Shown piece by piece: positions 1 through 64,000 of a stretch of DNA of 64,000 bases. Under the pieces are notes generated by a model. The model had not been told where the DNA came from. It searched no databases and was given only the letters and a program-made list of their open reading frames with translations. The stretch is from Bacillota bacterium (GTDB taxonomy: Bacteria > Bacillota > Negativicutes > Sporomusales > CTSoil-080). How positions within the stretch are numbered: the first letter of the stretch is position 1; each line of letters opens with the position of its first letter. The translations under genes and the position numbers were made by a program. Location of the stretch: positions 2,753 through 66,752 of the forward strand of contig JAGGAE010000015.1 of NCBI GenBank assembly GCA_017889725.1. Reading direction: 5' to 3'.

Positions 1-174
1 GTAGCAGGAGATGTTGATTACATTCTTAAAGTCCGTTGCGCTAGTACAAAAGACTTAGAAAGACTGATCAGTAAAGAGATTAAATCTTTTCCAGGTATAC
101 AAACAAAGACCATGGTGATTCTTTCAACACTAAAAGAAACTCCCATACTCCCATTAAACTTAGAAAAGGAATGA
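1..174 (+). CDS. Lrp/AsnC family regulator, C-terminal part (5' end outside window)
   Basis: Frame 1 reads VAGDVDYILKVRCASTKDLERLISKEIKSFPGIQTKTMVILSTLKE..., a typical AsnC ligand-binding domain; directly upstream of a LysE gene. Confidence 0.85.
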   Translation, partial: VAGDVDYILKVRCASTKDLERLISKEIKSFPGIQTKTMVILSTLKETPILPLNLEKE

Positions 175-178
175 AAAA

Positions 179-784
179 ATGTTGTTGTGGATTAAAGGGA
201 TAGTTTTAGGCTTTTCTATTGCCGCGCCGGTAGGGCCTATAGGCGTACTTTGCATCCGGCGTACGTTAGCCAACGGGATGAAAACTGGCTTTATTTCAGG
301 CTTAGGTGCAGCAACGGCTGACGCAATATATGGTTTTATCGCCGCACTTGGTCTTTCGGTTATATCTACTTTTTTATTAGATTATCAATTCTACCTACGC
401 CTTATTGGAGGAGGTTTTCTACTCTATTTAGGTTATACGACATGTAAATCTATGCCGGCCGAAGAAGCTGCAAGTGTAAATGGGAAAGGACTTCTCGGGG
501 CTTATACATCTACCTTATTTCTGACTATTACTAATCCGATGACCATAATGTCGTTTGCCGCTGTATTTGCAGGATTAGGAATGGGCCCTATAAGTGAGAA
601 AGATATATCGTCATTCTTTTTAGTTTTCGGTGTTTTTATTGGTTCCATGCTTTGGTGGTTAATCTTAAGTGGAACGGTTAATGTACTGCGTAATACGTTG
701 GAACAAAAACAGTTAAAATGGGTTAACAGGCTCTCAGGGCTTATAATTGCTTGCTTTGGTATATTTAGTCTAGTTTCGGTTTAA
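179..784 (+). CDS. LysE family amino acid exporter
   Basis: GFSIAAPVGP N-terminal motif, TITNP motif, about 6 TM segments. Confidence 0.9.
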   Translation: MLLWIKGIVLGFSIAAPVGPIGVLCIRRTLANGMKTGFISGLGAATADAIYGFIAALGLSVISTFLLDYQFYLRLIGGGFLLYLGYTTCKSMPAEEAASVNGKGLLGAYTSTLFLTITNPMTIMSFAAVFAGLGMGPISEKDISSFFLVFGVFIGSMLWWLILSGTVNVLRNTLEQKQLKWVNRLSGLIIACFGIFSLVSV

Positions 785-884
785 AGCCTAACATTTTATT
801 AGCTCTTTTTCTATTGCACAAATCCATGTAAAAAAAACTTAGGCAAACTGCAACCCATAACCCCCCCCCTGTTTGTGCTACCCC

Positions 885-1208
885 TTAATGTGACGTACCG
901 AACAAATTCAATCCCACGGTTCCGATTATAATAAGTAGAATACAAACTACCTTTGAAATGGATAAGGTTTCTTTAAAAAAGAATACTCCAATAGTTGTAA
1001 TTAGCACAATTCCTATTCCCGACCAAATAGCATAAGCTATTCCTATTTCAATCTTTTTTAAAGCTAGTGACAGTACCGATAAACTTAAAATATAAAAAAG
1101 CAACATTACTATTGAATACTTAATGCTCGTCATTCCCTCAGACAATTTCATCGAAATAGTACCACAAACTTCAAAAATAATTGCCAATCCAAGATAAACC
1201 CAATTCAT
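885..1208 (-). CDS. SMR family multidrug efflux protein
   Basis: WVYLGLAIIFEV (conserved Glu), IAYAIWSGIG; ATG at 1208 follows GAGGTG. Confidence 0.9.
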   Translation of the reverse strand: MNWVYLGLAIIFEVCGTISMKLSEGMTSIKYSIVMLLFYILSLSVLSLALKKIEIGIAYAIWSGIGIVLITTIGVFFFKETLSISKVVCILLIIIGTVGLNLFGTSH

Positions 1209-1385
1209 AAGCACACCTCATAATTTTTCTCTTTAATACGATCTTAAACGCTCTGATAGATACATTTCTGATAACTTCTCTAATCCAAAATCCAAAAATA
1301 AATACTAATGATTTTCTTTTCCCTGCAAAATTACAAACCCAGGAATAACGGGCCTTTCCCGCTTCCTGGGTTTTATTTTAATCCG

Positions 1386-2234
1386 TTAAGAAATTGCGTT
1401 TGGTGTAAGTCCTGTCAATATCTTCTTACATATCAACTGCAGCTGCGTCATTCCCAATGCGTCGCATGGCAAAAATTCTACCAAACTTGCACCTACAAAA
1501 CGAAATTTATCGTTCATATTGTCCAGAACTTCAGTTAATGTTTTCATAGTAATTCCTTCTTTACTGGGCCAAGCACTGAATTTAAAAGCAGTCTCCGTTA
1601 ATACATCCGTATCAATATGAACATAGACATGTGTATAGCCCTTAGATGAAATACTATGAAACACTGTCTCCGGTGATAATTCCAATACTTCCGGCGTTAT
1701 GATTTTTATTCCGGCCATTTTGATATATTCGGCTTCCGGAAGATCCAAATCCCTGGTTCCCGCCAAAATAATCTGGTCAGGCTTTAATTTAGATGGCAGC
1801 ATATGGTCGATTTCAGAATCACCTTCTCCTAATAACTGCCGGATTGGCATACCTGTGAATAATTTGCTTGGTGAACTTTCCGGAGAATTTATATCTCCAT
1901 GCGCATCGAGCCACACCACCACCAAATCGCCATTGAAACGCTGATTAAGATAACCTATGGGTGCTATACTCACACTGCAATTTCCACCTATGGTGAAAAT
2001 CGTTTCGGGATTATAATCGGTAAGCGTTTCGACAGCTGCCCTCAACTGATTTACTATCGATTTGTAGCCTATAATATTTTTCTCTAATTCTAGTTCTTCA
2101 TTCAAATCTACTGGCACCCTCTGCATCAAGAGCTTGTTTTCCAGTGCTTCAGCTAGTTGCATTGCCCCATCATAAACCTGACGCTTAGGCCCGCCTTGCC
2201 ACTGGGGAAAAACCAAATTGAGATGTTTGCACAT
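1386..2234 (-). CDS. Arginase/ureohydrolase family protein
   Basis: PQWQG, GGNCS, WLDAHGD and HIDTDV metal-binding motifs. Confidence 0.85.
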   Translation of the reverse strand: MCKHLNLVFPQWQGGPKRQVYDGAMQLAEALENKLLMQRVPVDLNEELELEKNIIGYKSIVNQLRAAVETLTDYNPETIFTIGGNCSVSIAPIGYLNQRFNGDLVVVWLDAHGDINSPESSPSKLFTGMPIRQLLGEGDSEIDHMLPSKLKPDQIILAGTRDLDLPEAEYIKMAGIKIITPEVLELSPETVFHSISSKGYTHVYVHIDTDVLTETAFKFSAWPSKEGITMKTLTEVLDNMNDKFRFVGASLVEFLPCDALGMTQLQLICKKILTGLTPNAIS

Positions 2235-2462
2235 CTACTTCCACTCCCTTAACCCATTTCTATTCGAAAATAATTCCACAAAAGAGTATACTATCCTTCC
2301 TTCGTCAATAAAGTAACGTTCGCTCAAGCACACGAGATACGGGCAATGTATTCTCGAGAAACTTAAAAGGGCCGTACAGCGCCATCTGTTCCATATTTTG
2401 CGTGTAACTTCTACAAATACTTTTCCAAATCTTTCACCTACAAAAAGAAACTGGATGAAATT

Positions 2463-2526
2463 TATCTATACCCGAAAGTAAAAGAAGCTAGATTTTTCTA
2501 GCTTCTTTTACTTTCGGGTATAGATA
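2463..2526. repeat. Perfect 30-bp inverted repeat with 4-nt loop
   Basis: TATCTATACCCGAAAGTAAAAGAAGCTAGA-tttt-TCTAGCTTCTTTTACTTTCGGGTATAGATA. Confidence 0.95.
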
Positions 2527-2981
2527 CACAATGTATTAAATCTATATGCGTCTAATTGTTATATTTCTGAATATGGAAATGTATCTAAATACCAAAACAA
2601 GTCTTCTCTAATACATATCCTTTCTCAATCTATTATCAAAATGATAGTCTTTAAAACAAGTATCTACGCAATTATAAAACTCAACCATTTTTTCGAAAGA
2701 ATAAGACTGAATTACCTCATTCATCAGGGGAATAAAATGATTCGGAAGTTTATTGCATTTTTTTAATTCGTGTAAGAGTATATTTCCAGTGTACCCGTAC
2801 CGACACCCCTGACAAGAAAATTTCGGCTAAACCACGTCTAGGCGAACATAAAACACACATATAAAACTTACTAGAAACCAGCGAGCCCTTTGAAATCAGG
2901 CTATCAACGTCACTGACTCAACATGCCATATCATAGGCAGACGATACCGATATGCAGAATTAGTCGTTTTACGTAAAAGTT

Positions 2982-3004
2982 CGCCCCCTAAAAGTAAGGG
3001 GGCG
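2982..3004 (-). terminator. Hairpin after the QueG-like gene
   Basis: CGCCCCCT-N7-AGGGGGCG immediately after the stop at 3009. Confidence 0.55.
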
Positions 3005-3008
3005 CTAA

Positions 3009-4049
3009 TTAAATGCTCAACTTCGCGCAAGCCCACTTAGCGATCTCTCTTACTTTTTCGTGTTCATCATCACAAGCGATTTTCAGATATTTTTCGTATT
3101 TAGATTCGAAATTATTCGCCATGGCAATAATAGAATTAGCTTTCCATTTCCAAAGATTTCTTTCCCTGATATACCAAAATTTTGGCTGGATGATTTCTCT
3201 AAAAATTTTATCGTCCATATTAAATACATTTTCTAAAGACATATACTCAGCTATTTTGTTTACATCCGGAAAATCTTCTTCCTCACTTAAACAATTTTTA
3301 TTCATGGGGCAAGCATCTTGGCAGGCGTCGCAACCATAAATACAGCCGCCTATTTTTTCTCTTAACTCCTCCGGCGGCAAATCATCGGCAATAGAGGTTA
3401 AGTAAGTTATACACTTTAGTGCATTCACAGTATAAGGCTTGACTAAAGCTTTGGTTCTACAGGCATCTTGGCATTTAGTGCAAGCGTTAGGGCAGGGCTT
3501 TAGAGAAGGAGTATCTATTAATTCCATCTCTTTATCCACCAGCCAGCTATCCATAACTACCCAAGAACCACTGTTTGTATAGAACAAGCTATTTTTCCTA
3601 ATGACCCCAAGTCCCGCTTTCTGCGCCGCCCACTTGTAGGCAGTTGTTCCAAAACCTAAATCATCTCTAAAAGCCTTTAGCCCTAAGGTATTTAAATAAT
3701 TATCAAACAAAATCCTATTATTATACTCTTCAGTATTCTTTGCCTTCCTGACATCAAACCAATAATGCTTGCCAATCTGGCTGCTAATATTATCAGGAAG
3801 TTTGTATTGGCCATACCGACTAACGCAAATAATGATTGATTTGGCCCATTCATGGGATTCCTGAGGTACGGCATATGGGTAGAGCAGTTTTTTATAGATA
3901 GATTTCAATTCCGGAAAAGGTTCGACATTTTCATTAAGCCTTTCAGCATAACTTTTCATTTCCTCTACTTTTATTATGCCACAGGCTTCATAACCTAATT
4001 CCAAAGCTTTCTTTTTAATTAATTCTTCAATATTATTAACATTTATCAT
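3009..4049 (-). CDS. Epoxyqueuosine reductase (QueG)-like cobalamin/4Fe-4S protein
   Basis: IKKKALELGY..CGI start, AGLGVIRKN, CPNACTKCQDAC and CIYGCDACQDACP cluster motifs, HEAT-like tail; start 4049 or 4091. Confidence 0.8.
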   Translation of the reverse strand: MINVNNIEELIKKKALELGYEACGIIKVEEMKSYAERLNENVEPFPELKSIYKKLLYPYAVPQESHEWAKSIIICVSRYGQYKLPDNISSQIGKHYWFDVRKAKNTEEYNNRILFDNYLNTLGLKAFRDDLGFGTTAYKWAAQKAGLGVIRKNSLFYTNSGSWVVMDSWLVDKEMELIDTPSLKPCPNACTKCQDACRTKALVKPYTVNALKCITYLTSIADDLPPEELREKIGGCIYGCDACQDACPMNKNCLSEEEDFPDVNKIAEYMSLENVFNMDDKIFREIIQPKFWYIRERNLWKWKANSIIAMANNFESKYEKYLKIACDDEHEKVREIAKWACAKLSI

Positions 4050-4299
4050 AAATAATTTTTCTGCCTCCACATTAATAGCATATTTGCCCAAAATTTATTA
4101 AACAATATCATATCAGTGTTTTATATTCGCTATAGTATTTCGGTGAGGGATACTATAAAGCTAACGATGGTGAGTACTAATTATAAAATCTTCAACCGCA
4201 AAAGAAAACTCCTCTACGAGATATAGATCTGTCTCATATTAGGAGGATTTTTGACGGAAGGTTATAGCCTGGATTCCAGACCAGACAGCATATTTTGAG

Positions 4300-5212
4300 T
4301 CAGCGGTCAGCTTGGAATACTAATGTAGTACCAACATTGTTTGGTATAAATGCTTTAGGCATTGCTTGAGCAATTTGGTGGATAGCAGACCAACCAGTGC
4401 AGTGACCAGGCATCTCCACCTGTCAAATGAAAACCACCTAAGACCGCATAAACTTGTTCGCAATCAGTTAGTGTTTGGGCATGACGAATGGTATTGATAA
4501 TTCCAGAATGGCAGCATCCCGTAATTATAACTAAACCCTGTCCTCGAAGATTTATAATAATACATTGATCATCTAATATTACTGGGTCATTTTCCCACTT
4601 GCCATTGCGTTTCGTATAATGGACAGGAAAACCTGTTTCAAAGTTAGTAGTTCTTGCAATCTCCCCAGAAACTAAGATCATATTATCTGCTAAGAGAGTT
4701 GCATCCGTTTTTATAATAGGTGTAATATTTTTTTGTTGGGAAGCAGATAATTTTGGCGCTGAAACACTTACTTCGTATCCACCGGGCATCATTACCTTTC
4801 TTTCTAAAAAAGTATCTGGGTGGGCTATCAGCTGTATCGGCGGGTGCTTTATTTCTTCAAGAAGAGTAGGTAGTCCCATGGTATGATCCACATGACCATG
4901 ACTAAGTATAATGGCTTGCAAGTCATTAATATCAATTTCCATTGTATGCATATTATGTAATATTCCACTAGGGCTAATGCCTGTGTCTAGTAATACTGTT
5001 TCAAGTCTATTTTCGTATTTTACCTGAATTAGGGCTGAAAAACCGTGTTCTGCTACAAGGGGAGAAAATCCATCTTTGGCAATAAGCGGACAACGTGAAC
5101 TATTAAAGCGATGTACTATTTTATTCCCAGTCATAAATGCGTCTATTGTATTGTCCATGATTATTGTTACTTTTACTTCATCAACTTCTAATAATGGAAT
5201 ATTTTTTATCAT
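4300..5212 (-). pseudogene. Metallo-beta-lactamase fold hydrolase, frameshifted by an internal deletion near 4413
   Basis: AEHGFS, LSHGHVDH, TGCCHSG, GGFHLTGG; the expected tail MPGHCTGWSAIHQIAQAMPKAFIPNNVGTTLVFQADR* lies in another frame (4413-4300). Confidence 0.8.
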
Positions 5213-5358
5213 ATAAATTTTCCACCTCTCCTTGAGTTTGGTAAATGATTTAAGAATAAAGAACCCTGCAAAAAATCCTTACAAACACATACCTATTGTT
5301 ACGAATTTTAAGTGCAGTAATTATGCATTAGCTCGTACCTCCTCCATTATAAGATTAT

Positions 5359-5386
5359 AAGACTATAAGTAAATACTTATAGTCTT
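5359..5386. promoter_or_regulatory. 13-2-13 inverted repeat, probable ArsR-family operator
   Basis: AAGACTATAAGTA-aa-TACTTATAGTCTT; partial copies (ATAAGTA, CTTATAGTC) at 5763-5794 in front of the arsR-like gene. Confidence 0.6.
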
Positions 5387-5398
5387 GCCGCGCTTTTA

Positions 5399-5749
5399 CT
5401 ATTGACACTTGTTATTATAAGAACATTGGTCACAAGAGAAATTATGCTGGCATTTCTCAAAAGCTTTCCTAAACAATTCGTTTATGTCTTTTCTGTATTC
5501 TGTCAAAACTTCAGAATTAATTGTATAGAAGACTCTAAAGCCTCTTCGGTTCTCTTCAAGAATACCAATGTTCTTTAAAACCTTTATGTGTTGAGATGCG
5601 GCAGGTTGAGAGATACCCAGTTGTAGGGCTACATCAGAAACGCAAAAAGTTTCATTAATATTTGATGCAAGCATCTTTATTATTTTTAGTCGTTTCTCAT
5701 CACCGAGAGATTTAAGGATGACAGCCATGTTTTTGAGATGATCTTTCAT
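5399..5749 (-). CDS. ArsR/SmtB family transcriptional regulator
   Basis: KSLGDEKRLKII..CVSDVA..ISQPAASQHIKVL HTH; Cys-rich C-terminal tail; TTGACA at 5810-5805. Confidence 0.9.
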   Translation of the reverse strand: MKDHLKNMAVILKSLGDEKRLKIIKMLASNINETFCVSDVALQLGISQPAASQHIKVLKNIGILEENRRGFRVFYTINSEVLTEYRKDINELFRKAFEKCQHNFSCDQCSYNNKCQ

Positions 5750-5824
5750 TAATATACCTCTCATATATAAGTATATAATTATTATCTTATAGTCATGCCC
5801 CTTTTGTCAAGTTACGTATTTCTT

Positions 5825-6105
5825 GCCAGGAACAGCGTTTGAAAAGTTCCGGTGTACCAACCGGTTTGTATATAATTCAACCGTAGCATCATCCACAGCT
5901 TTCCACAGCAATCTTTCGTCTGTTTAGGCAACTCTCTGCCACCTTCAGCGAGCTTCAGACAATTACTGTATTACATCAGTTCTCACCTGTTGCAGTTTAA
6001 GGAGAGCGTTTCAAGACGTTACCCTATCATTCCACTCTTCACCATATCAATTCTTCAAGGTTTTTACCTTGAGCCTAGGCCTTTTCAGCTAGGAACGTTT
6101 CGCAC
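5825..6105 (-). mobile_element. Group II intron 5' fragment (domain I only; no RT ORF or domain V/VI seen)
   Basis: Starts GTGCGAAACGTT exactly where the polymerase frame breaks; followed by hairpins CCTAG-N10-CTAGG and TCAAGGT-AAAA-ACCTTGA and a GGTAAC tetraloop motif; distal boundary approximate. Confidence 0.65.
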
Positions 6106-6142
6106 AGTTATTTAAATCCACATGCAGAATTGTTCGCATCAT
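6106..6142 (-). pseudogene. N-terminal stub of a Y-family DNA polymerase (DinB/UmuC/UvrX-like)
   Basis: MMRTILHVDLNN+T matches the ILHVDxNxF motif I; LexA box and promoter upstream. Confidence 0.75.
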
Positions 6143-6160
6143 TTCCCCTGCCGTATAATT

Positions 6161-6211
6161 AGAACATTTGTTCGATGTCATGATTATACGGCAGATCCAG
6201 ATGAAATTCAA
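6161..6211 (-). promoter_or_regulatory. sigmaA promoter plus LexA (Cheo) SOS box
   Basis: TTGAAT-17-TATAAT (6211-6183) followed by CGAACAAATGTTCT (6174-6161). Confidence 0.85.
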
Positions 6212-6380
6212 GCAAAAACAACACGTATGTCTTTATGGAAAACATTGTAAATTACAATCTACTCAGCACAAAAAATAAAGCCAACACCCCTTTGTCATTA
6301 ACCCTTGAACCTATTCCCTTGTTTTAGCTTTTATATGCCCCTTCTCTCGAAAATCAAGTTCAACTAAAAACCAGACGAAA

Positions 6381-6821
6381 TTAAAACTTGGCAATAACTT
6401 GATTCAATTCTTCTAATGCATAAGGACTGATTTTTAAGGTGTAATCTTTAATACCAGTACCGCCATAAACAAATGAGTGCTCAAAAAGGTTTTTATCTAA
6501 AATATGGGGAAGTGGAATTCCAACTAAAGGAACATTGCCTATGGTATAGCCCATATTCTCAACCTCTTTTGGATTTGCCAGTTTAGCTTCTTGGCAGTTT
6601 AGTATTTCAGCTACTTGTTTAAAATCAACCCTGCCACGACTTCCGGAAACAATGATTACAAAAAAACCAATATCCGTTTTGACAATCAATGTAGGTGCAG
6701 TTTGCCCAATGTCTATATTAAAGTACTCAGCTCCTTCTTGAGCTGAGCGGAGAAGGTTTTTATGATGAATTAATTTATGGGGATATTTGCTTTTATCCAA
6801 AATTGATTTTACATATTCCAT
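6381..6821 (-). CDS. YbaK/ProX-family aminoacyl-tRNA deacylase-like protein
   Basis: SAQEGA, GQTAPTLIVK, GYTIGNVP, YGGTG motifs. Confidence 0.8.
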   Translation of the reverse strand: MEYVKSILDKSKYPHKLIHHKNLLRSAQEGAEYFNIDIGQTAPTLIVKTDIGFFVIIVSGSRGRVDFKQVAEILNCQEAKLANPKEVENMGYTIGNVPLVGIPLPHILDKNLFEHSFVYGGTGIKDYTLKISPYALEELNQVIAKF

Positions 6822-6886
6822 TATAAATCATCCTTTTTCTCTGCAGCATACTTTTTCGGGAGTTATATCTAATGAAGCTTTCGACC

Positions 6887-8044
6887 TTATACACTCAGTT
6901 TCCTATCAAAAAAATTTTTGCGATTTACTATAATTGCTATAAGTGATGCTACACCTCCAAGTAAAACCAATCCAGTCCAGCCATATAGCCCACCTAGTAG
7001 ACTTCCCAGTTTTGTACCGACTGAGCCGCCAAGAAAATAGCTAGTCATGAAAGCTGTATTTAACCTGCTCCTGGCATTTTCATTTAAGGAAAATACTCTA
7101 AGTTGATTTCCGATAATGCTATGTCGAGCAGAGATATCAAGTAACACCATTGATATCGGCAAAATAAGTAAGCTATTTACTGAATAATACATGATGATGA
7201 AACCTACAAGTGAGATTATACCGCCTACCGCAACAACAAATCCCGGAGTATACGTATCGGCAAAACGCCCAACATACGGAGAGACAATAATTCCGGCTAT
7301 ACCGCTTAACCCTAATAAGCCAACCTCATGACTAGTAAGATAAAATGGAGGAAGACTGGTCAAATAGGCTACTATTCCCCATAAAGCGCTATATGCTCCA
7401 AAAATAACAAAACCGCTTAAGCAAGAACGCCTCAATTCTTTTTCGACAAAAAATAATTCAAACGTAGATTTGATTAAAGTCTTATAACTTAGCTGATTAT
7501 TACCCTTATTGGATGGAAACTTAAAATAAACAACCGAAATAATAAATAAATCTATGAACGCGGCTAAAACAAAAACAAATCTCCAGCCAAATATTCCACC
7601 AATATAACCTGAAAATAGACGGGCAAATAAAATTCCCGTTACTAAACCTGAAAGTAATATACCAACTGCGTTCCCTCTTTTTTCTTTACTAACATAAGAG
7701 GAAGCAGCGGGAACTATTATTTGGGCCCCAATGGATGTTAGACCAATAACGAAACTTGATATTTCTAAAAAAATAAAAGAATTACATAGGGAAGCCACTA
7801 GCGATGATAAAAGATTGACGAAAAGTAAACTCTGCAATAATTTTTTCCTATTGAGTTTATCTCCTAGAGGAACTAAAAATAATAATCCGGTGGCATACGA
7901 TAGTTGAACTATTGTAGGTATATTTCCTATCTCATTATGCGTAACACCAATAGAATCAGCCAAAAGCATTAATATTGGCTGGCTGTAATAGATATTGGCA
8001 ACACAAAATGCACATATAACAGACATTAAATACACAAGACTCAT
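6887..8044 (-). CDS. MFS transporter
   Basis: VANIYYSQP, LVPLGDKLNRK, ARSRLNTAFM; about 12 TM. Confidence 0.9.
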   Translation of the reverse strand: MSLVYLMSVICAFCVANIYYSQPILMLLADSIGVTHNEIGNIPTIVQLSYATGLLFLVPLGDKLNRKKLLQSLLFVNLLSSLVASLCNSFIFLEISSFVIGLTSIGAQIIVPAASSYVSKEKRGNAVGILLSGLVTGILFARLFSGYIGGIFGWRFVFVLAAFIDLFIISVVYFKFPSNKGNNQLSYKTLIKSTFELFFVEKELRRSCLSGFVIFGAYSALWGIVAYLTSLPPFYLTSHEVGLLGLSGIAGIIVSPYVGRFADTYTPGFVVAVGGIISLVGFIIMYYSVNSLLILPISMVLLDISARHSIIGNQLRVFSLNENARSRLNTAFMTSYFLGGSVGTKLGSLLGGLYGWTGLVLLGGVASLIAIIVNRKNFFDRKLSV

Positions 8045-8264
8045 ATTCCTAACACTACCTTTCGAGTACGATTCAAAAATTGCGGATTTTTTCCTCTCAC
8101 AACTATTTGAGCAACTGCAAATATTCTTTAGTAATAATATACCAACGCTACTTACCGCCTAAAAACAACTGTGGTAGTGATAGTGTATAATAGTACTACA
8201 GGTGTAACAAGATAAGCATATATCCTAGGAATTTTACTCCTAGTTTGGTAATGAGGAGCGTATA

Positions 8265-9098
8265 ATGATAAATTATGACGATATGCGAAGAAAACAGCTG
8301 GGTAATTTTCTTAAAATAAGACGAGCCAAACTTTCCCCGGAACAGGCAGGTTTTTGCCAAGGAAACCGTCGACGGACCCCTGGTTTGAGACGAGATGAAG
8401 TTTCCCAATTAATCGGTGTTAGCGTAGACTGGTATACATGGCTGGAACAAGGCCGCAACATTCATGTATCATCCAATGTTTTAGAAAACTTGGCAGCACT
8501 CTTTCAATTAAACGCAAGTGAACGTAAGCATTTATTCTTATTAGCACATCAACAATTTCCTTTAGATATTCCGGAAAACCAAAAATTTATAAACCGCACA
8601 CTGCAGCACTTCCTTGATCTTCAAGGAAGTAGTCCAGCCTATGTAACTAATTTAAAGTGGGATATTATCGCTTGGAATCAAGCTGCCTGTGAAGTTTTTG
8701 GCAATTATGGAACTATGTCGATGCGGGATAGAAATACAGTATGGAGAGCTTTTACTTCTCCTTATATGAAACAATTACTGGATGATTGGGTAGGTCATGC
8801 GCAAAAACGATTAGCTCAATTTCGCGCTAGTTACAGTCACTTGTACAATGATCCATGGTGGAATGCCATGGTAGAGGATCTTACACAAATAAGTGATGAT
8901 TTCAAAAATTGGTGGCCACGTTATGATATCCTGGACTCACCTGAGGGAACAAAATTACTTCATCATCCAACGGCCGGGGAGCTGCGATTAAGACATCTTT
9001 CTTTTCGTTTATGTGACGCGCCCAATTTAATAGCTACAGTCCATATACCGATGGATGAAAATACCGCTAATAAAATAGCAAACTTATTAAATAGTTAG
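8265..9098 (+). CDS. MmyB-family XRE-HTH regulator
   Basis: LGNFLKIRR..RRRTPGLRRDEVSQLIGVSVDWYTWLEQGR plus PAS-like ligand domain; divergent from the MFS gene. Confidence 0.9.
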   Translation: MINYDDMRRKQLGNFLKIRRAKLSPEQAGFCQGNRRRTPGLRRDEVSQLIGVSVDWYTWLEQGRNIHVSSNVLENLAALFQLNASERKHLFLLAHQQFPLDIPENQKFINRTLQHFLDLQGSSPAYVTNLKWDIIAWNQAACEVFGNYGTMSMRDRNTVWRAFTSPYMKQLLDDWVGHAQKRLAQFRASYSHLYNDPWWNAMVEDLTQISDDFKNWWPRYDILDSPEGTKLLHHPTAGELRLRHLSFRLCDAPNLIATVHIPMDENTANKIANLLNS

Positions 9099-9128
9099 TA
9101 TATAGCGATTAAAAGTTCCTCATTAATG

Positions 9129-9177
9129 AATTAACTAAAAGCCGTCCATAACGAATGGACGGCTTTGATAGTTAATT
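9129..9177. terminator. Bidirectional terminator hairpin
   Basis: AAAGCCGTCCAT-N5-ATGGACGGCTTT with outer AATTAACTA/TAGTTAATT arms between convergent genes. Confidence 0.75.
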
Positions 9178-9226
9178 ACAGCACCTCCTCAAATGGAAAA
9201 ACGCCGGCACATTGAGTGACAACAGT

Positions 9227-9439
9227 CTATTTCTCCGGCGCCTCTGTCTGGCAACCTATTAACGCATTGAGCTGCCGCTGCTCGTCCGGTGTGAAAGAAT
9301 TCCAAATTGCCCAAAATGCCTGGTGCCACTCGTCAATCACCTTTTGTTTCTCTTCTCTGGTCATAGGCGGCGGCGCTACCACCTGTACAAGACTCTTGCC
9401 GTCATTACAGTAATAGGTCGCCGCAGGCTCTTGTTCCAT
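9227..9439 (-). CDS. Small 70-aa protein, candidate recombination directionality factor
   Basis: GGGGTGGG RBS; divergent from the recombinase; function inferred from position only. Confidence 0.6.
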   Translation of the reverse strand: MEQEPAATYYCNDGKSLVQVVAPPPMTREEKQKVIDEWHQAFWAIWNSFTPDEQRQLNALIGCQTEAPEK

Positions 9440-9645
9440 ATACCCACCCCTAAAACTATTTCTATGCCGAACTCCGTCCTATCCAGCCCTAACCCATCAA
9501 CATTTTTCCGAACCTATTAGCCGTCGTAAAATTTCTATACTAATCTTCCTGCAAACTTATAAAATGAATACTACAAAGTGTGCTAAAGAAGGGGAAAAAT
9601 CATCTGCCCCAAAATGCCCCCGGGGCTTAAAAGTAAGGTGATACC

Positions 9646-11217
9646 ATGGCAAAACCTCTGCCGCCGGAACTGGAACCGGCCTGTTTTTACCTTCGCAAAT
9701 CCAGAGAAGACCAGGAAGCGGAAGCCCGCGGCGAAGGGGAAACCCTTGCCAAACATCGCAAAGCCCTTTATAAACTGGCAAACGAATACGGCATCGCCAT
9801 TACTACTGTTTTTGAAGAAATTGTCTCCGGTGAAAGCATCCTCAACCGTCCGGCTATGCTGTCCCTCCTAAAGGAAATCGAAAACGGTAAATGGCGTTCG
9901 GTATGGTGTATGGACGTCGACCGGTTGGGTCGCGGCGGAATGCAAGACCAGGGACTGCTGCTTGAGACCTTAAAAAGCGCCAGGACCAAGATTGTCACAC
10001 CCCGCAAAATTTATGACTTAAGCGACGAATTTGACGAAGAATATACCGAATTTGAAGCCTTCATGGCCCGTAAAGAATTAAAACTCATTACCCGTAGACT
10101 CCAGAGCGGCAGAAGACGCTCGGTGGAAGAAGGCAATTATCTTGGCACCCGCCCCCCCTACGGCTACCTCATACATAAAGACGCAGGCGAACGGACACTC
10201 ATTCTCCACCCCGAGCAGGCGGACACCGTCAAACTTATCTTTTCCCTCTATACCCATAGCGACCCCAAGCTGCGCATGGGCAGTGGAAAAATAGCGGCTG
10301 AACTCAACCGGCTGGGCTGCACCACCTATACCGGTAAGCCATGGGACGCCTCTACCGTACTATTTATACTAAAAAACGAAATATACCTTGGCCGGGTGCA
10401 ATGGCGAAAGAAAGAAGAAAAGAAAAGCCGCCTCTCCGGCCATAAAAAAATCGTCCGCACCCGTCCCCGCACCGAGTGGATCGATGTCCCGGGTAAACAC
10501 CCGCCTTTAGTTACCCCCGCCCAATTCACCCAAGCCCAAGAAATACTTCAAACCAGGTACCATAACCCCTGCCGGGCGGACGGTCGCCTCACCAATCCCC
10601 TGTCAGGCCTAATTCGCTGCGAAAATTGCGGTTCCGCCATGATTTTCCGCCCCTACCGTCACCAAAAATACCCCCACCTCATCTGCTGTACTCCCCACTG
10701 TCCTACTAAAAGCAGCCGCTTTGCCTACATTGAATCTGCCCTTCTTAGCGGCCTCGACGCCTGGCTGAGTCAATACCATGCCCAATTTTCCAATTACCCC
10801 GCGCCAAACAGCAACTTTAGCAGCGTAACCCTTGACGAACATATCCTCCGCAGCCTGAACAAAACCATAAAAGAGGCGGCCTTACAAAAAAATTGCCTGC
10901 ACGATTTCCTCGAAAAAGGCATTTACGACACGGCCACCTATCTCGACCGCACAGCGAAGCTTACCCAGCGTATCGCCGTAGCCGAAAAAGAAATTCTCGC
11001 CGCCGAAAACCGGCTCCAATACGAAAAAGCCCATGCAAACACACTAAACCTCCTCCCTAAGTTGACAAAACTGCTTGGCATCTACCCAAAAACCACCGAT
11101 GCCTCTTTGAAAAACCAAATGCTAAAGACCGTGCTCCGGTGCGCCCTGTACCGTAAAGACCCCACCCAGCACGGACCGGAGTTTTCTCTAAAGCTATTCC
11201 CAAAGTTGCCGCACTAA
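9646..11217 (+). CDS. Large serine recombinase (SpoIVCA-like)
   Basis: YLRKS catalytic Ser, DVDRLGR, PPYGY recombinase domain, CENCG..CCTPHC zinc ribbon, coiled coil; convergent with the sigK 5' half. Confidence 0.93.
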   Translation: MAKPLPPELEPACFYLRKSREDQEAEARGEGETLAKHRKALYKLANEYGIAITTVFEEIVSGESILNRPAMLSLLKEIENGKWRSVWCMDVDRLGRGGMQDQGLLLETLKSARTKIVTPRKIYDLSDEFDEEYTEFEAFMARKELKLITRRLQSGRRRSVEEGNYLGTRPPYGYLIHKDAGERTLILHPEQADTVKLIFSLYTHSDPKLRMGSGKIAAELNRLGCTTYTGKPWDASTVLFILKNEIYLGRVQWRKKEEKKSRLSGHKKIVRTRPRTEWIDVPGKHPPLVTPAQFTQAQEILQTRYHNPCRADGRLTNPLSGLIRCENCGSAMIFRPYRHQKYPHLICCTPHCPTKSSRFAYIESALLSGLDAWLSQYHAQFSNYPAPNSNFSSVTLDEHILRSLNKTIKEAALQKNCLHDFLEKGIYDTATYLDRTAKLTQRIAVAEKEILAAENRLQYEKAHANTLNLLPKLTKLLGIYPKTTDASLKNQMLKTVLRCALYRKDPTQHGPEFSLKLFPKLPH

Positions 11218-11225
11218 GAAATAGT

Positions 11226-11270
11226 AAAAAAGGGAGGGAAGAAAACGCCCGCATTTCTTTCCCCCCTTTT
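11226..11270. terminator. Bidirectional hairpin between the recombinase and the sigK 5' half
   Basis: AAAAAGGGAGGGAAGAAA...TTTCTTTCCCCCCTTTT. Confidence 0.6.
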
Positions 11271-11648
11271 CTATTTGCACCTATGCGTACTGCGAAAGTG
11301 CATGAGGATTTCATTTTCGATGCAGCGGGCTGCATAGGTCGCCAGTCTGGTTTTTTTGCCGGAATCAAATGTGTTGATAGCTTTGATCAGGCCAATGGTT
11401 CCAATCGAAATAAGGTCATCCACTTCTTCACCGCTATTATCAAACTTTTTGACAATGTGGGCAACCAAGCGGAGATTGCGTTCAATCAGCACGTTTTTAG
11501 CCGTTTCGTCGCCCTCTTTCAGGCGTGCCAGATAAAGCTGCTCCTCTTTTTCCGACAGTGGCAAAGGAAATGTGTTATTCGTCAAATATGCCACAAATAA
11601 AGAAAGTCCCGTGACAACCGAAGTAGCCAGGGCCAATAAAGCGGACAC
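11271..11648 (-). CDS. sigK: Pro-sigmaK, N-terminal half (spoIVCB-like), interrupted
   Basis: Hydrophobic pro-sequence, then AYLTNNTFPLPLS, LIERNLRLVAHIVKKF, DDLISIGTIGLIKAI, LATYAARCIENEILMH; regions 3-4 absent. Confidence 0.93.
   Translation of the reverse strand: MSALLALATSVVTGLSLFVAYLTNNTFPLPLSEKEEQLYLARLKEGDETAKNVLIERNLRLVAHIVKKFDNSGEEVDDLISIGTIGLIKAINTFDSGKKTRLATYAARCIENEILMHFRSTHRCK
11276..11302. other. Putative att junction of the skin-like element
   Basis: Imperfect IR TGCAC-CTATGC-GTAC-TGCGAAA-GTGCA centred where sigK similarity ends (..LMHFRST|HRCK*). Confidence 0.6.
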
Positions 11649-11680
11649 CAAACCTTTCACCCCCCGTTCAAACTGTGCTT

Positions 11681-11710
11681 TATTGTATGGGGGTGACACA
11701 AGTAACGTGC
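11681..11710 (-). promoter_or_regulatory. Mother-cell (sigmaE/sigmaK-type) promoter of sigK
   Basis: GCAC-N17-CATACAATA upstream of the GGGGGTGAAAGG RBS. Confidence 0.55.
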
Positions 11711-11807
11711 CTGTAAATATATTCTAAATTTTCTTTGCCCCAAAGCGGGCATCTGCTATGGGCAAACACGCAAAAATATTGTATAATCGCACCAGGAGAG
11801 TGATAAA

Positions 11808-11897
11808 ATGGCGTCATATGTTGGCGATTTTGGTATTTTTTTCACCATAGTGCTTGTGGTTGTCTATGTTATGTGGGACGAACTTTTCCCCAATTAG
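11808..11897 (+). CDS. Unannotated 29-aa single-TM peptide MASYVGDFGIFFTIVLVVVYVMWDELFPN
   Basis: AGGAGAG RBS, TATAAT at 11782-11787, clean hydrophobic helix. Confidence 0.55.
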   Translation: MASYVGDFGIFFTIVLVVVYVMWDELFPN

Positions 11898-12480
11898 CGG
11901 TACCGCGGCAGGCTGCTGCCTCGCCTAGGCAAAATAGATCATAAACGGCTAAAAAGGCTGCGCCGATGACTTTGCTAAGTTTGACAACAATAGCAAGGGG
12001 TGTACTGTGTAAATCGAGATACCCCAACTGCCCTCCGGCGTTTACTACGCCGATTACGGCTATGTTTCCCACAGACGGTAGCCGATTTCCCACCGCGATA
12101 CCTGCTTCAATACCGCCTGCCCAAGCTTCGATATTACCTATTTCGCCGGTTTTCCCTAGGCAGGCATCTACAGCAACAATCAACGGGTTGCTATACCTCG
12201 CAAAAATCGTTTGGGTGACTTCCACCAGGTTTCCGGCATGCACGGGATGGTCTAAGTTGCCATAAATATTCTGCACCCCGTTTTCCGCTAAGTAAGTCCC
12301 AATAAGCGGCCCAAGCGCATCTCCTGTGTACCTGTCGGAACCAATACACAGAAATACCAAGGGCCGAGAGGTAACTTCCTTTTCGCGGGCCAGCAGACCT
12401 AAAAGATGTTCGGTTAATTTTTCACAAACATTGGCATCCGTTACTTTTACAATACCTTTATTAATAAATTTTTTCCCCAT
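11869..12480 (-). CDS. yyaC: Spore protease YyaC
   Basis: LCIGSDRYTGDALGPLIGT, PVHAGNL, AVDACLG; start moved to ATG 12480 after GAAGGAG. Confidence 0.88.
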   Translation of the reverse strand: MGKKFINKGIVKVTDANVCEKLTEHLLGLLAREKEVTSRPLVFLCIGSDRYTGDALGPLIGTYLAENGVQNIYGNLDHPVHAGNLVEVTQTIFARYSNPLIVAVDACLGKTGEIGNIEAWAGGIEAGIAVGNRLPSVGNIAVIGVVNAGGQLGYLDLHSTPLAIVVKLSKVIGAAFLAVYDLFCLGEAAACRGTANWGKVRPT

Positions 12481-12609
12481 TCTATCGCTCCTTCGGCCAG
12501 TCTCCATAAAAACTATGCGGCCATCTGCCGAATGTTTCATAAAATGTAAGAGGTTTAATATATAAAAACGCCAATCATTCCTGACCGGTCTGACTGGCGT
12601 TTATATTTT

Positions 12610-13176
12610 CTATAAAAGAGGCGGATTCTGATACTCTGGCCGTTTTGCAGCTGTCGCCAATGCCTCGATGACAAAGCTAATGTGTTCTTTTAAATCTACC
12701 CCAAGAGACATGGCTCCTTCGATTATAGTAGCACGGTTAACCGCACGGGCAAACGCTTTGTCTTTCATCTTTTTGACCACCGATTTGGCTTCGAGCGTGT
12801 CCAAACTCTTATCCGGGCGCACCAGCGCGCATGCAATAATAAAACCAGTTAGCTCGTCCAACGCGAGCAGTGTTTTTTGCAACAGTGTCCTCTCTTGTGA
12901 CCAGTCGCGAGCATGTGACTCAACGTCGGTAATAAAATCATCGCTATAATTGTATTTCGTGAGAATTTCTCGGGCATGGTTGGGATGGTCATTAGGGTAC
13001 AGATCAAAATCTACGTCATGCAATAAGCCCACGGCTCCCCAATATGCTTCATCTTCACCAAACTTTTTCGCATAGGCCTCCATGGCCGCTTCAACCGCCA
13101 TACAATGTTTTAACAATACGTCACAGGACACATATTGCGTTAATATTTGCCGAGTCTCTGCTTTAGATGTTTGCAT
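12610..13176 (-). CDS. HD (HDIG)-domain phosphohydrolase
   Basis: LKHCMAVEAAM, GLLHDVD, DELTGFIIACALVRP, KDKAFARAVNR. Confidence 0.85.
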   Translation of the reverse strand: MQTSKAETRQILTQYVSCDVLLKHCMAVEAAMEAYAKKFGEDEAYWGAVGLLHDVDFDLYPNDHPNHAREILTKYNYSDDFITDVESHARDWSQERTLLQKTLLALDELTGFIIACALVRPDKSLDTLEAKSVVKKMKDKAFARAVNRATIIEGAMSLGVDLKEHISFVIEALATAAKRPEYQNPPLL

Positions 13177-13309
13177 AACAAGTCCTCCTTTTTCAGCTAT
13201 ATTATCATTATACCAAAATCAGTCAATTTCTTAAACTATTCACCTATATTTATAACCTTGCGCATAAAATGTGTCGAATGACTTTCTAGCGGAATACGAT
13301 GGAGGCAAT

Positions 13310-14227
13310 ATGAAGGTTATAGCGATTTTTATGGCAGGTATGGGGCTTCTGGCAGGCGGCTTATTTACTATGCGTTGGACATTAACCAAGGTATTTATCC
13401 ATTCGTTTCATCAATACCTCAGCCAATTAACGCTGACTCCGCTGCGCAGCTTGCTGGTTGGGATGATAGCAGCGGCCTTTATGCAAAGCAGTTCTGCTCT
13501 TACACTGGTTACTATCGGACTCATCAGTGCGGATTTGTTACCTTTTGAGTCCGGCTTAGGCATTATCCTGGGAGCTAATATCGGCACCTGCTCAACAGTA
13601 CAGCTTATGACGGTGTCGATTCCCTTACGTTATCTTGCGACACTTCTTATTTTCTGCTGTTTTTTTGCCTTAGTGTTACCTAAATACAGGTCAATAACGT
13701 TATCCCTTACCGGATTATGCGGCATGCTGACTGGCCTTTCTTTCTTAAACGCTTCGCTGGCAAACGCCGTCGAGCTTTCTACTGTATTAACCTATCTAGA
13801 AAACGCCTCCCACCAGCCGCTGTTAGGTATTAGCGGTGGTGTGCTCCTGACTTTGCTGTTTCAGTCAAGCAGCGCATCCACTGCCCTGTTGATGTCACTG
13901 ACCGGGCAGGGACTGATAGATCTGACCGCCGCTGCCTATAGCGTATACGGTAATAATATCGGCTCTTGCATACCGTCTTTATTGGTCGGACTTACAGCCC
14001 CCCTGACCGCGAAGCGCGTGGCTGTATCCCACCTCATTCTAAACGTGCTGGGCGTTGTGTGTTTTTTCCCCTTTACCCAACATATAATAAAAATGGCTAC
14101 CCTGCTTTCCGTAAATTTGCCGGAGCAGGTAGCCATGATTCACACGTTGTTCAATATAATATCGTCCGTGGTTGTGCTGGTGTTTATCAAATCCTTCAGT
14201 CGTCTCATTATCTTTCTTGTCCGCTGA
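13310..14227 (+). CDS. Na/Pi cotransporter family protein (YqeW-like)
   Basis: Two QSSSA repeats, GANIGT and GNNIGS; GGAGG RBS before ATG 13310. Confidence 0.88.
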   Translation: MKVIAIFMAGMGLLAGGLFTMRWTLTKVFIHSFHQYLSQLTLTPLRSLLVGMIAAAFMQSSSALTLVTIGLISADLLPFESGLGIILGANIGTCSTVQLMTVSIPLRYLATLLIFCCFFALVLPKYRSITLSLTGLCGMLTGLSFLNASLANAVELSTVLTYLENASHQPLLGISGGVLLTLLFQSSSASTALLMSLTGQGLIDLTAAAYSVYGNNIGSCIPSLLVGLTAPLTAKRVAVSHLILNVLGVVCFFPFTQHIIKMATLLSVNLPEQVAMIHTLFNIISSVVVLVFIKSFSRLIIFLVR

Positions 14228-15059
14228 CAGGGTTAACTCTTCTTGGCTTCAGCCATTTAAATAGTAGACCGTCCGCACCGACAAGCAAAAGCAAATAGAT
14301 AGCAACGGCCATCATTACGATGGTTCCGCCCGGTGCAATGTCTAAATAAAAAGACAGTACCAATCCCCCCCATACCGAAATCACTGAGAATACTACCGCC
14401 CAACCCAAGGTGGCCTTAAAACCAACCCGTAGTAGCTGGGACGCCGCCACTGGAATAATCATCAACGAACTGACCAGCAATATACCTACGATACGCATAC
14501 CAACCACAACGACAAGAGCAGTCATCATGCTGAAAACCACCCCTACGACGGCGGTATTAATGCCAGCCACTTTGGCTACTTCTTCATCAAAAGACATTAG
14601 CATTAGTTTATAAAAACAGCGTGCCATTACTGCGAGAACCAGCAATGCACAGGCTCCAATTAGCCATAGATCCGTTGCGGTAACGGTGAGTATGCTGCCA
14701 AAGAGTACGCCGATAATTCCGTTACCGGGCACTTTGGCCATACTGCTGAAAATCACGGCCAGTGCGATCCCACTGTAGAAAAAAATGGCCAACGAGGTAT
14801 CGGCATACCGGATATGTTTGCGGCGAACAAATTCAATGCCGCCCGCCCCCAACATGGTAACCAGCGCGGCAACAAAAGTTGGATAAATATTGAGTACATA
14901 GCCGCCCATGATTCCGGCAAACGCAATATGCCCCAGGCCGTCACCAATCATAGCCTGACGGCGTACTACCACGAATATTCCGATAAGAGGGCAAACTAGC
15001 GCGGTAATCAGCCCCGCCACGAGCGCCCTTTGCATAAAATCAAATTGCAGTAATTCCAT
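14208..15059 (-). CDS. znuB: Zn/Mn ABC transporter permease
   Basis: FMQRAL, GDGLGHIAFAG, VGILLVSSLMIIP. Confidence 0.85.
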   Translation of the reverse strand: MELLQFDFMQRALVAGLITALVCPLIGIFVVVRRQAMIGDGLGHIAFAGIMGGYVLNIYPTFVAALVTMLGAGGIEFVRRKHIRYADTSLAIFFYSGIALAVIFSSMAKVPGNGIIGVLFGSILTVTATDLWLIGACALLVLAVMARCFYKLMLMSFDEEVAKVAGINTAVVGVVFSMMTALVVVVGMRIVGILLVSSLMIIPVAASQLLRVGFKATLGWAVVFSVISVWGGLVLSFYLDIAPGGTIVMMAVAIYLLLLVGADGLLFKWLKPRRVNPVSGQER

Positions 15060-15116
15060 TTACCTATCACCTGCTTCTTATATCTTTGGATTATAGCAAA
15101 AACCCCTGACCAGACA

Positions 15117-15842
15117 TTACTGCGGCTGGTAGGGGAATAAATGCGGCGCACCAATATGGTTATGACGAAACTCCGTACTTTCTCCGTAAAAGCATACCCC
15201 ATTATTGATACAGGCCACTTTATTGGCTACACGGATAACTTTATCAATATCGTGCGATACAGCGATTATAGTAATTCCCAGATTGCGATTGAGTTCACCC
15301 AGCAGACCATATAATTTCGTACCAGTATCATAATCTACGCCACTCGTTGGTTCGTCTAAGAGAAGAATACCCGGATTGATTGCCAGCGCCCTAGCCACCA
15401 TGACTCTCTGCTGCTGCCCGCCGCTGAGTTCTCCCACCAGACGAGTTCGCAGATCTTGCATACCAACCAGTTCAAGCATGTGGCTTACCACATGACGCTC
15501 GCCTTCCCGTTTCATTTTCCTGCCGTGCCGGGAGTAAAGACCAAGGGCGACGATCTCTTCCACCGTCGCCGGAAAGCCTACGGTATTCTGCGCATAATGC
15601 TGTGGCACATACCCCATGTTTCCCGCCGCGCAGGCTGTGGGGACATCTTTGCCAGCGATTTGCACCAAACCGCTGTCCGGCTTAATCAAACCGGCGACCA
15701 TTTTAAGCAGCGTACTCTTGCCCGCACCGTTCGGCCCGACCATAGCCACAAAGTCACCGGCAGCAATGGAAAGTGAGAGATTTTTCAACACAGCATTGTC
15801 GCCGTAAGAAAAGTTAACCTCTTTTATTGAAATATCATACAT
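15117..15842 (-). CDS. znuC: Zn/Mn ABC transporter ATPase
   Basis: GPNGAGKST, GYVPQ, LSGGQQQRV, LLDEPT. Confidence 0.85.
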   Translation of the reverse strand: MYDISIKEVNFSYGDNAVLKNLSLSIAAGDFVAMVGPNGAGKSTLLKMVAGLIKPDSGLVQIAGKDVPTACAAGNMGYVPQHYAQNTVGFPATVEEIVALGLYSRHGRKMKREGERHVVSHMLELVGMQDLRTRLVGELSGGQQQRVMVARALAINPGILLLDEPTSGVDYDTGTKLYGLLGELNRNLGITIIAVSHDIDKVIRVANKVACINNGVCFYGESTEFRHNHIGAPHLFPYQPQ

Positions 15843-15882
15843 ATGTTATCCTCTAACCCTTTATTGTTATTTCCCAGACGCA

Positions 15883-17598
15883 TCAGGCTTTTATTTCACC
15901 CTGCTCTACCGCCTGAGCATACTGTCCGCCAAACGCTACTAGCTCGGCGTGGTTGCCTACTTCGGCAATTTTTCCACCAGTCAGATAAAACACCTTATCA
16001 GAATCACGAAGCGTAGAAAGACGATGAGTAATGATAAAGGTGGTACGGCCAACGCTGGCATTGCGAATAGCTTGCATGACTTGTGTTTCGGCATAAGCAT
16101 CTAGAGCCGCCGTAGGTTCATCCAGCAGTAGAATGGCTGGTTCAATAACAATGGCCCTGGCAATAGCAATACGCTGGCGCTGGCCGCCGGAAAGTCTTCC
16201 ACCCAGTTCACCCACCGGCGAATGGTAGCCTTGCGGCAATTCCATAATAAAATCATGAATGTTAGCCAGTTTGGCAGCCCGCTCAATTTCACTATAGGTA
16301 GCGGCGGGACGGCCATACCGGATGTTTTCCAGTATGCTCGCGTTAAACAACACAGGTTCCTGCTGAATAAAACCAATGTGTCCCCTCATGTCGCTGATTT
16401 TTAAAGTTTTGATGTCAATTCCGTCAATACAGATTGTCCCCTCATCCGGGTCATAAAATCTAAGCAGCAAGTTGGCAAACGACGATTTGCCCGCACCGCT
16501 TGGCCCAACGATAGCAACAACTTCCCCTGGGCTGGCGGAAACATTAATATTTTTTAAAACTTCGGTACCAAGCCGATAGGAAAATGCCACATTTTTAAAC
16601 TCCACCCGACCATTACAGGAAGGAAGCGGCCGATCGCCATCCACCACCGTGGTCGGCTCAAACTCTAACTCTCTTATTCGTCCCCAGGCAATCATGCCAA
16701 GCTTCAAACGCGAAATAGCCTGGGTAATTTTCCCCACTGGCGCTGGTACATTAATAATGTACACAAGGAACGCAAACATACCTCCAATCGTCAGATTTCC
16801 GTTCACCACTTCCCGGCTGCCGTACCAAATAATCAGGGTGACGGCAATGGCCGTAAGAAATTCCACCAGAGGAATAAGTAAAGCATTCCATCGCTGCACT
16901 TTAAACAAATCCCCGGCCGCTTCGTACAGCTTTTGGCGAAACTTGCCGTATTCATAGTCTTCCCGTACATACCCCTGAACGAGTGATACACTCATAAGCG
17001 ACTGGTGCAAAAGACCGGTGACTTTGCTTAACGCCTCTTGATATATCGAACCAAAAGCGGCAATCCGTTTATTAAAATACCCCACCACACTAATGGTAAA
17101 CGGCAGGGTGGCAAAAGTGACTAATGCCAGTTGCCAGTCAAAATAAAACATAACCATCATAATCGCCGCCACATTCAGCGATTCTACCAGCAAATCCGGT
17201 ATCCCTATGGACACTGCCTGCTGAATGAGCCACAAATCATTGGTAAAATAGCCGATTATGTTACCTGTGGGCGCGTTAATAAAGTACCCATAATCCATAG
17301 CATGCAACCGTTTAAACATGTCCTGCCTAAGTTTGCTTACCATCAAGTTTCCGGCTTTTGCCATATTATATCCATAATAATAAGAAAACAACACCCGGAT
17401 GCCATACAACCCGGCTACACTTAAAACGATCATGTTTAGCTTCGCTAAGTCTCCACCATCGAGAGCATCATCAATTAACGACTTTAGTATCAAAGGCACC
17501 GACAATCCAGCTGCCGATGCAACAGCAAAGCTGGCCACCGCCGTTAGTGTCAGTGCCCAGTAAGGTACAGCAAACTTCGTCCAATAAAGTTTGAACAT
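15883..17598 (-). CDS. MsbA-like ABC exporter (fused TMD-NBD)
   Basis: 6-TM domain plus GPSGAGKS, LSGGQRQRIAIAR, LDEPT. Confidence 0.85.
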   Translation of the reverse strand: MFKLYWTKFAVPYWALTLTAVASFAVASAAGLSVPLILKSLIDDALDGGDLAKLNMIVLSVAGLYGIRVLFSYYYGYNMAKAGNLMVSKLRQDMFKRLHAMDYGYFINAPTGNIIGYFTNDLWLIQQAVSIGIPDLLVESLNVAAIMMVMFYFDWQLALVTFATLPFTISVVGYFNKRIAAFGSIYQEALSKVTGLLHQSLMSVSLVQGYVREDYEYGKFRQKLYEAAGDLFKVQRWNALLIPLVEFLTAIAVTLIIWYGSREVVNGNLTIGGMFAFLVYIINVPAPVGKITQAISRLKLGMIAWGRIRELEFEPTTVVDGDRPLPSCNGRVEFKNVAFSYRLGTEVLKNINVSASPGEVVAIVGPSGAGKSSFANLLLRFYDPDEGTICIDGIDIKTLKISDMRGHIGFIQQEPVLFNASILENIRYGRPAATYSEIERAAKLANIHDFIMELPQGYHSPVGELGGRLSGGQRQRIAIARAIVIEPAILLLDEPTAALDAYAETQVMQAIRNASVGRTTFIITHRLSTLRDSDKVFYLTGGKIAEVGNHAELVAFGGQYAQAVEQGEIKA

Positions 17599-17735
17599 GC
17601 AATTAAGCCTCCAAAGCTGACCAGGAGTTGGCCTATAAGTAATTTCTACTACAAAAAACTCTACTATCTTTCACAATATCGCGCTACCTTTTATATCATG
17701 TTCGCCAACCGTCTAACCTTATACCAAGGAAGGTA

Positions 17736-17766
17736 AAAAGCGGGAGGCAAAGCCTCCCGTACTTTT
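17736..17766 (-). terminator. Rho-independent terminator of the NlpC/P60 gene
   Basis: CGGGAGGC-aaa-GCCTCCCG flanked by A/T runs. Confidence 0.7.
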
Positions 17767-18430
17767 ACATCATTCGGCGTGCTCCAATATAACGTGCTCC
17801 CCAATAACCGCTGTCTAAACTGGCGATCGCTACCCCCTGACTGGAAGTAGCACTGACAAAATAACCGTCCCCTATATATATACCTACATGGGATACGCCA
17901 GAAGCATACGTACTAAAGTATACGGTGTCGCCAGGCTGCAACCGGCTCCGGCTTACCGGACGTCCATAATCATACTGCTCATCTGCCGCTCTCGGCAAAT
18001 AAATACCATTATTCGCAAAGACAAACCGGACAAAACCGGAACAATCAAAACCGGAAGGACTAACGCCGCCAAAAACATAAGGTACACCTTGATAGCGAAG
18101 TGCGGTTTGAACGATACGTCTGACACTCGCTGTTGACCCGGCACGACTCGCCGGAATTTCACGCCCCATTAATGCGCGATAAGTAGCTTCCCCTACAATT
18201 CCGTCATCTTCTAAGCCCCGGTCGCGCTGAAACGCTTTTACAGCGGCGACGGTCAAAGACCCAAAATCTCCATCAGCATTTCCTGCATTATATCCACATG
18301 CGTTTAACTGCGCCTGAATTTCAGCTACATCCGATCCGCTGTCCCCTTTTTCCAGAGCAGCAGCATAGGCAAAAGTACCTACCAAGCAAAAAACAACAGT
18401 AAACACCAAAGTTCTCAGTATCCGACTCAA
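17765..18430 (-). CDS. NlpC/P60 peptidoglycan endopeptidase with PG-binding domain
   Basis: Signal peptide, DGDFGSLT/DGIVGEAT PG_binding_1, GVPYVFGG..GFDCSG..HVGIY; TTG start at 18430 after GAAGGGAG. Confidence 0.9.
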   Translation of the reverse strand: MSRILRTLVFTVVFCLVGTFAYAAALEKGDSGSDVAEIQAQLNACGYNAGNADGDFGSLTVAAVKAFQRDRGLEDDGIVGEATYRALMGREIPASRAGSTASVRRIVQTALRYQGVPYVFGGVSPSGFDCSGFVRFVFANNGIYLPRAADEQYDYGRPVSRSRLQPGDTVYFSTYASGVSHVGIYIGDGYFVSATSSQGVAIASLDSGYWGARYIGARRMM

Positions 18431-18448
18431 TATGAATCTCCCTTCATT

Positions 18449-18550
18449 AGCCTCCGGAGTTAGCTGACGGGCTGGGACAGAAGAGTTGCCCCACTTGCTA
18501 AAGTTTCGCCCCAAAAAGTGGTTCCCCCGTACCTGAGCGGGATTCGGCTT
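18449..18550 (-). ncRNA. Cyclic di-AMP (ydaO/yuaA) riboswitch
   Basis: GCCGAATCC..AGGTACGGGGGAACC..TTTTGGGGCGAA..GGGGCAACTC..CCCAGCCCGTCAGCTAACTCCGGAGGC directly upstream of a cell-wall hydrolase. Confidence 0.92.
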
Positions 18551-18621
18551 TTTACGCTCATTATATTCTATTCTCGGTATTTTGGAAATTTCCTTCCTTA
18601 ATTTCCATTTTTATTCTTAAT

Positions 18622-19557
18622 TTATTCTTTGGGTCGATTAAACTCTTCTCGTACAAGATATAACGGCCGCTGTTTAACCTCTTCAAAAATTCGTCCCACA
18701 TATTCCCCGATGATCCCGATAAAGAGTAGCTGCAGTCCGCCTAAAAATAATATACTGGCGGTAATTGTCGCCCAGCCGGGCACGGCTTCGTCGGTAAAAA
18801 TCTTTATATACATAACATGCATGGTTAAGGCAAAGCTAGCCGCGGCGAAAAGCAAGCCAACATAAAACGATATGCGAAGCGGCATTTTTGAGTAAGCGGT
18901 AATGCCATCAAGCGCAAAATGCAGCATTTTTTTCACCGAGAATTTGGAGCTTCCCGCAAAACGCTTGGGGGCTACAAATTCCATTTTTACCTGCCGGTAG
19001 CCAATGGCGCCAATCATGCCGCGAATAAACCTAGCCCGTTCCCGAAAGCGCCGGAAACTAAGGACGACTTTCCTATCCAACAGTCGAAAATCCGAACCGC
19101 CCTCTTGCACCTGCACATTGGACATGGCATTCATGATCCGATAAAACAGGCTGGAAGTAAAATTTTTCAACCAGGAAACTCCTTCGGTGGTTTTCCGTAT
19201 GGTTTGTACTACTTCAATGCCTTCCTCCCATTTGGCAATCAGTTGTGGCAACATTTCCGGCGGGTGCTGCATATCGCCATCCATAGTAACGACACAATCG
19301 CCTTCTGCATGATCCATTCCGCAACTCAAAGCAGTCTGATGTCCAAAATTTCTGGCCAAGATCAGCCCTCGCACCCTGGAATCCTTGGCCGCCAGCCGTT
19401 CGATAATCAAAGGCGTCGCGTCTTTAGATCCGTCATCCACAAAAACTAGTTCGAAGTGATACGTCAGCGGCTCCATATATTTCAGCACTTCTTGATAAAA
19501 CACTTCCATATTTTCTTGTTCATTATACACAGGAACCACTATGGAAACCAATTTCAA
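18622..19557 (-). CDS. GT2 polyprenyl-phosphate glycosyltransferase (GtrB/YkcC-like)
   Basis: SIVVPVYNE, VDDGSKD, RNFGHQ, MDGDMQHPPE, two C-terminal TM; TTG start after AGGAGG. Confidence 0.88.
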   Translation of the reverse strand: MKLVSIVVPVYNEQENMEVFYQEVLKYMEPLTYHFELVFVDDGSKDATPLIIERLAAKDSRVRGLILARNFGHQTALSCGMDHAEGDCVVTMDGDMQHPPEMLPQLIAKWEEGIEVVQTIRKTTEGVSWLKNFTSSLFYRIMNAMSNVQVQEGGSDFRLLDRKVVLSFRRFRERARFIRGMIGAIGYRQVKMEFVAPKRFAGSSKFSVKKMLHFALDGITAYSKMPLRISFYVGLLFAAASFALTMHVMYIKIFTDEAVPGWATITASILFLGGLQLLFIGIIGEYVGRIFEEVKQRPLYLVREEFNRPKE

Positions 19558-19724
19558 GTAAAATCCTCCTTTTTCCCCATTCCCGGTAATTGGGCTGTTT
19601 TGCACCAATCTCTGGGCATAAAAAAGTAAGGGATGAACCTAGCTTTCCCGAAATACTATCCCTCTACAACCCACATTATTAATATGGTCTAAAAAATCTA
19701 CTCATGTACTCCAAAATGCCGGTT

Positions 19725-20096
19725 TTACTCGGTAATAGAAGGAATATCTGTCCGCAAGGTACGTGCGCCGCGTAAATATATATGACGTATTTCTTTTGCC
19801 ATCCGCTCCGTATTCCACAACAAAAGAACCCTGACGCATAACGGCAGCCCCTGCTGATGATCGATTTCCTGCGTCCCAAATAACGGCACTTCCGCCCACC
19901 CGATGGCTCTCGCCGCCGCAGCCGGGAAACCCGCATTCAAATCCGGAGTTGAGCTAAATATAACGGCCGCAATATCTTCTAAATCAAACTGATTTGCTTC
20001 TTGCAATGCGGTTAAAAGTTCAATGACTCTTTCTGTAATTTCTTTCGGTTCATTATCATCAACTGTTATTGCCCCCCGGACACCGCGCACCAACAT
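19725..20096 (-). CDS. aroH: Chorismate mutase, AroH class
   Basis: VRGVRGAITV, DLNAGFPAAAAR, HIYLRGARTLRTD. Confidence 0.92.
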   Translation of the reverse strand: MLVRGVRGAITVDDNEPKEITERVIELLTALQEANQFDLEDIAAVIFSSTPDLNAGFPAAAARAIGWAEVPLFGTQEIDHQQGLPLCVRVLLLWNTERMAKEIRHIYLRGARTLRTDIPSITE

Positions 20097-20199
20097 CTAC
20101 CACCTCTTTTTGCCATAATATAATATAATTCGCTAACCAATCGTATTTTCCTCTTTAAAAGCAAAAAACCCGGAATAATCCGAGCTTTTTGCTATCTAA

Positions 20200-20358
20200 C
20201 TATTTTGCTTCAAAGGTATGGCAATTGGTCTGCTGGCTGGCCCGTGCACTCTCACCGCCGCCGTCGACATTGACTTCAATAGCGGAAGCCGAACATAAGC
20301 GTTTTTCGTTATTATACTTACAGTTAGCTACTGTGCATTTTACACCGGATAAAGACAT
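20200..20358 (-). CDS. 52-aa Cys-containing DUF1540-like protein (not in ORF track)
   Basis: MSLSGVKCTVANCKYNNEKRLCSASAIEV...TNCHTFEAK*; GGAGGTG RBS. Confidence 0.85.
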   Translation of the reverse strand: MSLSGVKCTVANCKYNNEKRLCSASAIEVNVDGGGESARASQQTNCHTFEAK

Positions 20359-20383
20359 ACTATCACCTCCTCATTCGCGGTTC

Positions 20384-20413
20384 TAGTATACCGACTCCGG
20401 CGCACTTTTATAC
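20384..20413 (-). promoter_or_regulatory. Forespore (sigmaF/sigmaG-type) promoter
   Basis: GTATA-N16-GGTATACTA upstream of the DUF1540-like gene. Confidence 0.55.
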
Positions 20414-20430
20414 AAGACAGTACTCTTTTT

Positions 20431-21000
20431 TCAATCAGGCAAACCCAGGCGCTTACGCGAAAATCCGCTGTAGACAGCCCCCAGGGGATTATGAGCCAAC
20501 ACACGGTCTTTTACCGCCAACGCGGAAACGGGCGCCTCGGAATGTAGTCCAAATATCATATCATGTCCTACACAGAGGCCAACGGTAAAGTTTATTTCGG
20601 TAGCCACCTCATTAAGCATTTTTGCCTGAATGGCGGGGTTGCACATAATCTCAGCCTTTCTATTTTTATAATGTTCCGGATTAAACTGCTGTTTGCCAAC
20701 ACCGCATATTTTACAGCATACCGAATGTACGGTGAAATACTTTTGAAAGTATGCAGTAATATCTTGGGCTTCGTCGCCCAACCCCATACAGAAGGCAATA
20801 CCTATGTTTGTACACCCCATAGCCTGAACAAACCTGGCACTTTCTTCTAACCGCGTCAGTGGTTCCCCGTCCGCTTGGGCGGCAGCAAGGATAATTTTTT
20901 TGTCTTGCTCCGTATAGGAAGCTTGCACTTGTTCAAAAGTATGTTTGCCGCAATTCTGACCTGTACGGCAGTTCTTTTCCTGACAGCCTGCGCATTGCAT
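20431..21000 (-). CDS. DUF1847-like Cys-rich metal-binding protein
   Basis: TRLEE, IGIAFCMGL, SVCCKICG, MCNPAIQA, GLCVGHD, KDRVLAHNP. Confidence 0.8.
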   Translation of the reverse strand: MQCAGCQEKNCRTGQNCGKHTFEQVQASYTEQDKKIILAAAQADGEPLTRLEESARFVQAMGCTNIGIAFCMGLGDEAQDITAYFQKYFTVHSVCCKICGVGKQQFNPEHYKNRKAEIMCNPAIQAKMLNEVATEINFTVGLCVGHDMIFGLHSEAPVSALAVKDRVLAHNPLGAVYSGFSRKRLGLPD

Positions 21001-21226
21001 GTAAATCCCCTCCAAACTAAAAATTGCCTTTCATGTAAATGCCCAATATGAGAAACTACTCAGTGTCGTCCGATTCGGCATTCTTTATATGTCCACCCAT
21101 AAACATCTTAATAGGAATATATTTCATTTTGAACTATAGTATTTCCTCTTTCTTTTGCACATAGTGTGTAAATATACCATTATAGCAACACTCAAAACAG
21201 GAACCCGGAGCTCTGGGTTCCTGTCC

Positions 21227-21613
21227 TTATAGTTGTACAAGTAAATTTTTCAGTTTTTCTTGACCGGCTTCCATATCTTCCGGCTGAGCGGCCGCCAACA
21301 TAGGATAATAAGCAATTTCAATGGTCTCTAGGAGCGGTTTGGTCAAGGTCTGGTCGTAAAAGACACCGTACCATACACCGCTGATTTCACTTTCGAGCCA
21401 TTCGACCGGCTCCTCGCTGTTCTCAATTTTGATACGTACACCGCCTTGCCCCAAAAGATCACGTATGGTTTGTCGCTCATATTCCGTCAGAGCCATTTTA
21501 TCAATGAAAATAGTCCAGGTATCCCCCGTTGCTATAAGGTTATCCAATGCCGTACGAATTTCTTCCAGCACAGCTTTGGCTTTTTGAGGTATAGCTTCTT
21601 CTTGTTCAGGCAT
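21227..21613 (-). CDS. Hydrogenase expression/formation protein (HupH/HyaF C-terminal-like)
   Basis: LLGQGGV..ESEISGVW..LETIEI..P..AAAQPED; last gene of the hydrogenase operon. Confidence 0.7.
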   Translation of the reverse strand: MPEQEEAIPQKAKAVLEEIRTALDNLIATGDTWTIFIDKMALTEYERQTIRDLLGQGGVRIKIENSEEPVEWLESEISGVWYGVFYDQTLTKPLLETIEIAYYPMLAAAQPEDMEAGQEKLKNLLVQL

Positions 21614-22088
21614 ATTCCGCTACCTCCACCTGCCACTCATTAAGTTCTTTTAGCACAGCCTGAACAACGAACTCTATCATATCCGCCGCCACCGGTGTCA
21701 TGGTAAGACCTAGTTCCAGCGACTCCGGTTCAATACCCATTACCACTACTTTGTCCGGGACCTCGCCCTGCATCTCCAGCACCGCCAGTACATCTTTTAT
21801 ACCCAGCTCATGCAATGAGACTTTCTCCTTGAAATACACCTGAACTTCTTTCCCTCTAAAACGGTAAAAGGTTCCCGGCTGCCCACCGCCGCTAATGGCG
21901 TCAACAATAAGAAGCCGCCGCACTCCGGTGATAAACCCGAGAAGCTCAAACCCCAGCGTCCCCCCGTCCAGTACATCTACGTCATCCGGAAAAGAATAGC
22001 GGCTAAGCAGTTCTTCAATAACCCTTACGCCAAAGCCTTCATCCTGTAATAGAATGTTTCCGATCCCTAACACTACTGTCTTTGCCAT
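21606..22088 (-). CDS. hyaD: Hydrogenase maturation protease (HyaD/HybD)
   Basis: VLGIGNILLQDEGFG, DGGTLG, IVDA, SLHELG. Confidence 0.9.
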   Translation of the reverse strand: MAKTVVLGIGNILLQDEGFGVRVIEELLSRYSFPDDVDVLDGGTLGFELLGFITGVRRLLIVDAISGGGQPGTFYRFRGKEVQVYFKEKVSLHELGIKDVLAVLEMQGEVPDKVVVMGIEPESLELGLTMTPVAADMIEFVVQAVLKELNEWQVEVAEYA

Positions 22089-22791
22089 CCGTTATATCTC
22101 CTATATCCACAGGTTCATGAGGCAAAAATTTCACCCCGGAAAACATGCTGGAAATTTCGCCTTCCCTGTCCATAAAATCAGCCCTTGCCGCCATATATAC
22201 ATGGACAATGGCGAACAGTATAATCAGCCAAGCCACATAATGGTGGATGATGTGCACGGTATATTCATCCCCCAGCAGTTGATTGACAGGCCCGTATATT
22301 TTTGCCCCCCAACTATTGGGCTTAATCATGGTATACATAGCAAAACCAGTAATGATTTCAATGAATACCATGAAATACAAGGCGACGTACGAGGCGCGTG
22401 CTAAGGGATTGCGCAGACAAGGTTTATGAGACGATTTGATAAAGGTATAGTGCAAAAAAACATCAAGCAAATCTTCATAATACTGTTTTTTCCAGAAATG
22501 TGGAAACAGACGGTCTCCTTTATTACGCCAAAATCCATACGCACGTAAAATAAAGGAAACGGTAAAAATATAAGCGGCAGCAAAATGGATGAAGCGCATG
22601 ATTTCCATAGACAGCCTGCCAGTAACCGCATAGGTGGGTTCCAAGCCCTGCGAACCGATAAAAAACGGGTCTCCAATATACAATCCGGTAGTAAACAATG
22701 TGACAATGCTCAGTACCATCAGCCAATGGAATATCCGCAGAAACGGACTGAATACGTAATACTGTTTTGAATGGCCGCGTTCCATTGCCAT
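22039..22791 (-). CDS. hyaC: NiFe hydrogenase cytochrome b subunit
   Basis: RIFHW, RFIHF, RNPLA, IIHH..IVHVY haem ligands; 4 TM. Confidence 0.9.
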   Translation of the reverse strand: MAMERGHSKQYYVFSPFLRIFHWLMVLSIVTLFTTGLYIGDPFFIGSQGLEPTYAVTGRLSMEIMRFIHFAAAYIFTVSFILRAYGFWRNKGDRLFPHFWKKQYYEDLLDVFLHYTFIKSSHKPCLRNPLARASYVALYFMVFIEIITGFAMYTMIKPNSWGAKIYGPVNQLLGDEYTVHIIHHYVAWLIILFAIVHVYMAARADFMDREGEISSMFSGVKFLPHEPVDIGDITDGKDSSVRDRKHSITG

Positions 22792-22796
22792 CCCTC

Positions 22797-24692
22797 CTAT
22801 TTCTTCCCGTAAGGATCGGAATGTACTACCCCAATCGGCTTACCCGCAGTATCATACAGGTGGGTCGAGCAAGCTAGACAAGGATCGAACGAGCGCACGG
22901 CTTTCAAGATTTCCAGCGGTTTATCGGCTACTTTTACTTTGGTATCGATCATACAAGCTTCATACGCGCCATGCACCCCTTGACTATCCCTTGGACAAGC
23001 GTTCCACGTCGTCGGTACTACAGCCTGATAGTTAGCAGCCTTTCCGTCCTTGATAACAATCCAGTGACTGAGCGCACCGCGTGGTGCTTCCGTCAAACCC
23101 ACTCCGCGCGCTTGCTCCGGCCAGGTTTTCGGGTCCCATTTTTCCGTGTTGGCTGTCGAAGTATCACCGGAACGAATATTTTTAATAAGTTTGTCAAAGA
23201 AATATTTACTTATGTAAGCATTAAGCTGCGTTTCCAGTGCCCGGGCCGCCGTGCGCCCTACGGTAGTAGGCAACCATACCTCCGGCGGTACACTTAGCAC
23301 TTTGGATACGGCCTCAATCTGGTCAACCACCATTTTTTCCACCCATGTAGGTTGAATAACTCCTTTTTTCACCTTGGTATATACAATAATATATCTGGCT
23401 AAAGGGCCGACCTCGGCTGTTTTACCTTTCCATTTCGGAGTTTTAAGCCAGGAATACTTAGCGTTTTCGTCAAGATATTTCCACTGCGTTTTAGTTCCTT
23501 CTTTTGGTCCGGTAAACTGCGGCTCTGTATCCCCTTCCCAAGGATGAAGGTCCTTGCCTTTCTCAGGATAACTATACCAGGAGTGATCCACCCCTTCAGC
23601 CAAAACTGCCGGATCAGTTATATCCTGGGCAGAAAGCTCATGATACACAGCTTTGTCCAGACCTTGGCCGAAGTTTTCCACTACTCCATCACAGCGGAGC
23701 AACAGTTTTTTATGATACTCTCCGTTAGCGATTCCCGAGTATGGTTCATCCGGAAAATCCCCAAAGCCCAGCACCCGTTCCTTAGCCAAACCGCCGCCAT
23801 CGACATAGCCTTTTTTTACATAAAGCTCACCTATAGCTAATACATCAGGCACATAAAAGGAGTTCACCATATCAATGGTCGCATTGATCGAGGCATCCAC
23901 TGCAGCAAGCCGTTCCGTATTAATCGGTGCATTCATATCATTCATAGATATGGCACAGGGCATTCCACCAACTATAAAGTGCGGATGCGGATTTTTGCCA
24001 CCGAAGATTACGTGCGGCACAACAATGTCTCTCTGGCGGTCCAACATGTTAAGATAGTGGGCTACCGCTAAGAGATGCACTTCCGGCGGCAACACCTCGT
24101 AATCGGGATGATCCCACCACTGGGCGGAAAAAATCCCTAGTTGACCATTTTCCACGATTTTTTTTATTTTATCCTGCACTGTTTTATAATACGCCGTGGT
24201 CGCTTTAGGGAATTCTTTGGGATACGCGTTAAAATTAAAGTCCATCGGCCCGGCAAGCGGCAGACTGTATTTATCTAAAACGGCATTTTGGAGGTCACCG
24301 GTAGCTTTCGGATCAGCCTTAAGTGCCGCTACCGGACTTACCCAGTCCAGCGCATGCAAATGATAAAAGTGAACCAGATGGTCATGCACATTTTGGCAAG
24401 ACAACATGATATTGCGAATAGAGTTGGCGTTCTTAGGTATTTCAATTCCCAGTGCATCTTCCACCGCCCTAAGTGAGGATATGGCATGCATGCCTGTGCA
24501 AACGCCGCAAATGCGCTGGACAAACGCCCATATATCACGGGGGTCGCGGTCTTTAACCACAACTTCAAGCCCGCGCCAGGCCGTACCGCTGGATAGGGCA
24601 TCTTCCACCTTGCCGGTCGCTTCATCAAGTTTTATTTCTACCCGCAAATGCCCTTCTATGCGGGTGACAGGATCAACAACTACTCGTTTCAT
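22797..24692 (-). CDS. hyaB: Group 1 NiFe uptake hydrogenase large subunit
   Basis: DPVTRIEGH, L1 QRICGVC, L2 SFDPCLACSTH plus cleavable tail. Confidence 0.95.
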   Translation of the reverse strand: MKRVVVDPVTRIEGHLRVEIKLDEATGKVEDALSSGTAWRGLEVVVKDRDPRDIWAFVQRICGVCTGMHAISSLRAVEDALGIEIPKNANSIRNIMLSCQNVHDHLVHFYHLHALDWVSPVAALKADPKATGDLQNAVLDKYSLPLAGPMDFNFNAYPKEFPKATTAYYKTVQDKIKKIVENGQLGIFSAQWWDHPDYEVLPPEVHLLAVAHYLNMLDRQRDIVVPHVIFGGKNPHPHFIVGGMPCAISMNDMNAPINTERLAAVDASINATIDMVNSFYVPDVLAIGELYVKKGYVDGGGLAKERVLGFGDFPDEPYSGIANGEYHKKLLLRCDGVVENFGQGLDKAVYHELSAQDITDPAVLAEGVDHSWYSYPEKGKDLHPWEGDTEPQFTGPKEGTKTQWKYLDENAKYSWLKTPKWKGKTAEVGPLARYIIVYTKVKKGVIQPTWVEKMVVDQIEAVSKVLSVPPEVWLPTTVGRTAARALETQLNAYISKYFFDKLIKNIRSGDTSTANTEKWDPKTWPEQARGVGLTEAPRGALSHWIVIKDGKAANYQAVVPTTWNACPRDSQGVHGAYEACMIDTKVKVADKPLEILKAVRSFDPCLACSTHLYDTAGKPIGVVHSDPYGKK

Positions 24693-25789
24693 GCCTTCGG
24701 CCCCCCTACCTCTTCATGCTCCCCAGATCTGCGCTTGGATTTCTGAAGAACCGATAATGCGCCATGAGCCGCCACCCCCGCTACCGCGGCACCGCCAACG
24801 ACCAGACCAATTGTGTCCGCGTTAGTAATGGTTTTTGCCACAGGAATACCAGGCATACGGTCATAAAAGTGATCATTATCCCAAAAACCATTGCTACTGC
24901 AACCGATACACCCATGTCCTGATTGAATGGGATACGACAAACCATTCCACCAGCGGAGATTGCCGCACGAATTGTAAGTTTCCGGGCCTCGGCAGCCTAA
25001 TTTATACAAGCACCAGCCTGCCTTAGAACCCGCATCATCAAACTGTTCGGCGAACATTCCCGAGTTAAAGAACGGACGGCGATAGCAAGTATCATGTATC
25101 CGATTCCCATAAAATTGTTTGGGCCGGCCTTGGCTGTCAACAGGAGGCAATTGCCCAAACATAGCGTAATGCATGACAACCCCTGTCAGTACTTCAGGTA
25201 TCGGAGGACAACCGGGAATTTTTATAATAGGTTTACCACTAACCACCGTATGGACCGCTACCGTATTTGTCGGGTTTGGTTTTGCCGCCTGTACTCCGCC
25301 CCATGCGGCACAAGATCCGATTTCCAAAACAGCAGCCGCACCCCGGGCTGCTTCCTTTAACGCGGCCACAAACGGCTTACCGCCAACCATGCAGAAGGTT
25401 CCTTCATTTCCGGTTGAAACCCCGCCTTCAACCGCCAAAAGATATTTTCCCTCATACCTTTTCATTACTTCTTCCAGGTGGTGTTCAAAAGGTTCTCCCG
25501 CCGCCGCGGATAAAGTATCGCTGTATTCCAGCGATATCATGTTCAAAAGTACGTCCGAAGCCAGCGGAGACTGGGAACGAATAAAGGATTCGTCACAACC
25601 TGTGCACTCATGGCCATGAAGCCAAACCACAACCGGCAGTGGGTTTTGCTCCGCAGCAGAAACCACCTTCGGCAGCATAGCCGGAGATAGTCCTAATATA
25701 CCGGTAATCGTCATACATACTTTTAAAAAAGACCGGCGGCTAAGGCCCCTCTGCTGAAAGAGCCCCCATAATGAGTCTTTACCATCCAT
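24689..25789 (-). CDS. hyaA: NiFe hydrogenase small subunit with Tat signal and C-terminal anchor
   Basis: SRRSFLK, HECTGC, IPGCPP, IHDTCYRR, CLYKLGCRGP, HGCIGC. Confidence 0.95.
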   Translation of the reverse strand: MDGKDSLWGLFQQRGLSRRSFLKVCMTITGILGLSPAMLPKVVSAAEQNPLPVVVWLHGHECTGCDESFIRSQSPLASDVLLNMISLEYSDTLSAAAGEPFEHHLEEVMKRYEGKYLLAVEGGVSTGNEGTFCMVGGKPFVAALKEAARGAAAVLEIGSCAAWGGVQAAKPNPTNTVAVHTVVSGKPIIKIPGCPPIPEVLTGVVMHYAMFGQLPPVDSQGRPKQFYGNRIHDTCYRRPFFNSGMFAEQFDDAGSKAGWCLYKLGCRGPETYNSCGNLRWWNGLSYPIQSGHGCIGCSSNGFWDNDHFYDRMPGIPVAKTITNADTIGLVVGGAAVAGVAAHGALSVLQKSKRRSGEHEEVGGPKA

Positions 25790-25959
25790 TTCTAACTCTC
25801 CCTCCCAACTCAAAGTAAACATACGCCTGATTTACCCGGTCAGTGACTAGCTGTATTCACCTGCCTTAATCCAATTATCAGAATATATAATCATTTATTA
25901 CCACTTCTCTTCGCTTCTCCGTTTTAAAAAACCTTTTTTGGAATCCTAAAGATAGTTAA

Positions 25960-26940
25960 TTATTTACAACTACACCAAGGTTCTTCCGCTAGGAAATCCC
26001 CATCGGCGTAATAGTACGCTCTGGCCCGGCAACCACCACATATGTCATCATAACCACATCTCCCGCAGGCTCCGCTGAGTGGCTGGTAACGAAGCTTGTG
26101 AAACAAGGGGCTATCCTTCCATACCTCGTCAAACCCGGTAAGCCGAACATTTCCGGCTGTAACAGGTAGATACGGGCAGGGCTGCACATCCCCGTTAGGC
26201 AATATGACGCAATAAGAAGTTCCCGCCAAACATCCTTTGGTAAACCGCATAGACATATTTCGTTGTTTTGCCAAACGCATAAACTGGGGTGCACAAGTCG
26301 GCTTGAGTTCTATAGGCACTTGCCTCTGTTTATCCAGAATGCGCTCTAATAACGCTTCGTACTCGGCTGTTTTCAATGTCGTCTCTTCTATATTTTTGCC
26401 ACGTCCGGTAGGCACCAAAAAGAAAATGTGATGAGCAACAGCTCCCAACTCTACCGCGAAATCGGTAATGTCGGTGACTTCCTGCCTATTCCAGGTAAGT
26501 ACGGTGGTATGAATTTGAAAGGCCAAACCTTCCTCCCTGCAAGCTTTAATACCTGCAAGGGTCTTCTCCCAAGCGCCTTGCTGCCCCCGAAACCAGTCAT
26601 GACGGCTCTTATCGCCGCTGTCAAGGCTAATACCCGCACAAGCCAATCCAGCTTGTTTAAGTTTTTGGGCCACCTCCGGGGTTATAAGCATGCCATTGGT
26701 TCCGATAACCGGACGCAAGCCTACACTTTTTGCATGGCTGATAAGCTCATATATATCTGGGCGAAGAAGAGGCTCACCGCCGCTTAAAATCATAATCTTA
26801 AAACCGGCTTTAGCAATCTGACTTAACAACGTCTTGCCTTCTGCCGTAGTTAGTTCATCCGAACGTTTTGTGCCTGCGTCACGGTAACAATGAATACAAT
26901 TAATGTTACAAGCCTGCGTAGTATTCCAGGATATAATCAT
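25960..26940 (-). CDS. ahbD: Radical SAM/SPASM haem synthase AhbD (NirJ2-like)
   Basis: MIISWNTTQACNINCIHCY, FFLVPTGRG, KPTCAPQF, intact SPASM cysteines; start at ATG 26940. Confidence 0.8.
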   Translation of the reverse strand: MIISWNTTQACNINCIHCYRDAGTKRSDELTTAEGKTLLSQIAKAGFKIMILSGGEPLLRPDIYELISHAKSVGLRPVIGTNGMLITPEVAQKLKQAGLACAGISLDSGDKSRHDWFRGQQGAWEKTLAGIKACREEGLAFQIHTTVLTWNRQEVTDITDFAVELGAVAHHIFFLVPTGRGKNIEETTLKTAEYEALLERILDKQRQVPIELKPTCAPQFMRLAKQRNMSMRFTKGCLAGTSYCVILPNGDVQPCPYLPVTAGNVRLTGFDEVWKDSPLFHKLRYQPLSGACGRCGYDDICGGCRARAYYYADGDFLAEEPWCSCK

Positions 26941-27973
26941 TGGATTTACTCCTTCCAATAAATTCATCCTGCGTCTTTTGCCAGATATCACTGAATAATT
27001 GTTCCCTGACATTTCCCAGTGTTTTATGTCCCCAAAACTGACAAGCATGCACATTGCCCAATGGATCGACATTCGCCATTTTCTCGCCGGCCGAACAGCC
27101 GCCATGCATTGTCAGCAAAGCTTCAATTTCAGGTACCCGCTCAGGCTGTTTGCGTTCAAAGTACTGCAAAATATATATTCCGTCAGCATGATTATCCGTG
27201 GTTAGTATTTCTACTTCCACACCCCGTTTGTTAAAATCCAGCGTTTTATCAATTAGCAACTCAATAATTTGACGTTTCTCTTCTGGGCTGGTATCCAGTT
27301 CAGCCATATTCTTTCCCCGCCCGGCGTAAACCAGGTGGTACATACAAAACCTTGGTATTTTTTCCTGTTCTACAATATCTAGTATGGCCGGTAAGTCGTG
27401 CTGATTTTGTTTATTGACAGTAAACCGTATTCCCGTCTTATTCCCCGCCACCATCGAATTGCGAATGCCTTCCATTGCTGCCTGAAAGCTGCCTTTTTGC
27501 CCTCGGAATCGATCATGAACCTTTTCGGTTCCATCTAAACTCACGCCTACATATTGGAACCCGGTCGCTTTTATCTGTTGAGCCATGCCCGGTGTTATGA
27601 GCGTGCCATTCGTGGAAAGTACCGGCCGTATCCCCTTTGCACACGCATAAGCGCCGAGTTCGAATACATCGGGCCGCATTAAAGGCTCCCCACCGGAAAA
27701 CAGCAGTACCGGCACATGCATCCGTGCTAGATTATCAATAAAAGCTTTTGCTTCCTGGGTTGTCAATTCACCGTTATACACGCGGTCTTCCGCTTCAATA
27801 TAGCAGTGCTGACAGGTAAGATTGCAGCGATTGGTAATATTCCAAACAACAATCGGCGTGGCATCAGACGAAAACTGCAGCATATTCGGCGGTAGCGTCC
27901 GCGAATTCCTCCCATACTTAACAAGATCAGAAACTGTGGCCGTTCCGCAAAGTAATTTAGTGCATCCTATCAC
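26906..27973 (-). CDS. ahbC: Radical SAM Fe-coproporphyrin synthase AhbC (NirJ1-like), C-terminal SPASM part apparently deleted
   Basis: MIGCTKLLCG, WNITNRCNLTCQHCY, YHLVYAGRG, TTDNHADG, CSAG, HACQFW; distal CxxC..C..C missing. Confidence 0.8.
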   Translation of the reverse strand: MIGCTKLLCGTATVSDLVKYGRNSRTLPPNMLQFSSDATPIVVWNITNRCNLTCQHCYIEAEDRVYNGELTTQEAKAFIDNLARMHVPVLLFSGGEPLMRPDVFELGAYACAKGIRPVLSTNGTLITPGMAQQIKATGFQYVGVSLDGTEKVHDRFRGQKGSFQAAMEGIRNSMVAGNKTGIRFTVNKQNQHDLPAILDIVEQEKIPRFCMYHLVYAGRGKNMAELDTSPEEKRQIIELLIDKTLDFNKRGVEVEILTTDNHADGIYILQYFERKQPERVPEIEALLTMHGGCSAGEKMANVDPLGNVHACQFWGHKTLGNVREQLFSDIWQKTQDEFIGRSKSNDYILEYYAGL

Positions 27974-28066
27974 GCGATAACCCCCAAATAATTCTCTTTA
28001 TGTGCAAACTGAAATATTTGCAACATTTACCGACTCTTAAGAAAACATTCCATACAAACCGGCTGG

Positions 28067-28945
28067 TTAGCTTGCGGCTGAAGGGCAATGACGGATACAT
28101 ACTTCACAACCGGTGCAAAGCGCCGGATTATGGAAAAATTCCATCGCCTGTCCATGATCGAAGACGGTTATGGCTTTGTTCGGACATAGCTTATAGCACA
28201 ACCCGCAAGTACGGCAACCAGAAGAAATAGTAAGACTATAAAAAAGGGCACCGGAAATATGTCCATTGTCGAATTCTTCACTATAGCGCAAAAACCATTG
28301 ACGCCTAGGCAGTTGCTCGCCAGCCTCTGCAGGTTCCCGTACTATCTCCCTTACAGTAGAAACGGCATCCCCCAACAGCAGGGAGAAAAAATCACGCCGG
28401 GATACCACGCGTACCGGACGTTCCATGCTTGCAACCTGTTCACCAATAATTAGCGGCCTTTTTCCAAGTAACGCTAAACACGTATTTACCTCTGCTGTAA
28501 GCTTCAGTAATTCTTTCGCCACCAAAAAGCGGCAGCTTTCACAGCCGTCGGTATTCACTACCACCTGCCGGTCGGAACTGGAAGCACAAAATACCAAACT
28601 CATGAGTATCCGCGCATCAAGAAATCCTAGACAAGGCCACCGGCTTTCTTTATTCTGACGGTTACATTCTAAAATAACATGTTGCTCTTCGGAAAAAAGC
28701 ATCTCAATACCAGCAGGCGTAACCATGTCACTAGCTACCGCTTCCGCCGGACAAGCCGCCAAACAAAGACCACAGTCATTGCACCGTCCGGTATCAATCG
28801 TCAAATCCTCACTAATACTGTTTTCCCGACAAATTTCACCACAGCGAAAGCAGGTCATTTTTGCAAAGCGGAAGTTCAAACAAGACTCCCGCCTGATAAC
28901 TACCGACCCCACACCGTTTTGCCCTCCCCTCCCGTTCACTGGCAA
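28067..28945 (-). CDS. Multi-4Fe-4S ferredoxin-like protein, 3' end possibly frameshifted
   Basis: CFRCGEIC, CNDCGLCLAACP, CRTCGLCYKLCP, CTGCEVCIRHCP; out-of-frame tail ANQPVCMECFLKSR* at 28071-28027; start uncertain. Confidence 0.75.
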   Translation of the reverse strand: MPVNGRGGQNGVGSVVIRRESCLNFRFAKMTCFRCGEICRENSISEDLTIDTGRCNDCGLCLAACPAEAVASDMVTPAGIEMLFSEEQHVILECNRQNKESRWPCLGFLDARILMSLVFCASSSDRQVVVNTDGCESCRFLVAKELLKLTAEVNTCLALLGKRPLIIGEQVASMERPVRVVSRRDFFSLLLGDAVSTVREIVREPAEAGEQLPRRQWFLRYSEEFDNGHISGALFYSLTISSGCRTCGLCYKLCPNKAITVFDHGQAMEFFHNPALCTGCEVCIRHCPSAAS

Positions 28946-29024
28946 GAAAGGCTACTTTTTTTAGCAAAGCAGTTCTTTCCTTATTTCCCATATACCCGAA
29001 GCGGCGGTTCCAAGCACCTACTGC

Positions 29025-29204
29025 CTATTTTTTTGTAGACTCAATCATTGTGGGTTTATCTTCCTTCTCACCTTCCGTAGCCGATTTAAACTCTCGAATG
29101 CTTTTGCCGATAGCTTTACCTATATCCGGCAGCTTCGATGGGCCAAACACAACCAGCGCGATAATCAGAATAAGCACTAACTCAGTCATGCCTACATTCC
29201 ACAT
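29025..29204 (-). CDS. tatA: Twin-arginine translocase TatA
   Basis: GMTELVLILIIALVVFGPSKLPDIGKAIGKSIREFK. Confidence 0.93.
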   Translation of the reverse strand: MWNVGMTELVLILIIALVVFGPSKLPDIGKAIGKSIREFKSATEGEKEDKPTMIESTKK

Positions 29205-29255
29205 AATAAGCCTCCTCTCTACTTTTATATTAATCAAATGGTAAATTTATACAAC

Positions 29256-30758
29256 CTAGTATTCCACGTTAACGAGTACCTCCGGAGTTCCCTTTACCGC
29301 TGGAAAAACAATACGAAACACCGTCCCCTCACCGACAGTACTCTCCACTGAAACCACCGCATTGTGGCGATCAATAATTTCCTTGGCAATGGCTAACCCC
29401 AGACCGCTTCCCGCTTCCAAACGGCTATGCGACTTATCCGCTTTATAAAACCGTTCCCAAATAAAGGGTAAATCTTCCTCGGATATTCCTTTTCCCGTAT
29501 CGGCTACCTCCAAGACTACCTTATCCCTTTCACGCCAAACCCTCATAGATACCCTGCCGCCATCCGGCGTAAACTTAACGGCATTGTCAATTAAAATTAA
29601 AAGTAACTGCGTTAGTCTGTCGCCGTTTGCACGGATGCTGTTTTCGCCCGCAGCCGCTTCCCACCGGATACTCACACCCTTCTTGTTGGCCATGTTGCCC
29701 ATCATCTGCACCACGCCATCGACTACTTCAGTCAGAGGTATAGCTTCCTCATCCATCGGATGACTTTGCGCCTGTATTTTACTTAAGTCCAGCAACTCGC
29801 GAATTAACTTTTCTAGCCGGACGGTCTCATCGCGCATCAAACGATAATACTTTTCGGCTTGTTGCGTTTCGAGCGTTCCGTCCAGCAACGCTTCCGTATA
29901 CCCACGAATTATAGTTAAAGGAGTTCTCAGTTCATGAGAAACGTTAGCAATGAAATCCCGTCTGAGCTTCTCCATCCGTATCGTATTACTAACAAACCTC
30001 TCCAATTCGCAAGCCAATGTATTAAGCGAGTTTCCTAGTGCTCCCAACTCATCGTCAGTAGTAATAGCAATCCTTGCATTATAGTCTCCGTGAGCCATAG
30101 CCGCCGCCGAAATTTGCATAGCCTTGAGCGGACGTACAATCCCGCTGGTAAGCCACCGCACAACAAGTACCGCCAACGCCAGCGCCAATAAACCAATTCC
30201 GCCAATCGAATAGTACAGCTGCTTCAAAAACTCATCAATGCCCCGTACCGGAGCATGTAGAATAACCGCCGACTCAACAAAGCCCTCATCATTAACTAGC
30301 GGAACACCCACAATAAGCATGTCCTCTTCATACACAGGATGGTGGTAATCACGGATTATTACCTCGCCGGCAAACACCTGATCCAATTCTTTACTAATCC
30401 GGTCTCGAAGACCGGCTTGTCCTTTACCGCTCTTTAGACGGCCACTCCGCTCGGTATTTGCCCTCGGGGTTGAAATGGCCACTATATTTCGGGAACCATC
30501 AACGACCCATACCCTTGCCCCCAAAATACTGTCAATGCTATTAATAAAGCTTTCAAATTGCACCTGGTCAATCCGGCCATGCCGATAATTATCCACAATA
30601 AAACCAATTTCGTATCCCTTATTAATAAGTTCTTTGCTTTTACTGGAAATAAAGTATTCACGCAAAAGAACCGATATGGCTAACGACACAGAGACCAGAA
30701 CTACGACCGTCAACAAAATATAACTATAGAGCAATCTCCGGTGCAATGAGGCTTTCAC
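29256..30758 (-). CDS. HAMP sensor histidine kinase (ResE/BaeS-like)
   Basis: 2 TM, HAMP, NVSHELRTPL, DNAVKFT, DTGKGI, GSGLGL. Confidence 0.92.
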   Translation of the reverse strand: MKASLHRRLLYSYILLTVVVLVSVSLAISVLLREYFISSKSKELINKGYEIGFIVDNYRHGRIDQVQFESFINSIDSILGARVWVVDGSRNIVAISTPRANTERSGRLKSGKGQAGLRDRISKELDQVFAGEVIIRDYHHPVYEEDMLIVGVPLVNDEGFVESAVILHAPVRGIDEFLKQLYYSIGGIGLLALALAVLVVRWLTSGIVRPLKAMQISAAAMAHGDYNARIAITTDDELGALGNSLNTLACELERFVSNTIRMEKLRRDFIANVSHELRTPLTIIRGYTEALLDGTLETQQAEKYYRLMRDETVRLEKLIRELLDLSKIQAQSHPMDEEAIPLTEVVDGVVQMMGNMANKKGVSIRWEAAAGENSIRANGDRLTQLLLILIDNAVKFTPDGGRVSMRVWRERDKVVLEVADTGKGISEEDLPFIWERFYKADKSHSRLEAGSGLGLAIAKEIIDRHNAVVSVESTVGEGTVFRIVFPAVKGTPEVLVNVEY

Positions 30759-31453
30759 GATTTCACCTCAAACTTATAGCCCACGCCCCAAACCGTTTTA
30801 ATATCCCACTGGTTATTTTCTTCCGCCGAAAGTTTTTGTCTAATCCTTTTAATATGAGTATCTACCGTGCGGGTGTCTCCACAATACGAATATCCCCACA
30901 CCGATTCCAGCAATTGTTCACGCGAAAACACTCTCCCGGCGTGGGAAGCCATATGCCATAATAATTCCATTTCTTTCGCCGTAAGCGAAACCTCTTTTCC
31001 CCCGACTGTGGCCCGGTATTCCCCCAAGTTAATTTCTAATTCCGAAAACCTCAAAACTTCCCGATTCTCCGGCTGTTGCTTTGCCGCCGTCTGCCGTCTG
31101 AGCACCGCCTTTCCTCTAGCCACCACTTCTCGCGGATTAAAAGGTTTACCAACATAATCATCCGCTCCACTATCCAATCCGGTAATACGCTCTTCATCGT
31201 CACTAAGAGCGGTAAGCATAATAATCGGCACCGCGGAGAACTTACGAATCTGGCGGCAAGCCTCCAACCCGTCAAGCACCGGCATCATTAAATCCAATAT
31301 TAAAAGGTTGGGATTGAGCTGTTGCACTTTAATAATGGTTTCAGCCCCATCCGCAGCCGTCGCTACGGTAAACCCTTCTTTCCGAAAATATAAAGTCAAA
31401 AGTTCCCTGATCTGCGCATCATCATCCGCTATCAGAACGGTTGGTTCCGGCAT
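30755..31453 (-). CDS. OmpR-family response regulator (ResD-like)
   Basis: IADDD, LDLMMP, KPF, RTVDTHIKRIR, TVWGVGYKF. Confidence 0.93.
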   Translation of the reverse strand: MPEPTVLIADDDAQIRELLTLYFRKEGFTVATAADGAETIIKVQQLNPNLLILDLMMPVLDGLEACRQIRKFSAVPIIMLTALSDDEERITGLDSGADDYVGKPFNPREVVARGKAVLRRQTAAKQQPENREVLRFSELEINLGEYRATVGGKEVSLTAKEMELLWHMASHAGRVFSREQLLESVWGYSYCGDTRTVDTHIKRIRQKLSAEENNQWDIKTVWGVGYKFEVKS

Positions 31454-31552
31454 ACGAACGCCTCCTGCCCCATCTTGCTACTACCTTTAGTATATATGAT
31501 ACCTAACAACTTCACTATATAATTTGAAGTAAAAGGCGGGTAACCCCGCCTT

Positions 31553-31876
31553 TTATAATACGTTATTCAGAGCCGAACTAAATTCGCTTCGTGGCCGGAA
31601 ACCGACAATGCGGGTTACTTCCTCTCCATCCTGGAATACCAAAATGGTTGGTATGCTCATTACTTTATAGCTTTTAGCCAGATCCTGCTGTTCATCAATA
31701 TTTACCTTGACCACTGCGGCTTTACCTGCATACTCTGCGGCTACCGCCTCTAACTCCGGGGCAACCATTTTGCAAGGTCCGCACCACGATGCCCAAAAAT
31801 CGACTAAGACCGGCTGCGTTGCATCAAGTACCTTTTCTTTAAAATCAGCTGAACTACTGATATTATATACCGCCAT
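31553..31876 (-). CDS. trxA: Thioredoxin
   Basis: DFWASWCGPCK; start at ATG 31876 after AGGAGG. Confidence 0.93.
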   Translation of the reverse strand: MAVYNISSSADFKEKVLDATQPVLVDFWASWCGPCKMVAPELEAVAAEYAGKAAVVKVNIDEQQDLAKSYKVMSIPTILVFQDGEEVTRIVGFRPRSEFSSALNNVL

Positions 31877-31967
31877 TATCAGACCGCCTCCTTTTATTCT
31901 TCCACTACCTATAGTATGAAGCAAGTTATTACTTTTAAACCACCGCCAAAGGAATCGGATTACTTTT

Positions 31968-31996
31968 ATTGTAAAATAACGTTTCTTAATTGTCAA
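31968..31996 (-). promoter_or_regulatory. sigmaA promoter of trxA
   Basis: TTGACA-17-TACAAT. Confidence 0.75.
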
Positions 31997-32035
31997 GAAA
32001 CTTCCTTTTATTTTTCCATTTTCTCGTATTTCAGT

Positions 32036-32064
32036 AACAAAAACTTGCCCCTTTACGTACTATA
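32036..32064 (+). promoter_or_regulatory. sigmaK-type promoter
   Basis: AACA-N16-CGTACTATA. Confidence 0.5.
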
Positions 32065-32096
32065 TACAACTAAAGATTATCGAAGGAGGCATATCT

Positions 32097-32213
32097 ATGA
32101 ATCTCCGGAATTTCGGTTCTTGCGGGTTTGGCGGCAACGGTTTTTTTATTGTCATCATCATCATCATTGCACTTTTCTTCTTCTTTGCTGAAGAAGAATC
32201 CAGTTCACTATAA
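32097..32213 (+). CDS. 38-aa Gly-rich single-TM peptide (YjcZ/SscA-like spore peptide; not in ORF track)
   Basis: AAGGAGG RBS; MNLRNFGSCGFGGNGFFIVIIIIIALFFFFAEEESSSL*. Confidence 0.75.
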   Translation: MNLRNFGSCGFGGNGFFIVIIIIIALFFFFAEEESSSL

Positions 32214-32344
32214 TCATCAACTTTTTAGCTTACAACACCTCCTTGTTGTCAAGGCCGGAGAATCGATCCCCGGCCTTTAGCCTTACAAAGTCAAAAGGAA
32301 TCGGCACCCTGTATGGGTATCGATTCCTCATGAAAATCAAAATC

Positions 32345-32563
32345 TTACATATCTGACATCATGTGGTGTTCCGGCATCATGTGGTGTTCATGGGGCATGC
32401 CACAACGTGGACAGCACGTATGGCGGCGATGTTCATACTCATGCCCACAGTGCGGGCATACCTTCACCATCACGTAACAACACTGTTCATACACCTTGAA
32501 TTTCATTTCTCCCACGCATTTTTTAACGCAGCATTTAGGTCTTTTACATCCATCATAGTACAT
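32345..32563 (-). CDS. 72-aa Cys/His/Met-rich protein, probable spore coat or metal-binding
   Basis: AAGGAGG RBS; several CC and CPxC motifs and a repeated MP(H)EHH tail. Confidence 0.75.
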   Translation of the reverse strand: MYYDGCKRPKCCVKKCVGEMKFKVYEQCCYVMVKVCPHCGHEYEHRRHTCCPRCGMPHEHHMMPEHHMMSDM

Positions 32564-32588
32564 TATCTAGCATTCCTCCTTTCTATTA

Positions 32589-32617
32589 TACAATATGCAA
32601 AAGACCATCAACATGTT
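32589..32617 (-). promoter_or_regulatory. sigmaK-type promoter
   Basis: AACA-N16-CATATTGTA. Confidence 0.65.
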
Positions 32618-32662
32618 ATGGTTAATTTTTGCGTTTCTGGTTGCCCTTATCACCTTATCGGT

Positions 32663-32691
32663 AACACAATCTCCCCCATGCACATACTGTA
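32663..32691 (+). promoter_or_regulatory. sigmaK-type promoter
   Basis: AACA-N16-CATACTGTA. Confidence 0.65.
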
Positions 32692-32730
32692 TAGTAAGTT
32701 AAAAACAATCTGACAGGAGGTAAGTATTGC

Positions 32731-33312
32731 ATGAGTATTTTTCGCGAACTATTAAATCCCGCTCTAGTCCGAGAATTAGAGCGCGAACTCAATACTGACG
32801 TACTGCTCTTTGGATTTGATGGTTTTACTTACTTTGGTAATCTGCAAGCCATTGACGATTGTCGAATTGCCATCTTATCCCCCGCTATAGAAGCGGAAAG
32901 CAGCAACGTAGAAATTTTAACCCCCGGCGGCGAGCTTGTTGAAGTAAAATTTGCCCGGGTCGATTTGTGGCAGCTTGTCGGCAAGGGAACCAGCATCGTT
33001 TCCGATCCCATTCATTGTTCGCCCCCCAGCGGTCCTGTTGTTTTACAACAACTCGGCCAGGACGCAGAACGTCAGGAAAGCAGCGATCTTATCCGCTGGC
33101 TCTTACGCCAGCTTGGCGATGACGTTGCTTTAACGACCTTGGGAGGCTTCCTCTTTGAAGGTACCCTAAGCGAAATAGATGATTGCTTGGCTATTTTGTC
33201 GGTGGAAGATGTATTTCTTCCCGGCACCAGTTCCAGTATATCCAGTGACGCTTTACGCTCTGTAGTCGTGAACTTAAAAGCCCTGACATCCGTTTCCGGT
33301 TCAACCAGTTAA
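32731..33312 (+). CDS. Hypothetical acidic protein with two internal repeats, probable spore coat protein
   Basis: LFGFDGFTYFGNLQAIDDCRIAILS versus LTTLGGFLFEGTLSEIDDCLAILS; Ser-rich C-terminus; GGGAGG RBS. Confidence 0.75.
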   Translation: MSIFRELLNPALVRELERELNTDVLLFGFDGFTYFGNLQAIDDCRIAILSPAIEAESSNVEILTPGGELVEVKFARVDLWQLVGKGTSIVSDPIHCSPPSGPVVLQQLGQDAERQESSDLIRWLLRQLGDDVALTTLGGFLFEGTLSEIDDCLAILSVEDVFLPGTSSSISSDALRSVVVNLKALTSVSGSTS

Positions 33313-33326
33313 ATGCTTTTTTCATG

Positions 33327-33358
33327 AAAAGACCCGGTTTAACCGCCGGGTCTTTTTT
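33327..33358 (+). terminator. Rho-independent terminator
   Basis: AAAAGACCCGG-N8-CCGGGTCTTTTTT. Confidence 0.7.
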
Positions 33359-33387
33359 CATGATTACCAGGGAAAGGAGACATTGCT

Positions 33388-34212
33388 ATGCTTTTGGCTG
33401 TCGAATATCTCGGAGAAGTAGGCGTTGGCGTAACCGCGCCGCATTTTTTCCGTGCGGACAACGGACATATTTATGTCGTTAAATTAAAAAACAATCGTCT
33501 CGGCCCAACCGTCTTAGTCAGCGAGTATGTCGCTGCCCGCCTCGGACATATCCTAGGACTTTGCTTTCCTCCCAGCGACCTCATCCACCTGTCATCTGAA
33601 TTCATCCTGCAAACACCACTCTTTTCTTCCGGCGTTGATCCAGGACTGCATTTTGCCTCCCGTTATCTTACTCCAACACAGCACCTCACAAAAGAAACCC
33701 TCTCACTGGCCTCTAATGTTAATGAAATGGCCGGTGTTCTTCTCTTCGACCATATGTTTCATAACCTTGACCATATCTCAAACAAGCGCAATCTATTATT
33801 GCACCGTGAAGAAACCGGCTTCAAAATATACTCCATTGACAACTCGCATCTCTTCAAAGGAGGGCGCTGGACAGTCGCCAAGCTTGATAAATTAGCGAGA
33901 AAGACAAAAATATATACCCAGGGTTTATTTAGGGTTTTACTCAACGATTTCCTTGCCGTGCAAGATTTTCTCCCTTACTTGGATAATGCAAATAATTTGA
34001 CTGACCCCCTCATCACAGAACTTGTGCAAGATATTCCGGCGGAGTGGCTGACCGAAGAGGACGAACGCGCTGCTTTAATACGGCATATCCAAGCCCGCCG
34101 GGACATTGCCGGACAGCTCTTTCACAAGCTTTTAAAACACATTCCGACCAGTCGCGGCGGAACAAAAACTTTTACCCCTCGCGTCATACGACACACCCTA
34201 AAAACTAAATAA
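33388..34212 (+). CDS. HipA-like (PI3K-like fold) protein kinase
   Basis: GVGVTAP..YVVK, SEYVAARLG, FDHMFHNLDH..NLL, SIDNS. Confidence 0.75.
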   Translation: MLLAVEYLGEVGVGVTAPHFFRADNGHIYVVKLKNNRLGPTVLVSEYVAARLGHILGLCFPPSDLIHLSSEFILQTPLFSSGVDPGLHFASRYLTPTQHLTKETLSLASNVNEMAGVLLFDHMFHNLDHISNKRNLLLHREETGFKIYSIDNSHLFKGGRWTVAKLDKLARKTKIYTQGLFRVLLNDFLAVQDFLPYLDNANNLTDPLITELVQDIPAEWLTEEDERAALIRHIQARRDIAGQLFHKLLKHIPTSRGGTKTFTPRVIRHTLKTK

Positions 34213-34288
34213 TACCAGCTTTTTCCCAAGCATCACAAAGCCCCTTCGGCAGGCTAAACCGAAGGGGCCAAACAATAAAACCCGTTTA

Positions 34289-35275
34289 TTACTCTTTTAG
34301 ATTGTTTTCCCGGTACCATTGTATAGTCTTAACCAATCCCGCCTCTAATGGCGTGGCGGCGACAAACCCGAACTGCCGGTGGGCTTCGCCGGTATCGAGA
34401 CACCGTCTGGGCTGACCGTTAGGTTTCGCGGCATCCCAAGATATCGTTCCGGAAAACCCGGTCAAGCGGATTATCATCGCTACCAAATCCTTAATGGATA
34501 CCTCCTGCCCAGTCCCCAGATTTACCGGCTGCACCCCTTCATAACGCTCCGTGGCCGATACAATACCTTCTGCAGCATCTTTGACATACAAAAATTCACG
34601 ACTCGCTGATCCGTCCCCCCACACATTCACAGTAGCTAATCCCTGCTCTTTTGCCTCCAGGCACTTGCGAATAAGCGCCGGAATGACGTGTGACGTTTCC
34701 GGGGAAAAGTTATCACCCGGCCCGTATAAATTGGCCGGCATTAAATAAATCACCTTAAACCCATACTGTTTTCTGTACGCCTGCCCTTGGACCAGCATCA
34801 TCTTTTTTGCTAACCCATAGGGAGCATTGGTTTCTTCCGGGTAACCGTCCCAGAGGCTTTTCTCGGAAAAAGGTACTTCACAATACTTCGGGTAGGAACA
34901 GACCGTTCCAATCGCGACAAACTTTCTTACCCCATATATACGCCCATATTCGATGAGCTGCGTCCCCATCATAAGGTTATCATAAAAATACTTGCCTGGA
35001 TTTTGCATATTGGCCCCAATACCGCCAACAACTGCCGCCAGATGAATAACAATATCCGGTTTAAGCTTCTCATACAACCGAATAACATTTTCGGCCTTGG
35101 TTAAGTCATATTCCGCACTACGGGGAACAAATATTTCCGAGCACCCTCTACTTTTGAGTTTTTCCACAACCTGAGACCCAAGAAAACCCGCTCCGCCGGT
35201 GACTACCACCCTGAGGTGCTCTAAATTCTCCTCACCAACCCCGTCACACCTTTTATTCAACAGCATGATGCACAC
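34289..35275 (-). CDS. fcl: GDP-L-fucose synthase
   Basis: [53 protein letters not shown]; exact start uncertain. Confidence 0.92.
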
Positions 35276-36338
35276 CGTACCCTTGACTCAAACAAAAAGC
35301 TTCTTTCTCCACTTGCTTTATGTCCGCCTCCACCATTTTATTGACAAGTTCCTCAAAAGATACTTCCGGCTTCCAGCCTAGCTTTTCTCTGATCTTCGAC
35401 GAATCAGCCACCAGCAAGTCAACCTCCGTAGGGCGAAAATAGCGATGATCAATTTTCACAATAACCTTGCCTGTTTGGATATCTATCCCTTGCTCATCCA
35501 AACCCTCTCCCCTCCAGGCAAGATCAATTCCAGCACTTTTGCAAGCCAGTTCTACGAACTCACGCACGGAATACGTTTGACCAGTCCCCACCACATAATC
35601 ATCCGGTTCCGATTGTTGCAGCATTAGCCACATCGCCCGGACATAATCTGAGGCATGCCCCCAGTCCCGTTTCGCATTCAGATTTCCTAAGTACAGCACA
35701 TCCTGAAAACCTAACTTAATCCTGGCTATCCCGCTCGTAATCTTACGGGTAACAAAGGCTTCTCCTCTAAGTGGTGATTCATGGTTAAACAATATACCGT
35801 TACAAGCGAACATACCATACGCTTCCCGATAATTAACCGTAATCCAATAAGCATATAATTTGGCGACCCCATACGGACTTCGTGGATAAAACGGAGTAGT
35901 TTCCCTCTGGGGTATCTCTCTGACTTTCCCGAAAAGTTCACTAGTTGATGCCTGGTAAAACCTCGTTTTTTCGGCTAACCCCGAGATTCTCACCCCTTCC
36001 AGCAAACGAAGCGTACCCAACGCGTCGGTATTAGCGGTATACTCCGGCGACTCAAACGAAACCTTGACATGAGACTGTGCTGCCAAGTTGTAAATTTCAT
36101 CGGGTTGAATCGCTTGCAATAGACGATATACATTAGCCCCATCCGTTATATCCCCATAGTGAAGAAAAAAACGGCCTTCCAACTGGTTAGCCTTCTGGTA
36201 CAGCTCGTCAATACGTTCTGTATTAGCAACAGAAGTTTTGCGCCGCAAACCATGCACCTGATACCCTTGCGCAAGTAAAAATTCCGCTAGATAAGCGCCA
36301 TCCTGTCCGGTTATTCCGGTTATTAACGCTGTTTTCAC
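35253..36338 (-). CDS. gmd: GDP-mannose 4,6-dehydratase
   Basis: [46 protein letters not shown]. Confidence 0.95.
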
Positions 36339-36368
36339 GATATCCGCTCCCTTCGCCGCTCATCACCT

Positions 36369-36397
36369 TATGGTATTCACGAAGCAGGAACGTTGTG
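36369..36397 (-). promoter_or_regulatory. sigmaK-type promoter of gmd-fcl
   Basis: CACA-N16-AATACCATA. Confidence 0.5.
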
Positions 36398-36459
36398 CAA
36401 ACTCCCACGCAAAAAACCCCGCCTTACTAAGGCGGGGTAAAAAGTACTAGCCAAATTAT

Positions 36460-37056
36460 CTATTCGGGGAGATAGAACTCTCCATTGAAGCGTTGAAGCG
36501 CCTTTTCCAGTCCCCGCCTAACGGCGTAGGACTGCTTTACAAAGCCAACCAGTGCCTGGTGTTCCCCGTTTTCCGTAATCACACTATCATACAACGCATA
36601 GCCATTATTAATATCCATTACCGTTACATGTAACGGTACCGTAGCCGTCCATCGTTTCAATAAAATAAGCGCATTAGGAAAATCCAATTGCTGATCGGTA
36701 GTCACAAATTGAACCTCAGCTCTTACACAATAATCTACACGCATGTTACGCAACGCCGAAACAAGCGTTCCCCAATCCGTGTTGGCATAATCACCAATTC
36801 CTTGCATTTGCAGCCTGTCCATTAAATTCTGGCCAGATACAACAATATACCTGTCAGCGGAAAACTTGCCCGCCATAGACTCATCAACCATCTCAGCCGT
36901 ATACCCACCGCCCCTGAGCGACGAGTTATTAATCGCCGGTAAGATAGCAACTACGGCTTTGGATCCGTACATTCGTGCCTCGACAAGATGTGGTACGAGA
37001 GTAAACGAAACTACGGTTAATAAAAAACAGCAAGCGGCAATCAGAGTTCTATGCAT
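36460..37056 (-). CDS. Hypothetical exported protein
   Basis: Signal peptide ending VEA, VAILPAINNS (CsgG/TolB-N-like start); AAGGAG RBS. Confidence 0.65.
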   Translation of the reverse strand: MHRTLIAACCFLLTVVSFTLVPHLVEARMYGSKAVVAILPAINNSSLRGGGYTAEMVDESMAGKFSADRYIVVSGQNLMDRLQMQGIGDYANTDWGTLVSALRNMRVDYCVRAEVQFVTTDQQLDFPNALILLKRWTATVPLHVTVMDINNGYALYDSVITENGEHQALVGFVKQSYAVRRGLEKALQRFNGEFYLPE

Positions 37057-37358
37057 AGTTTCACTCACTCCTTGGAATCTGCAATTTTTATAAAAATAAG
37101 TTCCAAACACCCATTATGTATATATATTTATTTTGCCATTCACCGAAAAAAACCTTTTATTTTTTATCTTTTTTAACGGTTAATACAAAAACTTTTCCTG
37201 GAAATAATTCTTTCCGCCTGCAAAAAAATCGGCCATTCGGCAGTTTTGCCCTTCCGGTAAAGGAATAACCCCCCAAAAAAGAGAACAATATAACATACAG
37301 TTGACCACTTACCTTTAGTAAACCTTATGTAACAGTACCAACAAAGAGGTGACATTTT

Positions 37359-39260
37359 ATGATTCGAATCGCGTTAGGCCAAATAGAAATCGTCCCCGGC
37401 CGTCCTGATGTAAATTCCGCTTTTATGCTGAAAATGATAGAACAAGCCCGGCAGCAAGGGGCAGACATTATTATTTTTCCGGAATTAGCCATTCCCGGCT
37501 ACCTGTTAGGGGATACCTGGGAACAACAGGGCTTCTTACGGGAATGCGAAGAATGCGGCCGCCAGGTCATTTCCGCATCCATCGACATCTGCGTAGTGTT
37601 CGGCAATGTCGGCGTAGATTGGCAACGACATGGTGACGACGGACGTGTTCGCAAGTACAACGCCCTATTTACCGCTTATCAGGGTAAGCTTTGGGGTAAT
37701 GACAATTTCCCCTATCCCTTCCGTATTAAAACTCTCCACCCTAATTATCGCGAGTTTGACGATACCCGCCATTTTTACAGTCTGCGCAAACTGGCTCTTG
37801 AAACCGGACGGACAGTGGAAAATCTGCTACAGCCAGTTCAAGTTGATTATAAAGATACGAAGCTTACACTGGGAGGCATTCTCTGTGAAGATGGCTGGAA
37901 TGAATATTACCCTGTTAATCCGGTAGCTACACTGAGCACGAAAAACAAACTAGATGTTATTATCAATATTTCCTGTTCCCCATTTACCTTAGGTAAAAAC
38001 GACAAACGTAACCGCGTCTTTTCCAAGCAGGCGGCTGCTGCAGGCATACCGCTTGTCTATGTAAACGCCGTAGGCCTTCAGAATAACGGTAAAACCGTTT
38101 ACACCTTTGACGGATTCAGTTCAGTATATGATGGCCAGGGCCAGGTTATTGCTACATGTTCCACCTTTCAACAAGAACTAAAGGTTGTTGAAATTCCCCC
38201 TCAGAGTCATCCCCTTGCCACTTCGGCAGAATCCGACAAAGATGATACTATCGAAAACGTATACCAGGCTTTAACGTACGGTATCCGGAAATTCATGGTC
38301 CAAACAGGTCTTAAAAAAGTAGTTATCGGCGTATCCGGCGGTATTGATTCCGCAGTTAACACCGCACTTTTCGCAAATGCCATTGGTTCAGAAAATCTTC
38401 TATTGGTCAACATGCCCAGTATATACAATTCTTCAACAACCAAAGGACTATCCGAACAATTGGCTGCCAACTTGGGCTGCTCTTATACAATCTTCCCCAT
38501 TCAAGAAGCCGTTGACCTTACTATTAAGCAGATTACCTCGACTCCGGTTACCCAATTGCAAACCGGAACCCAATCTACACTGAAAGTGTCCTCTTTTGTC
38601 GCCGAAAACATTCAGGCGCGTGACCGTTCGGCCCGTGTCCTTGCCGGCTTGGCCGCCGCCTTCGGCGGAGCCTTTACCTGTAACGCCAACAAAAGTGAAC
38701 TCACCGTGGGCTATTCCACGCTCTACGGAGATCAGGCCGGTTTTATTGCGGCCTTGGGCGACCTTTGGAAACATCAGGTGTATGCGCTCGGGCAGTATCT
38801 AAACACAAAAGTATTTAGTACTCCGGTTATTCCTCAAGGCATTTTCGATATCATCCCCAGTGCGGAACTGTCCTTCGACCAGGCGGTGGAAGAAGGTAAA
38901 GGCGATCCCCTTTACTATCCCTACCATGATTATCTCTTTCAAGCGTTTATTGAATGGTGGAACAGGGCTACCCCCGAGGATATTCTTACCTGGTATGCCG
39001 CTGGCGAACTGGAAGAACGACTGGGGTGCGAACAAGGTTTAACCATCAAACTTTTTGCCACCCCTGCCGAATTTATCACAGACCTGGAGAAATGGTGGAA
39101 ACTCTATACCGGCCTGGGAGTTGCCAAGCGCATCCAAGCCCCCCCCATCCTGGCCGTCAGCCGAAGGGCCTATGGTTTTGACCACCGGGAAGCCCAAAAC
39201 CAACCCTACTTCACCCGCGCCTATAATATATTAAAAACCCGCTTATTAGAAAAAATCTGA
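37359..39260 (+). CDS. nadE: Glutamine-dependent NAD+ synthetase
   Basis: Nitrilase triad (FPEL, K..PNYREFD, ILCED), GVSGGIDS, ENIQAR, NKSE..GYSTLYGD, PSAEL. Confidence 0.93.
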   Translation: MIRIALGQIEIVPGRPDVNSAFMLKMIEQARQQGADIIIFPELAIPGYLLGDTWEQQGFLRECEECGRQVISASIDICVVFGNVGVDWQRHGDDGRVRKYNALFTAYQGKLWGNDNFPYPFRIKTLHPNYREFDDTRHFYSLRKLALETGRTVENLLQPVQVDYKDTKLTLGGILCEDGWNEYYPVNPVATLSTKNKLDVIINISCSPFTLGKNDKRNRVFSKQAAAAGIPLVYVNAVGLQNNGKTVYTFDGFSSVYDGQGQVIATCSTFQQELKVVEIPPQSHPLATSAESDKDDTIENVYQALTYGIRKFMVQTGLKKVVIGVSGGIDSAVNTALFANAIGSENLLLVNMPSIYNSSTTKGLSEQLAANLGCSYTIFPIQEAVDLTIKQITSTPVTQLQTGTQSTLKVSSFVAENIQARDRSARVLAGLAAAFGGAFTCNANKSELTVGYSTLYGDQAGFIAALGDLWKHQVYALGQYLNTKVFSTPVIPQGIFDIIPSAELSFDQAVEEGKGDPLYYPYHDYLFQAFIEWWNRATPEDILTWYAAGELEERLGCEQGLTIKLFATPAEFITDLEKWWKLYTGLGVAKRIQAPPILAVSRRAYGFDHREAQNQPYFTRAYNILKTRLLEKI

Positions 39261-39279
39261 AATAACGGAGGCTACTACT

Positions 39280-40170
39280 ATGTATTTTGATAACGCCGAG
39301 GGCATGGTTTTTCGTCCGCCCAGCGAAGCTAATAGTTTAATTTTGCGTGTAACCATAGGCTGTTCGCATAATGTCTGTACCTTTTGCGGCATGTATCATG
39401 ACGTCGCTTTCCGGATACGCCCGGAAGAAGAAATTACAGCCTTGATAGAACGCGCCGCCAACCTCTATCCTTACCAACGAAGAATCTTTCTGGCTGACGG
39501 TAACGCACTAATACTACCTACCGAGCGTTTACTAAAAATAATGCACCAACTGCATCAAGCCTTTCCGAAATTGTCCCGCATTACATGCTACGGTGGACCG
39601 CTAGATATACTGCGCAAAACACCTGAAGAACTCATCGCCCTTCGTGATGCCGGCTTGCAAATTATTTATCTTGGCATTGAAAGCGGCTGTGATGCAGTTC
39701 TCACCGCCGTGAACAAAGGCGTCACAGCCGCTCAGATGAGCCAAGCCGGACAAAAAGTAATCAACGCAGGCATCAAGCTATCCGCTATGATTATTCTCGG
39801 TCTAGGCGGCAAAGACTGTACCACCGAGCACGCACGCCATACTGCTAACATCATCAACGAAATCAACCCCACTATGTTGGGGGCGCTAACCCTTATGCTC
39901 CACGAAGGTTCCCCCATGCGGACCGCCGCCGAAAACGGCCAGTTTCATCCTTTATCCCCGTTCGAGATTATGCAGGAACTTCATATGCTGGTTTCAGGTA
40001 TCGAAGTTACGCAGCCCTGCATTTTTCGCAGCACCCATATTTCCAACTTCCTGCCGCTATCGGGAACGCTCCCAAAAGATAAAGATCGCCTTTTAGCAGA
40101 CATCAACCAATGTCTCACTCATTTCCGTAATCAAACCCGCCCTACCTATAACGCCAGAGAACAATATTAA
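39280..40170 (+). CDS. Radical SAM protein of unknown function
   Basis: RPPSEANSL, GCSHNVCTFC, IFLADG, YLGIESG. Confidence 0.85.
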   Translation: MYFDNAEGMVFRPPSEANSLILRVTIGCSHNVCTFCGMYHDVAFRIRPEEEITALIERAANLYPYQRRIFLADGNALILPTERLLKIMHQLHQAFPKLSRITCYGGPLDILRKTPEELIALRDAGLQIIYLGIESGCDAVLTAVNKGVTAAQMSQAGQKVINAGIKLSAMIILGLGGKDCTTEHARHTANIINEINPTMLGALTLMLHEGSPMRTAAENGQFHPLSPFEIMQELHMLVSGIEVTQPCIFRSTHISNFLPLSGTLPKDKDRLLADINQCLTHFRNQTRPTYNAREQY

Positions 40171-40207
40171 ATGCAAAAGCCGCCCAAGGGCGGCTCTTTT
40201 CTTTATA

Positions 40208-40561
40208 TTAACGTCGCAAAAACCTAGTAAGCATCCAAAGCAAACTGGCTATTACCATAAAAAAGACAGCCAGCGGTAAAAAAACGACCACAAACACTAC
40301 GATAACGGCAACAATAAGAAGCTTTGTAGTCCATTTCATCCGTCCCAGTCCCCAGGTCATATGACTGATATGAATGCCTTGATTAGCCCCTTGTTGCTGA
40401 TATCGATATTGATAATTTGAGCGGGCATCCGACTCAGTCTCCACAGTGATCCCCTGAAAGTTTTCCCGTTCTTCCGGGGCTAACCGGGTTGCCTCCGTTT
40501 CTCGGCACTGACACCTTTCCTCTTGTTCCAGTACTCTCCCACAATTTACACACCGCATCAT
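40208..40561 (-). CDS. Hypothetical membrane protein with N-terminal Cys knuckle
   Basis: CVNCG..CQC and a C-terminal hydrophobic hairpin. Confidence 0.7.
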   Translation of the reverse strand: MMRCVNCGRVLEQEERCQCRETEATRLAPEERENFQGITVETESDARSNYQYRYQQQGANQGIHISHMTWGLGRMKWTTKLLIVAVIVVFVVVFLPLAVFFMVIASLLWMLTRFLRR

Positions 40562-40573
40562 TTTCTCCCCCCA

Positions 40574-42091
40574 TCACGGCGTAAACAGCGAATAAATTAA
40601 CCCTTCAGCACTTAAATAACGCGGATCATATTTAACAAGTTCCAGTACTTTAAATAACTTATCACGATTCGTATATACGCTACTTGTTGAAACGCCCAGA
40701 TCAGAAGCTAATTTCTCAGCGGAAATCCCTTGCGGAGAATTCAAGAGAGCATAGCTGAAAATCACCGCAGCCGCCCAAGCACCGGCTTTCCTTACCATAA
40801 CCGGGCTCATCTGACAGTAATCGTTCCATAGACGGTCCGCCAAAACCTGATCGTGTTTCGAAAATCCGTATTCCGGCATAATATCACGGAACAACTTACG
40901 TACTTCCTCATTAGCCTCACGCTGCTGTACAATAACAGGAAATGTCCGTTCCATCTGATCAAAGGGGGTAACATTCAGTTTTGCCATATTCAGCAGCACA
41001 TCTACCGTATGCCGGAAGGCCAAGGCATGACGTCCAAAAAATTCCGCCCACGTCGCCCCTGGCTGCTGAACATCAAAAATAGCTTTTTGCCGTAATGTCT
41101 CCTCTTTAATACGGCGGCAAAGATTTGCACTTAGTTTAATACTGGTTATACAATTTACCAATAAAGTCTCCCGCGAAAACACATGCCCAAAAAACAGCAT
41201 TTTTTTCATACCCTTATAATCAAAATCGGGATGAGGCAGATTAAACACTTCATCGGTAAACACATTCACGCACTCTACCCACTCGGGATTAAGAACCCGA
41301 TTAACAGTAAATACCGTAAATTCGGTATGCAGCAAGTCTTCCATAACTTGCCGCTCTTCTACAGAAAACTCATTCCAACTGGATTGAGCAAATTCCTTTA
41401 TTGGTTTTTCATCATTCGAAAGCAACCGGTAGTCAAATAAAAAGTAATCCCAAAATTCCTGCCAAAACATGTTAAATTCCCCGGGTTCCGGCTCGGGAAT
41501 AGGATTGAGCGGCCCAGCAAACAAAAACAAAGCTCGCTGAAAATCCTCGTTAAATTCTTTTTGCTGGAAAAAATTTCCCAGCTTCATCATCAACCCCTCA
41601 ACGACTTCCCCCACTACGTTGACGAACTCTTCCGCCAGCAAAGAGGAACTTCGAGAAAACAGCAGATTTCCAGTATCGATAAGTTTGACCTTGTCGCCAC
41701 CGGCGATTTCCTTAGCGGCCTGTTCCAGTTCCGTAGTATCGGCTAACACTTTTTTTAGCGCCAAATGCCTATAAAAATCTAATAATACATTAAAAAAGCG
41801 ACGAACTGGCTTTAACGTTGCTTTAAAACCTTTTACATGACCAGCGAGCCACTCGATTACACGGCTATACTCCTGATAAGGTATTTCTTCTAAATAATCT
41901 GCATTGGTATGCTCTAAATATTTCAAGAACATCTTAATATTATGCCAAATTTCACGAAGTTCCTCATCAGTTGCTCCCTGCCAAGCATTCTGACGTAAAT
42001 ACCCTTCCACCCATTCACGGCTTATAGGCAAGTCTTCCTCTGTTTCTTTTTCATAGAAATAGCCAACTTCTTCATACACATTTTTCATCAA
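40574..42091 (-). CDS. Hypothetical multidomain protein with C-terminal HTH
   Basis: 505-aa ORF with AAGGAG RBS; FWDYFLFDY, AWAAAV..LASDLGVSTSSV. Confidence 0.7.
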   Translation of the reverse strand: MMKNVYEEVGYFYEKETEEDLPISREWVEGYLRQNAWQGATDEELREIWHNIKMFLKYLEHTNADYLEEIPYQEYSRVIEWLAGHVKGFKATLKPVRRFFNVLLDFYRHLALKKVLADTTELEQAAKEIAGGDKVKLIDTGNLLFSRSSSLLAEEFVNVVGEVVEGLMMKLGNFFQQKEFNEDFQRALFLFAGPLNPIPEPEPGEFNMFWQEFWDYFLFDYRLLSNDEKPIKEFAQSSWNEFSVEERQVMEDLLHTEFTVFTVNRVLNPEWVECVNVFTDEVFNLPHPDFDYKGMKKMLFFGHVFSRETLLVNCITSIKLSANLCRRIKEETLRQKAIFDVQQPGATWAEFFGRHALAFRHTVDVLLNMAKLNVTPFDQMERTFPVIVQQREANEEVRKLFRDIMPEYGFSKHDQVLADRLWNDYCQMSPVMVRKAGAWAAAVIFSYALLNSPQGISAEKLASDLGVSTSSVYTNRDKLFKVLELVKYDPRYLSAEGLIYSLFTP

Positions 42092-42290
42092 GACTAAGAA
42101 TCTCCTTCAATACATGACAACACTACGGATATCATTATACCATTTTTCGGCGTTTGCTACTACCTGTCCAACCTGAAACCAACTCTTTTACATAGTTTTT
42201 CCAGTTTGGTGCTAGCGCCTTCTCATCCCTATTATTTTCAAAAAACCGCAAGCCAAGCGGCTTACGGTTTTTTTAGTCAAATACTTCTTA

Positions 42291-42662
42291 CTACCGGTGC
42301 CTTGGGCGTCGGGCCTTGGGCGGGCCGATAATTTCAGAGAAAATAATACCATTGACTACATCCGAGTGGGTAAACTGTCGTGACCCGCGGATAACAAAGT
42401 CCTCCTGCACTTTGTTATCCGCCCCTCCCACTGCAGCAGCAGCGCGATCCGCCACAGAAGCATAGTCCGGTTCCGAAAGATCGATAGGCAAAACGGCTTC
42501 TTTCGGAGACCGTATTTGGGCATTTGGAGGTTCCGGAACACGGGGGGGAATCTCCGGATACTCATATTCCTTTTTCTTATAGCTTTTAAACAGCAAAGGT
42601 ATCCCATAAATAATCAGCATACCGAAAATAATACTAATTACGTGGCCAAAAGATTTCTCCAT
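42291..42662 (-). CDS. Hypothetical protein (YqfB position)
   Basis: N-terminal TM, C-terminal GIIFSEIIGPPKAR; follows floA. Confidence 0.7.
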   Translation of the reverse strand: MEKSFGHVISIIFGMLIIYGIPLLFKSYKKKEYEYPEIPPRVPEPPNAQIRSPKEAVLPIDLSEPDYASVADRAAAAVGGADNKVQEDFVIRGSRQFTHSDVVNGIIFSEIIGPPKARRPRHR

Positions 42663-42676
42663 GATTCATCCCCTAC

Positions 42677-43669
42677 CTATTTCGCAGGTGTTTCATTTTT
42701 CCCCGTCGGAGCCGCCGGCCCTGTCTTGGCAATAGTTTCTCGCATTTCGGTATCCGCCAGAATATTGTTCATATTATAGTAATCCATGACTCCCATTTTT
42801 CCTTCTTTTAGCGCCGTCGCCAGCGCATGAGGCACCTCGGCCTGTGCTTCGACCACCTTAGCCTGCATCTCCTGGGTATAAGCGCGCATTTCCTGTTCTT
42901 TAGCCACAGCCATTGCCCGTCGTTCTTCCGCTTTAGCCTGCGCTACCCGCTTTTCCGCCTCAGCCTGGTCAGTCATAAGCTCCGCCCCGATATTTCTTCC
43001 CACATCCACATCAGCGATATCAATCGACAAAATTTCGAAGGCAGTACCAGCATCAAGCCCCTTTGCCAGAACCGTCCGAGAGATATAATCAGGGTTTTCC
43101 AGCACATCTTTATGATCCTTTGAAGACCCGACATTCGTAACAATTCCTTCACCCACGCGAGCAATTATAGTTGCCTCCCCGGCACCGCCGACAAGCCGGT
43201 CAATATTAGCCCGCACCGTTACCCGGGCTTTTACCTTCAGCTCAATGCCGTTTTTCGCCACCGCAGAAACAAATGGTGTTTCTATTACTTTGGGATTAAC
43301 ACTCATTTGGACGGCTTCGAGAACATTGCGTCCTGCCAAATCTATAGCTGCTGACCGTTCAAATGGCAGACTAATCTGTGCCCGGTGTGCCGCAATCAAA
43401 GAGTCAATCACCCGGTCAACATTGCCCCCTGCTAGAAAATGCGCTTCTAATTGGTTTACACTAATTTCAAGCCCTGCTTTATTCGCCTTAATCAGCGGCA
43501 GAACAATCTTCGCCGGAGGCACCCGCCTTAACCGCATACCAATCAAATTAAAAATCCCTACATGAACACCAGCGGCCAATGCCGAAATCCATAAACCCAG
43601 TGGCACAAAATGCAAAAACAGCACTACCGCCACTATAAAAATTACCACTATAAAAATACTACCAATCAT
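42677..43669 (-). CDS. floA: Flotillin-like protein FloA (YqfA)
   Basis: [54 protein letters not shown]. Confidence 0.95.
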
Positions 43670-43692
43670 AAGAGCCTCCTTTTTTTCTCTCG

Positions 43693-44988
43693 CTATTTAT
43701 TTACTGTTCTTACCACAATCCGATTCCCGTTAACAGCAACAACGCGCACCGGAATCCCTGGAACAACATATTCCCCTTCCGAAACAACATTAAGATGTAC
43801 TCCGTCAAACTCGGCAACGCCTGAAGGGCGAAGTAAAGTCAGTGTCATTCCGGTACGACCCATATACGAAACATAATCTTCACTGGAAACATACCCCGTC
43901 CCCGCCGTAGCCGCGTTTGTCAGTACAAATTTGGACCATACACGACTTGACGGCAATTTCTTCAGCAACAGTAAAAATACAAGTATTGCCACTACAAGAC
44001 TGGCGGCTAGAAGATTCAGCGCCATCGCATCAGCTCCCAGCGTCAGAAAAAAGCTGCCTAAAATCATTAGCGTTCCTATTGCGCCAAACAGACCTACACC
44101 CGGACTATACAGTTCGGCGATAAGAGCTATGACACCACCGGAAAATAACAGAATCTCCATCCATCCGGCCAACCCGGTTATCCACTGACTGACGAAAAAC
44201 AGCAGCGCGGCTAAAATCGCTATTCCTCCGGCAATTCCCGTACCGGCAGTCTTTATTTCCGCCATAATACCTAAAAAAATAATAGTGATAAGCGCCGATT
44301 TCACTAAAGAACTTGATAACCAGGCTGCCAGCTTTTCCTGCCACCCCAACGAGTATTCGAGCACTGCGGCATCAGCCAAATCGTAACTTGTCAGCACCTC
44401 TGACCGGGAAGCGGCAATTAAATCGGCATACCCCACTTTCAAAGCCTGATAATCCGTAAGCGCCAGAATCTGTCCAGGATCCGCATAGCCTGGAAGCCCC
44501 TGGGTTTTGTCAACCATTGCCTGAGCAACCGCCGGGTTTCGACCGGTTTTATTAGCGGTCGCCGCAAACTCGGCTTTAAGAGCCGCTATTGTTTTCTCTG
44601 TTGCCGGAATAGGTTCCGCCGCCCCTATACTCCCCCCGGGAGCAATTACAATTTTTTGGTGCGCGAGAGCAATGAGCGCACCGGCCGACCATGCACGATT
44701 TTTTATATAACAAATAGTCAGCATCGGCGATTCGCTTATCATATCCCTGATTTTCGTACCCGCGTCCACTAACCCACCAAAGGTATCCAATTCAATAAGC
44801 ACCGCCTGTGCCTCTTTCTCTTTTGCCTCTGTCAGTGCCTTATGAACAAGCGCCACCTGTCCGTCATCGATTTCGCCTTTAATGTCAATAACAACGACCG
44901 GTGCCTTGCTTGCATACGCTAAGGAAAAAACGTTCAAGAGAAGTAAAACACTTATGCATATTAGCCACCTTTGCTTTGCGCCTCTCAT
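43693..44988 (-). CDS. NfeD-family membrane serine protease (YqeZ)
   Basis: [23 protein letters not shown]-terminal LRPSG OB fold; AGGAGG RBS. Confidence 0.9.
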
Positions 44989-45320
44989 TTTCTCCTCCTG
45001 TTTCCTCTTATAACCAGAAAACTTCTTCATTTTTTCCAAAAATCCTTTTAATATCTATCAAATGGCAAATTATCTGTATTTTTCCAATTATTTCATCATT
45101 GAAACTTTTCTTTTTCCCCTTGACTTAGCTTATTTTATATGCTATTTTTTTACTATACCAGTGAGGCATCGACAAATTTCGTGTTAAATTTCTAATATAC
45201 TACATTGCAGATTACACAGTTAATATATCCCGCAAAAATTATAATATGATTTCAGCAACTTATTTCCAGTATTTCTATTCTTATTCTAATACTATAGCCA
45301 GTAATGACTGCTGTTTCACA

Positions 45321-45354
45321 CATAATAGGACAAGCTTCGGCTTGTCCTATTATG
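45321..45354. repeat. Perfect 15-bp hairpin with TTCG loop
   Basis: CATAATAGGACAAGC-TTCG-GCTTGTCCTATTATG. Confidence 0.85.
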
Positions 45355-45376
45355 CTTTGGTTATCTAAAAAGTATA

Positions 45377-45410
45377 AAAAGTAAACCCGGTATCCGAAGG
45401 ACACCGGGTT
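45377..45410 (-). terminator. Terminator of rpsU-yqeY
   Basis: AACCCGGTGTCC-TTCG-GATACCGGGTTTACTTTTT on the minus strand. Confidence 0.75.
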
Positions 45411-45414
45411 GTGT

Positions 45415-45867
45415 TTATTGATTTAGCAATTCTTTAACAATGGTATTCACCAGTTTACCATCCGCACGACCTTTGACCTTAGGCATAAGCAAGGCCATAA
45501 CCTTGCCCATTTCCTTGGGGCTAGAGGCTCCGGATTCGCGAACCGCTTCAACGACCAGTACTCTTACCGCCTCCCCATCTAACTGTTCCGGGAGGTATTT
45601 GAGCAATACGGCAATTTCCTGTTCAAGGGCTTCAACCAAATCAGGCCTATTCCCTTTTTGAAATTCTTCCATAGCGTCCCGGCGCATTTTAACTTCTTTT
45701 GCCAAGACGTCTAGAACTTCCTCTTCACTAAGATCCTTCTTGCGATCAATCTCAGTATTTTTAATACTAGCACGAACCATGCGTATTACTGAAAGCCTGA
45801 TTTTCCCCGCTTCCTTATCCCTCATGGCCTGCTTCATATCTTCAGTCAATCTCTCTTTAATAGACAT
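45415..45867 (-). CDS. yqeY: GatB/YqeY domain protein
   Basis: LTEDMKQAMR, YLPEQL, MGKVM..VKGRADGK. Confidence 0.93.
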   Translation of the reverse strand: MSIKERLTEDMKQAMRDKEAGKIRLSVIRMVRASIKNTEIDRKKDLSEEEVLDVLAKEVKMRRDAMEEFQKGNRPDLVEALEQEIAVLLKYLPEQLDGEAVRVLVVEAVRESGASSPKEMGKVMALLMPKVKGRADGKLVNTIVKELLNQ

Positions 45868-45885
45868 ATTAAAAAACCTCCGAAA

Positions 45886-46062
45886 CTATTTGAACTTGCG
45901 CTTGCGCGCCGCTTCGGATTTCTTTTTGCGCTTTACACTTGGTTTCTCATAATGCTCGCGTTTTCTTACTTCCGAAAGAACTCCAGCCTTTTGGCAATTA
46001 CGTTTAAACCTGCGAATGGCACTATCCAATGTTTCGTTTTTACCAACTTTGATTTCTGACAC
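45886..46062 (-). CDS. rpsU: 30S ribosomal protein S21 (not in ORF track)
   Basis: GTG start; [46 protein letters not shown]. Confidence 0.97.
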
Positions 46063-46126
46063 CTAATCTCCCTCCCTCCACACAGACCTCGGGAAGCTAC
46101 TGTTTGGCTTATGGGTTTACCTAAAA

Positions 46127-46155
46127 ATTATACACAAATACTCCGACTTTGTCAA
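46127..46155 (-). promoter_or_regulatory. sigmaA promoter of rpsU
   Basis: TTGACA-17-TATAAT, perfect consensus. Confidence 0.85.
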
Positions 46156-46157
46156 TA

Positions 46158-46505
46158 TTAGCCTGGAGGCCATTCCATAAACCTTCCGCCCAACAAATGG
46201 AAGTGCAAGTGATGCACAGTTTGCCCCCCATTGTCTTTGGTGTTGACTACAGTGCGAAACCCTTCATCGGCAATACCAACCTCCGCAGCAATTCGAGGTA
46301 TAACTGTCATAATATGACCCAATAAAGGGGCATCTTTCCCGTCTACTTCCGTTATATTGTCAATATGACGTTTAGGAATGACCAGGACATGAACAGGCGC
46401 TGCAGGATTGATGTCGGGAAAAGCGATTACATATTCATCTTCATAAATTATTTTTGTCGGAATCTCCCGGTTTACAATTCTACAAAAAATACAATCTTGC
46501 TGCAT
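46158..46505 (-). CDS. HIT family nucleotide-binding protein
   Basis: DCIFC, GQTVHHLHFHLLGGR. Confidence 0.93.
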   Translation of the reverse strand: MQQDCIFCRIVNREIPTKIIYEDEYVIAFPDINPAAPVHVLVIPKRHIDNITEVDGKDAPLLGHIMTVIPRIAAEVGIADEGFRTVVNTKDNGGQTVHHLHFHLLGGRFMEWPPG

Positions 46506-46616
46506 AATTCACCTCCTCTCATTCCTTGCTGCAAAAGTTTATACTTACTGGTCTATGTATAGATAGTTCGCCTTGCATTAGCGGATATCCTGCCATAGTT
46601 TGCCCTTTTGGAATAT

Positions 46617-47912
46617 TTAGTAAGATATTATCCCCCATACCCCATCCTGGTATATTTCCCCCAATATAACAGGTAGAAGATGGCCGTGAGGTGCTTGTTC
46701 ACCCGTATAGACCCGGATATAGTTTCCGGTTAAACCTTCTACCGGGTTCGTCTCCTGTCCCTCAGGCAATATGAGCATCTTGCGCCCAAAAAACTGCTCG
46801 CGAAAGGCAACGCTTTTTTTCGCCGCCAGCTGCTGCAATAGGCCCGCCCGGCTTTTCTTTTCGTTTTCCGGTATTTGATCGGAAAAACTGGCGGCAGACG
46901 TTCCTTTACGCTTTGAATAGGGAAATACGTGGATTCCCGCAAAATTCATTTTTTCGACAAAAGCCAGTGTATTGGCAAACATTGTCTCAGTCTCGCCCGG
47001 AAATCCTACAATTATATCCGTTGATATAGCAATATCCGGCACCTTGTCCCGAATGCCAGCCACTAAATCCCAGTACTCTGTCGTAGTATAGTGACGATTC
47101 ATGGCCTTCAGTACAGTATCATCCCCTGACTGCAACGGCAAATGCAGATGAGGACACAACCGGTCATCGGCTATCATAATGTCGATTAAGGCATCGTCCA
47201 CTTCCACCGACTCAAGTGAACTCAAGCGCAAGCGTACAAGCCCAGGTACATCAAGAATTCTCTTAACCGCTTCGGTCAGTGACAAATTCGGACCTAAATC
47301 ACGGCCATACGCACCCAAATGAATGCCGGTAAGTACGATTTCCTCAAACCCGGCTTTTACTAATTTATTTACCTCACGCACAATACTGTCGAGCGGACGC
47401 GAACGAAGCGGTCCTCTGGCATAGGGTATAATGCAGTACGTACAAAAATTAGTACAGCCCTCCTGAATTTTAAGAAAGGCTCTCGTCCGGCCCGGGGCCG
47501 AAAAAAGGGGAATATCTTCAAACTCACCAGTGGCCATAATGTTGCCCACCAGCGTAACTTTTTCCTGTTTTATCTTAGCATTTTCCACCAATTCCACGAT
47601 ACGGTGGCGCTCTTTGGTCCCAACCACAACAGTTACCCCTGGTATTTGGGCTATCGCCTGCGGTGATAATTGGGCATAACAGCCGGTCACCACAATGACG
47701 GCCTGGGGGTTCAACCTGGTTGCTCTCCGGATGAGCTGGCGAGATTTCTTCTCACCAAGATGTGTTACAGAGCAAGTGTTAATGACATAAAAATCGGCAA
47801 TCTCATCAAAAGCAACGATTTCATAGCCCCGCTCACGAAATAATCCGGCAATAGTATCCGTCTCAAACTGATTTACCTTGCACCCTAACGTTGTCAGCGC
47901 CACACATGGCAC
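46617..47912 (-). CDS. mtaB: tRNA t6A37 methylthiotransferase
   Basis: TLGCKVNQFE, INTCSVT, KIQEGCTNFCTYC, LTGIHLG, FPYSKRKGT. Confidence 0.93.
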   Translation of the reverse strand: MPCVALTTLGCKVNQFETDTIAGLFRERGYEIVAFDEIADFYVINTCSVTHLGEKKSRQLIRRATRLNPQAVIVVTGCYAQLSPQAIAQIPGVTVVVGTKERHRIVELVENAKIKQEKVTLVGNIMATGEFEDIPLFSAPGRTRAFLKIQEGCTNFCTYCIIPYARGPLRSRPLDSIVREVNKLVKAGFEEIVLTGIHLGAYGRDLGPNLSLTEAVKRILDVPGLVRLRLSSLESVEVDDALIDIMIADDRLCPHLHLPLQSGDDTVLKAMNRHYTTTEYWDLVAGIRDKVPDIAISTDIIVGFPGETETMFANTLAFVEKMNFAGIHVFPYSKRKGTSAASFSDQIPENEKKSRAGLLQQLAAKKSVAFREQFFGRKMLILPEGQETNPVEGLTGNYIRVYTGEQAPHGHLLPVILGEIYQDGVWGIISY

Positions 47913-47937
47913 GCCGGTCCCTCCCTACATCCATAGC

Positions 47938-48669
47938 CTAACCTAAATCTCCATTTTGATACATGAGTATCGCCACTGCTGCCAGCGCTGCCGTTTCGGT
48001 TCTTAAAATCCGTGGACCTAACGTAGCGATATGCGCACTGTGAGATTGGCATAGCTCAACTTCCGCCGGGCTGAAACCACCCTCTGGTCCTATGAGTAAT
48101 AAATAAGAACGGGCCGTCAAATTACTTAAGATTTCTTTAAGCCCCTGCCTGGCATCGCCCTCGTAAAGCATAATAACGGCAGTCTCAGGATCAACCGCAC
48201 TCAATATTTCGTCTAACGTCTGAACCGGAGCAATTACAGACACCCTGTCTCTGCCGCACTGCTTGGCCGCCTCCTGGGCAATCTTTTGCCAGCGTTCCAC
48301 CCGCGTTCTTCTTTTCGTCTCATCATACTGAACTGTGCTAAAACGGGCCACCATGGGAATTATGCCGCAAGCGCCAAGCTCAACAGCTTTCTGTACAATA
48401 TACTCCATCTTATCGGCTTTAGGTAGTCCCTGGGCCAGCCAGACTTCAATAAGCGGCTCATGGCGCTCATTGATTTTCTCCAGCAATGAGGCTTCGACCA
48501 GCGTGGTTTTTACCTGTCGCAATAAAGCCCGGCCCACTTCACCGTCCTTGCCTACCACAAGAATTTCATCTCCCGGTTCCAGACGAAGAACTTGTCCAAT
48601 ATGCTTCGCGTCTGGTCCAGAAATGGTTATATCTTGCTGCAATACATCATCAAGGAAAAAGCGCCGCAC
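47938..48669 (-). CDS. rsmE: 16S rRNA m3U1498 methyltransferase
   Basis: HIGQVLRL, QKAVELG, EAAKQCGR, IGPEGGF, LGPRILRTETA. Confidence 0.95.
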   Translation of the reverse strand: MRRFFLDDVLQQDITISGPDAKHIGQVLRLEPGDEILVVGKDGEVGRALLRQVKTTLVEASLLEKINERHEPLIEVWLAQGLPKADKMEYIVQKAVELGACGIIPMVARFSTVQYDETKRRTRVERWQKIAQEAAKQCGRDRVSVIAPVQTLDEILSAVDPETAVIMLYEGDARQGLKEILSNLTARSYLLLIGPEGGFSPAEVELCQSHSAHIATLGPRILRTETAALAAVAILMYQNGDLG

Positions 48670-48673
48670 TTTA

Positions 48674-49606
48674 CTAGCCTCCCTTGCGGGCCATAATTGT
48701 ACCCCAACCGCCTTCCTCGATAGCCTTTTCCAATACAAGGCCGTTTGCCGACAGTTCCAAAAGTACTTCTCCAACCCGTTCAACTATGATTCCACCGGCA
48801 ATAAAATAACCGCCGTCGGCCAGCCGCTCCGGCACATCCGGCAACATACGAAGAATAATATCGGCTATAATATTGGCCACAATAATATCAGCCTTTCCGC
48901 TAATGCCTGTCAGGATATCTCCCTGATTGACCATCACCTGCGAATCGACCTTATTAAGTACAACATTCTCACGAGCTACCCGAACCGCAACCGAATCATT
49001 GTCCACCGCAACTACTTGACGGGCTCCAAGTTTAGCAGCAGTAACCGCCAAAATCCCTGAGCCGGTTCCGACATCATATACCAGGTCGTCAGGTTTAACA
49101 ATATCTTCCAACATCCGAATGCACATAGAGGTAGTATGATGGCTCCCTGTACCAAAAGCCATCCCAGGGTCAATTTCAATGACCAGCTCCTCGTCCTGCT
49201 TAACATATTCTTTCCAGGTAGGCTTAATTACCACCCGTTCGCCTACTTTGACAGGAAAAAAATATTCCTTCCAGGCTTCCGCCCAATCCTCTTCCTGTAC
49301 CTCTCTCCGTTCTACCCTACCTATCTGTTTTTCTATGTTTTTCTCGAGATCTTTCAGAGCTCCACTAAGCTGCCGAATTTTATCATCAAGACAATCGTCG
49401 ACTGGCAAGTAGGCTTTTATTGTCACAATATCATTTTCAATCTGCTCCGGGATATCGCAATAATCCCAAGCACCTGAACGTCTATATGTATTAATCAGGG
49501 CAGGATCCTCAATCACTACACCAGAAGCTCCCAACTCGTGAAAAATATTGGCCACCGCTTCGGTGGCCTCATTCAGGGTCTGAATACTCAGTTCAGCCCA
49601 TTTCAT
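48674..49606 (-). CDS. prmA: Ribosomal protein L11 methyltransferase
   Basis: DWAEAWK, IDPGMAFGTG, DVGTGSGIL, VANIIAD. Confidence 0.95.
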   Translation of the reverse strand: MKWAELSIQTLNEATEAVANIFHELGASGVVIEDPALINTYRRSGAWDYCDIPEQIENDIVTIKAYLPVDDCLDDKIRQLSGALKDLEKNIEKQIGRVERREVQEEDWAEAWKEYFFPVKVGERVVIKPTWKEYVKQDEELVIEIDPGMAFGTGSHHTTSMCIRMLEDIVKPDDLVYDVGTGSGILAVTAAKLGARQVVAVDNDSVAVRVARENVVLNKVDSQVMVNQGDILTGISGKADIIVANIIADIILRMLPDVPERLADGGYFIAGGIIVERVGEVLLELSANGLVLEKAIEEGGWGTIMARKGG

Positions 49607-49627
49607 CCACAATCGCCTCCTGTTATG

Positions 49628-50776
49628 CTATTGCATTCCCAGGGCGTCTTTCATTTTTTTGAAAAACCCCTTTTCCTCGGGATTAATATCTACCCCGCCG
49701 GCTTTTGCGAATTCTAGCAAAAGTTCTCGCTGACGTTCCGAAAGCTTTTTGGGAGTTACCACTTTCACCCTGACGTGCTGATCTCCCCGACCTTGCCCTC
49801 GAAGATGCTGAATTCCTTTATCTTTTAGTCTGAAGGCGGTACCCGACTGTGTTCCCTCGGGAATGCGGAGGCTGACTTTCCCCTCCAGTGTAGGCACTTC
49901 AATTTCATCGCCGATGGTCGCCTGTACAATACTTATAGGAACTTCACAAATGACGTCGTCCCCTTCACGTGTAAACAGTTTATGCGCTTTTACAAAAATA
50001 TAAACATACAAGTCCCCCGGCATTCCGCCGCGAGTTCCGGCTTCCCCTTCATTGGCCACTCTTAAACGAGCACCGGTATCCACCCCGGCCGGAATTTTAA
50101 CCTTGATTCTCCGGCGGTTACGCACTTTGCCTTTTCCGTGGCACTCTTTGCAAGGGGTATGAACAATTTTTCCTTCCCCCCGGCAGCGGTCACAAGTAGT
50201 AACCGTAGCCATACGCCCCAACGGAGTGTTACGAACCACCTGTGTCTGTCCGGTACCACGGCACTGCGGGCATACTTCAGGCTGAGTACCAGGTGCGGCC
50301 CCCGAACCATTACAGGCAGAACACTCTTCCGTGCGCGGTACGGTGATTTCAGTTTCCAGACCAAAGGCGGCCTGATCAAAAGTCATTTCCAAATCATAAC
50401 GAAGGTCATCGCCGCGTTCCGGGCCTGCTGGACGTCCACCGCCAAAGCCGGATTGACCGAAAAACATGTCGAAGATATCATGGATGCCACCGCCGCCGCC
50501 GCCAAAGCCGCCGAAACCACCAAAGCCGCCCTGTCCGCCGCCCTGTCCGCCATCAAACGCAGCATGACCAAACTGGTCATATTGCTGTCTGCGCTCCTGA
50601 TTAGACAGCACCTCATAGGCCTCATTTACTTCCTTGAATTTTTCCTCGGCTTCTGCGTTGTCGCGATTTACGTCCGGATGGTATTTACGCGCCATTTTAC
50701 GGAACGCTTTTTTCAACTCATCCTCAGATGCTGTTTTCGGAACGCCAAGTACTTCATAATAGTCTTTTTTACTCAC
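49628..50776 (-). CDS. dnaJ: Chaperone DnaJ
   Basis: [14 protein letters not shown] region, four CxxCxGxG; true start GTG 50776. Confidence 0.97.
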
Positions 50777-50817
50777 GTTACACCACCAAACTATCCAATT
50801 GGCAAACAAGAGCCAGT

Positions 50818-50869
50818 GCCGATCGATATAAGGTGCCTGCCAACAGGCAGGCACCTTATATCGATCGGC
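50818..50869. repeat. Perfect 24-bp inverted repeat in the dnaK-dnaJ spacer
   Basis: GCCGATCGATATAAGGTGCCTGCC-aaca-GGCAGGCACCTTATATCGATCGGC. Confidence 0.95.
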
Positions 50870-50911
50870 GCCCAGCACTATTTATGTTTTGCCAACCGGT
50901 ATTCTATGTTG

Positions 50912-52744
50912 TTATTTCTTTTCGTCGTCAACAACTTTGTAGTCCGCGTCTACTACCGTATCATCCTTGGCAGCTCCTGCATCAGCACCTGGTGCTGCTT
51001 CCCCTTGCGCTCCAGCCTGGTTGTACATAGCCGAAGTTAATTCATATAACGGCTTAGTCAATTCTTCCGTTGCGGCCTTAATCTTTTCCAAATCCGTTCC
51101 GGTTATAGTTTCTTTTAATGCAGCGATGGCCTTCTCGACTTTTTCCACCAAGCCCTTGTCAGCCTTGTCGCCCATATCTTTAACGGTTTTTTCTGCCTGA
51201 TAGATGAGAGAATCCGCATTGTTACGAATTTCGACCTCATCCCGCCGCTTTTTATCTTCGGCGGCATGAGCCTCCGCTTCTTTCACCATGCGTTCCACTT
51301 CTTCTTTCGGCAAACCGCCGGAAGAAGTAATGGCGATTTTCTGTTCTTTACCGGTTCCCAAATCCTTCGCGCCTACATGGAAAATACCATTGGCGTCAAT
51401 ATCGAAAGTAACCTCGATTCTAGGTACTCCGCGCGGTGCTGGAGGAATACCGGAAAGTTCAAATCGGCCAAGAGTTTTATTGTATGTCGCCATTTCACGT
51501 TCACCCTGAAGCACGTGAATATCAACCGAAGGCTGATTGTCAGCTGCAGTAGAAAATACTTGGCTCTTTGAAGTAGGAATCGTGGTATTACGCTCAATAA
51601 TCTTGGTAAATACCCCGCCAAGAGTTTCAATCCCCAGAGATAACGGCGTAACATCAAGAAGCAGTACATCCTTCACTTCGCCGACAAGAACACCGGCTTG
51701 GATAGCCGCGCCGACAGCAACGCATTCATCAGGATTAACCCCTTTGTGAGGATCTTTCCCAAGAAACTTCTTAATTGCTTCCTGTACTGCCGGAATGCGG
51801 GTAGACCCGCCCACAAGAATAACCTTATCAATATCTTTCACATTCAGACCGGAATCATTCAGTGCTTGACGGGTCGGTCCCATGGTTGCTTCCACAAGGT
51901 CAGCCGTCAACTCTTCAAATTTCGCCCTGGTTAAGTTGATGTCCAGATGCTTAGGACCTGTTTGGTCAGCCGTAATAAACGGCAAATTGATATTAGTAGT
52001 CAGCACGCCTGAAAGTTCGATTTTTGCTTTTTCCGCCGCTTCCATCAGACGCTGCATAGCCATACGATCGGAAGAAAGGTCGACACCCGAGGTTTTCTTG
52101 AACTCGGCAACCAGCCATTTCATAACTTTTTCGTCAAAGTCGTCTCCGCCCAAACGGTTATTACCGCTGGTTGCTTTTACTTCGAAGACACCGTCGCCCA
52201 GTTCAAGGATGGATACGTCAAAAGTACCGCCACCCAAGTCAAATACCAAAATGGTATGATCCTCGCCTTTATCCATACCATAAGCCAGTGCTGCCGCCGT
52301 AGGTTCGTTGATAATACGGAGCACTTCCAGTCCGGCAATGGCACCGGCGTCTTTGGTTGCCTGCCGCTGACTGTCTGAAAAATAAGCCGGAACAGTAATA
52401 ACAGCTTGCGTTACCTTTTCGCCAAGATACGCTTCTGCGTCAGTTTTCATTTTTTGCAGAATCATAGCCGAAATTTCTTGCGGCGAATAGTCTTTATCAC
52501 CAACACGAACTTTATAGTCGGTTCCCATATGGCGTTTAATAGAACTAATAGTCCCGTCCGGATTGGACACTGCCTGACGTTTCGCAAGTTGCCCTACCAA
52601 ACGTTCACCATTCTTTGAAAATCCAACAACGGAAGGTGTTAACCGGCTGCCTTCGGCGGTCGGAATAACCACCGGTTCGCCGCCTTCCATAAACGCTACA
52701 ACTGAGTTAGTTGTACCTAAGTCTATCCCAATTACTTTTGCCAT
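50912..52744 (-). CDS. dnaK: Chaperone DnaK
   Basis: [28 protein letters not shown]. Confidence 0.98.
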
Positions 52745-52783
52745 ACTACTTTCCTCCTAAGCAAAATATCTTTTCTAATACTT

Positions 52784-53347
52784 TTAACTGTTGCAAACAA
52801 CCTTAACCATGCTGGCTCTAAGTACTTTGTTATGAGCCATATAGCCTTTTTGCAATTCCTCCACGATGATTCCCTCCGGCTGGCTAGGGTCTTCTACCCG
52901 CATAACCGCTTCGTGCTGCGCAGGATCCAGCATAACGCCTACTGCCTCAATCGGTTTAAGGCCGAAGCCTTCCAAAATCTGCACGAGTTGACGATACACC
53001 ATATCCACGCCAGTCAAAAGCTGCCCTGCATTTTGAGTTGCCCCGGTGGAAAACGCCCGTTCGAAATTATCTAAAACCGGGAGAAGCTGATTGATAACTC
53101 CATTAGCCACAATTTGAGACAATTCTTCTTTCTCCTGGCGGGTGCGTCTGCGGAAATTATCAAAATCAGCCTGCAGCCGCAGGATACGGACATTCAGTTC
53201 TTCTAACTCCCGATTCTTTGCTTCCAGATTCTCAAGCACTTCATTCATTTCGTCCCGACTGAAGCAAATTTCCGCCTCAGCCTGAGCCGTGTTTTCCTGG
53301 CTTTGTACTTCTTCCTCAATAATATCTTCAGTATTCTTTTCAGCCAT
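52784..53347 (-). CDS. grpE: Nucleotide exchange factor GrpE
   Basis: LRLQADFDNFRRR, LLPVLDNFERA, HEAV, QKGY..LRASMVKV. Confidence 0.96.
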   Translation of the reverse strand: MAEKNTEDIIEEEVQSQENTAQAEAEICFSRDEMNEVLENLEAKNRELEELNVRILRLQADFDNFRRRTRQEKEELSQIVANGVINQLLPVLDNFERAFSTGATQNAGQLLTGVDMVYRQLVQILEGFGLKPIEAVGVMLDPAQHEAVMRVEDPSQPEGIIVEELQKGYMAHNKVLRASMVKVVCNS

Positions 53348-53363
53348 TTATATACTTCACCTC

Positions 53364-54953
53364 CTAAAAGTCCGGCATTGCCGCCGTATTAGCGGCTCCG
53401 GCAGGCTGATTTGCGCCCGCCCCTTCTTCTTTTTTCTTAATGATGGTATCAATACGAAGTATGGCTACCGCCACTTCTCCGGCGGCTTTTACCGCATGCA
53501 TTTTAACCGTAACAGGGTCGACAACACCCAAATCCAGCATGTCGGCTACCTCACCGTTATCACAGTCGACCCCTAGTGAATCCATGTCTTTGTCTCCTTG
53601 CTCGGCCATAACTTCCTCCACCTTTTCCAGCGGATTAAAGCCGGCATTTTCAACAATCTGAGCCAAAGGATGTTTAAGCGCACTAGCCACACAGTCCACA
53701 CCGTAAGCCGCCATACCCTTAACATGTTCTCTGGCCTTAGCTAGAGCACGTGCCACGGCGATTTCAACAGATCCACCTCCCGGAACATAGCCGCCTTTTG
53801 CTGCAGCTTGAACACTGGAAGCCGCGTCTTTGGCAATACGCTCCCTTTCTCCTACCACTTCCTGAGTAGCAGCACCCACTAAAATAGTAGCCATAGGTTT
53901 GCCCTTGCCGCCAACAATGCGTACTTGCTCCAGTTTCTCGTCCTCGTATACCTTTTCTGCATAGCCCAGGTATTTTTCCAGATCCGTCATTTCTTTTTTC
54001 AGGCCGGTCCTTTTAATAACTCTGGCACCTGTATGTTCTGCCGCCCGGCGCATATCCTTCATAGCAACACGCTGAACGACCATGATTCCAGCGTCAGTAA
54101 GTGCTTCTTCTGCTGATTCATGCACGCCGCGGTCAACCAAAACCACATTGATCCCCAAGTCAATGATTTTCTTAACATTGCTTTTAAACTCACTTTGCAA
54201 ATCAATATACCGGTTAAAACCCGCATCTGTACGGAGCGCCTCATCCTCAACTTCTTCCGGTTCAAGCGCATCATCCACTAACAGCAGTTTAACATCCTTC
54301 GCCTCTTGGGGCATATCTTTCGTCATCCGCTCTTTGTCAACAATAACGCCAAGAAAGACCTCGTTTTCCGCCCCTTCTTCCGCAGTAATTATATCGGAAA
54401 GCTTGAAGTTCGCCTCATTTAACTTTTCCATCCCTACCAGCCGGGCAGCAGCGACAACCAACTGCGCAATATCGCTATGTTCGCGTCCGGCAATCGTCGC
54501 TATCTTTTCAAGTACAGGGTCTTCCATATCTCGAACCTGACGACCACGTTTTTTGACTTCTTCCAGCGCGCAATTAATGCCGTATTTTATCCCTTCAATC
54601 ACTCTGGCTACCGGCACACCCCTCGTTACCTGGGTAACACCTTCTCCCACCAGGCCGCCTGCCATAATGGTAGCTGTCGTAGTGCCATCACCGACCTCCG
54701 ACTGCTGCGCTTTTGCAATATTAATCAACATTTTAGCGGCCGGATGATTTACATCCATCTTGTCTAAAATGGTCACTCCATCATTCGTAATAATCACTTC
54801 GCCAAATCTATCTACCAGCATGGTATCAAGGCCTTTAGGTCCTATCGTGCCCTCAACCGCCGCCGTAATTGCCCTAACGGCATTGGCATTGGTCAATAGC
54901 GCGGCAAGGCGCTCATCCACTTCGGCGCCGCTTCCCGCCTGTTTTAAATTCAT
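53364..54953 (-). CDS. Thermosome-like (group III) chaperonin
   Basis: GTIGPKGLDTML, ITNDGVTIL, HPAAKML, VGDGTTTA, VPGGG, GVVDP..VK, ILRIDTII; no GGM tail and no groES nearby. Confidence 0.9.
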   Translation of the reverse strand: MNLKQAGSGAEVDERLAALLTNANAVRAITAAVEGTIGPKGLDTMLVDRFGEVIITNDGVTILDKMDVNHPAAKMLINIAKAQQSEVGDGTTTATIMAGGLVGEGVTQVTRGVPVARVIEGIKYGINCALEEVKKRGRQVRDMEDPVLEKIATIAGREHSDIAQLVVAAARLVGMEKLNEANFKLSDIITAEEGAENEVFLGVIVDKERMTKDMPQEAKDVKLLLVDDALEPEEVEDEALRTDAGFNRYIDLQSEFKSNVKKIIDLGINVVLVDRGVHESAEEALTDAGIMVVQRVAMKDMRRAAEHTGARVIKRTGLKKEMTDLEKYLGYAEKVYEDEKLEQVRIVGGKGKPMATILVGAATQEVVGERERIAKDAASSVQAAAKGGYVPGGGSVEIAVARALAKAREHVKGMAAYGVDCVASALKHPLAQIVENAGFNPLEKVEEVMAEQGDKDMDSLGVDCDNGEVADMLDLGVVDPVTVKMHAVKAAGEVAVAILRIDTIIKKKEEGAGANQPAGAANTAAMPDF

Positions 54954-55048
54954 GCGGTTTCCTCCAATATAATATTATTACCGGATATATCCTATGTATA
55001 ATATAGCGGGCGCAAGGCAGACCCCTTGAAGGTCTGCCAGCCCCTCTG

Positions 55049-56077
55049 CTAAAGCTTATATTTCTTAAGCATCTCACCAAGATGCCGGTTCATAAATTCC
55101 ATTACCGTGATAATTTTGCCATATTCCATACGCGTGGGTCCCAATACCGCCATAGTACCGATTACTTGCCCCTCAATCCGGTAAGTCGCCTGCACCATAC
55201 TGCAGTCTTTTATGCCGCTGTACTTGTTTTCCTGACCAATGGTAACTACTACACCATCACTATCCTGCATGTGAAGAATATCGCATAACAATTGCTCCTC
55301 TTCCAGCATAGACAACAGTCCCTTAATCTTTTCCACCTCTCGAAATTCCGGCTGGTTTAAAAGCTGCGTCGTTCCGCCTAAATATACCTTTTCCCCGCCT
55401 TCTGCCGCTAAGGCCTGTCGCAAAACCGCCAAAGCGGATTCGAAAAGAACCGGATTAGCCATAATATCTTTTTTGGCTTCTTTTAAAAGGGAATTTTTTA
55501 TTTGGTCGAACAATAACCCGGCTAATCGGTTATTCAAACCATTTGCAATTTCCTGCAAATCTTCCAGCGAAGTATCGGTCGGAATATCGATGACTTTATT
55601 ATCGATAACTCCATTATCCGTGACTACCACGAGAATGGCCCGCCGTTCATCGAGCGGAAGAAACTGAGCATACTTAAAGCGTGAATTTGTTGGCGACGGC
55701 GCCACCATCAAAGACACATTGCGCGTCATTCTGGCTACAACTTTCACCGTTTCCTGGAACACTTGCTCTATGTTTCGGACTTTGGTTTCATACCAATTGG
55801 TGATAAGTGCAATATCATGATCGGAAATTTTCTGCGGCTGCATCAAACAATCAACATAAAAACGATAGCCTCTGGGCGACGGCACTCTCCCCGCCGACGT
55901 ATGCGGTTGTTCCAAATACCCCAGCGCCTCCAAATCTGACATTTCATTACGGATGGTTGCCGGGCTCAGTCCCATATCATATTTTCTGGATATGGAGCGT
56001 GATCCTATCGGTTCTGCTGTAGTAATATAATCATCAACGATAGCCTGGAGAATTTTTTGTTTGCGTTCATCCAGCAT
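55049..56077 (-). CDS. hrcA: Heat-inducible repressor HrcA
   Basis: SPATIRNEMSDLE, QPHTSAGRVPS, LGPTRMEY. Confidence 0.97.
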   Translation of the reverse strand: MLDERKQKILQAIVDDYITTAEPIGSRSISRKYDMGLSPATIRNEMSDLEALGYLEQPHTSAGRVPSPRGYRFYVDCLMQPQKISDHDIALITNWYETKVRNIEQVFQETVKVVARMTRNVSLMVAPSPTNSRFKYAQFLPLDERRAILVVVTDNGVIDNKVIDIPTDTSLEDLQEIANGLNNRLAGLLFDQIKNSLLKEAKKDIMANPVLFESALAVLRQALAAEGGEKVYLGGTTQLLNQPEFREVEKIKGLLSMLEEEQLLCDILHMQDSDGVVVTIGQENKYSGIKDCSMVQATYRIEGQVIGTMAVLGPTRMEYGKIITVMEFMNRHLGEMLKKYKL

Positions 56078-56095
56078 CGGCCTTCCTCCTTGTTG

Positions 56096-56122
56096 TTAGC
56101 ACTCTATCTGATAGAGTGCTAA
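56096..56122. promoter_or_regulatory. CIRCE operator
   Basis: TTAGCACTC-N9-GAGTGCTAA, perfect. Confidence 0.97.
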
Positions 56123-56133
56123 CATCTAATAAA

Positions 56134-56162
56134 AAAATACCACCCGCACGAGCGAATGTCAA
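56134..56162 (-). promoter_or_regulatory. sigmaA promoter of the hrcA operon
   Basis: TTGACA-17-TATTTT with TG extension, just upstream of CIRCE. Confidence 0.75.
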
Positions 56163-56243
56163 GATGTTTAGTGCTATTTCTCATTATTTGCACCTATAAA
56201 AAAAGGGCTTATATAGCCCCAATAACCGACTCCAAACCCGCCT

Positions 56244-57383
56244 TTACTCCGGTAAAAATGCAGCAAAAACAACATTCCCGTATTTCATACCTCTATCCGT
56301 GAGCCGTATCCCTTTCGTATCAGCAATCACTGCACCTTTCGCCGTCATAGTTTCCACCACCGGTCCGTAGTGCGACAAAAAATCGGTTCCAAAGCAATGA
56401 TTAAAGTCCTGATACCTAAGACCAGCTTTAGTTCTTAGCGCCAAAAACGCAAATTCTGCCATAGCCTGCCCCTCACTTACCCGCTCCTCCTCAACAACCG
56501 GCAAAACTTCCTGTTCCGTTAGTTTAAGGTACTGTGCCAGACTTCTGGTGTTAGCAGCCCGCCGGTTGTGCATAAAAGAATGCGCCGCCACACCCAACCC
56601 CAGATAGGGCTGATAGCGCCAATATTTTAAATTATGGCGACTCTCATAGCCAGGAAGAGCATAATTAGATATTTCATACCTCTCGAACCCGCGTTGAGGC
56701 AAAATCCTCACCGCATCCTGGTACATCGCGTCCTCCTCCTCTTCCTCTGGCAACACCAGCCGGCCCTCTGCAGCCATTTTCCCGAAAGGGGTATTATCCT
56801 CCACCTTCAGTCCATATACGGACAAATGACGAACCGGAAGTTTGAGAGCCTCGTTCAGACCCGACCTGAAACTTGCCGCCGATTGTTTAGGCAGACCATA
56901 CATAAGATCCAGACTAACATTATCAAACCCGCTTGCGTTCGCCTGCCAAACCGCACTTTTTGCCCCCTCAGCCGAATGAATACGCCCTGCCGCTTTCAGA
57001 ACCTCATCTGTAAAACTTTGCACCCCAAAACTAATTCGATTGACGCCACTCATCCGCAAGGCCGAAAGCTTTTCTCCATCCACAGTATCGGGGTTGGCTT
57101 CCACCGTGATTTCGACATCGGCTTCTATTGAAGTATAGTCGCTAAGTCTTGCAAGTATTTTCCCCAAAGCCTCTGCCTGTAAAACAGTCGGCGTCCCGCC
57201 ACCAAAGTATACCGAATCCACCGTGTACCCTGACAAAACACCGCCCCTTCCGGTAATTTCCCGGCTGAGGGCGGTGATATAGCTTTCCTGGTAACGTTCA
57301 ATTTCATCGGCACTGGACGAAAAGTCACAGTATAAACATTTCCGGCGGCAAAAAGGGATGTGGATATACACACCCAGCTTCAT
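56244..57383 (-). CDS. hemW: Radical SAM haem chaperone HemW (HemN-like)
   Basis: YIHIPFCRRKCLYCDF, FGGGTP, YEISNYA..HNLKYW; between lepA and hrcA. Confidence 0.9.
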   Translation of the reverse strand: MKLGVYIHIPFCRRKCLYCDFSSSADEIERYQESYITALSREITGRGGVLSGYTVDSVYFGGGTPTVLQAEALGKILARLSDYTSIEADVEITVEANPDTVDGEKLSALRMSGVNRISFGVQSFTDEVLKAAGRIHSAEGAKSAVWQANASGFDNVSLDLMYGLPKQSAASFRSGLNEALKLPVRHLSVYGLKVEDNTPFGKMAAEGRLVLPEEEEEDAMYQDAVRILPQRGFERYEISNYALPGYESRHNLKYWRYQPYLGLGVAAHSFMHNRRAANTRSLAQYLKLTEQEVLPVVEEERVSEGQAMAEFAFLALRTKAGLRYQDFNHCFGTDFLSHYGPVVETMTAKGAVIADTKGIRLTDRGMKYGNVVFAAFLPE

Positions 57384-57394
57384 ACTAACCTCCA

Positions 57395-59191
57395 TTAATC
57401 CATTTTCAAAATGGCCATGAACGCTTCCTGCGGCACTTCAACATTCCCTACTTGCTTCATGCGTTTTTTGCCTTCTTTCTGCTTTTCCAGCAGTTTACGC
57501 TTTCGGGTAATATCTCCGCCGTAGCATTTTGCTAGTACGTCCTTCCGCATAGCTCGAACCGTTTCCCTGGCAATTACCTTGTTGCCAATGGCAGCCTGAA
57601 TGGGGATTTCAAACATTTGCCGTGGGATTATTCCCCGCAGTTTCTCTGCTAACAACCGGCCACGGTATTGCGCCCTGTCCTGGTGGACAATAACACTCAA
57701 TGCATCTACCGGCGCACCGTTAAGCAGTATGTCCAACTTCACCAGCTGAGATGTTTTATAGCCAATTAACTCATAGTCCAAAGACGCATAGCCTCGCGTC
57801 GACGACTTCAACCGGTCAAAATAATCATATATAATTTCACTGAGCGGCAGATGATAAGTCAGCATAACCCTTGTAGTATCGAGATACTTCATATCCTGAT
57901 ACTCACCACGTTTTTCTTGAGAAAGCTCCATCACACTGCCTACAAACTCATTAGGGACAATGATAGTTGCCTTAACGTACGGTTCCTCAATGTGCTCTAT
58001 TTCCTGCGGTGTCGGCAGGTGGGAAGGATTATCAATCCTAAGTACTTCCCCATCCGTTTTATGCACCATATAAATAACGTTAGGTGCGGTGGTTATAAGC
58101 GCTAAATTATATTCCCGTTCCAAGCGCTCCTGAATCACGTCCATGTGCAGAAGGCCAAGGAACCCGCATCGAAATCCAAAGCCTAACGCCACTGAGGTTT
58201 CCGGTTCGAAAACCAGCGATGCGTCATTAAGCTGGAGCTTTTCCAAAGCATCTCTCAGCGTATCGTATTCACTGCTTTCAACCGGATACAGACCGCAGTA
58301 TACCATCGGGGTAACCTTCCGGTACCCGGGCAAAGGTTCGGTTACCGACGATTCGCCATCCGTAACCGTATCACCGACGCGAGTGTCTTTGACATTTTTA
58401 ATGCTGGCTGCAAAAAAACCAACCTGGCCAGGTCTAAGCTCATCCACAGTGGCGAGATAGGGACGAAAAACGCCTGCCTCATTAACTTCAAACCGTTTAT
58501 CGGTAGCCATCATTTTAATTTTCATTCCTGGCTTTATGACACCATCCATAACCCTGACATACACAATAACGCCTTTATAAGGGTCAAAATGCGAATCAAA
58601 AATCAGCGCCCTTAAAGGAGCATTTGCATCACCCTTTGGAGCCGGAACTTTCCGTACAATGGCTTCTAGTATCTCTTCCACGCCAATACCCGTTTTCGCA
58701 CTTGCCAGTACGGCATCGGAAGTGTCCAAACCGATAACATCCTCAATTTCCTGCTTAACCCGCTCAGGATCGGCACTGGGAAGATCGATTTTGTTTATTA
58801 CCGGAATAATTTCCAAATCATGTTCCAAGGCCAGATAGACATTCGCCAATGTTTGCGCTTCTATCCCCTGCGCGGCGTCAACAACCAGTAAAGCGCCTTC
58901 ACAGGCTGCGAGACTACGGGATACTTCATAAGTGAAATCCACATGTCCGGGAGTATCAATGAGATTAAGCATATACATTTGGCCATCCTTGGCCTTATAA
59001 TCCAAACGCACCGATTGGGCCTTAATCGTAATGCCCCGTTCCCGTTCCAGTTCCATTTGATCTAAAACCTGATCTTCCATTTCCCTGGAACTGAGAGTAC
59101 CGGTGTACTCGAGCAGCCGGTCCGCTAGTGTCGATTTTCCATGGTCAATATGGGCAATAATTGAGAAATTACGTATATTTGCGGTATTCAT
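57395..59191 (-). CDS. lepA: Elongation factor 4
   Basis: [42 protein letters not shown]. Confidence 0.98.
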
Positions 59192-59274
59192 TAGGCGACT
59201 TCCTCTCACTTGGGCAAAATCACTTGTTCAATTATTATAGCATTTGCGATCAGTTCCCCGCAACCATTTCCCTT

Positions 59275-59724
59275 CTAGCGCCTAAATCCCTCTGCTATTT
59301 TCCCCAAGTATAACCAGAACTGCCTACCATACTCCGTAAATTGCATTTTTGTCGTAATAGCAGCGTCCACAAACTGCTTTCCCCACATTTGGAAGAGGAA
59401 AACGGCCGGGCTGATTTCTACAGTAGCCGAGGTAGGTACTGTCAATTGCCTGCCGTTCGCTTCTATTCTGAGTGCGTTATCCAGCCTGGTTATAGAAGCT
59501 ACGGGAACAATGGCACACACACTGCCTCGGTTCCCTAAGATTTCCACGGTATAACTTCCGTTCTCCCAGCTGCGCGCAATAGATACTGCCTGTCCATAGC
59601 TTTGATCCAGAGTTAAAGCTGTTAACTGCCTTCCGGTAACCCCTATCCCGATGAACACGAAAAGAACCAGCGCCGCTAAAGCTCGAATAATTATATCAAC
59701 TTCCCGCGCCTGCATTCGTTCCAA
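59275..59724 (-). CDS. Hypothetical membrane-anchored protein (YqxA position)
   Basis: GGGAGG RBS, N-terminal TM, between spoIIP and lepA. Confidence 0.65.
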   Translation of the reverse strand: MERMQAREVDIIIRALAALVLFVFIGIGVTGRQLTALTLDQSYGQAVSIARSWENGSYTVEILGNRGSVCAIVPVASITRLDNALRIEANGRQLTVPTSATVEISPAVFLFQMWGKQFVDAAITTKMQFTEYGRQFWLYLGKIAEGFRR

Positions 59725-59745
59725 TACACTCCTCCCGAGCCAAGC

Positions 59746-60786
59746 CTAAGACTCCGCCAGAATTTCCGCCAGCACATCCGCCAAAAAAGACATACTTCGC
59801 AGTACTTCTTCCTTCTCATTTTCTTGACAGCCTACCTCTATCAGTAGAGCCCGAGGAAAAAGATGCTGATTATAGCGCCAGTCATCCAACCGTATGCCCC
59901 GCGACAATCCCGGATAATGCTGATTGAGCTTCGCATCGATCAATTTGGCAAACGCATGATTTTGCTGCCAGTGAGGCTGCGGCAGTCCTTCTTGCCCGGT
60001 CGCTACAACAATCATAATGCGAGCCGTCGGTAATCCGTTTACAACTGCAGTACAATCGTCTTTCGTTCCGGCATCCCGATGAAAATCAAATATCATTTGC
60101 AGCGAAGGATTTTCCGACAACATATTTTTCGCTGTTTCTTCCGATGGCCCATAAGCCTTCATAAAACTGGGATAATCGTGCACTTTCTTACTCTGTAAGG
60201 CCGGTATTCCATGCTCAGCCAATTTATTAACCAGCGCTTCTCCCGCCGCCACAATATCGCCTTGCTTGCCCCCCGGTGCATGCGCGGCCCCCGACCAGGG
60301 AATAAACGATTCCGACGTATGCGTATGGTAAATCCCCACAAGCGGCTTACCCGCCGGTACAATGTCCTTCCACTTAAAGTTCGGAAAGTAGGGTATACTC
60401 GCCGCATTTACAGTGGACGGGCCGGAAACAAACGCAGTCAAGACCGGAATTTCCGCTCGGAAGATCGATCGCAAGTCCCCGGCATCCACCCCCGTCATAT
60501 GTAAAACCGCGCCCAGCATAGCGGTTCGCATGGAATATTCCTGTTCAACTTTCACTGTATCCGTCGTTCTGGCGGCTTGACCAAGTCCTGGAATACCCAA
60601 AGACAATATGTAGCTGGGTAAATCACTATGATTTTCTTGCCGCGGTATCGCGGCGACAGGAACTATCTTACTGCTAAATGCAATATAGCACATATACATG
60701 GCCGCCACTAGCACAATAACACCAATAATACCGGCCATCCGCAATATGCCTGTATGCCTCTGCCGCCGCTGTCTTCTGCTTCCCAT
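59746..60786 (-). CDS. spoIIP: Stage II sporulation protein P
   Basis: IYHTHTSESF, DFHRDA, RYNQHL..ALLIEVG. Confidence 0.93.
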   Translation of the reverse strand: MGSRRQRRQRHTGILRMAGIIGVIVLVAAMYMCYIAFSSKIVPVAAIPRQENHSDLPSYILSLGIPGLGQAARTTDTVKVEQEYSMRTAMLGAVLHMTGVDAGDLRSIFRAEIPVLTAFVSGPSTVNAASIPYFPNFKWKDIVPAGKPLVGIYHTHTSESFIPWSGAAHAPGGKQGDIVAAGEALVNKLAEHGIPALQSKKVHDYPSFMKAYGPSEETAKNMLSENPSLQMIFDFHRDAGTKDDCTAVVNGLPTARIMIVVATGQEGLPQPHWQQNHAFAKLIDAKLNQHYPGLSRGIRLDDWRYNQHLFPRALLIEVGCQENEKEEVLRSMSFLADVLAEILAES

Positions 60787-60819
60787 CGCCGCCTCCTGCA
60801 CTCACATGGTTTACATACA

Positions 60820-60850
60820 ATCTATATGCTTGGCAGCAAGCGAAATATTA
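60820..60850 (-). promoter_or_regulatory. sigmaE-type promoter of spoIIP
   Basis: TAATATT-N15-CATATAGAT. Confidence 0.6.
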
Positions 60851-60864
60851 CTCTATAGGACAGC

Positions 60865-61836
60865 TTAGTGCAGATACATATGGATATTCTCATAATCAAT
60901 ATTAGGATGAAGAGCCCGGTTAATGCCCCCGGCGATAATCGTTGCCACATCCTCTATCAAACGGTCGACTTCCTTAGGAGTAACCATAAGATCTCCTAAC
61001 GACTCAGGCAACACCTGTCCCACAATAGTTTTACGGTCATTTTCCGTAAGGGTTTCAAGACTTTTAAAATATCGGGAAAACGCCGAGTATTCCTGCATAG
61101 CGTTCAACGTATCTAACGCAATCGTCGAGGCATGCACCACAGTGGGTACCCCTATTGCAATAACCGGAACCCCGAGCGACTCCATTGTAAGTCCAAAACG
61201 CTTATTGCCAACTCCGGACCCCGGACTGATTCCCGCGTTGGCCAGTTGTACGGTAGTAATAACCCGATGGCTGGAGGCAGCCGCCAACGCATCAATGGCA
61301 ATCACTAGATTGGGTTGTATCTTGCTGACCAGACCGCTGATAATTTCCACGGTTTCCATCCCAGTAATTCCTAAAACTCCCGGAGCAATGGCGCACACTG
61401 ACCGGACTCCGCCTTTAAGTTCGGGAGACAACATATTCTGTAAATGGCGAGTGACAACCACCTTATCCACCGTCCGCGGCCCCAGCGCATCCGGAGTTAT
61501 ATTCCAATTGCCTAACCCCACGACTAAAATAGTGCTATTCGGCGCAAGCTGGGCCATATCCACCAGTTCTTTAGCTAGACATTCCATAACCTTTGTCTCT
61601 AGAGGAGTATTCTTATACCTAAGCCCCCCAGCCTCTATGGTTACATAACGTCCCTGCCGTTTGCCCATAACCTTCTCGGCCTCAAGGGTAGTAATACTCA
61701 CCCGGGTAATGACCGTTTCCTCGTCTCCCCAGGTTTCCGCCAATACACCGGGAATGTCTTCCCGGACTTCTTTAGTTAACGCTTCCCTTGCCTCAAGGGC
61801 CAGATCCGTACGGGGAGTATGCAAATTTTGAAACAC
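60865..61836 (-). CDS. gpr: Germination protease GPR
   Basis: RTDLALEA, GLGNWNITPDALGP, PGVLGITGMET, IDALAA, LMVTPKEVD. Confidence 0.96.
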   Translation of the reverse strand: MFQNLHTPRTDLALEAREALTKEVREDIPGVLAETWGDEETVITRVSITTLEAEKVMGKRQGRYVTIEAGGLRYKNTPLETKVMECLAKELVDMAQLAPNSTILVVGLGNWNITPDALGPRTVDKVVVTRHLQNMLSPELKGGVRSVCAIAPGVLGITGMETVEIISGLVSKIQPNLVIAIDALAAASSHRVITTVQLANAGISPGSGVGNKRFGLTMESLGVPVIAIGVPTVVHASTIALDTLNAMQEYSAFSRYFKSLETLTENDRKTIVGQVLPESLGDLMVTPKEVDRLIEDVATIIAGGINRALHPNIDYENIHMYLH

Positions 61837-61886
61837 GTTTAGTTCCCTCCTGTCAATTACACCTGCCGAGCAGCAAACTACTGCAT

Positions 61887-61916
61887 TATCTTATCCTTTT
61901 TCTTACATGGTTATAC
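61887..61916 (-). promoter_or_regulatory. sigmaF-type promoter of gpr
   Basis: GTATA-N15-GGATAAGATA. Confidence 0.75.
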
Positions 61917-61997
61917 GGAATATGGAAATCTTACTTGCTTTTTTAATACTGCCATGCTAAAATATTTTAGGTAACATGGTCAAAGGAGGTGAACTAT

Positions 61998-62264
61998 TTG
62001 CCAAACATTAAATCTTCAGAACGCAGCGTAAAAACCGACGCTTTACGGCGCTCTCAAAATTTGTCTACCAAATCGACTGTACGAACTGCAATTCGTAAGG
62101 TTACTGCCAGTGTTGATGCCGGAAACGCTGATGAATCAAAAACCCTCCTGACCAACGCTAGCAGCGTTATTGACAAAGCAGTCGCCAAAGGCGTTCTTCA
62201 TAAAAATGCCGCGGCTCGTAAAAAATCCCGTCTGGCTAAAAAAATTAACCAGATCAATGCTTAG
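61998..62264 (+). CDS. rpsT: 30S ribosomal protein S20
   Basis: PNIKS..R, IDKAVAKGVLHKNAAARKKSRL; TTG start after AGGAGGTG. Confidence 0.96.
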   Translation: MPNIKSSERSVKTDALRRSQNLSTKSTVRTAIRKVTASVDAGNADESKTLLTNASSVIDKAVAKGVLHKNAAARKKSRLAKKINQINA

Positions 62265-62421
62265 TAAAGCTACCTTGCCTGAGCTTAGGCAAGCGAATCA
62301 AAAAGACAAAGCGTCTAATGACACTTTGTCTTTTTTGTTTCTAGGTTTTCCCTGTATAATGCTAACGATTCATCATCCTACCTTAATTAAACCCTCAATT
62401 ATTGAATAACCATACCTATAC

Positions 62422-62460
62422 AAAAGTCGTGCTGCCTTAAACTAAAGCAGCACGACTTTT
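62422..62460 (-). terminator. Terminator of pncB
   Basis: AAAAGTCGTGCTGC-loop-GCAGCACGACTTTT. Confidence 0.75.
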
Positions 62461-62473
62461 ACTATATATAATC

Positions 62474-63916
62474 TTACTTAACCGAATACTCCTGCAACAA
62501 TTCCTGCTTCATCTTCCATAAAGCCGGGGACAAATCCACATAATAATTATGCGGGTTTTCAAAGCGAAGCACTTCCTCCCAAAGGGTTGCAATCTGTTCT
62601 TCACAGTGCTGCCGGATACTCTTTAATTCAGGACTTATGTACACACACTTTCCTTTATCAAAAATTTGAACTAACATGCGCTTTGCTTCAAAATTGATTA
62701 CTGTTTTACGTTTCCAGGTATGTTCCGGGTCAAATAATTCATACGGCTTTGTATCGTCAATGGCCTCGTCATGCGCAGTAATAACATCGGCTATAGCCTT
62801 GCCATTCTCCTTCGAAAACAGCCTCCATACCTCTTTAAAACCTGGATTAGTAATCTTACCAACATTTTCACTAATCTTGATTTTAGGAACAATTCTCCCC
62901 TCTTCTTCAACGGCCGCAAGCTTGTACACCCCGCCAAATACCGGATCGGATTTTGAAGTTATCAATCTTTCTCCTACACCAAACGAATCAACCTGCGCAC
63001 CTTGAACAAGGATATCCCGAATGATAAATTCATCCAGCGCATTTGAGGCAATAATCTTGCAATCCTCTAGACCTGCAACATCAAGCATTCTTCTTGCCTT
63101 CTTACTTAAGTAAGTGATATCGCCACTGTCTATGCGTATTCCCTTCGGTCTGAAACCACGAGGTATAATCTCCTCCTGGAACACTTTTATCGCATTGGGA
63201 ATCCCTGACTTAATAACATTATAGGTATCAACCAACAACGTGCAATCCGCTGGATACGTCCTGGCATAGGCCCGAAAGGCCTCCAGCTCCGAAGAAAACA
63301 TCTGCACCCAGCTATGCGCCATAGTGCCGCTCACCGGAATGGTTAAATCTCGTTCGCTAATCGTACAGGCCGTAGCAACACAACCGCCAATATACGCAGC
63401 CCTGGCCCCGTTCATCGCCCCGTCATACCCTTGCGCCCTCCTGGAGCCAAATTCCATAACGGCTCTTCCCTGGGCCGACCGTACGATTCGGTTGGCCTTC
63501 GTTGCAATCAAGCTCTGATGATTAATAGTTAATAATATCATTGTTTCGATAAATTGCGCCTCGATAACCGGACCTCTCACCGTTACCACTGGCTCATTAG
63601 GAAATATCGGCGTTCCCTCCGGTACTGCCCACACATCACAGCTGAACTTGAAATCTTGCAGATATTGGATAAAATCTTCACAAAAAAGCTCTTTGCTGCG
63701 TAAATAAGCAATATCCTTTTCATCAAACCGAAGATTCTTAAAATAATCTAAAAGCTGCTCTACCCCTGCCATGATGGCAAAACCGCCACCATCAGGCACT
63801 TTACGAAAAAACATATCAAAATAGGCAATTTTATCCTTCAGTCCATTCTGTAAGTACCCATTTGCCATGGTCAATTCATAGAAATCTGTCAGTAACGTTA
63901 AATTCAACTTTTCCAC
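62474..63916 (-). CDS. pncB: Nicotinate phosphoribosyltransferase
   Basis: LLTDFYELTM, EFGSRRAQG, GTMAHSW, LVDTY, IRIDSGD, GGVYKL. Confidence 0.95.
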   Translation of the reverse strand: MEKLNLTLLTDFYELTMANGYLQNGLKDKIAYFDMFFRKVPDGGGFAIMAGVEQLLDYFKNLRFDEKDIAYLRSKELFCEDFIQYLQDFKFSCDVWAVPEGTPIFPNEPVVTVRGPVIEAQFIETMILLTINHQSLIATKANRIVRSAQGRAVMEFGSRRAQGYDGAMNGARAAYIGGCVATACTISERDLTIPVSGTMAHSWVQMFSSELEAFRAYARTYPADCTLLVDTYNVIKSGIPNAIKVFQEEIIPRGFRPKGIRIDSGDITYLSKKARRMLDVAGLEDCKIIASNALDEFIIRDILVQGAQVDSFGVGERLITSKSDPVFGGVYKLAAVEEEGRIVPKIKISENVGKITNPGFKEVWRLFSKENGKAIADVITAHDEAIDDTKPYELFDPEHTWKRKTVINFEAKRMLVQIFDKGKCVYISPELKSIRQHCEEQIATLWEEVLRFENPHNYYVDLSPALWKMKQELLQEYSVK

Positions 63917-64000
63917 TTAGTTCGCCTCATTTTTTTCAACAAAATTTAAAATATATTTTCGGACATACGATTATTGCCGAAAGATTTCAACCTTGCCTTA

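What the first reader, a model, noticed from the sequence alone, without database searches (positions are those of the whole stretch)
1..11710. skin-like element interrupting sigK in a probable Negativicute (programmed developmental DNA excision)
Seen: sigK stops after region 2 (..ENEILMHFRST|HRCK*). An intact large serine recombinase lies convergent right next to it, followed by >9 kb of AT-richer cargo. Known: B. subtilis (spoIVCB/spoIVCA) and C. difficile rebuild sigK by excising such an element in the mother cell. Inference: this organism does the same. The visible cargo is non-phage (exporters, arginase, QueG-like, regulators, relics), so the element looks like a domesticated island kept for its recombination unit.
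Basis: partly seen in the sequence, partly recalled or inferred. Interest (0 to 1): 0.85.

Follow-up and report, generated by a model that had tools for sequence, protein, structure and literature searches.

The report
Split sigK gene with damaged junction
This is an ordinary skin-type DNA element that splits the sporulation gene sigK in a soil Negativicute, but this copy has lost one of the two sites needed to cut it out, and the same gene carries a second such element near its end.

Summary
A sigK 5' piece (window 11271-11699, minus) lies convergent with an intact 523-aa large serine recombinase (9646-11217), followed by AT-rich non-phage cargo. The predicted sigK 3' piece exists, 2.65 kb left of the window on the same contig and on the minus strand, behind an attR that matches the relatives' motif exactly. 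The element is about 13.9 kb. It is a SpoIVCA-type skin element at the site used by orthologous elements across Bacillota (..DKEGNE|ITL..). Such elements are already published for Negativicutes.

In this contig about 20 sigK codons and the attL arm are missing, and a unique 67-nt hairpin spacer sits in their place. This copy therefore cannot be rebuilt as assembled. Other assemblies of the same organism encode the canonical 162-aa 5' piece, so the lesion is a strain deletion or an assembly fault. I could not tell which.

Two additions came from the follow-up. A second recombinase element splits sigK 17 codons before its stop (contig C16), and G002 shares it. A conserved 70-aa ORF beside the recombinase is predicted to bind it, which makes it a candidate directionality factor.

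The parts
11285..11699 (-). sigK 5' piece. It is homologous to relatives up to ..ENEILMHFRST (SigK model positions 2-125). The ORF runs on 4 unrelated codons (HRCK) to the stop at 11271-11273.
   Evidence: It is identical over residues 1-138 to the 162-aa canonical pieces P0122 and P0123.
11218..11284 (.). Unique 67-nt spacer between the end of sigK homology and the recombinase stop codon. It forms a hairpin followed by a T run (terminator-like). It occupies the place where relatives have 60 nt of sigK plus the attL arm.
   Evidence: MFE is -23.6 kcal/mol and the sequence has no other copy in the MAG. It is not significantly similar to relatives' sigK/attL: 22 to 220 of 300 shuffles reach the observed score. 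No attL motif was found.
9646..11217 (+). rec1, an intact large serine recombinase of the SpoIVCA type (523 aa).
   Evidence: Domains from Pfam and phrog_95 integrase. It is 55-65% identical over its full length to the recombinases inside the split sigK of G001, G002, G006, G030 and G040. S19 and R17 are invariant in alignment A1.
9227..9439 (-). Conserved 70-aa ORF, divergent from rec1. It belongs to no known family and is a candidate recombination directionality factor.
   Evidence: tblastn hits in 32 of 103 recombinase loci, mostly 200-500 nt upstream of the recombinase on the opposite strand. Alignment A2 has 14 sequences. The complex model scores 0.69 against a best control of 0.00. No Pfam, PHROG or phage match.
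9440..9645 (.). Divergent intergenic region between the small ORF and rec1. The promoters that would time excision are presumed to lie here.
   Evidence: Sequence read. No promoter test was made.
1..9170 (.). AT-rich, non-phage cargo of the element. It continues 2.65 kb left of the window to attR at C12:92-119.
- AsnC/Lrp regulator, C-terminal end: 1-174 (+)
- LysE exporter: 179-784 (+)
- SMR: 885-1214 (-)
- arginase family: 1386-2234 (-)
- 4Fe-4S (Fer4_16) protein: 3009-4091 (-)
- MBL fold: 4355-5212 (-)
- ArsR: 5399-5764 (-)
- YbaK/tRNA_edit: 6381-6821 (-)
- MFS: 6887-8044 (-)
- MmyB-like regulator: 8265-9098 (+)
   Evidence: Apart from the sigK 3' piece and attR, no DNA left of rec1 is similar to relatives' elements.
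11869..12540 (-). yyaC (spore protease YyaC). This is the host flank upstream of sigK and a synteny marker, not part of the element.
   Evidence: TIGR02841 at 141 bits. The order HDIG protein, yyaC, sigK is kept in the relatives' loci.

Best explanation
The window holds the recombinase end and 11.3 kb of a 13.9-kb SpoIVCA-type sigK-intervening (skin) element. The host is a soil MAG of the Sporomusa/Pelosinus group of Negativicutes.

**How such elements work.** This rests on published work on B. subtilis and C. difficile, not on anything shown here. In the mother cell the large serine recombinase, helped by a small directionality factor, recombines attL with attR. The element leaves as a circle and the sigK pieces join in frame.

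**What is present here.** The element sits at the site used by its orthologues (..DKEGNE|ITL..). Its attR, its recombinase and a conserved small partner ORF are intact.

**What is missing here.** At the other end, about 60 nt of sigK and the attL arm are gone from this contig. The apparent junction HFRST|HRCK* is therefore a lesion, and this copy cannot rebuild sigK as assembled. Other assemblies of the same organism encode the canonical 5' piece. My odds are roughly 55:45 for a real strain-level deletion that locks the element, against a local assembly fault.

**Second interruption.** sigK in this organism is interrupted a second time, 17 codons before its stop, by a smaller element with its own recombinase (rec2, with NRAMP and nitroreductase genes, on contig C16). 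The species' sigK therefore lies in three pieces and would need two excisions.

**Shown:** the anatomy, the orthology, the shared site, the lesion and the selection on the pieces.
**Inferred:** excision itself, its timing, the role of the small ORF, and that C16 adjoins C12.
For: - **sigK 5' piece and recombinase:**
- **sigK 3' piece:** it lies at C12:1-99 (-), 33 codons, 94% identical to an intact SigK, and runs off the contig end.
- **attR:** C12:92-119 matches the relatives' motif ACAGATAA-N6-AGTGTNAATGANAT with 0 mismatches.
- **rec1 orthologues:** they sit in the same convergent position beside the 5' piece in G001, G002, G006, G030, G040 and G008.
- **Shared insertion site:** 47 of 80 related recombinase loci from Bacillota carry a sigK piece within 3 kb. 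All break at residues 140-163 of the reference SigK and none near residue 128.
- **State of sigK in the order:** of 41 genomes, 20 have an intact sigK, 13 are split near model position 145, 3 near position 115, and only this one at 125.
- **Joining test:** joining at the shared core gives a 234-244-aa ORF in 4 of 4 relatives.
- **The lesion:** the missing codons were not found anywhere in the MAG. The attL motif is absent at up to 4 substitutions.
- **Canonical allele:** P0122 (3 contigs) and P0123 (2 contigs) are identical to the window's piece over residues 1-138 and then continue ..RRTRTEVSLYDPIGVDKEGNE|FTL*. The window's form is on 1 contig only.
- **Selection, G000 against G001:** pN/pS is 0.044/0.68 for piece A, 0/0.84 for piece B and 0/0.97 for the tail.
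- **Second element:** the sigK tail is at C16:17763-17813 and is 17 of 17 residues identical to G001's. It lies beside nitroreductase, NRAMP and rec2 genes. G002 has the orthologous rec2 (62%), NRAMP and nitroreductase directly after a sigK piece that stops at ..SRIEK.
- **Small ORF:**. The score is 0.69 against a best control of 0.00. That mark was reached by 58 of 80 solved complexes and 2 of 110 mismatched pairs. The runs agree in at least 88% of contacts and the partner's pLDDT is at least 74.
- **Other sporulation genes intact:** yyaC, spoIIGA, sigE, sigG, spoIIR and yabG.
Against: - No excision product (attB or attP junction) was seen for either element.
- The one public run found holds only small fragments.
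- The DNA of the sister contigs could not be fetched. The deletion boundaries, and whether those contigs are truly the same strain, are inferred from protein identity and contig counts only.
- The MAG is 65% complete, so a separate intact sigK cannot be excluded. None was found.
- The left junction of element 2 is not assembled. The right end of C16 shows no sigK-like sequence, and sigK residues 177-217 lie in no contig. The C16-C12 adjacency and the integrity of that junction are therefore inferred.
- G002's sigK tail was not found.
- SpoIVA was not found in G000. This is uninformative at 65% completeness.
- Conservation of the tail could partly predate the insertion of element 2.
- The complex prediction is a model's confidence, made with my own alignments.
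Confidence: 0.8

Rival explanations
1. One reading: HFRST|HRCK* is the recombination junction, and excision of this very copy in the mother cell rebuilds a working sigK.
For: The recombinase is intact and convergent beside the break. The 3' piece lies on the same strand of the same contig.
Against: - The 3' piece starts at ..NEITL, 20 codons after ..HFRST, and the missing codons are nowhere in the MAG.
- No attL motif or shared core lies at the break.
- A serine recombinase exchanges strands at a shared core and cannot supply 60 nt. This rests on established knowledge, and attL x attR is required in C. difficile (PMC5025042, passages seen).
- Every orthologous element breaks at GNE|I.
Confidence: 0.03
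2. Decay: the organism has given up sporulation. The sigK pieces, both elements and the recombinases are relics on their way to loss, and the missing attL is one step of that decay.
For: - attL and 20 codons are lost in the window's copy.
- The junction beside rec2 is not recognisable at the C16 end.
- SpoIVA was not found in G000.
- The MAG is small at 1.79 Mb, against 3.3-4.5 Mb in G001 and G002.
Against: - The small size reflects 65% completeness.
- There is no frameshift or stop in any of the 128 + 33 + 17 retained sigK codons, and pN/pS is very low.
- rec1 and rec2 are full length.
- yyaC, spoIIGA, sigE, sigG, spoIIR and yabG are intact.
- The canonical 5' piece is present on 5 contigs of other assemblies, against 1 contig with the lesion.
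Confidence: 0.1
3. An ordinary active mobile element (prophage or integrative element) that merely uses sigK as its attachment site and has no developmental role.
For: - SpoIVCA-like recombinases are interspersed with phage integrases (Galperin et al. 2022 preprint, passages seen).
- rec1 matches phrog_95 integrase.
- G001's 5-kb element carries a 322-aa ORF (L031 2306-3274) that I read by eye as YqaJ-like; I did not run it against any family.
Against: - There are no capsid, tail, replication or conjugation genes in the 13.9 kb.
- The cargo shares nothing with relatives' elements beyond the recombination unit.
- Some relatives' elements are only 2.8-5 kb, too small to move on their own.
- The orthologous recombinase, site and orientation are kept across the order, with divergence similar to that of host genes: rec1 62-65%, yyaC 67-72%.
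Confidence: 0.07

Closest known systems
skin element of Bacillus subtilis 168 (spoIVCB / spoIVCA / spoIIIC, RDF Skr)
   Same: [quoted passage not shown] Reconstitution goes by attL x attR in the mother cell (PMC6957869 and PMC4191935, passages seen). Recombinases related to rec1 (43-65% identity) sit beside a split sigK in many Bacilli.
   Different: This element is 13.9 kb with no phage genes, against 48 kb and prophage-like. Skr overlaps the 5' end of spoIVCA on the same strand, whereas the conserved small ORF here is divergent and separate. I could not compare it with Skr because I had no Skr sequence. This copy lacks attL. I did not place B. subtilis SpoIVCA itself in an alignment.
skinCd of Clostridioides difficile (CD1231 recombinase, CD1234 RDF)
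   Same: It is a 14.6-kb, non-inducible element (Galperin et al. 2022 preprint). The recombinase needs a small partner for attL x attR (PMC5025042).
   Different: Its attB lies in a different region of sigK (PMC6957869). No sequence comparison with CD1231 or CD1234 was made here.
skin elements reported in 15 Firmicutes including Negativicutes (Galperin et al. 2022 preprint, 10.1101/2022.02.25.481979; Pelosinus fermentans named)
   Same: This is the same kind of element in the same class: 2.6-48 kb, with a SpoIVCA-like recombinase always at the edge and otherwise unrelated cargo (passages seen). That matches.
   Different: The preprint says the elements share no gene other than the recombinase. 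Here a small ORF is shared by 32 of 103 loci. A second interruption of sigK is not mentioned in the passages I saw. Its Table S7 and Figure 2 were not available to me.
Interruption elements of heterocyst genes in Anabaena (nifD, fdxN/XisF, hupL)
   Same: Developmental excision takes place in a terminal cell. rec1's best NCBIfam hit is XisF, far below its cut-off (84.8 against 375 bits). That several elements can sit in one gene in cyanobacteria is recalled, not checked.
   Different: The phylum, the target genes and the cell type all differ. This is an analogy only.
gin element in gerE of Bacillus cereus ATCC 10987
   Same: It is a non-prophage intervening element with a serine recombinase, reconstituted during sporulation (PMC5595907, title and abstract seen).
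   Different: It interrupts a different gene. No sequence comparison was made.

Membership tests
sigK-intervening (skin) element, SpoIVCA type | sigK pieces flank the element in the same orientation and order on one replicon | tested here: met
   The 5' piece is at C12:14037-14451 (-) and the next piece at C12:1-99 (-), on the same contig.
sigK-intervening (skin) element, SpoIVCA type | [quoted passage not shown] | tested here: met
   rec1 is 55-65% identical over its full length to the recombinases inside the split sigK of 5 relatives, in the same convergent position. 47 of 80 related loci have a sigK piece within 3 kb.
sigK-intervening (skin) element, SpoIVCA type | Insertion at the family's attB inside sigK | tested here: met
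   The attR side lies at ..AAATGAGAT|TACACT.. (GNE|ITL), as in G001, G002, G006, G030 and G040. The motif matches with 0 mismatches.
sigK-intervening (skin) element, SpoIVCA type | A matching attL with the same core as attR | tested here: not met
   No attL motif was found in the whole MAG at up to 4 substitutions. The spacer is not similar to relatives' attL. The canonical 5' piece that ends ..GNE|FTL exists only in other assemblies.
sigK-intervening (skin) element, SpoIVCA type | Excision restores one in-frame full-length sigK | tested here: not met
   For this copy, 20 codons are absent and a second element intervenes. As a control, 4 of 4 relatives give a 234-244-aa ORF when joined at the core.
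sigK-intervening (skin) element, SpoIVCA type | Excision occurs during sporulation, in the mother cell | not testable with these tools
   No usable reads: the run X1 holds only small fragments.
sigK-intervening (skin) element, SpoIVCA type | A cognate recombination directionality factor | tested here: inconclusive
   A conserved small ORF lies beside rec1. Binding is predicted at 0.69 against a best control of 0.00. No functional test was made, and it resembles no named RDF.
Large serine recombinase | N-terminal resolvase catalytic domain with the nucleophile serine, a recombinase domain and a zinc ribbon | tested here: met
   PF00239, PF07508 and PF13408 are all above their cut-offs for rec1 and rec2. 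S19 lies in the invariant motif YLRKSRED of alignment A1. That this serine is the nucleophile is inferred from its position.
Sporulation sigma factor SigK (TIGR02846) | Best match to the SigK model rather than SigE, and conserved synteny | tested here: met
   195.6 bits for SigK against 146.2 for SigE. The score is below the full-length cut-off because this is a fragment. It is 72-84% identical to intact SigK of relatives. yyaC and an HDIG gene lie upstream, as in relatives.

The most novel reading that the evidence does not exclude
In this family of soil Negativicutes, sigK is a three-piece gene. Two unrelated large serine recombinases (31% identical), each in its own element at its own site (..GNE|ITL.. 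and ..SRIE|KRA..), must both excise in the mother cell to rebuild one sigma factor. The SpoIVCA-type unit also carries a so far unannotated 60-70-aa partner protein, conserved from Bacillus to Sporomusa, that would act as its directionality factor.
Probability: 0.5. Interest if true: 0.6.

Novelty: new member of a known kind. Interest (0 to 1): 0.42.

Why it matters
The finding as given adds one more skin element to a list that already includes Negativicutes, so it does not change the picture. Three points are of some use.

- **An annotation trap.** A frame that stops inside sigK next to a recombinase looks like the junction, but here it is a lesion. The true site lies 20 codons further on, and the element as assembled is locked. 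If the deletion is real, it is a natural example of how a domesticated excision unit fails and takes sporulation with it.
- **A doubly interrupted sigK.** It would require two coordinated DNA rearrangements for one regulator. This can be tested with reads or PCR.
- **A candidate directionality factor.** A conserved small ORF predicted to bind the C-terminal part of the recombinase offers a candidate for a widespread recombinase family. Such factors are hard to find by sequence.

Tried and rejected
- **Middle sigK piece inside or outside the element (a nested or third interruption).** Neither a six-frame motif scan of C12:1-16000 nor a sensitive tblastn of the whole MAG found it. Rejected for this assembly.
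- **The spacer as a decayed sigK/attL.** Local alignments to 5 relatives are no better than shuffles: 22, 220, 22, 102 and 82 of 300 shuffles reach the observed score. By eye, the spacer read in another frame (IGANRKGGKEM) resembles IGVDKEGNEI. I do not rely on this.
- **The spacer as a repeated insertion.** It has no other copy in the MAG.
- **Independent DNA for the junction.**
  - One exact 23-nt scan of metagenome contigs found nothing.
  - A protein-guided scan found 14 related loci, the nearest 76% identical over a part and none of the same species.
  - One public run (X1, soil metagenome, word share 0.05) laid at 85% likeness gave 6 small pieces on C12:14060-15601. None lay on the junction or the element. 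This gives no evidence either way.
- **C16 right end as sigK.** No significant similarity to G001 or G002 sigK: scores 20 and 19, against shuffle means of 17.5 and 17.6.
- **G002's sigK tail.** It was not found on contig C34. A degenerate pattern did not find it in the whole genome. It is not beside the CsgG-like orthologue.
- **Synteny downstream of the tail.** Only the CsgG-like gene itself is shared with G001 and G002.
- **An skr-like overlapping ORF.** Window 9614-9871 overlaps the start of rec1 in another frame. No such ORF of 60 aa or more is listed in G001, so I treat it as chance.
- **Naming the small ORF.** No hit in Pfam, PHROGs or phage tblastn with two members, and the Atlas gave only hypothetical clusters, all under 0.9.
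- **dpaA.** TIGR02853 was not found in G000, G001 or G002, so it says nothing about decay in G000.
- **Literature on a doubly interrupted sigK.** One full-text search found nothing relevant among its 15 listed papers. This is one search and does not show that the case is unpublished.

Full report
**1. The observation**

The window is G000:C12:2753-66752 of a MAG with 1.79 Mb in 108 contigs, 65% completeness and GC 0.453.

- The ORF at window 11271-11699 (-) matches the SigK model TIGR02846 over positions 2-124 at 195.6 bits. The best other match is SigE at 146 bits. It carries only sigma-70 region 2.
- Window 9646-11217 (+) is a 523-aa large serine recombinase, called rec1 here, with Resolvase, Recombinase and zinc-ribbon domains. 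It is convergent with the sigK piece.
- GC is 0.35-0.40 across window 1-9000 and 0.45-0.52 from there on.
- The cargo is non-phage: an AsnC/Lrp regulator, LysE, SMR, an arginase-family protein, two 4Fe-4S proteins, a SnoaL-like protein, MBL-fold, ArsR, YbaK-like, MFS and MmyB-like proteins.

**2. The other end of the element**

Searching the MAG with the C-terminal halves of five intact SigK proteins from relatives gave one clear hit. It lies at C12:1-99 on the minus strand, at the very left end of the same contig: 33 codons, NEITLIDVLGTAPDVVAEAVEIQCEQERLNRQI, 94% identical, running off the contig.

Just inside it, C12:92-119 matches the relatives' attR motif (ACAGATAA-N6-AGTGTNAATGANAT) with no mismatch. 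The element therefore spans about C12:100-14036, or 13.9 kb. Of this, 11.3 kb lies in the window.

**3. The family it belongs to**

The nearest recombinases are in two soil MAGs (G002 65%, G001 62%), Sporomusa aerivorans and S. acidovorans, Pelosinus, Massilibacillus and Propionispora. Below them come Brevibacillus, Thermoactinomyces, the Bacillus cereus group, Paenibacillus and Clostridium at 43-55%.

State of sigK in the 41 genomes of the order that were searched:

| State of sigK | Genomes |
|---|---|
| Intact | 20 |
| 5' piece ends near model position 145 | 13 |
| 5' piece ends near model position 115 | 3 |
| 5' piece ends at position 125 | 1 (this one) |

- Where both pieces lie on one contig, the elements are 2.8 to 58 kb long.
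- In G001, G002, G006, G030, G040 and G008 the rec1 orthologue sits exactly as here, convergent and 47-130 nt from the end of the 5' piece.
- Of 80 related recombinase loci from across Bacillota, 47 have a sigK piece within 3 kb. In all of them the break falls at residues 140-163 of the reference SigK, and in none near 128.
- Joining the two pieces at the shared core in silico gives a single 234-244-aa ORF in 4 of 4 relatives tested.

This is the SpoIVCA-type skin system. Skin elements in 15 Firmicutes, Negativicutes included and Pelosinus fermentans named, have been described (Galperin et al. 2022 preprint, passages seen).

**4. The lesion**

Intact SigK of relatives reads ..ENEILMHFRST RRTRTEVSLYDPIGVDKEG NEITLIDVLG... 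In relatives the 5' piece runs to ..GNE and is followed by the attL arm (AATGANATNNCACT-N6-TTATCTGT).

In the window, sigK homology stops after ..HFRST at window 11285. A unique 67-nt sequence follows. It folds into a hairpin of -23.6 kcal/mol with a T run and leads straight to the rec1 stop codon.

- The missing codons were not found anywhere in the MAG.
- No attL-like or attB-like site exists at up to 4 substitutions.
- The spacer is not significantly similar to relatives' sigK or attL.

A serine recombinase exchanges strands at a core shared by its two sites, so this copy cannot be excised precisely, and even then 20 codons would be lacking.

**5. Whether the lesion is real**

The protein database holds a 162-aa SigK 5' piece in two forms: P0122 (on 3 contigs, longest 71,963 bp) and P0123 (on 2 contigs, longest 54,777 bp). 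Both are identical to the window's product over residues 1-138. They then continue canonically to ..RRTRTEVSLYDPIGVDKEGNE|FTL*. The window's 142-aa form is on one contig only, of 67,343 bp, which is C12. The exact rec1 protein is on 3 contigs, the longest again 71,963 bp.

So other assemblies of the same or a nearly identical organism carry the canonical junction. The window's form is then either a deletion in the strain or population that gave this MAG, or a local assembly fault.

- I could not decide between them. The sister contigs could not be fetched, two metagenome scans found no near-identical DNA, and the only public run found holds small fragments that do not touch the junction.
- A de Bruijn assembler needs a shared k-mer to skip about 100 nt, and I see none. 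I therefore lean slightly towards a real deletion, about 55:45.

**6. Is the gene alive?**

Differences between G000 and G001:

| sigK piece | Codons | pN | pS | Differences |
|---|---|---|---|---|
| A | 115 | 0.044 | 0.68 | not counted here |
| B | 30 | 0 | 0.84 | not counted here |
| C-terminal tail | 16 | 0 | 0.97 | 11 synonymous, 0 non-synonymous |

- No retained piece has a frameshift or an internal stop.
- rec1 and rec2 are full length.
- yyaC, spoIIGA, sigE, sigG, spoIIR and yabG are intact.
- SpoIVA was not found, which means little at 65% completeness.

This speaks against long-standing decay. It fits a functional split gene in the species, with a recent or spurious lesion in this contig.

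**7. A second interruption**

A 17-codon sigK tail with its stop codon (EKRAITKLNRNLSAEDGV*) lies at C16:17763-17813 (-). It is identical in protein to G001's tail.

- Upstream of it, in the sigK sense, lie a nitroreductase gene, an NRAMP gene, a 120-aa ORF and a second large serine recombinase, rec2. rec2 is 472 aa at C16:20345-21763 and 31% identical to rec1. It ends 19 nt before the contig end.
- In G002, of another genus, sigK piece B stops at ..YVSRIEK. It is followed directly by the rec2 orthologue (62%), an NRAMP gene (80%) and a nitroreductase gene (62%).
- The two half-pictures agree on one insertion site, in the codons I-E-K of region 4.2.
- G001 lacks this element: its 3' piece is continuous to the end.
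- rec2 has no other close relative in the 40 genomes of the order. The next best is 46% identical.

The likely order in this organism is: yyaC, piece A, [rec1 .. cargo .. attR], piece B, [rec2 .. NRAMP .. nitroreductase], tail.

Limits of this part:
- sigK residues 177-217 and the junction beside rec2 fall in the gap between the right end of C16 and the left end of C12.
- The C16 end shows no sigK-like sequence.
- G002's tail was not found.
- In another assembly rec2 lies on a 94,901-bp contig and rec1 on a 71,963-bp contig, so that assembly also breaks between them.
- A rec2-like protein (P0242) and a sigK 5' piece (P0130) both have 193,457 bp as their longest contig. This hints at one contig that carries both. 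I could not read it.

**8. A partner for the recombinase**

The ORF at window 9227-9439 (-) encodes 70 aa and is divergent from rec1.

- It is conserved next to related recombinases in 32 of 103 loci searched, from Negativicutes to the Bacillus cereus group. A few of these loci are the same genomic place fetched twice.
- Fourteen sequences align with a core YDATY..G.T.VHVVAPPPMT.EE....L.E.H.A.W.
- It has no Pfam, PHROG or phage match.
- A complex prediction with my own alignments scored 0.69 (median of three runs) against a best control of 0.00. That mark was reached by 58 of 80 solved complexes and 2 of 110 mismatched pairs. The runs agree in at least 88% of contacts and the partner's pLDDT is at least 74.
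- The predicted interface covers rec1 residues 361-385, 469-498 and 510-523, the C-terminal part.

This supports, but does not show, binding. It makes the ORF a candidate directionality factor. In B. subtilis the factor Skr overlaps the 5' end of spoIVCA on the same strand (PMC6957869). In C. difficile it is CD1234 (PMC5025042). I could compare sequences with neither.

**9. Verdict**

As a kind of system this is known: a new member of the SpoIVCA-type skin elements, in a class where they are already reported.

- It is wrong about the junction.
- It is not valid for this copy as assembled.
- The parts worth following up are the second element, which would make sigK a three-piece gene needing two recombinases, and the conserved small partner ORF.

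Noticed in passing
G000:C16:17763-21782 (outside the window): A second large-serine-recombinase element (rec2, a 120-aa ORF, NRAMP, nitroreductase) separates the last 17 codons of sigK from the rest. G002:C34 has the orthologous set directly after its sigK piece.
   Followed up: partly
G000:C82:28077-29570 (L152 6078-7571, +): A third large serine recombinase (497 aa) lies convergent with spoIIR, next to sigG, sigE and spoIIGA. Beside it is a 139-aa membrane-protein ORF that I did not run against any family. Related recombinases lie within a few kb of sigE in G004, G018 and G033 (compare). It may mark another intervening element.
   Followed up: no
G018, G032 and G035: In three genomes of genus g6, sigK is split at a different place. 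The 5' pieces end at model positions 115-116. G018 and G032 also have 3' pieces, starting at positions 97 and 109, so the two pieces overlap. In G032 the pieces lie 25 kb apart. This points to a second class of sigK site in the order.
   Followed up: no
window 9614-9871 (+): An 85-aa basic ORF overlaps the first 226 nt of rec1 in another frame, reminiscent of skr/spoIVCA in B. subtilis. No such ORF of 60 aa or more is listed in G001.
   Followed up: partly
L040 3918-5531 (G002:C34, -): G002's rec2 ORF reads through the element junction into the antisense strand of sigK (537 aa, against 472 aa here). Its C-terminus would therefore change on excision.
   Followed up: no
sigK 5' pieces of G001, G006, G030 and G040; window about 11306-11313: The core-like octamer AATGAAAT occurs a second time in sigK, at the codons ENEI of region 2.4, 29 codons upstream of the true core at GNEI. 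Joining there would also stay in frame, giving ORFs of 205-215 aa. The window's lesion does not start at this site.
   Followed up: partly
C12 left end and C16 right end: This MAG, and at least one other assembly, break between rec2 and attR, inside the short sigK piece B. In that other assembly the exact rec1 is on a 71,963-bp contig and the exact rec2 on a 94,901-bp contig. Structural heterogeneity there, such as excised forms, is one possible cause.
   Followed up: no
G000, G001 and G002, whole genomes: dpaA (TIGR02853) was not found in any of the three, although G001 and G002 are 98-99% complete.
   Followed up: no

Follow-up and report, generated by a model that had tools for sequence, protein, structure and literature searches.

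In the outer coat of Bacillus subtilis, the CotH-CotB-CotG system pairs a gene for an atypical kinase with adjacent genes for coat-type proteins. In the available part of a study of this small cluster, the coat-type proteins are described as abundant and as controlled late in the mother cell, and the cluster as containing several promoters and terminators (bioRxiv 10.1101/469122). The locus reported here also places an atypical kinase gene beside genes of coat type, but the likeness is one of functional analogy only. The kinase belongs to the HipA_2 fold family, and a Pfam scan at E ≤ 1 returned HipA_2 only and no CotH. The protein encoded next to it lacks the tandem-repeat region of Ser, Lys and Arg found in CotB; its sole Ser cluster is a loop of eight residues within a domain that is predicted to be folded. 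In addition, no CotG-like partner is encoded at this locus.

Two described systems use kinases related to ours. The HipA-like/DUF3037 system (PADLOC PDC-M66; DS-6) draws on the same Pfam family, PF20613, and our kinase matches its kinase component (PDC-M66A, E 4.6e-11, 40.4 bits). However, DUF3037 (PF11236) is found in none of 41 genomes that include the source genome, although a control genome with HipA_2 was positive for it, and the neighboring protein has no PADLOC match. Also unlike that system, the distribution here follows sporulation and the neighbors are coat-type genes. HipBA and HipBST resemble our kinase distantly in fold and have the catalytic Asp/Asn loop in common with it; Shewanella HipA is among its Foldseek matches (TM by query 0.40-0.50). 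However, our kinase is much shorter (274 amino acids). Where HipBA has an upstream, coupled helix-turn-helix (HTH) antitoxin, the kinase gene here is preceded by a 75-nt spacer with a terminator hairpin. Pfam and NCBIfam scans found no HTH family in the three neighboring proteins, so no HTH antitoxin is among them. Thus, the lack of a HipB or DUF3037 partner, remarked on in a preliminary description of the locus, stands. CotS/YtaA-type spore kinases are kinase-fold components of the spore coat whose substrates are unknown and which belong to a different kinase-like family; that family gave no match in a Pfam scan of the four proteins encoded here.

The window, by which we mean the whole 64-kb stretch of DNA that was analyzed, comes from a source genome (G000) that is 65% complete. 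All four open reading frames noted earlier at this locus are present. The first (32097-32213, + strand) encodes a 38-amino-acid transmembrane peptide with a Gly-rich N terminus, an Ile/Phe hydrophobic stretch and an acidic, Ser-containing tail, and its frame is kept at the loci of the two closest relatives (L002 and L003). The peptide has no Pfam or NCBIfam match at E ≤ 1. We take it to resemble the YjcZ-like tiny sporulation peptides, although no curated model for these matched at that threshold. The second gene (32345-32563, - strand) encodes a 72-amino-acid protein rich in Cys and His, with the zinc-ribbon motif CPxCGHE...CPxCG; its zinc-ribbon matches in the Pfam and NCBIfam scans are all below threshold (DZR_2, E 0.0012). 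Six-frame searches revealed relatives of this protein in 37 of 61 genomes, and a copy in genome G029 (BLASTP E 8e-10) lies at the locus of a paralogous kinase described below, whereas a homologous-protein search returned the query alone. At the present locus, the peptide and Cys/His genes occur in only three genomes, all from the family of the source lineage. Consequently, the four-gene module envisaged at first contracts to a conserved core of two genes, which encode a 193-amino-acid repeat protein (32731-33312, + strand) and the kinase (33388-34212, + strand).

The earlier reading of the last gene as a HipA-like kinase is well founded. Its product matches PF20613 with E 5.7e-19 and 68.8 bits against a cut-off of 27, residues 8-228 aligning to positions 5-214 of the 240-position model, and all 120 relatives listed carry the same domain. 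A predicted structure (pLDDT 87.2) has a kinase fold; the nearest solved folds are those of PI4KII-alpha, CtkA, Fam20, actin-fragmin kinase and HipA (Foldseek). Residues K32, E46, D121, H122, H125, D128 and N135 and the D151-N-S-H motif are invariant among 22 sequences. Judged by position in the predicted secondary structure, K32 would be the beta3 lysine and E46 the helix-C glutamate, and D128, N135 and D151 would supply the catalytic Asp, the Asn and the metal-binding Asp. The catalytic loop reads HNLDH in our kinase and HNxDR in 90% or more of relatives, as the preliminary description had cautioned. This R129-to-His change is shared with the closest relative and is specific to the lineage. 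Because all catalytic residues are kept, the kinase is probably active.

Both repeats of the 193-amino-acid protein, which had been noticed in the sequence, prove to be conserved domains in an alignment of 25 sequences. They span approximately residues 20-90 and 115-190 and are separated by a variable linker. The structure prediction that had been proposed as a check assigns each repeat an Sm/LSm-like fold, with an N-terminal helix and a five-stranded bent sheet, in the one of five AF2 models that reaches a pLDDT of 84.8 (the others reach 48-50). This model has 19 Foldseek matches in the PDB at E ≤ 1e-3, and those listed are all Sm/LSm proteins (TM 0.6-0.79 by target). Each predicted repeat superimposes on human and yeast Sm proteins with an rmsd of 1.5-1.8 A over about 71 columns. 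Each repeat is thus alike in predicted fold to Sm, LSm and Hfq proteins, but here a single chain carries two such domains joined by a disordered linker. At the sequence level, none of the 25 family members matches a curated LSM family above threshold, and a profile of the family run against PDB sequences gave a single chance-level match (E 0.45). The same profile gave 58 matches at E ≤ 1e-3 over 1.84 billion representatives. Pfam scanning covered 11 of the 58: four long, multi-stretch matches proved to be IPT/TIG-repeat proteins and were discarded as false, and seven weak full-length matches contain no Pfam family.

A Ser-rich tail had also been attributed to this protein. What is present instead is the 8-residue PGTSSSIS sequence, a short conserved loop within the second predicted Sm domain. 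Strands are predicted throughout the C-terminal 30 residues (pLDDT 85-92), and neither the protein nor the 25-sequence alignment contains tandem disordered repeats rich in Ser, Lys or Arg. The Ser cluster is therefore a poor mimic of the disordered target region of CotB, since it lies inside a predicted folded domain. CotB-type proteins (DUF2642) were not reached by the profile search of 1.84 billion representatives. DUF2642 itself appears in one of the 25 family members as a weak match (E 0.19) and in none of three Bacillales genomes (those of loci L084-L086). Moreover, the accessible part of the text on CotB, CotG and CotH (bioRxiv 10.1101/469122) makes no mention of two Sm-like repeats in CotB. 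The analogy with CotB would thus be a loose one.

Synteny had been named beforehand as a possible refutation, but the adjacency of repeat gene and kinase holds. Of the 22 genomes in which the fused Sm gene is ortholog-grade, 21 have the kinase gene directly 3' of it on the same strand, and 23 such loci were found in named genomes. Adjacency and orientation are kept in at least eight families of the class. The 67 Negativicutes loci examined include these 23 loci with an Sm gene before the kinase (group A) and 40 in which the kinase follows an SH3/SPOCS gene. In a quick IQ-TREE tree, the kinases tied to the Sm gene, including ours, form a monophyletic clade A (SH-aLRT 99%). The paralogue, kinase B, lies in G000 and G029 directly downstream of yabG (PF05582) and two SipL/SPOCS proteins (PF12673), one of which bears an SH3 domain. 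Of 35 kinase B loci, 17 have a CATA[TC]AnT box upstream of the kinase gene (antisense 0; shuffle mean 0.66). Genomes with split, single-domain Sm genes carry kinase B only.

The spacer between the Sm and kinase genes is itself conserved. Within its 75 nt, about 30 nt ahead of the start codon of the kinase gene, is an intrinsic-terminator-like hairpin (AAAAGACCCGG...CCGGGTCTTTT plus a T-run; 33327-33358, + strand) with a folding energy of -28.1 kcal/mol (z -4.1), and the stem sequence of this hairpin is kept in relatives. In 16 of 23 loci, a stem-plus-T-run scan found a hairpin with T-run that ends 22-44 nt ahead of the kinase gene; the scan misses L022 and L030, though the corresponding spacer of L011 shows the hairpin. 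On inspection, the hairpin was visible in eight of eight loci, and it usually sits directly 5' of the ribosome-binding site of the kinase gene. An Rfam search at E ≤ 1 over positions 31900-34400 gave no match, and thus the hairpin belongs to no curated family. The preliminary description had already recognized this terminator but took it to separate the two genes. The element is indeed present and conserved; however, it leaves no room for a promoter of the kinase gene's own, which favors attenuated co-transcription over separation. This arrangement suggests read-through from the Sm gene into the kinase gene.

Three promoters sharing the pattern AACA-N16-C(A/G)TAnnnTA had been proposed, and all three were found, with independent support from the loci of relatives. 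The site before the peptide gene (AACA-N16-CGTACTATA; 32036-32064, + strand) has a corresponding site in L002 and L003. The site before the Cys/His gene (32589-32617, - strand) is kept in the same two loci, and the site before the Sm gene (GTAACA-N-CATACTGTATAGTA; 32663-32691, + strand) in 22 of 23 group-A loci. Each faces one small gene, 26-40 nt upstream of its start. These three are the only matches to AACA-N16-CRTANNNTA in the window. Shuffled windows gave a mean of 0.34 matches and reached three in 1 of 100 shuffles, a figure that is weak on its own because the pattern was derived post hoc. The generic pattern AC-N17-CATANNNTA has four matches in the window against 1.8 expected, two of them at this locus. 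Across relatives, 22 of 23 loci have AC-N16-18-CATAnnnTA ahead of the Sm gene (antisense 0; shuffle mean 0.225), and the site was visible in all 12 loci inspected (L001-L012). According to the part of the source available for the consensus (PMC3789822), AC at -35 with CATA at -10 is the signature of sigmaK, whereas ATA is that of sigmaE. The sites agree with the sigmaK-type consensus in the -35 AC, the -10 CATAnnnTA, the spacing of 16-18 nt and their placement, an assignment by consensus match. We consider it likely that a late mother-cell promoter precedes the Sm gene, and its transcription would depend on sigmaK. In three raw-read RNA runs from one study, with growth conditions not given, sense depth over the Sm and kinase genes of a relative (L019) was at most 1.4, compared with 30-370 for expressed neighbors; this silence is not specific, because a neighboring fixC-like gene is silent as well. 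A contig-only RNA run (X1) that spans the entire locus carries no information on transcription and was set aside.

The available text of a coat survey reports that, of ten B. subtilis morphogenetic coat proteins, SpoIVA alone is universal (bioRxiv 10.1101/2022.02.25.481979). Among 200 Negativicutes genomes at least 90% complete, SpoIVA (PF09547) is present in 56, and all 56 carry the kinase. Among the 144 genomes without SpoIVA, the kinase gives two strong matches (G075 and G081, the latter with two in-frame stops) and one marginal 20-bit match. The kinase is thus almost confined to genomes with SpoIVA, with the proviso that related genomes are not independent observations, as few losses of sporulation may have occurred in the class. 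In the set of 61 relatives, 47 genomes have both SpoIVA and the kinase, 12 have neither, one (G058, 87% complete) has SpoIVA only and one (G000, 65% complete) has the kinase only. In one genome within an otherwise sporulating family (G020), SpoIVA is absent, and so are the kinase and both the Sm and the Cys/His proteins. Because the kinase co-occurs with SpoIVA, the sigmaK-type promoter is conserved and the paralogue lies in a yabG/SipL coat locus, the module is very probably linked to sporulation.

We somewhat favor the explanation that the pair is a sporulation-specific mother-cell module of spore-forming Negativicutes, in which a coat-type Sm protein is made together with a read-through HipA_2 kinase that acts on envelope proteins. 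The sigmaK-type promoter would drive strong mother-cell transcription of the two-Sm-domain protein, and the conserved intrinsic terminator would let a small fraction of transcripts continue into the kinase gene. The clade A kinase may have originated when an older kinase with a link to sporulation, the one encoded behind yabG and two genes for SipL/SPOCS coat-morphogenesis proteins, was duplicated. In the source lineage, the transmembrane peptide and zinc-ribbon genes would have joined the locus, each with a late-type promoter. The two-Sm-domain protein most likely has a structural role in the spore envelope, and we infer that the proteins of the module reside in the coat. Envelope proteins are the probable targets of phosphorylation by the kinase as the coat assembles; that these include the products of neighboring genes is conjecture. 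The PGTSSSIS loop of the Sm-repeat protein is one candidate site, although that protein is a rather doubtful substrate. Complex prediction for the two proteins scored 0.00 with controls not run, and speaks neither for nor against binding. Of the spore-coat system first proposed as analogous to that of Bacillus and undescribed, the sporulation link, the predicted Sm-like repeats and a competent-looking kinase remain, and the Ser-rich tail and the larger cluster do not.

The kinase might instead act on the spore surface, on a sugar, a glycan or a lipid, with the Sm-repeat protein merely a co-expressed coat protein. Among the solved structures closest to the kinase in fold are the lipid kinase PI4KII-alpha, kinases of the Fam20 type and WaaP, an LPS-core kinase. 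The convergent genes after the kinase gene encode a GDP-fucose-synthase-like epimerase and a GDP-mannose dehydratase (gmd). In addition, the HipA_2 genes of three distant relatives in Bacillales overlap a gene for a GT1 glycosyltransferase and are followed by genes for UGPase and UDP-glucose dehydrogenase. However, only 3 of 23 group-A loci have the gmd motif next to the pair, which marks the link as lineage-specific, and GDP-sugar gene linkage was dropped as a conserved feature. Furthermore, the characterized HipA-family kinases are protein Ser/Thr kinases, as far as the accessible text of the HipA and HipT papers describes them, and the context of kinase B consists of coat-morphogenesis proteins with no sugar genes. 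We regard a nonprotein substrate as improbable.

A slightly smaller chance attaches to a co-opted toxin-antitoxin-like pair, in which a growth-arresting kinase is neutralized or buffered by the Sm-repeat protein and might time mother-cell shutdown or lysis. Besides the match to the defense candidate PDC-M66, whose HipA-like kinase is toxic without DUF3037 according to the part of the report available (PMC12548924), the order of genes, with the smaller protein before the kinase, resembles that of hipBA. Against this stand the absence of DUF3037 from 41 genomes and of HTH families from the neighboring proteins, and the conserved terminator, which separates the genes and so argues against translational coupling. 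At one locus (L037), kinase A lies directly behind the same type of promoter with no Sm gene next to it, and the protein encoded upstream of kinase B is altogether different. A distribution that tracks SpoIVA is also unlike that of patchy, mobile defense genes.

It is less probable again that two sporulation genes have become neighbors by chance or through shared regulation only. Exceptions occur in both directions, because G003 has an Sm gene without kinase A and L037 shows the converse, so the pair is not obligate; nor did complex prediction give a usable answer. But the adjacency kept across families, the monophyly of clade A and the conserved hairpin-bearing spacer are difficult to reconcile with neighbors that lack a functional link. 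Least probable is a regulatory rather than structural role, with the Sm-repeat protein as an LSm/Hfq-type RNA-binding sporulation factor regulated by the kinase: the predicted fold, sub-threshold LSM matches in 11 of 25 members (best E 7.4e-4) and the JGI label "snRNP-like" for the family point that way, but the linkers are variable and of low complexity (Gly/Ser- or Cys/Pro-rich) and many relatives have Cys-rich C termini, as expected of cross-linked coat proteins, the Sm gene of L015 lies beside Cys-rich and YmaF-family genes, and the protein-language-model neighbors are spore-coat clusters ("Spore coat protein B," CotB/YwrJ-like and CotA-like) at 0.85, below the bar for naming.

The gene pair therefore looks like an undescribed spore-envelope module. 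A literature search, with most subscription journals and supplements outside its scope, produced no paper tying HipA-type kinases to sporulation, and HipA does not occur in the text of the coat survey (bioRxiv 10.1101/2022.02.25.481979). Negativicutes are diderm endospore formers whose spore coat is almost unstudied. The kinase and the Sm-repeat protein add to this picture two families that follow sporulation throughout the class, along with a conserved late-type promoter, and the pair offers a simple, testable case of an enzyme and its neighbor. Activity of the kinase in the mother cell would give a developmental role to a family known for defense and persistence toxins. More tentatively, a HipA_2 toxin-type kinase may have been domesticated as a mother-cell coat kinase in the ancestor of the spore-forming Negativicutes and then duplicated, with one copy remaining beside the yabG-SipL/SPOCS morphogenetic genes and the other phosphorylating a new two-Sm-domain coat protein to which it became tied. 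If so, spore-coat phosphorylation would have been invented independently in diderm spore formers, in parallel with CotH, CotB and CotG.

Four genes lie within 32036-34212 of the window. A plus-strand gene for a 38-aa peptide, Gly-rich at its head and with a hydrophobic core rich in Ile and Phe (the TM peptide, 32097-32213), is followed on the minus strand by one for a 72-aa Cys/His-rich protein (32345-32563), whose CPxCGHE...CPxCG zinc-ribbon motif gives only sub-threshold Pfam zinc-ribbon matches. Next on the plus strand come genes for a 193-aa protein that contains two internal repeats (the repeat protein, 32731-33312) and a 274-aa protein (33388-34212), by sequence a member of PF20613 (HipA_2; 68.8 bits, with the cut-off at 27). 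The flanking genes are ordinary: a thioredoxin gene and a two-component system upstream, and convergent GDP-fucose-synthase-like epimerase and GDP-mannose dehydratase genes downstream. These reading frames and the kinase, together with promoter-like sites and a hairpin, confirm what the preliminary description had observed in this assembly, which is 65% complete. Elsewhere in the window, the minus strand carries a group II intron domain match (5872-6055, RF02004, 95.6 bits) and a c-di-AMP riboswitch (18433-18559, RF00379, 86.9 bits).

The best-supported reading, which we consider somewhat probable, is a late mother-cell module. The repeat protein, with two Sm domains, would be an envelope protein made in large amount, and the HipA_2 kinase, of low abundance and catalytically competent, would act on envelope proteins. 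That the neighbouring repeat protein is itself the substrate is rather doubtful.

Among 22 aligned relatives of the kinase, K32, E46, D121, H122, H125, D128, N135 and D151-N-S-H154 are invariant. From their positions in a predicted structure (pLDDT 87.2), these residues presumably provide the ATP-binding Lys, its Glu partner, the catalytic-loop Asp and Asn, and a metal-binding Asp. The catalytic-loop Arg that the preliminary description had found replaced, R129, is conserved in at least 90% of sequences and is indeed His in the window and its closest relative. Among solved structures, the predicted kinase fold comes closest to PI4KII-alpha, CtkA, Fam20, actin-fragmin kinase and HipA (TM by query 0.40-0.56). 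These fold neighbours, the sugar genes at the window locus, and sugar genes in three distant Bacillales loci would suit a kinase that acts on glycans or small molecules. However, only 3 of 23 loci have gmd next to the pair, and this alternative is unlikely. In two Bacillales loci (L084:1706-4741 and L086:1357-6837), the genes of distant HipA_2 kinases (23-25% identity) share a 4-nt overlap with a GT1 glycosyltransferase gene; preceding them is a gene for a 359-aa protein with no Pfam family and a Lys/Arg/Glu-rich tail, and UGPase and UDP-glucose dehydrogenase genes come after.

A co-opted toxin-antitoxin-like pair is suggested by a match to the PADLOC kinase model of the defence candidate PDC-M66 (E = 4.6e-11). 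In that system, the HipA-like kinase is described as a toxin neutralised by a DUF3037 protein (PMC12548924). The likeness lies in the kinase sequence, but the defining partner, already noted as missing at this locus, was found in none of 41 genomes, and a control genome with HipA_2 also has DUF3037. We judge such a pair decidedly unlikely.

An ortholog-grade fused repeat gene (at least 52% identity) is present in 22 of 61 related genomes, and in 21 of these the kinase follows directly on the same strand; in G003, the exception, purD takes this downstream position, and PGIDVISS replaces the PGTSSS stretch. A kinase profile yielded 67 Negativicutes loci, which overlap in species with the 61 genomes and are not independent of them. 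In 23, the repeat gene is directly upstream (group A, with kinase A); in 40, the upstream protein has an SH3-type C-terminus and SPOCS motifs (group B, with kinase B); the other four, two of them at contig ends, could be assigned to neither group. In a quick maximum-likelihood tree, all 24 group-A kinases and those of loci L028 and L037 form one clade (99% SH-aLRT) nested among group B. In L037 (3870-4001), no repeat gene adjoins kinase A, which immediately follows a promoter of the same type as that of the Sm gene (CATATAGTATAGTA), and genomes with only split, single-domain repeat proteins have one kinase only, of the B type. Apart from G003 and L037, where one gene stands without the other beside it, the pairing is such that unlinked neighbours are a very improbable explanation.

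Synteny, proposed earlier as a check, thus holds for the repeat gene and kinase; it does not extend to the TM peptide and Cys/His gene, which accompany them only in the window's genome (G000), G001 and G002. In other genomes, kinase B is preceded at a distance of 2.3-4.5 kb by a Cys/His homologue, divergent from the SPOCS genes (strict motif in 18 of 35 group-B loci; BLASTP E = 8e-10 between the 72-aa protein and the copy in G029). Thus, both loci share a layout in which a Cys/His gene diverges from another gene that precedes a kinase.

The repeat-protein family is small and has no Pfam model. When its profile was compared with 1.84 billion representative proteins, 58 clusters matched at E <= 1e-3, of which 11 were scanned for families; the four long multi-stretch matches proved on scanning to be IPT/TIG-repeat proteins and were rejected as false positives. 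All named relatives are from Negativicutes, and relatives of both proteins belong to spore formers of that class, such as Sporomusa, Pelosinus, Thermosinus, Propionispora and Lucifera. In an alignment of 25 members, two domains and a PGTSSSIS stretch are conserved, the linker varies and is of low complexity, and the end is often Cys-rich. AlphaFold2 predicts from this alignment two helix-plus-five-strand domains (mean pLDDT 84.8 in the one confident model of five; the others score 48-50). In a Foldseek search, both domains match Sm/LSm proteins, with 19 hits at E <= 1e-3, a TM by target of 0.6-0.79 and an rmsd of 1.5-1.8 A across some 71 columns, and 11 of 25 members have sub-threshold LSM matches. 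Thus, the two Sm-like repeats expected earlier are supported as a prediction. An RNA-binding Sm regulator would share this fold and is the least probable reading of all.

Two further loci were also observed. At L015:3847-5798 (G030), single-domain genes, N-domain then C-domain, form a tandem duplicate with a gene for a 125-aa Cys-rich zinc-ribbon protein between the pairs; a YmaF-family gene (PF12788) is nearby, and the G030 genome has no kinase A. The Sm-repeat gene of G016 is preceded by a gene (L005:2274-2918, minus strand) for a 214-aa product with a Pro-rich stretch, which may be another coat-type protein; its overlapping frames are full of His/Thr/Met repeats.

The three-site motif of the preliminary description, AACA-N16-CRTANNNTA, occurs three times in 64 kb, always inside 32036-34212; each of the three small genes has one such site on its own strand, 26-40 nt ahead of it. 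The shuffle mean of 0.34 alone means little because the motif was written post hoc from these sites, so the weight of the promoter evidence rests on relatives. Of 23 group-A loci, 22 have AC-N16-18-CATAnnnTA 5' of the repeat gene (antisense 0; shuffle mean 0.225) and the 23rd carries the variant CATATAATGTA; the consensus across families is GTAACA-N-TCATACAGTATAGTA. Promoters of sigmaK are described as having an AC -35 with a CATA -10, and those of sigmaE as having ATA instead (PMC3789822). A CATA[TC]AnT box lies 5' of kinase B in 17 of 35 loci (antisense 0; shuffle mean 0.66).

The repeat gene and the kinase are separated by a hairpin and T-run at 33327-33358 (-28.1 kcal/mol, z -4.1); Rfam has no match over the locus region. 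By a crude scan, 16 of 23 group-A loci have a GAC(C/T)CGG...CCGGGTC hairpin plus T-run that stops 22-44 nt short of the kinase start, and a spacer hairpin is visible in all eight loci folded. Because only a ribosome-binding site remains after the hairpin, any transcript that reaches the kinase must cross it. This arrangement suggests attenuated co-transcription, which would give much structural protein and little enzyme. In L019, the Sm-kinase spacer includes a stretch (3850-3980) over which RNA reads show numerous variant letters and loose ends, a pattern that a multi-copy repeat element would produce.

A class-wide set of 200 genomes, each at least 90% complete, includes 56 in which SpoIVA (PF09547) was found, all of which have the kinase. 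Among the 144 others, two have a strong kinase match, G075 (92% complete) and G081 (93% complete), and one more has a marginal 20-bit match. The G081 match (C177:56588-57367) contains two in-frame stops and may reflect decay after loss of sporulation. By family, 16 have both and 13 neither; in an earlier set of relatives, G058 (87% complete) has SpoIVA and no kinase. Since kin are not independent, this co-occurrence is strong circumstantial evidence, rather than a statistic, for tying the kinase to sporulation. In G000 and G029, kinase B directly follows yabG (PF05582, E = 2e-112) and two SipL/SPOCS genes (PF12673), one encoding an SH3 domain. In G000, this second locus ends with kinase B at a contig end (C90, L014:4064-7589); its first SPOCS gene is preceded by an AC-N17-CATATATATA site, and the kinase by a terminator and then AC-N16-CATATACT. 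In C. difficile, a YabG-like protease is reported to be under sigmaK control (PMC3789822), and SipL to be the partner of SpoIVA (bioRxiv 10.1101/2022.02.25.481979). In raw RNA-seq reads from three runs of one study, sense depth in L019 does not exceed 1.4 on the repeat gene and kinase and reaches 30-370 on neighbours of either strand (strand convention inferred from flanking genes). This silence, under unspecified growth conditions, only fails to refute the sporulation link, because another neighbour is likewise silent. A literature search found no report of HipA-type kinases in sporulation, and HipA is absent from the main text of a survey of Firmicutes sporulation genes, whose tables might give the family under a COG number (bioRxiv 10.1101/2022.02.25.481979).

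The closest functional analogue is CotH/CotB/CotG (bioRxiv 10.1101/469122), although nothing at the window locus is a member. Of the CotH-like interpretation proposed earlier, the sporulation link, the synteny of the pair and the predicted Sm fold stand. However, the kinase is of a different family from CotH, and the repeat protein lacks the Ser/Lys/Arg repeat region of CotB. The 25-member family scan and the profile search detected no homology to CotB-type domains, and the text of bioRxiv 10.1101/469122 contains no term for Sm-like repeats in CotB. A protein-language-model search placed the repeat protein near "Spore coat protein B" and "CotA-like" clusters (0.85, below the counting level). 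At this locus the theme of a coat kinase paired with a coat protein takes a conserved, sporulation-linked form, with a toxin-type kinase and an Sm-fold protein, and the pair deserves a bench test.
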